Positions 1 to 26,098 are shown, numbered from the stretch's first letter. The stretch is 26,098 bases of DNA from Planctomycetota bacterium (GCA_014382465.1 JACNJP010000224.1:9560-35657); one strand, 5' to 3'. Notes: generated from the sequence alone by a model not told the origin. A program made the numbers and translations.

Positions 1-850
1 GAAGGGGGGGGGGGTGGTGGGCGTGGGGGTGGGGGGGGAGGTGGCGGCCCCCGCCACGGGGGGCGGGGCCGGCGACGGGGTTGGGGTTCAGCAGCACCGG
101 CGGCAGGGCCTCGGCCGAGAGGTGGATGGCGTCGAAGCTCCAGCCGTGAAGGTCGGGGCTGTTGCCCGACTGCAGGCGGATCTCGTTGAAGGTCAGGTCC
201 GCGACCGTGGTGTCGAGGTCGGGGGCGGTGACCGCCGGATCGGGGTGGCTGGCGGCTGGGTCCAGCCACAACCGGACGCGCTCGTCGCCGGTTTGGAAGT
301 CGATGCGGTAGACCAGGTGGGTCTGGTTCAGCACGCTGGAGCCGGGGACGGTCAGCGCCGGGGAGCCGGGGCTCTCGAGCCCCCACTCGGTGGTGCCGCT
401 GGGGCTGCCGAGGAACAGCTGCTCGGCCACCAACCACAGGTTGAGCGACAGGCCGCCGTAGTCGTCGTTGCTGCTGAGGTCGCGCACCGACAGGAAGCTG
501 ACGTAGACCACCGAGCCGTCGACGCCGAGCTCGAGGTTCGGGTCGACCAGGGAGCCGAGGTCGGCGGTGTCGATCTTGCGGTAGGAGCCGTCGTTGTCGC
601 GGACGGTCTTGGCGCGGTTGCCGCGGGCGTCGAGGCCGGGAGCCTCGACCATGGCGGCGTAGCCGCTGAGGCCGGAGTACCACTTGTCGGCCCAGCCGAA
701 GCCGCCGTCGGGCGGCGTGACGAAGCCGAGCGGGCCGGGGGCGTACTCGAAGCTCTCGGCGGCGAAGGTCTCGTAGATCTGGGCCCGGAGATCGGCGCCG
801 GTGAAGGCGGCGGCGCCGGCTAGCAGGAGGGCGAACGGAAGGGTCTTCAT
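1..850 (-). CDS. Secreted hypothetical protein, probable beta-sandwich domain; 3' end runs off the window
   Basis: Not in the ORF track because no stop lies in the window. ATG at 850 reads MKTLPFALLLAGAAAFTGADLRA-QIYETFAAESFEY..., a signal-peptide-like start, and the frame stays open with GC-rich third positions (..LVYRIDFQTGDERVRLWLDP..LTFNEIRLQSG..WSFDAIHL). It starts 23 nt after the GH13 stop. The last ~70 nt look degraded. Confidence 0.8.
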   Translation of the reverse strand, partial: MKTLPFALLLAGAAAFTGADLRAQIYETFAAESFEYAPGPLGFVTPPDGGFGWADKWYSGLSGYAAMVEAPGLDARGNRAKTVRDNDGSYRKIDTADLGSLVDPNLELGVDGSVVYVSFLSVRDLSSNDDYGGLSLNLWLVAEQLFLGSPSGTTEWGLESPGSPALTVPGSSVLNQTHLVYRIDFQTGDERVRLWLDPAASHPDPAVTAPDLDTTVADLTFNEIRLQSGNSPDLHGWSFDAIHLSAEALPPVLLNPNPVAGPAPRGGGRHLPPHPHAHHPPPL

Positions 851-873
851 GGCGAAGGGGTGAGGGAGCGGGT

Positions 874-3060
874 TCACTGCGAGAGGATCACGACCGAGTA
901 GGGGCCGACGCCGATGTCGCCGGTGTAGGGCATGCCGTCGCGGCCCTGGTTGAGGGCCGTGAAGTCCAGGCTCGGGTGGTCGCCGAAGGCGGGGTCGTAG
1001 CCGCTCCAATCGCTGTTGAAGCGCACGCGCCAGGTGCCGCCGCGGGGGACGCCGAAGAGGTAGCTGGGATAGGAGCGGTTGGCCATGTTGACGACGACGA
1101 TCACGTCGTCGCCGGCGCCGCCCTGGTCCCAGCGGTGGAACACCACCACCTTGTCGTTGTCGTTGACGTGGTGGACGTTCACGCCCTGGCCCTTGAGCCC
1201 GGCTGTGTCGTCGTTCCAGTCGCGCCGCAGCCGGATCAGGTCGCGGTAGAGGTCGTGGATGCCGGCGAAGGTGGTGAGCTTGTTCCAGTCGACCGGGTCG
1301 GTGTCGGAGAAGAAGCCGTCTTCGAGGATCTCCTGGCCCTGGAAGATCATCGGCACACCGGGGCTGGTCATGACCAACGCGGCGCCGAGGGTGCTGCGCT
1401 TCTTGGAGTACCAGCTCGCGGCGTTGCCGGGCCAGATCTCCTCGGGGACGCGCGACTTGCCGTTGGCGACCTCGTCGTGCGACTCGGTGTAGATCACGCG
1501 TTGGGTGGCGTCGCCGTTGTAGTTGTGCGTGATGGCGTCGCGCACCGACCACATGTCGCGGTTGTTGTCGTTGGGGTCGATGATCGCGGCGCGGACCGGG
1601 TGGACGAACTCGGCGTCCCACTGGCTGTCGAAGCCTGCGCCGCCGGCGCTGGTCGGCCTGGTGATCCAGGCGTTGTTCCACATGTCCTCGGCGATGTTGA
1701 TCTTCCAGCCCTGCGAGGCGTCGATGTCGTCGTTGATCCACTGCAGCAGCGACCAGGCCTCGGGGATGTCGCCGAGCGGGCCGTTGCGCATGTAGGAGGT
1801 CGAGTCCCAGCGCAGGCCGTCGGCGCGGTAGTCCGAGAGCCAGTTCATGGCGTTGTCGCGGATGTATTGGCGGACCTCGGGGCGGCTGTAGTCGGGGCGG
1901 GTGTCGCCCCACGGCGTCTGGGCGCGGACGTCGTTGTAGAAGTAGATGCCGCCGTAGCCGCCGGCCGACCAGCCGTCGAACTGCCACAGGTCGAGGTCGC
2001 CCGGGCCGTAGTGGTTGTGGATGAGGTCGAGCACCACGGCGATGCCGTGCTCGTGGGCGTCCCTGATGAAGCCCTTGAGGCCCTCCGGGCCGCCGTAGTG
2101 GCTCTCCACCGCCCACGGCTGGGACGGGTTGTAGCCCCACGAGTAGTTGCCGGGGAACTCCATCACCGGCATCAGCTCGATGACGTTGACGCCGAGGTCC
2201 TGGAGGTAGGCCAGCTTCTGCCGCGCGCTGGCGAAGGTCCCGGGCTGGCCGCCGGGCTGGTCGTTGAAGGTGCCGGCGTGCAGCTCGTAAACGACCATGT
2301 CGTTCCACGCCGGGGTGCTCCAGCTCTGGGTGCCCCAGTCGAAGTCTTGGTGGTCGTAGACCACGGTGTCGCCGACCGAGCTGGTGACGCGGTGGGCGCG
2401 CGGGTCGTTGCGCCACTGGGTGAAGGCGCCGGTGTCGATGACGTACTGGTACTCGGCGCCGGGGGTGACGTTGCGGACGTCGATCGACCAGTTGCCGTTG
2501 CCCTCGCCGACCAGCGGGTTGAGGCTCGACGACCAGTTGTTGAAGCTGCCGGCGATCGTGACCGCGGCGGCGTTCGGCGCCCACACCCGGAAGGCGGTGC
2601 CGGCGGCGCCCGGGACCGGCGACGGGTAGGGGTTCGCGCCCATGCCGTCGTGCTGCGACGGGATCAGCTCGCGGCCGTAGCTGATCTGGTACTGGGTGCC
2701 CTCGGGCCGCCAGACGCCGACGTGCCAGGTGCCGCTGGTCAGGACCGCGGCGGTCTGGCCGTTGAGGACGATGCTCTCGTCGCTGGTGCCCGGGACCGCG
2801 GAGCGGGCGTCGAAGCTGGTGTGGCTCGGACGCCTGGCCTTGCGCAGATAGAGGTCGGCGCCGCCGCCGGAGACCTGGGTGGTGGCGACGCGGATCTGCG
2901 GGTCGCCGTCCCACACCGTGAATTGGTAGTGGTCCCAGCCCGCCTTGGCCGGCGGCGCCGGAGCCAGGGGCTGCCGCGGGCTGACCTGCTGGGCGGACAG
3001 CGTCCCCGCGAAGAGCAGGAGCAGGCTGAGGGGCAGGCGGGGGAAGCGGATCGAGGCCAT
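874..3060 (-). CDS. Secreted GH13 alpha-amylase-family enzyme (signal peptide + PPC-like domain + CBM48 + GH13 catalytic domain; branching-enzyme/TreZ-like)
   Basis: CBM48 motif FRVWAPNA..AGSFNNW; GH13 motifs VYELHAGTF, IELMPV, WGYNP, DLIHNH, GLRWD (nucleophile), IAED (acid/base), ESHDE. Start moved to ATG 3060, which gives the signal peptide MASIRFPRLPLSLLLLFAGTLSA. N-terminal GADLYLR..DESI..GTWHVGV resembles a PPC domain. Confidence 0.92.
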   Translation of the reverse strand: MASIRFPRLPLSLLLLFAGTLSAQQVSPRQPLAPAPPAKAGWDHYQFTVWDGDPQIRVATTQVSGGGADLYLRKARRPSHTSFDARSAVPGTSDESIVLNGQTAAVLTSGTWHVGVWRPEGTQYQISYGRELIPSQHDGMGANPYPSPVPGAAGTAFRVWAPNAAAVTIAGSFNNWSSSLNPLVGEGNGNWSIDVRNVTPGAEYQYVIDTGAFTQWRNDPRAHRVTSSVGDTVVYDHQDFDWGTQSWSTPAWNDMVVYELHAGTFNDQPGGQPGTFASARQKLAYLQDLGVNVIELMPVMEFPGNYSWGYNPSQPWAVESHYGGPEGLKGFIRDAHEHGIAVVLDLIHNHYGPGDLDLWQFDGWSAGGYGGIYFYNDVRAQTPWGDTRPDYSRPEVRQYIRDNAMNWLSDYRADGLRWDSTSYMRNGPLGDIPEAWSLLQWINDDIDASQGWKINIAEDMWNNAWITRPTSAGGAGFDSQWDAEFVHPVRAAIIDPNDNNRDMWSVRDAITHNYNGDATQRVIYTESHDEVANGKSRVPEEIWPGNAASWYSKKRSTLGAALVMTSPGVPMIFQGQEILEDGFFSDTDPVDWNKLTTFAGIHDLYRDLIRLRRDWNDDTAGLKGQGVNVHHVNDNDKVVVFHRWDQGGAGDDVIVVVNMANRSYPSYLFGVPRGGTWRVRFNSDWSGYDPAFGDHPSLDFTALNQGRDGMPYTGDIGVGPYSVVILSQ

Positions 3061-3120
3061 GGGGGGTCCGCGGACGAAGGTCGATGCTAACGGAAAGCCG
3101 GGGGTTTGAGGGGGTCCTTT

Positions 3121-3142
3121 TGAAATTTGCCCCAAGATTTCA
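3121..3142. promoter_or_regulatory. Palindromic candidate operator TGAAAT-N10-ATTTCA in the divergent promoter region
   Basis: Perfect 6-bp inverted repeat in an AT-rich island. It is flanked by -10-like hexamers TAGCAT (minus strand, 3089-3084) and TATTCT (plus strand, 3173-3178) at 31 and 30 nt. Confidence 0.55.
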
Positions 3143-3287
3143 TTAAGCCGTGGCGCGCGGCTCGTGAAGTCCTATTCTACCCAGGAACAAGCCTCCCGGC
3201 TTGGCTCCCGCCGCCGTCCGGCCGCCTTCTGGGCCCCCCAGGGCCAGAGACTTGCCTTTCCCGGTCCTTGGGCCGACATTCACCCCC

Positions 3288-4148
3288 ATGCCTCTGGAAA
3301 TCGTCGATCAGGGCGAAGGACGCTGGCTGGTCACCTTCCGCTACCGCTCCCCCGGCCCTGCCGCCGAACCGCGGCGGCGCCCGGTCAGCCTGGCGGGGAC
3401 CTTCAACGACTGGGACCCTGGAGCCACCCCGATGGCCCTGGAGGCCGCCGGGGAGTGGTGGACGGTCACGCTGGACCTGCCGGAGGGGGAGCACCTCTAC
3501 AAGTTCGTCCTCGACGAGGAGGAGTGGGAGCCCGATCCGGACAACCCCGCCACCCTGGAGGACGCCTTCCTCGGCACCAACTCGGTGCTGGAGCTGGGCC
3601 GCCTGGCCGGCCGGCTGCCGTCGCTGTCGGTGGAGAGCGACCACCAGTGGCGGGCGGTGACCTCGCCGCGCCGGCTCGAGATCATGGAATTCCTGCTCTC
3701 GGCCGCCCCGTGCTCGGTCGCCGCGCTCGCCGAGGTCATGGACGCCGCCGCCGACGGCCTCTACCACCACCTTCGCATCCTGCGCAAGGCCGGGCTGGTC
3801 CGCGAGGTCGGCAAGGTCGACGTCGCCGGCCGCGCGGTGCCGGTCTTCGACGTCGTCGCCCGCGAGCTGCGCTTCCTCGGCACGGAGGACCCCGAGCGCC
3901 TGGTCGCCCTGTGGCGCTGCCTCGGCCGCCGCGCCACCCGCATGCTCCAGGCCGCCGGCGACCCCGGAGAGACCCGCCTCTCCCTCCGCTCCGACACCGG
4001 CTGGCTCGACGACGAGATGTTCGGCAAGGTCCGCAAGCACCTGCTCCACATCCACCGCATCTTCGCCGAAGGCCGCCAAAGCCGCGTCGGCTCCCTCTAC
4101 TCCCTCACCCACCTCCTCTCCCCCATCGAGAGGTCGAGACGCAATTAG
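3288..4148 (+). CDS. CBM48 (AMPK-beta-like glycogen-binding) domain fused to an ArsR-like winged HTH; putative transcription regulator
   Basis: N-half has VSLAGTFNDW, YKFVLDEEEW, DPDNP and GTNSVL. C-half has SPRRLEIMEFL..SVAALAEVM..GLYHHLRILRKAGLV. No TM segment or signal peptide. Start set at ATG 3288; the upstream in-frame extension is low-complexity. Confidence 0.85.
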   Translation: MPLEIVDQGEGRWLVTFRYRSPGPAAEPRRRPVSLAGTFNDWDPGATPMALEAAGEWWTVTLDLPEGEHLYKFVLDEEEWEPDPDNPATLEDAFLGTNSVLELGRLAGRLPSLSVESDHQWRAVTSPRRLEIMEFLLSAAPCSVAALAEVMDAAADGLYHHLRILRKAGLVREVGKVDVAGRAVPVFDVVARELRFLGTEDPERLVALWRCLGRRATRMLQAAGDPGETRLSLRSDTGWLDDEMFGKVRKHLLHIHRIFAEGRQSRVGSLYSLTHLLSPIERSRRN

Positions 4149-4184
4149 GGGTCAGACATCGATTGAAATGGGAGGTACGACCCC
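4143..4184. repeat. REP-like intergenic repeat arm AATTAGGGGTCAGACATCGATTG with a degenerate partner GACCCC
   Basis: 4143-4165 is identical over 23 nt to 24699-24721. GGGGTC (4148-4153) can pair with GACCCC (4179-4184). It lies between convergent genes and contains the TAG stop of the upstream gene. Confidence 0.8.
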
Positions 4185-4189
4185 GGTTT

Positions 4190-5503
4190 CTACCTGATGT
4201 AGTGGCGGGCGCGGAAGGCTAGCCAGGCGGTCTGGAGGAGGCCGCCGACGACGAAGGTGCAGACGGCGAACAGGATGCCGGTCCAGCCGCTCCAGGCGAC
4301 GCCGGCGGCCAGGCCGACGACCGCGACGATGACGTAGAGCAGCACCGCTTCGGTGATCCCGCGAGTCTTGCGCTCGTGGACCAGGACGCCCTGGAACCAG
4401 CTCTGGAGCGCCTGGTAGGCCGGCATCAGCACGGCGAAGAGGATCGCCGACGCGGCCAGCGCCGCCAGCTCGGGCCGCAGGCCGTAGACGCTGCGGAACA
4501 TCATCTCCCCGAGCGGGGTGACCGCCAGCACCGCCAGCAGTCCAGCGGTCGTGGCTCCCAGGACGTAGGCGAAGCGACGGAGGGCGCGCGCGGCGCCCGG
4601 CTCGCCGAGCAGCGCCACCACCACCTCGTTGTAGGCGAAGCCGGTCGAGCGCAGCAGGAACACCAGGCCGTGCACCGAGCTCCACACCGCCAGCGACGGC
4701 AGCGCGTCCGGCATGCGGCTCATGGCGGCCGAACCCGCCGGCTGGATCAGCAGCGTCAGCAGCGGCGTCATCGCCAGCGGCAGGTAGAAGCGGGTGAAGG
4801 AGCGGCGCGAGAGCGGCTCCTTGCCCGGCGCGGCGACGAATACCCGCTGCCGAAGCACCGGCTGCACGCACCAGCCGGCGAACACCGCCTCGGCCGTCAC
4901 CCCCGCGGCGATCGCCAGCGAGCCGACGACGATGCCCGGCCCGATCTCGAAGTACTTGCCGCCGGCCAGAAAGCCGACCACCGTCACCATGCGCACGAAG
5001 GTGCCCGCGGCCACCAGCCGCGAGCGCTCGAAGCGGATCAGCACGCCCTGCTGGAAGCGCCGGTAGGCGATCGCCGCGGTCCACGGCAGCATGATCTTCA
5101 GGCCCAGCCGCCCCGGCTCGAGCACCTCCGCCGGCGCCCCGATCCAGCCGCTGGCGACCAGGTCGTAGAGCGGCGTGAAGGCGACCGCCGCGTGCAGCAG
5201 CGTCAGCAGCCCCGAGCTCCACCACATGAAGCGGCGCACCTTGCGGTAGGCCTCGCCGTCGACGCACAGCGCGGTCGACGCCGCCAGCAGCATGATGATC
5301 GGCCCCTCCACCACCAGCGCCACCGGGAACACCACCGAGCCCCAGGCGGCCAATTGGATATCCTGGTCCGCCATGCGCGCCACGAACATCGTGAACAGCG
5401 GCGACTCGCAGCCCATCAGGCCCCAGCTCAAGGCCAGCGGGAACCACAGCCGGAAGACGCGCCCGAGCCCGACCGGTGCGCGCGGGTCAGCGGGACCGGC
5501 CAA
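4190..5503 (-). CDS. ANKH-like / MATE (MOP) superfamily multi-pass membrane transporter
   Basis: Hydrophobic protein with a two-fold internal repeat (LWFPLALSWGLMGCESPLFTMFVAR and FYLPLAMTPLLTLLIQPAGSAAMSR). The W-x-PLAL...P...FV-x-R pattern matches the ANKH/MATE repeat start as I recall it. TTG start directly abuts the purF TGA. Confidence 0.75.
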   Translation of the reverse strand: MAGPADPRAPVGLGRVFRLWFPLALSWGLMGCESPLFTMFVARMADQDIQLAAWGSVVFPVALVVEGPIIMLLAASTALCVDGEAYRKVRRFMWWSSGLLTLLHAAVAFTPLYDLVASGWIGAPAEVLEPGRLGLKIMLPWTAAIAYRRFQQGVLIRFERSRLVAAGTFVRMVTVVGFLAGGKYFEIGPGIVVGSLAIAAGVTAEAVFAGWCVQPVLRQRVFVAAPGKEPLSRRSFTRFYLPLAMTPLLTLLIQPAGSAAMSRMPDALPSLAVWSSVHGLVFLLRSTGFAYNEVVVALLGEPGAARALRRFAYVLGATTAGLLAVLAVTPLGEMMFRSVYGLRPELAALAASAILFAVLMPAYQALQSWFQGVLVHERKTRGITEAVLLYVIVAVVGLAAGVAWSGWTGILFAVCTFVVGGLLQTAWLAFRARHYIR

Positions 5504-6955
5504 TCAGCGCGCCGTCGCCCGCTCGGCTGCCAGCGCCTCGAGGTGCTCGGCGGCGTCGGCGGTGGGGTAGTCGCCGGTGAAGCAGCCGCTGCAGAAGGCC
5601 TTGACCTCGGGGTTGCCGGCGCGCGCCGCCTCGACCATGCTGTCGAGCTCCAGGTACACCAGGTGGTCGGCGCCGATCTCCTCGCGGATGGCCTCGTTGT
5701 CCTTGCCGCGGGCGATGAAGTCGTCCTCGGTCGCCATGTCGATGCCGTACGGGCACGGCGCGATCAGCGCCGGGCTGGTGACGGCCATGTAGACCTTGCG
5801 GGCGCCGGCGGCGCGGGCGATCTCGATGATCTTGCGGCTGGTGTTGCCGCGCACGATCGAGTCGTCGACCAGCAGCACGTCCTTGCCCTCGAACTCCAGC
5901 GGGATCGGGTTCAGCTTGCGCCGGATGGCGTCGCGCCGCTGCTGCTGATTGGGCATGATGAAGGTCCGGCCGACGTAGCGGTTCTTGATGAAGCCCTCGC
6001 GGTAGCTGATCTTCAGCTCCTGCGCCATGCGCATCGCCGCGTCGCGCGAGGAGTCCGGGATCGGGATCACCACGTCCGGGATCGGCGCGCCGCTCTCCAG
6101 CCACTGCTTGCCCAGGGCCTTGCCGAAGCGCCGCCGCGTCTTGTAGACGCTGATCTCGTCCAGGAAGCTGTCCGGCCGGGCGAAGTAGACCAGCTCGAAG
6201 ATGCACGGCCGGTGGGCCTTCTCCAGCACCTGGACGAACACCGGCTCCTCGCCGGGCCGGACGATGAAGACCTCGCCGGGCTTGAGGTCGCGCACCCGCT
6301 TGAAGCCGATGACGTCGAAGGCGACGCTCTCCGAGGCGGCGCACCACTCGGTGCCGCTCGGCGTGTCCCGGCGGCCGACCACGCAGGGTTTGATCCCGAC
6401 CGGGTCGCGGAAGGCGAACAGGTAGTTCTCGGACAGGATCCCGCCGACCGAGTAGGCCCCCTTGGTGCGGTGGAACACGCCCTCGACCGCCACCCTGATG
6501 CGGTCCTCCATCGACGCCAGCGGGTCGGCGGCGTTCAGCGCCTGGGCGAAGGCGTAGAGGATCGCCTCGACGTCGCAGGAGCTGGTCAGGCAGATGTTCT
6601 CCTGCGGGAACAGCCGGCCCTTGAGGTCGAGGAAGTTGGTCAGGTTGCCGTTGTGGGCCATCCCCACCCCGAAGGGGTAGTTGATGTAGAACGGCTGCGC
6701 GTCCTCGTCGCTGCCCATCCCCACGGTCGGATAGCGCACGTGTCCCACCGCCAGGTTGCCCTTCAGGCGCAGCATGTCCTGCGCCCGGAAGATGTCGCGC
6801 ACCATGCCGTTCTGCTTGCGCAGGTGGAACTTGCCGTCGTAGCTGAGGATCCCCGCGGCGTCCTGGCCGCGGTGCTGGAGCGCGATCAAGCCCTCGTAGA
6901 GCTCGGCCGCGACGTCGGTTCCGGGGAGGCCGGCGATGCCGATGAAGCCGCACAT
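5504..6955 (-). CDS. purF: Amidophosphoribosyltransferase
   Basis: N-terminal MCG (Ntn catalytic Cys), LQHRGQDAAG, GHVRYPT, AHNGNLTN, IFELVYFARPDS, IKNRYVGRTFI, PRPP-binding LLVDDSIVRGNT, PCPYGIDM. Confidence 0.98.
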   Translation of the reverse strand: MCGFIGIAGLPGTDVAAELYEGLIALQHRGQDAAGILSYDGKFHLRKQNGMVRDIFRAQDMLRLKGNLAVGHVRYPTVGMGSDEDAQPFYINYPFGVGMAHNGNLTNFLDLKGRLFPQENICLTSSCDVEAILYAFAQALNAADPLASMEDRIRVAVEGVFHRTKGAYSVGGILSENYLFAFRDPVGIKPCVVGRRDTPSGTEWCAASESVAFDVIGFKRVRDLKPGEVFIVRPGEEPVFVQVLEKAHRPCIFELVYFARPDSFLDEISVYKTRRRFGKALGKQWLESGAPIPDVVIPIPDSSRDAAMRMAQELKISYREGFIKNRYVGRTFIMPNQQQRRDAIRRKLNPIPLEFEGKDVLLVDDSIVRGNTSRKIIEIARAAGARKVYMAVTSPALIAPCPYGIDMATEDDFIARGKDNEAIREEIGADHLVYLELDSMVEAARAGNPEVKAFCSGCFTGDYPTADAAEHLEALAAERATAR

Positions 6956-6964
6956 GTGCCGCGC

Positions 6965-6970
6965 ATTCTA
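6965..6970 (-). promoter_or_regulatory. -10-like TAGAAT 9 nt upstream of the purF ATG, overlapping the mnmH stop codon
   Basis: Plus-strand ATTCTA at 6965-6970. No Shine-Dalgarno before the ATG at 6955. Confidence 0.45.
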
Positions 6971-8125
6971 TCCGCCGGACGCTCCGCCCCCGCCGCCGCA
7001 GGCCGGACGCAATGCGAGCAGTTGCGCCACCAATTGCGGCTGCTCGGCGTCGATCTCCAGGGCCCACCGCCGGCGCTGGTCGTGGTGACCGTAGCGGGGG
7101 TCGTAGTAGCGCTCGAGCAGGACCTCGGCGACCCGGCGCCAGTCCCCCTGGTCGAGCCAGGCCGAGAGCTGCCCGGTCCACTTCTTCCCCAGCCGCTTCT
7201 CGAGGAACGGCAGCCGGTCCCGCAGCTCCGAGGCGTGCTCCTGGGTCGGCAGGTAGTCGGCCGCCAGCACGCCGACGCGGTGCTCCAGCGAGCCGTCGAT
7301 CCGCACCTGGACCGCCGCCTCCATGGCCTCGAACAAGGGCTCCGGCACCACCGCGTCCCCGACCTTGCGGCTCTCGCCCTCGACGAACCACGGCGGCGGG
7401 CCGAGCTGGGCCAGGCGGGCGATCAAGGCGGTCTCGAAGGCCTTCTGGCTCACGGGCGCGAGCCCGACGTCGCCCAGGACCGACGACCGGTGCTGGGCGA
7501 AGCCCTCCAGATCGATCGTGGTGCCGGGGGCCTCGCGCTCGATCGCCGCCAGGATGCGGGTCTTCCCGACCCCGGTCGGCCCGCGCAGCACGATCAGCGG
7601 CATCGTCGGCTCCAGCTCCACCAGCCGCTGCCGGACCCAGGCGCGGTAGGCCTTGTAGCCGCCGCTCAGATGGACCGCCCGCCGCTCCCCGAGCGCCTGG
7701 AGCAGCGCCACCACCGAGCGGGAGCGCATGCCGCCGCGCCAGCAGTTGAGCACGATCGGCGAAGCCGGCAGCGGATCCGGCGCGGTCCACTCGACCGCCT
7801 CCTGGAACCGGCCGTCGCGGCCCCAGGCGGTCAATTCGCGGAAGCGCGGACGCCACGCATCGGCGGCCACGGGCACGTCCAGGACCTCCTCCAGCAGCCC
7901 GGCGAGCCGCTCCTCGACCATCTCCAGTCCGGCCTCGTAAGCCGCGTCGGCCGACTCCTTCGCATACAGCGTGCCGACCACCGCCCGCTGGCGGTCGTCG
8001 AAGAGGGGGACGTTGACCGCTCCCGGCAGGTGGTCCTCGGCGAACTCCCGCGGGCTGCGCAGGTCCACGAATCGCACTCCAGGGAGGCGGACGGCCGCCT
8101 CGTAAGGAAGCGTCGGAAGCCGCAT
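6968..8125 (-). CDS. mnmH: tRNA 2-selenouridine synthase
   Basis: Rhodanese domain VDLRSPREF..HLPGAVNVPLF, CWRGGMRS, GGYKAYR, P-loop GPTGVGKT, IDLEGFAQHRSS, EGESRKVG. Start set at ATG 8125. Confidence 0.93.
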   Translation of the reverse strand: MRLPTLPYEAAVRLPGVRFVDLRSPREFAEDHLPGAVNVPLFDDRQRAVVGTLYAKESADAAYEAGLEMVEERLAGLLEEVLDVPVAADAWRPRFRELTAWGRDGRFQEAVEWTAPDPLPASPIVLNCWRGGMRSRSVVALLQALGERRAVHLSGGYKAYRAWVRQRLVELEPTMPLIVLRGPTGVGKTRILAAIEREAPGTTIDLEGFAQHRSSVLGDVGLAPVSQKAFETALIARLAQLGPPPWFVEGESRKVGDAVVPEPLFEAMEAAVQVRIDGSLEHRVGVLAADYLPTQEHASELRDRLPFLEKRLGKKWTGQLSAWLDQGDWRRVAEVLLERYYDPRYGHHDQRRRWALEIDAEQPQLVAQLLALRPACGGGGGASGG

Positions 8126-8152
8126 GAGAACTGGCAATTCTAGCGATCGGGC

Positions 8153-8182
8153 CCTCAAGCGGAGCTTTCCGCCGAGCCGATG
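8153..8182 (+). promoter_or_regulatory. Promoter motif CCTCAAGnGGAGC-N10-GCCGATG (FliA/WhiG sigma28-like), copy 1
   Basis: The same boxes recur with identical spacing at 10113-10142. GCCGAT matches the sigma28 -10 core. Confidence 0.55.
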
Positions 8183-8242
8183 GAGGAACGCGGCCTGCGA
8201 CGAGCCTTGCCGCTCCCCTTCGGAAGGCCGCCCATCCCCCAC

Positions 8243-10102
8243 GTGCCCGATTCATCCTCCCAGTTCGAGGCGTTCCTCCAGGATCGCTGGCGGAAGACCA
8301 ATTATTTCGGCTACCTGGCCGAGTGCGTGGCCCTCCTGTCCATGCTGGCGGTGATCTTCGGCCTGCACCACCTGGTCAAGCCGATGCCCCTCGCGACCCT
8401 GGTCCCGGTCCTCCTGGGCGGCATCCTCGTCAGCGGCCTGCCGACCTGGTTCAACCACCGCAACCGGACCGTCGACCGGCGCCTGATCGTCGTCGCCAGC
8501 TATCTGGTGTTCGCCGTGATCTTCGCCGGCCTCGCCGGCGTGATCGACGCCACCCTCGGCGAGCCGGCGGTCCTGGCCTGCTGCTTCCCGCTCCTGGCCT
8601 GCTGGGGGATCTATCCGCAGACCCGCTCGAGGTCGGTCCTGCTGCCCCTGGCGACCTGGGCGGCTTTCGGCCTGGCCTATTTCCCAGCCTCGGACTGGGC
8701 CGCGACCTCCTGGCTCCACCTGCTGCTCTTCGTGCTGGCCGGACTCGGCGGCACCATCGCCGCCGTGCTGAGCTCCCACTCCCTGTGGGACAGCCTGCGC
8801 CAGCTCTTCGCCTCGAACCAACAGCTCGACCTGGCCGTGGAGGAGGCGCGCGCCGGAACCCTGGCCAAGTCGGAGTTCCTGGCGAACATGAGCCACGAGA
8901 TCCGGACGCCGATGAACGGCGTCATCGGCATGGTGAGCCTGCTCGAGCGCTCGGAGCTCGACGAGGAGCAGAGCGCCTGCGTCGGCCTGATCCGCGAGAG
9001 CGGCTCGGCGCTGCTGGGCATCCTCAACGACATCCTCGACCTCTCCAAGATCGAGGCCGGCAAGCTCACGGTCGAGGAGGTCGGCTTCGATCTGCGGCGC
9101 GTGGTGCACGGCGTGATCCGGCTCCTCAGCGGCACCAAGGCCGCCAAGGGACTGCAGCTCGGCGCCACCGTGGCGCCCGAGGTGCCCGACGCCGTCATCG
9201 GCGACCCGACCCGGCTCCGGCAGGTGCTCATGAACCTGACCGGCAACGCCACCAAGTTCACGGAGCAGGGCTCGGTCTCGGTCAAGGTGGACCTGGCGGA
9301 AGACCGCGGCCGGCAGGCGCTGGTGAGGGTGCGCATCCGCGACACCGGCATCGGCATGACCCAGGAGCAGCAGGAGGGGCTGTTCAAGCCGTTCTCCCAG
9401 GCGGACGCGTCGATGACCCGGCGCTTCGGCGGCACCGGTCTCGGCCTGGCCATCTCGCGCCAGCTCTGCGAACTCATGGGCGGCGAGATCACCCTCCGCA
9501 GCCAGCCCGGGGTCGGCAGCGAGTTCAGCTTCACCGTGCTCCTGACCCGGGATCCCGCCCGGGAATCGGATACTCAGGTGCTCGACGGCAACTGGAGCTT
9601 CGCCGGCGAGGACCCGGCCGCGGCCGCCCGGAAGACCCCTGGGACCGCGCCGCCCGCCGCCACGGAGGCCGACCGCGCAGGTCCGCCCGCCGGAACGACC
9701 GGACACCGCATCCTCCTGGTGGAGGACAACCCGGTGAACCAGATGCTGGCGCGGAAGATCCTGCAGCGGCTCGGGAAGGTCGTGACCCTGGCCAAGGACG
9801 GCCAGCAGGCGGTCGATCTGTTCGAGCCCGGGGCCTTCGACCTGGTGCTGATGGACTGCCAGATGCCGCGGCTCGACGGCCGCGGCGCCACGCGGGAGAT
9901 CCGCAGGATCGAGGGCGGCGCCAGCCGGGTGCCGGTCATCGCCCTGACCGCCAACGCCATGGCCGGGGACCGCGAGACCATGATCGCCGCCGGGATGGAC
10001 GATTACCTCGCCAAGCCCTTCGAGCTCGTCCAGCTGCAGAAGGTCCTGGAGCGGTGGCTGAAGCCGGGCCGGATCGGTTCGGTGGGCGCTCCGGGCGGGT
10101 AG
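8243..10102 (+). CDS. Hybrid sensor histidine kinase 1 (6 TM + HisKA + HATPase + REC)
   Basis: H box [16 protein letters not shown] box [18 protein letters not shown]1 DTGIG, G2 GGTGLGL, receiver ILLVEDN, LMDCQMP and AKPF. GTG 8243 is preferred over ATG 8180 because that ATG lies inside the GCCGATG box and 8243 aligns with the paralog start. Confidence 0.95.
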
Positions 10103-10112
10103 CGAATGCCAG

Positions 10113-10142
10113 CCTCAAGGGGAGCGGGCGCTCCGGCCGATG
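10113..10142 (+). promoter_or_regulatory. Promoter motif CCTCAAGnGGAGC-N10-GCCGATG (sigma28-like), copy 2
   Basis: Matches 8153-8182. Both copies are also preceded by TAGCGA (8141 and 10100). Confidence 0.55.
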
Positions 10143-10200
10143 AAACGGCGTGGCTGTCCCCGCAGGCTCCGGGCCGCTCAGCTGGCTGGCTGGGCAGGTC

Positions 10201-11982
<1,782 letters not shown>

Positions 11983-12009
11983 CCCGGGCTCGGCTATCCT
12001 CTCGGGGCC

Positions 12010-13260
12010 ATGACCGATGCCCCCGCCCTCGCTTCCACCAAGCTGAACCAGGTCATCCGCGAAGGCGTCTCCGAGGCGCCGCTGGACGCCCTGGCCAACC
12101 CCCTCTGGGCCCGGATGCGCGAGCTCGGCACCGAGCTGTGGCTCGACACCGGCGACATGGACCAGGCCGCGACCTTGTGGAGCGCCGAGTTCACCGCGCT
12201 GACGACCAACAACACGCTGCTGAACATGGAGATCCAGAAGGGCATCTACGACCAGTGGATCCCCCTGGCGGCGGCGGCGGTGCGCGAGGACCAGCCGGAC
12301 ATCGAAGGCCAGGACCTGGTGCTCGAGATCGCCTTCGCGCTCAACGCCCGCCACGGCCTGCGACTGCACGAGCGCTTCGGCGCCTACGTCTCGGTCGAGC
12401 TGCACACCGACCTGGCCCACGACGTCGAGCGCTCGGTGGCCTACGGCCGCCGCTACGCCTCCTTGTGCGACCACTTCATCGTCAAGGTGCCGCTGACGCC
12501 GTCGGGGCTGATCGCGGCGCGCCGGCTGGAGGACGAGGGCATCCCGGTGAACTTCACCCTCGGCTTCTCGGCGCGGCAGAACCACCTGGTGGCGCGCTTC
12601 GCCCGGCCGAGCTGGGTGAACGTCTTCATGGGGCGGCTGAACGCCTACGCCGCCGCCGAAGGGCTCGGCGACGGCGCCTGGGTCGGCGAGCGGGCGACTC
12701 TGGCGAGCCAGGCGACCCTTGTCGAGCTCCGCGAGAAGGGCCTGTGCTCGACCCGGCAGATCGGCGCCAGCATGCGCTCCGCCGAGCAGGTGGCGACGCT
12801 GGCCGGCCTCGACGTGTTCACGGTGCCCTGCGGCGTCACCGCCGGCTTCCTGGCCGACCCGCCGGCGGTCGAGACGCTCGCCGACCGCACCGGCGAGGAC
12901 TACCGGCCGACCTGGGCCGAAGGGGTCGACCCCGTGGCGGAAGGCCTGGAGGAGCTCTGGGAGGTCGATCCCGGGTTCCAGAGCGCCTGCGACCGGCTCG
13001 CAGAGCTCGACCCGGCGACCGTAACCGCCCAGCAGATCGTCGACCTGCTCCACGACGCCGGCCAGGGCAACCTCTTCCCGCGCCTCAGCGAGGCCGAGCT
13101 CGCGGCGATCGCCGACGAGGGCAAGCTGCCCAAGCGGGCCCGCTGGTCCGGCGACCTCGCCTCCGGCCGTTGCGGCCTCGACGCCCTGTTCACGCTCGCC
13201 GGGCTGCTGGCCTTCACCAAGGACCAGGCGGCCCTCGACGACCGCATTCGCGGCCTCTAG
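12010..13260 (+). CDS. tal: Transaldolase-family protein (long variant)
   Basis: LWLDT, TTN, VSVEL, Schiff-base Lys in IVKVP, VNFTLGFS, VFMGRL, GASMR. TATCCT lies 9 nt upstream of the ATG. Confidence 0.88.
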   Translation: MTDAPALASTKLNQVIREGVSEAPLDALANPLWARMRELGTELWLDTGDMDQAATLWSAEFTALTTNNTLLNMEIQKGIYDQWIPLAAAAVREDQPDIEGQDLVLEIAFALNARHGLRLHERFGAYVSVELHTDLAHDVERSVAYGRRYASLCDHFIVKVPLTPSGLIAARRLEDEGIPVNFTLGFSARQNHLVARFARPSWVNVFMGRLNAYAAAEGLGDGAWVGERATLASQATLVELREKGLCSTRQIGASMRSAEQVATLAGLDVFTVPCGVTAGFLADPPAVETLADRTGEDYRPTWAEGVDPVAEGLEELWEVDPGFQSACDRLAELDPATVTAQQIVDLLHDAGQGNLFPRLSEAELAAIADEGKLPKRARWSGDLASGRCGLDALFTLAGLLAFTKDQAALDDRIRGL

Positions 13261-13386
13261 GCGCCGGGCGCCCGCGGGGAAATCAGGCCGCCCCCTGGCG
13301 ACCAATTCCCCGGCCGAAGCCGACACCGGTCCGGATTCCGGTTCTACGATGGAGTGGCCGCCGCCCCTCGGAACCGACCCGGACCC

Positions 13387-15774
13387 ATGCTCACGACCTT
13401 CCTCGCCTTCTCGCTCCTCCTCCCGCAGGCGGTACCCCAGCCTGAGGTCATCTCCGCCGAATTGCGGCAGGTCATCGAAGTCGCGCCGCTCGAGCAGCAC
13501 CGCGTCTACGCCTTGATGGCCGACCGCCTCGACTACGCCGATTTCGCCGGCCGCGTCGAGCAGCTGGCCCGCGGCGACCGCCAGCGCTTCGTCATGGACG
13601 AGCTGCGCGCCCACGCCGACCTGGCGCAGGCGCCGCTCCGCGACCTGCTCCAGGACCTCGAGTCCCAGGGCCACGTCTCCCGGGTCAACCCGCTGTGGAT
13701 CGTCAACGGCGTCCAGCTCTCGGGCGACGCCGAGGCGATCCGCCGGCTGGCGGCGGTCCCCGGCGTCTCCCGGATCAGCTACGACCCCGACCGCGATCCG
13801 AACGAGCTCCAGGACGTGCCGCTGGCGGCGATGATCCAGCAGGCCGCCCGGCCGGGCGTGACCGGCGGCGGCCGCGCCGTCAGCTACTACAGCGAGGACT
13901 TCGAGTCCGGCGCCTTCGGCCCCGAGTGGAGCACCGCCACGACCGCCACCGGGCGCGTCCAGGTGACGACCCTGCACGGCCCCCACCAGGGCAGCTACCA
14001 CGTCGTCATGGACAGCTCGCTCGACGGCTCCTACGGCAGCGCGTCGATGACCCTGACCGTCGACCTGAGCGCCGCCTCCACCGCGCAGCTCCGCTACGCC
14101 TTCCTCGACCTCTACGACGAGTTCAACCTCGGCTCGGACATCCTCGAGGCCTCCGACGACGGCGGGCTGAGCTGGACCAAGGTGGCGGACCTGAACGGCG
14201 CCAACGGCACCTACCTGGTCTTGACCCACGACCTCGATCTGCTGGGCCTGAGCTACGTCTCCAACTTCAAGCTCCGCTGGAGCTGGTACGACAACTATTC
14301 CGCGCCGACCGACGGCTTCGGCTTCGACCTGATCGAGCTCGCCGACAGCTTCCCGCCGCCGCCGCCGCCGGCCCCCGAGCCGAACCTCGTCAAGCACCAG
14401 GCGCCCGACCTGTGGAGCCTCGGCGTCACCGGCGCCGGCGTCGTGCTGCTGAATATCGACTCCGGCACCGACCGCAACCACCCCGACCTGGCCAACCGCA
14501 TCTGGACCAACCCGCTCGACCCGATCGACGGCATCGACAACGACGGCAACGGCTACATCGATGACTACTGGGGCTGGAACTTCGCCGGCAACAACAACAA
14601 CCCCAGCGGCGGCGGCCACGGCACCAACACCGCCGGCATCATGGTCGGCGACGGCAGCTCGGGGGTGCGCCTGACTGGCATGGCGCCGCGCGCCTGGCTG
14701 GCGGTCTGCCAGCTCGGCAACGAGTCCGACCACTGGGCCTCGCTGCAGTGGGGCCTGTCGGTCGGGGTCGACTGCTCGTCCTCCTCCTACTCCTACAAGT
14801 GGCCCTTCTCGCCGCGGCCCGACTACTTCACCCACCGCGCCGTGAGCGAGGGCGTGCTGGCCGCCGGCCAGATCCACGCCAACTCGATCGGCAACCAGGG
14901 CGGGCTCCCCACCTACCCGATCCCCTTCAACATCTCCGCGCCCGGCAACGTCCCCGGGCCGTGGGTGCACCCGCAGCAGGTAGAAGGCGGCATCGCCGCC
15001 GTGCTCGGCTGCTGCGGCGTGAACCTCGCCGACGACTCCTACTACACCGCGAGCGGCCACGGCCCGTCGGCCTGGGAGGACATCACGCTCTATGACCCGG
15101 CCTACCCGCACGTGAACGACCCGGCGATGTGGGACTACCCGGCCGGAGGCTGGTCCGTGCCGCAGCCCGGCCTGCTCAAGCCGGACATCGCCGGTTACAC
15201 CAGCGGCCCCATGACCACCAGCGACGGCGGCGGCTACACCAGCTTCAGCGGCACCTCCTGCGCCACGCCGCACATCGGCGGCGCCAGCGCGCTGTTGATC
15301 TCGGCCAACCCGGCGGCGCTGCCGCGGCAGATCTCGCAGGCGCTGCAGGAGAACGCCTGGGACCGCGGGCCGGCCGGCAAGGACATCGAGTGGGGCACCG
15401 GCGTGGCCAAGGTCTACGACGCCGGAATGCGCGTGATCTGCCTGGCGACCGCCGCGGACCTCGAGCCGCAGGCGGGCAGCGCCAACTCAGTGACGGTGAC
15501 CGGGCCGCCCCTGGCGCGCTACGGCCTGTTCTACGGACGGGCCAAGGGAGCGACTGCCATCGGCGTCTACGGCACGCTGGAGATCGCCAACGCCAAGCTC
15601 CTGAGCACCGGCACCCTGAACGCCGCCGGCAGCGACGTGGTCACCGGCACCATCCCCAACAACCCCGCGCTCTACGACAAGCCGCTGTACGTGCAGGCGG
15701 TCTGCGACGACACCGGTGGAGCGACGGGCGCCTACCTCCACTCCCTGGTCGAGACGATGATCGTCCGGCCCTGA
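13387..15774 (+). CDS. Secreted subtilisin-like S8 serine protease with an inserted beta-sandwich and a C-terminal domain
   Basis: Triad motifs LLNIDSG (Asp), GHGTNTAG (His), SGTSCATPH (Ser); oxyanion SIGN; KPDI; Ca-binding-like loop DGIDNDGNGYIDD. Hydrophobic leader MLTTFLAFSLLLPQA from ATG 13387. Confidence 0.93.
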   Translation: MLTTFLAFSLLLPQAVPQPEVISAELRQVIEVAPLEQHRVYALMADRLDYADFAGRVEQLARGDRQRFVMDELRAHADLAQAPLRDLLQDLESQGHVSRVNPLWIVNGVQLSGDAEAIRRLAAVPGVSRISYDPDRDPNELQDVPLAAMIQQAARPGVTGGGRAVSYYSEDFESGAFGPEWSTATTATGRVQVTTLHGPHQGSYHVVMDSSLDGSYGSASMTLTVDLSAASTAQLRYAFLDLYDEFNLGSDILEASDDGGLSWTKVADLNGANGTYLVLTHDLDLLGLSYVSNFKLRWSWYDNYSAPTDGFGFDLIELADSFPPPPPPAPEPNLVKHQAPDLWSLGVTGAGVVLLNIDSGTDRNHPDLANRIWTNPLDPIDGIDNDGNGYIDDYWGWNFAGNNNNPSGGGHGTNTAGIMVGDGSSGVRLTGMAPRAWLAVCQLGNESDHWASLQWGLSVGVDCSSSSYSYKWPFSPRPDYFTHRAVSEGVLAAGQIHANSIGNQGGLPTYPIPFNISAPGNVPGPWVHPQQVEGGIAAVLGCCGVNLADDSYYTASGHGPSAWEDITLYDPAYPHVNDPAMWDYPAGGWSVPQPGLLKPDIAGYTSGPMTTSDGGGYTSFSGTSCATPHIGGASALLISANPAALPRQISQALQENAWDRGPAGKDIEWGTGVAKVYDAGMRVICLATAADLEPQAGSANSVTVTGPPLARYGLFYGRAKGATAIGVYGTLEIANAKLLSTGTLNAAGSDVVTGTIPNNPALYDKPLYVQAVCDDTGGATGAYLHSLVETMIVRP

Positions 15775-15785
15775 GGATCGATGGT

Positions 15786-15815
15786 GGCAGGCTCGTCCCC
15801 AGGGGCGAGCCTGCC
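15786..15815. terminator. GC-rich hairpin between convergent genes (possible bidirectional terminator or stabiliser)
   Basis: GGCAGGCTCG (15786-15795) is the perfect reverse complement of CGAGCCTGCC (15806-15815), and the stem can extend by about 3 bp. No U-tract. Confidence 0.5.
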
Positions 15816-15849
15816 CCCCGATCCCGGGACCAGGCGCCCCTGCGTCGCC

Positions 15850-17949
15850 TCAATTGTCGACGTAGCCCAGCCCTTCCATCCCGGCGGCGTCGTTGGCCGA
15901 TCCCTCGATGCTCTGGAGGACCGGCATCTTCTCGAAGGCCGCGTCGAGGGCGGCGCGCATCTCCCGGAGGCGGTCGGGGTGGTCGGCGGAGAAGTCCTTG
16001 CTGTCCCCCACCCTCAGGTCGAACAGGAACTCGAACTCGCCGCCCTCGGTGCGGACGAATTTCCAGCCGTCGGTGATCCAGCCCTGGAGCCGGGACTTCT
16101 GCAAGGTGTCGCCGTGGGCTTCGAGGTAGAGGCCCCACTCGCCGCGTTTCTCGCCGCGAAGGGCGGGCAGCAGGGAGCGGCCTTGGAGCAGCTCCGGGGC
16201 GGCGGCGTCCAGGCCGGCGAGCTGCAGCAGGGTCGGCAGCAGGTCGACGTGGGAGGCGGTGTCGTCGTCGATCCGCGACCCGCCCGGCAGCATGCCCGGC
16301 ACCCCCGCCTGCGGCTTGATGATGCACACGACGTGCTGGGTGGCCTCGAACAGGCTCGGCGCGGGCTGCACCCGCAGCCCGCGCCCGGGGCAGAGCTCAG
16401 GGAAGTCCTGTCCCTCCCCCAAGCACTCGCCCTGGGCGGCGACGCTTCCCACCACCGCGTTCCGGACGCCGGGGTCCTTCCCCTCCAGCCCCTCCCGGGG
16501 CTTCCCGAGCTGGGCGTCCATGAACTCGATCTCGGCCCGCTGCAGGATCCAGCTCTCCTGGGCCTCGGGGTGGGCGGCCTTCGGCCCCTCGGCCGCGCGC
16601 GCCCGGGCGCGCTCGACGAACTCCTCGTAGACCCCGGTGGTGTCGCGCGGGTCATGGGCGTCGAAGAAGTGGACCCAGGCGAAGAACGGCCGGTCCTGCT
16701 CCGTGGCCCACGCCGCCGCCCGGCTCGCGGTCACGTGGCCGGGGGTGGTGGTCGACACGAAGTCGATGTTCGGCGGCATGACGAGGGACAGCAGCGGCTG
16801 CAGGCGATCGACCAGCACCACGGTCCGCACCAGGAAGCCGGCGCTGTGGAAGATCGGCAGCTTGGCCGAGATCTCCGGGCGGTCGTCGAAGGTCTCGAAG
16901 CCGCGGAAGAAGCCGTACTGACGCCGGACCGGGAGGCCGGAGACGAAGCCGCCGGTGGCGTAGCCGTTCTGGCGGAACAGCTCCGGCATCCGCGGCACCT
17001 CGGGGTGGACGGCGTTGCCGTTGACCCGCAGGCCGTGGCTGGGGGGATACAGCCCCGTCAGCATCGAGTTGTGAGCCGGGCCGGTGATCGGCGCGATGGT
17101 GTGGTAGCGCTCGATGAGCACGCCCTCGGCGGCCAGGCGGTCGAGGGCCGGCGTGTCGAGGCCGCCGCCGCCGTAGGGCGGCAGGGAGTCGGCGCGGACC
17201 GTGTCCCAGGAGACCAGCACGACGTTGGGGCCGGCGCCGCCCGGGAATTCGGCCTCGGCCATCCGCATCGGCTCCTTCTCGAGGTTCGCCCACAGGTAGC
17301 CGAGGGTGACGAAGGGGACCAGGATGGAGGCGGCGGCGAGCCTGGGGACCCAGGCGCTCGGCCGCAGCAGGCGCGGCGGCACGAACCAGATCCAGGCGAC
17401 CAGTACGACGGCCGCGGCGATCCAGATCCAGTCGGTCCCGAGGTCGAAGGGGACGCCGGCGAGGTCGCCCCACTGGCGGGGATCCTGGGGCCGGTTGCTG
17501 GAGAAGTGCCGCAGCCGGACCAGGATGTAGAGCCCCGCGACCGTGCCCACGACCGAGCCGAGCCGGCTCCGCCGCTCAGGATCCCGGACCATCTGCCACA
17601 GGACCAGCGCGAGGAAGGCCGCGAGGAACACCATGCCGAAGCCCGCGTGCTGCTCCTCGCCGGCCATGCCCAGCGAGTTGAGCAGCCCGTGAGTGCCGAT
17701 GTAGAGGTGCCTCCTGAGGTGGACCAGGACCAGCGCTCCCAGGAAGAACAGGATGTCCCAGGGATAGCGGTCGGCGCCCGGGAACTTGGAGAGGACCCAG
17801 CCCCCCAGGCCATAGATGACCATGGGCGAGACCACGGCCATGACCACGAACCAAGGGCCCGAGGAGAAGTGCAGGAGACTGGACAGGACCATGCCGGACT
17901 CGAAGATGCCCAGGGCCCAGCCGACGAGGATTGCGCGAGATGCCTTCAT
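15850..17949 (-). CDS. Membrane-anchored sulfatase-like hydrolase/transferase (alkaline phosphatase superfamily, Thr nucleophile)
   Basis: Several N-terminal TM helices, then PNVVLVSWDTVRAD, TPALDRLAAEG, APITGPAHNSMLTGLYP, FFAWVHFFDAHDP, HVDLLPTLL. Start set at ATG 17949. Confidence 0.85.
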   Translation of the reverse strand: MKASRAILVGWALGIFESGMVLSSLLHFSSGPWFVVMAVVSPMVIYGLGGWVLSKFPGADRYPWDILFFLGALVLVHLRRHLYIGTHGLLNSLGMAGEEQHAGFGMVFLAAFLALVLWQMVRDPERRSRLGSVVGTVAGLYILVRLRHFSSNRPQDPRQWGDLAGVPFDLGTDWIWIAAAVVLVAWIWFVPPRLLRPSAWVPRLAAASILVPFVTLGYLWANLEKEPMRMAEAEFPGGAGPNVVLVSWDTVRADSLPPYGGGGLDTPALDRLAAEGVLIERYHTIAPITGPAHNSMLTGLYPPSHGLRVNGNAVHPEVPRMPELFRQNGYATGGFVSGLPVRRQYGFFRGFETFDDRPEISAKLPIFHSAGFLVRTVVLVDRLQPLLSLVMPPNIDFVSTTTPGHVTASRAAAWATEQDRPFFAWVHFFDAHDPRDTTGVYEEFVERARARAAEGPKAAHPEAQESWILQRAEIEFMDAQLGKPREGLEGKDPGVRNAVVGSVAAQGECLGEGQDFPELCPGRGLRVQPAPSLFEATQHVVCIIKPQAGVPGMLPGGSRIDDDTASHVDLLPTLLQLAGLDAAAPELLQGRSLLPALRGEKRGEWGLYLEAHGDTLQKSRLQGWITDGWKFVRTEGGEFEFLFDLRVGDSKDFSADHPDRLREMRAALDAAFEKMPVLQSIEGSANDAAGMEGLGYVDN

Positions 17950-18043
17950 GGTGGGGAACGGTCCATTATGCCAGCAGGCGCCCGCTCTGAGGAGAGCTGA
18001 TCCAGCCCCCCCCGGCTGCGTCGGAGACCGCTCTCGATCAGCC

Positions 18044-19009
18044 CTACCGGCGGTCGCCGCCGCCGCCCGGCCGGCGGTCGGACGGCGGACCCTGCCCAGA
18101 CCTGGGCCTGAATCCCTCGCGTTCGCCGTCGGCGCCGCCGCCCCAGCGGCGGTCACCGCCGCGACGCCAGCCGCCCTTGGGCTCGCCCGGGAGGGGCGGC
18201 GGTCCGCAAGGGCCGCCGGGCGCGAAGACCTGCTCCCGCGGCATGCCGCACTGCAGCTCCTTGATCGCGATCAGGAAGTCCCGTGACGGCATCTCCGCCA
18301 GGATGCGCTGCTCGTGCGAGTCGAGCTGCCACTCCTCGAAGTGGCCCTGCTCGCGAGAGTGGGCCAGCAGGCGCCACTTGCGGGCGTCGAGCAGGGCCGA
18401 GGCCTGCTCGGCGACCGGCGCCTCCTTGAGCCAGGCGGCCGCCTTGTCGCCGATCCAGCCCTCTTGGTGCAGCTTGTCCAGCTCCTTGAGCAGGTCCTCC
18501 GACCGCAGGCGTTCGATCACGCGGCTGGAGGCGTCCATGCGCTCGTGCAGCGGCCCGCGCAGGCCTTCAGGCCGGAAGCCGGGTCCGAATTGGCCGGCGA
18601 TCTCCTCGTGCCGCCGGCGCAGACGCTCGTGGACCCGCTCGTCGAGGGCCGCTTCCCGCTCGGCGGGCGCCAGGGCACCGAGCCGCTCTCGCTCCTCGGG
18701 CGCCAGCTCGGTCCAGACCCGGCGCCGGTGGCGCGCGACGGCGTCATAGCGGCGACGGACCTCCTCGAGCTCCTCCGGGCTGAGCTGGTTCAGCTCCTCG
18801 AATCGGCGGCGGTAGCGGGCCTTCTCCTCCGGGCTGAACTTACTCCACCAGGCCTGGGCCTGCTCGGCGCCCGAGGGGGCTCCGGCTGATGCGGCCGCGC
18901 CAGGCTCCTGGGGGAGCTCGGCGGCCCTCGCCGCGGCCTCGGGAGCGGCGACCTGCTGGGGCGGAGCGGGGGCCGGCAGCCAACCCAGGACGAGGGGCAG
19001 CAGGATCAT
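18044..19009 (-). CDS. Exported DUF3106-like helical-repeat protein with a Gly/Arg-rich tail
   Basis: ATG 19009 overlaps the anti-sigma TGA (ATGA). Repeats FSPEEKAR, LSPEELEE, LAPEERER and LAPAEREA, with W-x-x-F/L-S/A-P-E-E in two of them. Confidence 0.7.
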   Translation of the reverse strand: MILLPLVLGWLPAPAPPQQVAAPEAAARAAELPQEPGAAASAGAPSGAEQAQAWWSKFSPEEKARYRRRFEELNQLSPEELEEVRRRYDAVARHRRRVWTELAPEERERLGALAPAEREAALDERVHERLRRRHEEIAGQFGPGFRPEGLRGPLHERMDASSRVIERLRSEDLLKELDKLHQEGWIGDKAAAWLKEAPVAEQASALLDARKWRLLAHSREQGHFEEWQLDSHEQRILAEMPSRDFLIAIKELQCGMPREQVFAPGGPCGPPPLPGEPKGGWRRGGDRRWGGGADGEREGFRPRSGQGPPSDRRPGGGGDRR

Positions 19010-19416
19010 CCGTCGGACTCCTCGGTCAGCTCCCAGGTGCCGGTGGTGGCATCCCGGAGGCCGAGCTCCAGGTCCTGGCCCACGACCAGGTCCCAGGCCT
19101 TGAGCAGCTCCTGCTCCTGGTAGAGCTCCGCGAGGAGGTCGGCGTCGACCGGGCTTCCGCCGACGGTGAGCGCCTCCAGGTTCGGATCGACCGGATCCAG
19201 GGTCAGCTCGGGCTGGTCCCGTCCGAGCCAGAAACCGACCGCCAGCAGCAGCGCGGCCGCCACGCCGCGGCCCAGCCACGCCCCGAAGGAGGGCCGCAGG
19301 ATCGGCGCGGGGTGCTGGTCGGCCTCGATGCGGGCCCGGAGCCGACGAGAGAATCCCTCCGGCACCGGTTCGCCCGGGTGGCGGTCCAGCAGGTCTTCGA
19401 GCCAGTCTTCAGTCAT
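19006..19416 (-). CDS. Single-pass membrane protein, probable anti-sigma factor
   Basis: 136 aa directly after the ECF sigma (8-nt overlap ATGACTGA). LEDLLD..PVPEGFSRRLRARI is followed by one TM (GVAAALLLAVGFWL) and a short acidic extracytoplasmic tail. Confidence 0.75.
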   Translation of the reverse strand: MTEDWLEDLLDRHPGEPVPEGFSRRLRARIEADQHPAPILRPSFGAWLGRGVAAALLLAVGFWLGRDQPELTLDPVDPNLEALTVGGSPVDADLLAELYQEQELLKAWDLVVGQDLELGLRDATTGTWELTEESDG

Positions 19417-19996
19417 GTTCCGCTTCTCGATAGGGGGTGAGGATCTCGCGAAGCTTGGTCCGGGCCCGGTGCAGCAGGGACTTGGTGGCCTTGGCGCTGA
19501 TGCCGAGGACCTCCCCGATCTGCTCCAGGTCGAGGCCGTCGTAGTGCTGCAACACCAGCGCCGCGCGTTGGTTCTCGGGTAGGCACTCGAGCGCCTCCTC
19601 GATCCTCCGGGCCCAGGTGCGCCGGTCCGGCTCCTCCCAGGGCGCCTCTCCGCCGGCGTCCTCCAGGTCGATCCGTTCACCGTCGGCGGTGCTCGGCATG
19701 CCCACCTCGCGGCGCCGCTTCCCGTCCCTAAGCCTATTCAGGGCAAGGTTATAGACGATTCGGTAGAGGAAGGTGCTGAGCTTGCCGCGGGGCTGGTAGC
19801 GCTCGCGGGCGCGGTAGAGCCGGAGGAAGGACTCCTGGGCCAGATCCTCCACGGCCGCATGGGGGCCGAGCAGGCGCCTCAGGAGGCCGAAGACTTGGCC
19901 GGAGTGGAGCTCGACGATCTCGTCGAAGGCCGCCTCCTCGCCGGCCTGGAAGGCCAGCATCAGCTCCATTCCCCGGTCGGGGCCCGGGTCAACCAC
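19409..19996 (-). CDS. ECF-family RNA polymerase sigma factor
   Basis: LMLAFQAGEEAAFDEIV, region 2 AVEDLAQESFLRLY and KLSTFLYRIVYNLALNRLR, region 4 LPENQRAALVLQHYDGL..IGEVLGIS..TKSLLHRAR. Start is GTG 19996 or ATG 19969. Confidence 0.95.
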   Translation of the reverse strand: MVDPGPDRGMELMLAFQAGEEAAFDEIVELHSGQVFGLLRRLLGPHAAVEDLAQESFLRLYRARERYQPRGKLSTFLYRIVYNLALNRLRDGKRRREVGMPSTADGERIDLEDAGGEAPWEEPDRRTWARRIEEALECLPENQRAALVLQHYDGLDLEQIGEVLGISAKATKSLLHRARTKLREILTPYREAEHD

Positions 19997-21020
19997 CGGC
20001 GGGTCCCCACAAGCGGGAACCGACCGCGCCGAGCAGGCGCTCGCGGGGGACGGGGCCGTAATGACGGGAATCTCGGCTCGAACCAGGGTTGTCTCCGAGG
20101 AGGAAGTACTCGTCCTCCGCGAGCTGCAACTCCCTGGAACAGCCGTAGGTTCCGGCGGGATCCCGGAACAGGTCGCGGCCGACCCGGACCCGGCGCAGCA
20201 GCACCTGGTGGCCGCCGAAGCCGGCCTGCTCGAAGGGCGGTCCCGCCAGGGCGTCGACCATCGGCGTCGCGGCGATCGGGGAGAAGGGCGCCGGCTCGAA
20301 CAGCAGGCGGCCATCGAGGCAGGCGTAGAGGAGCTGATCGACCTTGCCGAGGAACAGCTGCCCGCGATCCAGGTCGAGGGGCAGCTCGGTCGATGCCAGC
20401 AGTACTTCCCCCTCCCACAGGGTGCAGCTCCCCTCCCCGATCGCCAGGGCGAAGGTCGTGCCTCCCTCCACGACCAGGAGCTCGAACAGGCTGCCGGCTT
20501 CGAGCAGCTCGAAATCGGCGGCCAGGCCGAGATCGGAGGCCGGGCGCGCGCCCTCGTGGAGCGCCCCGCGGCTCAGGTAGCCGTCGAGCGGAACCGAACG
20601 CAGGTAGGCGCGCCCCTGGTCATGGAGGATGGCGGCGCCTTCCTCTCCATGGTCCGGGAGGTTGAACTGAGCGGCGATCTCGGTCCCTTCGGCGTCGACC
20701 AGGGGCACCAGGTCCTCGGGGCCGCCGACGGCGCGGGCGTGACGGCCACCGTCGATGAAGAGGTCGCCGTCGATGAGCTGGATCCGCTCCCCCGGCAGGC
20801 CCGCCACCCGCTTGACGGCCACCAGCTCGGTGTCGGGCTCGCGGAACACCACCAGGTCGTGGCGCGACGGCGGAGCCGCCCAGAGCGGGACGGTCAGGCG
20901 CAGCTCCCCGTCCTCGAGGGTCGGCAGCATCGACGGACCGAGGATCCGCACGGGCTGGAACAGCAGGCCGAGGGTGGCGAGGGCGGCCACGCCCAGCAGG
21001 ACCAGGGGGCGGCGCTTCAA
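19989..21020 (-). CDS. lepB: Signal peptidase I with a large insertion
   Basis: Hidden at the end of track ORF 19989..22271. TTG 21020 overlaps the mgtE TGA. One TM, then box B GPSMLPTL (Ser), box C DLVVF, box D VKRVAGLPGE (Lys), box E GDNPGSSRDSRHYG. Confidence 0.9.
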   Translation of the reverse strand: MKRRPLVLLGVAALATLGLLFQPVRILGPSMLPTLEDGELRLTVPLWAAPPSRHDLVVFREPDTELVAVKRVAGLPGERIQLIDGDLFIDGGRHARAVGGPEDLVPLVDAEGTEIAAQFNLPDHGEEGAAILHDQGRAYLRSVPLDGYLSRGALHEGARPASDLGLAADFELLEAGSLFELLVVEGGTTFALAIGEGSCTLWEGEVLLASTELPLDLDRGQLFLGKVDQLLYACLDGRLLFEPAPFSPIAATPMVDALAGPPFEQAGFGGHQVLLRRVRVGRDLFRDPAGTYGCSRELQLAEDEYFLLGDNPGSSRDSRHYGPVPRERLLGAVGSRLWGPAGG

Positions 21021-22402
21021 GGCAGCAGGATGTGGGCCGCCCCGAAGAACAGGAGGACGGCGGACAGGTCGCTCACCGCCATCATGACCGGGCCCGAGAC
21101 CAGGGCCGGGTCGAGCCCGGCGGCTTGCGAGCCCATGGCGATCGAGCTGGCGGCCGTCGCGGCCCAGGTCATCGCCAGCAGCAGCGACACCCCCAGGGCG
21201 ATCCCGATCTGCCAGTTGCCGGTGAAGAACGCGGCGGCCGGCACGGCGATGGTGCAGCAGAGGGTCCCCAGCGCCACCCCGACCTGGAACTCGCCGAAGA
21301 AGACCGACAGGCGCCGCCCGGCGGTGATCTGGCCGACGGCGAAGCCGCGGACCAGGACCGCGGAGGTCTGGCTGCCGATGGTTCCGGACAAGGCCAGGAC
21401 CATCGGGAAGAAGGACAGGACGGTCAGCCAGGTCTCGCCGCCCGCTCCGCCGCCGAGCTCGGCGTCGGGCGCGAAGAAGTTCATGGCGCGGGACATCGCC
21501 AGGCCGGCCAGCACCGTGACCAGCAGCATCGGGCCGCGGTGGATCACCTTCTTCCACAGCGACTCGGAGGCCTCGGAGGCGCCGCTCGCGCCCGCCAGCA
21601 GCAGCACGTCCTCGGAGCCCTCCTCCTCCAGCACCTCCAGGGCGTCGTCGGCGGTGATGATGCCGACCATCAGGCCGCGCGGGTCGAGCACCGGGATGGT
21701 CGACAGGTTGTAGTGCAGGAGCCGGTGGACGGTCTCCTCGCGGTCCTCGTCGACGCGGGCGTGGATCACGTCCGGGTTGGCGAGGTCGCCGATCAAGTCG
21801 TGGATGTTTGCCTCCAGCAGCTCGCGGACCGAGATCACCCCCTCCAACTCCCCCTGCGCGCCGGTGATGTAGAGGGTGTCGATGGTCTCGGCCTCCTCGC
21901 CTTCCCCGCGCTTGATCCGCTTGAGGACGTCGCCGACGTTCTCGCCCGCCTTGACCTCGATGAACTCGGTGGTCATCAGGCCGCCGGCGCTGTCCGGGTC
22001 GTAGGCGCCCAGGTGGCGCAGGTCGGAAGCGTCCTCGGCGTCGACGTGCCGCAGCGCCAGCTGGCCGAGGGACTCGGGCAGCTCCTCCAGCAGGTCGGCG
22101 CCGTCGTCGGCCGGCAGCAGGTTGAGGAGCTGGCCCAGGAAGCTCGGGTCGACGTCCTGGAGCAGCTTGGCGGCGAACCGAGGCTCGGCCTCCTCGAGCA
22201 CCTCGGCGGCGAGGTCCATGCCGAAGCCCTGGAACAGGTGGCGGGCCTCCTCCGGCTGGAAATCCAGCCACAGGACGTCGGCGATGTCGGCGACGTGGGC
22301 CCGGTCGCTGGGCAGGAAGGGGGTGCCCGCGGGCAGCTCCAGGTGGTCCCGGAGCGCCAGAAGCACCTGATGCCGTCGTTCCCGCCTGCGAGCTCCTGCC
22401 AT
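21017..22402 (-). CDS. mgtE: Magnesium transporter MgtE
   Basis: MgtE-N repeats (ADDGADLLEEL), SAGGLMTTEF, tandem CBS domains, GIITADD, TM region GTIGSQ..LVRG, LDPALVSGP and the Mg-binding Asp in AVSDL. Confidence 0.95.
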   Translation of the reverse strand: MAGARRRERRHQVLLALRDHLELPAGTPFLPSDRAHVADIADVLWLDFQPEEARHLFQGFGMDLAAEVLEEAEPRFAAKLLQDVDPSFLGQLLNLLPADDGADLLEELPESLGQLALRHVDAEDASDLRHLGAYDPDSAGGLMTTEFIEVKAGENVGDVLKRIKRGEGEEAETIDTLYITGAQGELEGVISVRELLEANIHDLIGDLANPDVIHARVDEDREETVHRLLHYNLSTIPVLDPRGLMVGIITADDALEVLEEEGSEDVLLLAGASGASEASESLWKKVIHRGPMLLVTVLAGLAMSRAMNFFAPDAELGGGAGGETWLTVLSFFPMVLALSGTIGSQTSAVLVRGFAVGQITAGRRLSVFFGEFQVGVALGTLCCTIAVPAAAFFTGNWQIGIALGVSLLLAMTWAATAASSIAMGSQAAGLDPALVSGPVMMAVSDLSAVLLFFGAAHILLP

Positions 22403-22410
22403 GGTCGGGG

Positions 22411-22437
22411 ATTATAGGTTTCGCGACCGCCTACAAT
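22411..22437. promoter_or_regulatory. Back-to-back sigma70-type -10 boxes
   Basis: TATAAT on the minus strand (22416-22411) is 8 nt before the mgtE ATG. TACAAT on the plus strand (22432-22437) is 9 nt before ATG 22447. The intergenic gap is only 44 nt and has no SD. Confidence 0.65.
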
Positions 22438-22446
22438 GGGCACTCC

Positions 22447-23487
22447 ATGACCCCGCTCGAAGGCCTCCTCCAGCTCTGCGACCAGATCGGTGAGCTCCAG
22501 GCCCGGAACCCCAGCACGGACTCCGAGGCCTCCGCCAGCACGCGGGCCCAGGTCCTGGAGCTCCGCGGCCGCTTCTTCGACGAGCTGCCTTCCCTGCGCG
22601 AGCACGGCGTCGCCTCCACCCTTGAGGACGCCGACCTCCTGCTCCTGGCGCTGCTGTTCCACCGCCGTCTTGCCGGGGCCAGCGACCCGCTGACCGGCGG
22701 CAGCCTGGTCGCCCTGCTCCGCCACGCCGGCTTCACCCGGACCCAGGCGCTCGGCGCGCTCGGCCCGGATGGCCGCCTCCGCATGGAGCAGTGGCTGTAC
22801 GCCCAGCCCCAGCCGCGCGGCCACGAGCCGCTCGACACCTGGTTCTCGGCCTCGCCCGCGGCGATGACCCTCTTCTGGGCCCCGGGATGGGGCGGCGACG
22901 GCGACGCCGAGGTGGCCGTCGAACCGCGGCCCTACCGCGACGAGGAGGAGCTGCTGTGGGAGCTGTTCGGCTGGCGCAACCTGTGCATGTCGCGCGCCGA
23001 GTCGCTGTTCCCGCCCGAGGACCCGAGCGGCAGCGTCTCGCCGCGCTTCCGCCAGCTGCGGCAGGCCGCGAGGAGCGCCCTGGTCCTGATCCGCCGCCGC
23101 CTCCAGGCCACGCCCGGCGGTCGCGGCTACCGCATCGAGAACTTCCGCCGCGAGCAGAAGCTCGGGGTGGACCACCTGCTGGTCGTCGTCCACCTGCTCT
23201 TCAGCGAGCTGGTGGAGGGCGAGCCGTACATCTCGGCCCTGGAGTGCCTGCGGGTGGTGTCGGAGAACCGCACCGACCTGTTCGCCAAGCGCGACATGAT
23301 CGGCCCCAAGGGCCGGCTGCGCCGCGCCGGGATCGTCGGCGCCGCCGAGAGCCACGAATTCAGCAAGGCCCTCGCCACCGACCTGACCCTGTCCGACTGG
23401 GCCGCCGACGAGCTGCTCAGCGGCGTCGGGATTCCGCCGCGGCTCGACGACCGCGAGATCGACGACTTCCTGAACGGCGATGAGTGA
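22447..23487 (+). CDS. Hypothetical cytoplasmic protein with two internal repeats
   Basis: 346-aa ORF with GC-rich third positions, its own -10 box, and an 8-nt overlap with the next gene. Repeated motif LGPDGRLR / IGPKGRLR. Confidence 0.8.
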   Translation: MTPLEGLLQLCDQIGELQARNPSTDSEASASTRAQVLELRGRFFDELPSLREHGVASTLEDADLLLLALLFHRRLAGASDPLTGGSLVALLRHAGFTRTQALGALGPDGRLRMEQWLYAQPQPRGHEPLDTWFSASPAAMTLFWAPGWGGDGDAEVAVEPRPYRDEEELLWELFGWRNLCMSRAESLFPPEDPSGSVSPRFRQLRQAARSALVLIRRRLQATPGGRGYRIENFRREQKLGVDHLLVVVHLLFSELVEGEPYISALECLRVVSENRTDLFAKRDMIGPKGRLRRAGIVGAAESHEFSKALATDLTLSDWAADELLSGVGIPPRLDDREIDDFLNGDE

Positions 23488-24700
23488 CGGCGCCGCGCAC
23501 GAGGACCTGATCTTCGACTGGGAGGCCCACGGCCACCACGGCCTGCCGGCGCCCAAGGGCAGGGTCCAGCTCGACGACGAGACCCTGCGCGACGGGCTGC
23601 AGTGCCCGTCGGTGATCGACCCGCCGCTGGAGAAGAAGATCGAGCTGATCCACCTGATGGACCAGCTCGGCATCGACACCGCCGACATCGGGCTGCCCGG
23701 CGCCGGGGTGCACGCGCGCGAGCACATCCTGGCGCTGGCGCGCGAGATGCTGCCGCTCGGGATCACGCCGAACGTCGCCTGTCGCACGGTCGTCTCGGAT
23801 ATCGAGCCGGTGGTCGACATGGTCCAGGAGCTGGGCGCGCCGATCGAGGTGTGCGCCTTCATCGGCTCCAGCCCGATCCGCGCCTACGCCGAGGGCTGGG
23901 AGCTCGACCGCATGGTCGGCAACGTGCGCAAGTCGGTGGCCTTCGCCAAGCGCAACGGCCTGCCGGTGCTGTTCGTCACCGAGGACACCATCCGCTCGAC
24001 GCCGGAGATCCTCGAGGCGCTCTACGGCGCGGCGCTCGAGGAGGGCGCCGACCGGGTGTGCCTGTGCGACACCGTCGGCGCCGGCACGCCGGGCTCGGTG
24101 CGCAACCTGGTGTCGTGGATGAAGCGCTACATGGTGGCGCGCAACTTCAAGGCCGGCATCGACTGGCACGGCCACCGCGACCGCGGGCTGGGGCTGGTGA
24201 ACACCCTGTCGGCGCTGTCCGAGGGCGTCGAGCGCGCCCACGCCTGCGCCCTGGGCATCGGCGAGCGCGCCGGCAACGCCGAGATGGACCTGCTGCTGGT
24301 CAACCTGAAGCTGCTCGGCTGGATCCAGCGCGACCTGTCCAGCCTGGGCGAGTACGTGCGCGTCGCCAGCGAGGCGGTCGGCCGCCCGGTGCGCAGCGAG
24401 TACCCGGTGTTCGGCGGCGACGCCTTCGAGACCGGCACCGGCGTGCACGCTGCGGCGGTGGTCAAGGCCTTCCGCAAGAACGACACCTGGCTGGCCAACC
24501 GCGTCTACTCCGGCGTGCCGGCCGACGACTTCGGCCTCGAGCAGAAGATCAGCGTCGGCCCCATGAGCGGCAAGTCGAACGTCATCTACTTCCTCGAGAA
24601 GCGCGGCCTGGCCGCCACCGACGAGCGCATCGACGCCATCCTCTCCGCCGCCAAGAACAGCGACCGCCTGCTGACCGAGGACGAGGTGCTGAGGGTGTAA
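23480..24700 (+). CDS. LeuA-family DRE-TIM acyl-CoA condensing enzyme (isopropylmalate/homocitrate/citramalate synthase-like), no C-terminal regulatory domain
   Basis: DETLRDGLQ, CLCDTVG, HGHRDRGLG, GIGERAGNA, AFETGTGVHAA, ISVGPMSGKSN. At 406 aa it ends after the subdomain I/II region. Confidence 0.85.
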   Translation: MSDGAAHEDLIFDWEAHGHHGLPAPKGRVQLDDETLRDGLQCPSVIDPPLEKKIELIHLMDQLGIDTADIGLPGAGVHAREHILALAREMLPLGITPNVACRTVVSDIEPVVDMVQELGAPIEVCAFIGSSPIRAYAEGWELDRMVGNVRKSVAFAKRNGLPVLFVTEDTIRSTPEILEALYGAALEEGADRVCLCDTVGAGTPGSVRNLVSWMKRYMVARNFKAGIDWHGHRDRGLGLVNTLSALSEGVERAHACALGIGERAGNAEMDLLLVNLKLLGWIQRDLSSLGEYVRVASEAVGRPVRSEYPVFGGDAFETGTGVHAAAVVKAFRKNDTWLANRVYSGVPADDFGLEQKISVGPMSGKSNVIYFLEKRGLAATDERIDAILSAAKNSDRLLTEDEVLRV

Positions 24701-24762
24701 TTAGGGGTCAGACATCGATTGTTTGAGGGGCGCCTCTGAAACAATCGACGTCTGACCCCTAA
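24699..24762. repeat. REP-like long inverted repeat (full hairpin copy)
   Basis: 24701-24724 TTAGGGGTCAGACATCGATTGTTT pairs with 24739-24762 AAACAATCGACGTCTGACCCCTAA (24 bp, one mismatch), plus an inner GAGG/CCTC stem. It lies between convergent stop codons. Confidence 0.85.
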
Positions 24763-24768
24763 ATTGCC

Positions 24769-26098
24769 CTACCAGAACATCGCGTAGAGGCCGGCGGTGA
24801 GGAGGACGATGATGCTGCCGTAGAGCTTGACCCGCGGGTGCGGGGTGACGTCGATGCGGCTGACCGGCATCACGCGCGGCGCGGCCAGCGGGTCGAGGCG
24901 GGTCATGACGAGCATGACCGCCACCAGCAGCACGAAGATCATCGCCATGTGGTGGAGGAAGGCGATCTCGTTGAAGGCGTGCATCCAGCCGGTGTCGATC
25001 ACCAGCCCGCCGAAGCGGGCGACGGCGTAGAGCGGCACGCCGAGCAGCAGCGCGGCGCGGGCGGCCGCCGGCGGGGTGCGGCGGTTCAGGATGCCGACCA
25101 GGAACACCGCCAGGATGCCCGGGCTGATGAAGCCCCAGATCTCCTGGATGTACTTGAACACTCCCTCGAAGCTCGAGATCACCGGCGCCCAGAGGCAGGC
25201 CAGGACGACGATCACCGCCGTAGCCCAGCGGCCGACCCGCACGTCGTTGGCGGCGGTGCTCTTCGGATTCAGGTAGCGCTTGTAGAGGTCGATGGTGAAG
25301 ATCGTCGAGGCCGAGTTGATGCCCGAGTTGAATGAGCTCATCACCGCCCCGCACAGCGCCGCGAACATCACCCCGCGCAGCTCGGGCGGCAGCAGCCGGG
25401 CGATCATGAACGGGTAGGCCTTGTCGCCGGCGTTGCCGCCGAGGGCCAGGATCTCCTCGCTGTAGAGTTGGTAGGCCATGATCCCGGGCATGACGATGAT
25501 GAAGGGGATCGCCAGCTTCATGAGGGCCGCGAACAGGATGCCCTTCTGGCCCTCGGCCACGCTCTTGGCCCCGAGCGTGCGCTGAGTGATGAACTGGTTC
25601 AGCCCCCAATAGAACAGGTTGGGGATCCACAGGCCGCCGATGAAGACCGCCAGCCACGGCACGTCCGGGTCGTTCCACGGCAAGACCGTGTGCAGCTTGG
25701 CCTCGTTGGCCTCGGTGAAGGAGGCCCAGCCGGCGAGCACGCTGCCGTCGCCGAGCTCGGACAGCGCCAGCCAGGTCACCAGGGCGGCGCCGAGCATCAG
25801 CGCGCCGCCTTGCAGCAGGTCCGACCAGACCACCGCAGTGAGCCCGCCGTAGACGGTGTAGGCGCCGGCGATGATGCCGATCAGCCAGATGCCGCTGACG
25901 GTCGACCAGAACTCGGCGCTCTCCCGCCACGGCGCGTCGGCCGCCAGCGACAGGCCGAAGCTGTCGGCGCAAACCGCCGGGAGCTGGAAGATGCCGTTGA
26001 GCGCCATCGCGCCGCTGTAGACCACCGTCGCCAGGAACACGATCACGTAGGCGACCATCAGGTAGCCGGCCATGATCGCGCGCGTGCCGTGGTCGTAG
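24769..26098 (-). CDS. Sodium:solute symporter (SSS/SGLT family), 5' end outside the window
   Basis: YTVYGGLTAVVWSDLLQG, WIPNLFYWGLNQFITQRTLGAKS, GQKG, GVMFAALCGAVMSS..NSASTIFTIDLY. The frame stays open past ATG 26073 to the window edge (YDHGTRAIM). Confidence 0.93.
   Translation of the reverse strand, partial: YDHGTRAIMAGYLMVAYVIVFLATVVYSGAMALNGIFQLPAVCADSFGLSLAADAPWRESAEFWSTVSGIWLIGIIAGAYTVYGGLTAVVWSDLLQGGALMLGAALVTWLALSELGDGSVLAGWASFTEANEAKLHTVLPWNDPDVPWLAVFIGGLWIPNLFYWGLNQFITQRTLGAKSVAEGQKGILFAALMKLAIPFIIVMPGIMAYQLYSEEILALGGNAGDKAYPFMIARLLPPELRGVMFAALCGAVMSSFNSGINSASTIFTIDLYKRYLNPKSTAANDVRVGRWATAVIVVLACLWAPVISSFEGVFKYIQEIWGFISPGILAVFLVGILNRRTPPAAARAALLLGVPLYAVARFGGLVIDTGWMHAFNEIAFLHHMAMIFVLLVAVMLVMTRLDPLAAPRVMPVSRIDVTPHPRVKLYGSIIVLLTAGLYAMFW

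Follow-up and report, generated by a model that had tools for sequence, protein, structure and literature searches.

A candidate alpha-glucan-responsive one-component regulator that joins an AMPK-type CBM48 to an ArsR-like winged helix in uncultured marine Planctomycetota

The 26,098-nucleotide stretch analyzed here (the window) comes from an uncultured marine planctomycete whose metagenome-derived assembly (G000; 599 contigs, 3.55 Mb) is 75% complete. Its regulator gene lies on the plus strand at positions 3288 to 4148, where an uninterrupted frame from ATG at 3288 to TAG at 4146-4148 encodes a 286-aa protein, P0001. In this protein, a CBM48 module is followed by a short linker, an ArsR-like winged helix-turn-helix (wHTH), and a C-terminal helical domain. 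Seven full-length orthologs with 53 to 84% identity contain the same Pfam pair of CBM48 and wHTH and have the MPLEI start in common with P0001. Of the longer database entries, P0006 apparently reflects an over-long start call at an upstream start codon, and P0004 owes its extra length to a loop insertion.

An earlier note on this DNA had proposed that both domains are specified by one open reading frame, and this reading stood, with Pfam scores above the cut-offs and the same architecture in the seven orthologs. Logan contigs from runs X5, X6, and X7, which belong to three other marine metagenome studies, cover positions 3068 to 4165, 3132 to 4300, and 3275 to 4165, respectively, and differ from the window by at most two substitutions, with no indels and no joints. 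A misassembly or frameshift joining two genes, the artifact that could have mimicked a fusion, is thus ruled out by these gap-free contigs together with the seven orthologs. Run X13, labeled as metatranscriptomic, covers only 3438-3631 and 3927-4077; it was flagged as probably DNA and rejected as evidence of transcription. Inspection by eye of P0001 revealed no signal peptide and no long hydrophobic or transmembrane stretch, in agreement with the cytoplasmic location assigned to it before. CBM and HTH reside on one polypeptide that contains no phosphotransfer domain, as expected of a one-component system. The regulator stop codon is overlapped by a hairpin-forming repeat of about 37 nt (4148-4184; GGGGTC...GACCCC stem) located between two convergent genes. 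The repeat has 11 genomic copies at 0 to 3 mismatches, against 0 in a reversed control, and many unrelated metagenome contigs terminate inside it. The repeat resembles a REP-like element or a terminator, with a fold z-score of only -1.3.

Divergently from the regulator, the minus strand encodes at 874-3060 the presumed target, a secreted PPC-CBM48-GH13 enzyme of branching-enzyme/TreZ-like type according to Pfam, NCBIfam, and PDB matches, which bears out the GH13 neighbor recognized in the earlier note. Its product comprises a signal-peptide-like N terminus, PPC, CBM_48, a GH13 catalytic domain, and Alpha-amylase_C, and the four conserved GH13 regions are readable as DLIHNH, GLRWDS, AEDMW, and ESHDE. 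GlgB and TreZ are the best PDB matches, and the scores fall far under both equivalog cut-offs. This gene is the first of a four-gene secreted operon that extends past the left end of the window, where it goes on to specify a pair of secreted paralogs, each about 350 aa long, and then a secreted protein of 656 aa that has an F5/8 type C (discoidin) domain. The modeled 354-aa paralog weakly resembles lectin/glucanase-type beta-sandwiches (TM of at most 0.5). A 10-N scaffold gap (L022 9550-9559), abutting base 1 of the window and followed by a G-rich run, breaks the gene of the first of these paralogs, which is therefore not legible in full in this assembly.

Further to the left on the same contig lie an AbiEi/AbiEii pair and then a MalK-like ABC ATPase. 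The pair, an AbiEi antitoxin and an AbiEii nucleotidyltransferase toxin, occupies 4472-5901 of L022 (G000:C42), about 3.7 kb from the left end of the window, with the MalK-like ATPase on one side and the GH13 operon on the other. The orthologous loci L005, L001, and L008 have no such pair annotated. In L001 and L008, the GH13 operon is adjoined by a complete sugar ABC transporter. Elsewhere in the source genome, alpha-glucan metabolism is represented by MalQ, a glucan phosphorylase-like gene, and a GT5-like glucan synthase with a weak Pfam match (40 bits).

The N-terminal module of P0001 (residues 1-103; 3288-3596, plus strand) is an AMPK-beta-type CBM48 and a putative alpha-glucan sensor. Pfam places AMPK1_CBM (PF16561; 37.5 bits against a curated cut-off of 26.8) and CBM_48 (PF02922; 24.8 against 22.4) at residues 33-90. 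The motifs pointed out earlier, GTFNDW, YKF...W, and GTNSV, are found at residues 37-42, 71-73 with W80, and 96-100. A phmmer search of the PDB with P0001 returned the CBMs of AMPK beta1 and beta2 as top matches (1z0n, E 2.4e-7), and in the resulting alignment W42, K72, W80, L95, G96, T97, and N98 correspond to W100, K126, W133, L146, G147, T148, and N150 of AMPK beta1. The equation of these motifs with the carbohydrate-binding residues of AMPK beta is therefore confirmed. W42, K72, W80, G96, and N98 are invariant in 7/7 orthologs, and L95 and T97 are kept in 5/7, with H and K instead in the two remotest orthologs. According to a review (PMC6274970), AMPK no longer binds glycogen with W100G or K126Q, binds it less well with W133L or G147R, and escapes inhibition by glycogen when W100, W133, K126, or T148 is mutated. 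The AF2 model of P0001 (pLDDT 81, pTM 0.68) agrees with this assignment, as Foldseek superimposes the modeled CBM on 1z0n, 1z0m, and 4yef with target TM scores of 0.84 to 0.88 and an rmsd of about 1.9 A. The CBMs of AMPK/SNF1 beta (1Z0M, 1Z0N, 4YEF) hence have the fold of the P0001 module at about 30% identity, with the same glycogen-contact residues. Among unsaturated ortholog pairs, dN/dS was 0.26 to 0.31 for the CBM and 0.13 to 0.35 for the wHTH, values that indicate purifying selection on the CBM.

The closest CBM in the genome forms the N terminus of an alpha-amylase-family enzyme on contig C559 (50% identity, E 1e-19), and the NSVLxLGRLA tail is also common to both modules. This GH13 enzyme is encoded about 2 kb upstream of malQ (GH77) in a second alpha-glucan locus (L007; G000:C559:6800-10600). 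Since the nearest paralog of the regulator CBM thus belongs to an alpha-amylase-family enzyme near malQ, an alpha-glucan specificity of the regulator module gains support, and we predict that the CBM48 of P0001 binds alpha-glucan. A copy taken from the adjoining GH13 gene was considered as the source of the module and rejected, the identity being only 30% versus 50% to the C559 GH13 CBM.

The AMPK beta CBM has a second, protein-contact role in docking on the kinase lobe. The domain in P0001 might likewise sense no sugar and act as a docking or stabilizing module, with the regulator answering another signal or none. AMPK-activator complex structures (4cfe, 6c9h) are indeed among the fold matches, L95 and T97 vary in distant orthologs as noted above, and relatives that consist of the HTH and C-terminal core presumably function without a CBM. 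However, the aromatic platform and the polar glucan-binding residues are invariant, the nearest paralogous CBM is part of an alpha-amylase-family enzyme, and genomic linkage is always to alpha-glucan genes. A sugar-blind module is therefore improbable.

The CBM passes through a short linker into the regulator core. Residues 104-117 (3597-3638, plus strand), which include the first strand of this core, form the near-invariant segment NSVLELGRLAGR, almost unchanged among the CBM-fused orthologs, and the linker itself (LELGRLAGR) is short and highly conserved. The ArsR-like wHTH follows at residues 118-196 (3639-3875, plus strand) with the recognition helix ADGLYHHLRIL, as supported by HTH_20 (41.8 bits against a cut-off of 27) and HTH_5 (34.6 against 22) at residues 126-174, by invariant residues, and by Foldseek matches of this region to 4g6q and 1uly/2cwe. 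CBM-less planctomycete relatives (P0010, P0095, P0137, and others) share 35 to 47% identity over residues ~106-286, and their alignment with P0001 begins at about residue 108. W121, S126, E131, P141, C142, D156, Y159, and H160, as well as W239, G268, L270, P279, and R282, are invariant in both the fused proteins and these relatives. The context of P0095, which lies on a 1.9-kb contig, is uninformative, and the neighbors of P0137 are PSCyt/PSD1/DUF1501 genes with no glucan link. Upstream of P0137 (L020 5894-5919), a palindrome AAGATC-N10-GATCTT shows the same 6-N10-6 spacing as TGAAAT-N10-ATTTCA at the regulator locus with another sequence; it may have arisen by chance in AT-rich DNA.

Residues 197-286 (3876-4145, plus strand) constitute a C-terminal two-helix domain and the predicted dimer interface. 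This domain recurs in widespread HTH_20 proteins of 180 to 245 aa from Actinomycetota, Planctomycetota, Chloroflexota, and Bacillota, whose Atlas clusters match residues 104-286 of P0001 with TM scores of 0.64 to 0.78. Because the core from about residue 108 onward matches this CBM-less HTH_20 family, P0001 would thus represent a pre-existing planctomycete ArsR-like regulator that gained an N-terminal CBM. Homodimer prediction from a custom alignment scored 0.71 versus 0.00 for the best control and passed the threshold of the method. In calibration, 20 of 30 solved homodimers had passed this threshold, as had 1 of 23 solved monomers, counts that are only rough here given the custom alignment. 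The predicted interface comprises residues 127-153 and 195-282, mostly within the extra C-terminal domain, and leaves the CBM outside. The model thus supports a homodimer formed through the C-terminal domain, and P0001 is probably a cytoplasmic, dimeric transcription factor.

The C-terminal part of P0001 belongs to an extended ArsR-like group of the 4G6Q and PH1932 type. Kfla_6221 (4G6Q) and PH1932 (1ULY/2CWE) have the fold of residues 104-286, with a target TM of 0.66 over 175-188 columns for 4g6q. These proteins and the CBM-less planctomycete relatives share the recognition-helix residues with P0001 and, unlike it, have no N-terminal CBM. The ArsR/SmtB family has the wHTH (HTH_5, HTH_20) in common with P0001 and probably also the dimeric repressor-type scaffold acting on an inverted repeat; dimerization of P0001, unlike that of classical members, is predicted to rely mainly on the extra C-terminal domain. 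Metal-sensing ArsR proteins are characterized by a CXC motif in alpha-3 or a D/H/E site in alpha-5. Both motifs are absent from P0001 as read from its sequence, which has only APCS with the single conserved Cys142, and the NCBIfam metalloregulator model NF033788 scores 38.5 bits, under its cut-off of 55. P0001 is therefore not a classical ArsR/SmtB metal sensor.

The intergenic region at 3061-3287, aligned across the orthologous loci, would serve as the divergent promoter region of the GH13 gene and the regulator. It contains a candidate operator, the perfect palindrome TGAAAT-N10-ATTTCA (3121-3142). ArsR-type operators consist of TGAA/TTCA-like half sites comparable to this one. TTTGAAAT (3119-3126) and TTTCA (3138-3142) are invariant in 7/7 aligned orthologous intergenic regions, even in two AT-rich and otherwise unalignable spacers, and the core TGAAAT-N10-(A/T)TTTCA is kept in all orthologous spacers. 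The palindrome is the sole exact copy in the 3.55-Mb source assembly, a uniqueness that is a lower-bound statement at 75% completeness, and matches with two mismatches are about as frequent there as in the control. When the right half was relaxed to (A/T)TTTCA, the only site in G138 was the orthologous one, and G301 had the orthologous site plus two more inside coding regions. Operator searches in these three genomes (G000, G138, G301) brought out no regulon outside the local locus.

Conserved TAnnAT-type boxes flank the palindrome at a distance of 30 to 31 nt on each side, TAGCAT (3084-3089, minus strand) toward the GH13 gene and TATTCT (3173-3178, plus strand) toward the regulator. No -35 element is recognizable beside either box, and scans for sigma-70 promoters and terminators (2900-4400) and for Rfam families (3000-4300) were negative. 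The arrangement of operator and boxes appears as compatible with activation as with repression. Since the palindrome is placed some 30 nt upstream of both putative -10 boxes instead of overlapping them, and these boxes have no -35 element, the factor could be an activator. Just downstream of TATTCT, the hairpin CAAGCC-TCCC-GGCTTG (3188-3203) has a predicted RNA fold of -12.4 kcal/mol (z -2.2). In the distant ortholog locus L008, its position is taken by another palindrome, TGCCTAGG-C-CCTAGGCA, which suggests that leader structure rather than sequence is conserved.

In 8/8 ortholog loci examined, the regulator is divergent from the secreted PPC-CBM48-GH13 operon with the same downstream genes, so that the linkage of homologs to glucan genes on which the earlier note's proposal depended is found throughout. 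By itself this adjacency argues little, because selU and purF on the opposite flank are likewise syntenic among the ortholog loci and all carriers belong to one family. The fusion is rare and was found in 3 of 401 Planctomycetota genomes, all from that family, and the carriers of the orthologs are close relatives and hence not independent. More telling is G286, a genome of a sister genus in the same family (89% complete), in which neither the regulator nor the GH13 gene was found at the thresholds used. It retains selU-purF and has pilin-like genes at the spot of the missing pair. The joint absence of both beside a kept selU-purF indicates that regulator and GH13 operon behave as one module, that is, they are co-inherited.

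The palindrome might nevertheless belong to another factor, or the regulator might target genes other than the GH13 operon, with the adjacency being mere inherited synteny, as would suit a set of close kin that also keep purF/selU in place. Against this reading, G000 and G138 each contain only this one copy of the palindrome, no copy was found in the regulator-less G286 with the relaxed right half, the regulator and GH13 operon are jointly missing there beside the retained anchor, and a two-fold symmetric site suits a dimeric wHTH. We consider a foreign site or a distant target quite unlikely, even slightly more so than a sugar-blind CBM. The earlier suggestion that the protein controls the adjoining secreted glucan genes is in turn strengthened by the unique conserved palindrome and the joint absence in G286, and such control is a plausible prediction from genome sequence.

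The reading that we favor, at a rough probability of 0.45, depicts P0001 as an alpha-glucan-responsive one-component regulator acting locally on the GH13 operon, which would bind the palindrome as a homodimer, take maltodextrin as the ligand of its CBM48, and pass on the occupancy of this module through the linker. The two winged helices of the homodimer would contact TGAAAT-N10-ATTTCA between the regulator gene and an operon specifying the secreted GH13, two secreted lectin-like paralogs, and the secreted discoidin-domain protein. The GH13 enzyme would release maltodextrin outside the cell for import by the nearby MalK-type ABC system, and the N-terminal AMPK-type CBM48, the putative input domain, would then grip cytoplasmic alpha-1,4-glucan chains. 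Relayed by the short conserved linker, CBM occupancy would alter DNA binding or RNA polymerase recruitment, in either direction, and both the foraging operon and the regulator gene itself would respond to substrate. Maltodextrin is favored as the ligand because the presumed targets serve foraging and neighbor an ABC importer, an arrangement typical of classical substrate induction, and rigid coupling between CBM and wHTH is suggested by a linker that is both short and conserved. We know of no precedent for a wHTH under the allosteric control of a CBM.

A lone CBM48 typically binds short oligosaccharides weakly, which favors a polymer as the ligand and counts against this main reading. The dimer could then be titrated onto cytoplasmic glycogen granules via its two CBM48s, such that more glycogen leaves less protein on the palindrome and no small-molecule allostery is involved. 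The two CBMs of the predicted dimer lie outside the interface and could therefore engage a polymer with avidity, the CBM of AMPK binds glycogen (PMC6274970), and the GT5-like synthase, though weakly matched, together with the glucan phosphorylase-like gene and MalQ makes an internal alpha-glucan plausible. A site centered about 53 nt upstream of both presumed starts, with no -35 element, also fits an activator. There is moreover a precedent in PhaR, which binds PHB granules and can be titrated by this storage polymer (PMC12849132, PMC12542648). PhaR would be a functional analog only, without homology to P0001. It differs in the polymer bound, which for P0001 is hypothetical, and in that its targets are granule proteins and not secreted enzymes. 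Contrary to what sequestration would lead one to expect, the presumed targets of P0001 are secreted foraging proteins and not glycogen synthesis or granule proteins. In addition, support for a glycogen synthase is weak (40 bits), and the short, highly conserved linker hints at rigid coupling and not at a simple tether. Granule titration is thus rather unlikely, and doubtful to the same degree is its corollary, a direct transcriptional read-out of the glycogen store by a titrated activator, in which full stores would shut down the secretion of foraging enzymes.

Comparison with AMPK, whose style of glycogen sensing the earlier note had invoked, delimits how far the parallel extends. AMPK beta and P0001, the latter cytoplasmic by prediction, are both cytoplasmic regulatory proteins and not enzymes, and the likeness is borne out for the CBM module. 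It does not extend to kinase logic, of which there is none here; the bacterial protein has its output, a DNA-binding domain, within the same chain instead of in a kinase complex, and the C-terminal scaffold of the beta subunit is lacking. MalR of the LacI family and MalT would do the same presumed job as P0001 with unrelated domains; LacI, Peripla_BP, and MalT domains had no Pfam match in P0001. The archaeal TrmB regulators of maltose/maltodextrin metabolism likewise combine a wHTH with a sugar-binding domain and act on alpha-glucan uptake and degradation genes (PMC4158304). Unlike P0001, TrmB proteins have a sensor that is not a CBM and the reverse domain order; the two are unrelated in sequence, and no Pfam match to the TrmB family was found in P0001 at E up to 0.01.

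P0001 would be a one-component regulator whose putative input domain is of a class without precedent. The searched literature contained neither a characterized CBM48-HTH regulator nor an already characterized family of this architecture, in keeping with what the earlier note had supposed. To our knowledge, carbohydrate-binding modules are almost always attached to enzymes or extracellular sensors. If the favored reading is true, a cytoplasmic transcription factor with a CBM as input would constitute a new bacterial route of alpha-glucan sensing, different from LacI/MalR, MalT, TrmB, hybrid two-component systems, and RsgI anti-sigma factors, and would provide a case of regulatory recruitment of the AMPK-type glycogen-binding module beyond the eukaryotes. 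Should the ligand be the polymer, the way in which bacteria gauge their glycogen reserve, so far little studied, would become accessible as a question, and sequestration, if true, would amount to a glycogen counterpart of PhaR made from the module of eukaryotic AMPK. The 286-aa protein and its 22-bp operator also make a compact candidate alpha-glucan biosensor. The proposed set of regulator, operator, and target is among few such specific predictions for uncultured marine Planctomycetota.

Searches for other fusions covered several collections. A library of representatives at 50% identity contained only one other full-length representative of the fusion, and no full-length match to P0001 was found among the AFDB clusters. 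An Atlas feature search returned only CBM-only clusters, at 0.77, under the useful range. A word-indexed search with the CBM region covered only 406 scored candidates. None of ten short tandem-CBM proteins from the representative search had an HTH. The same representative search uncovered AMPK-type CBM48 modules in tandem, in 2 to 18 copies, in thousands of bacterial proteins (P0024-P0170). Many of these have four copies in about 480 aa, and thioredoxin-like, peroxiredoxin, or S8 peptidase domains are attached to the modules in some of them.
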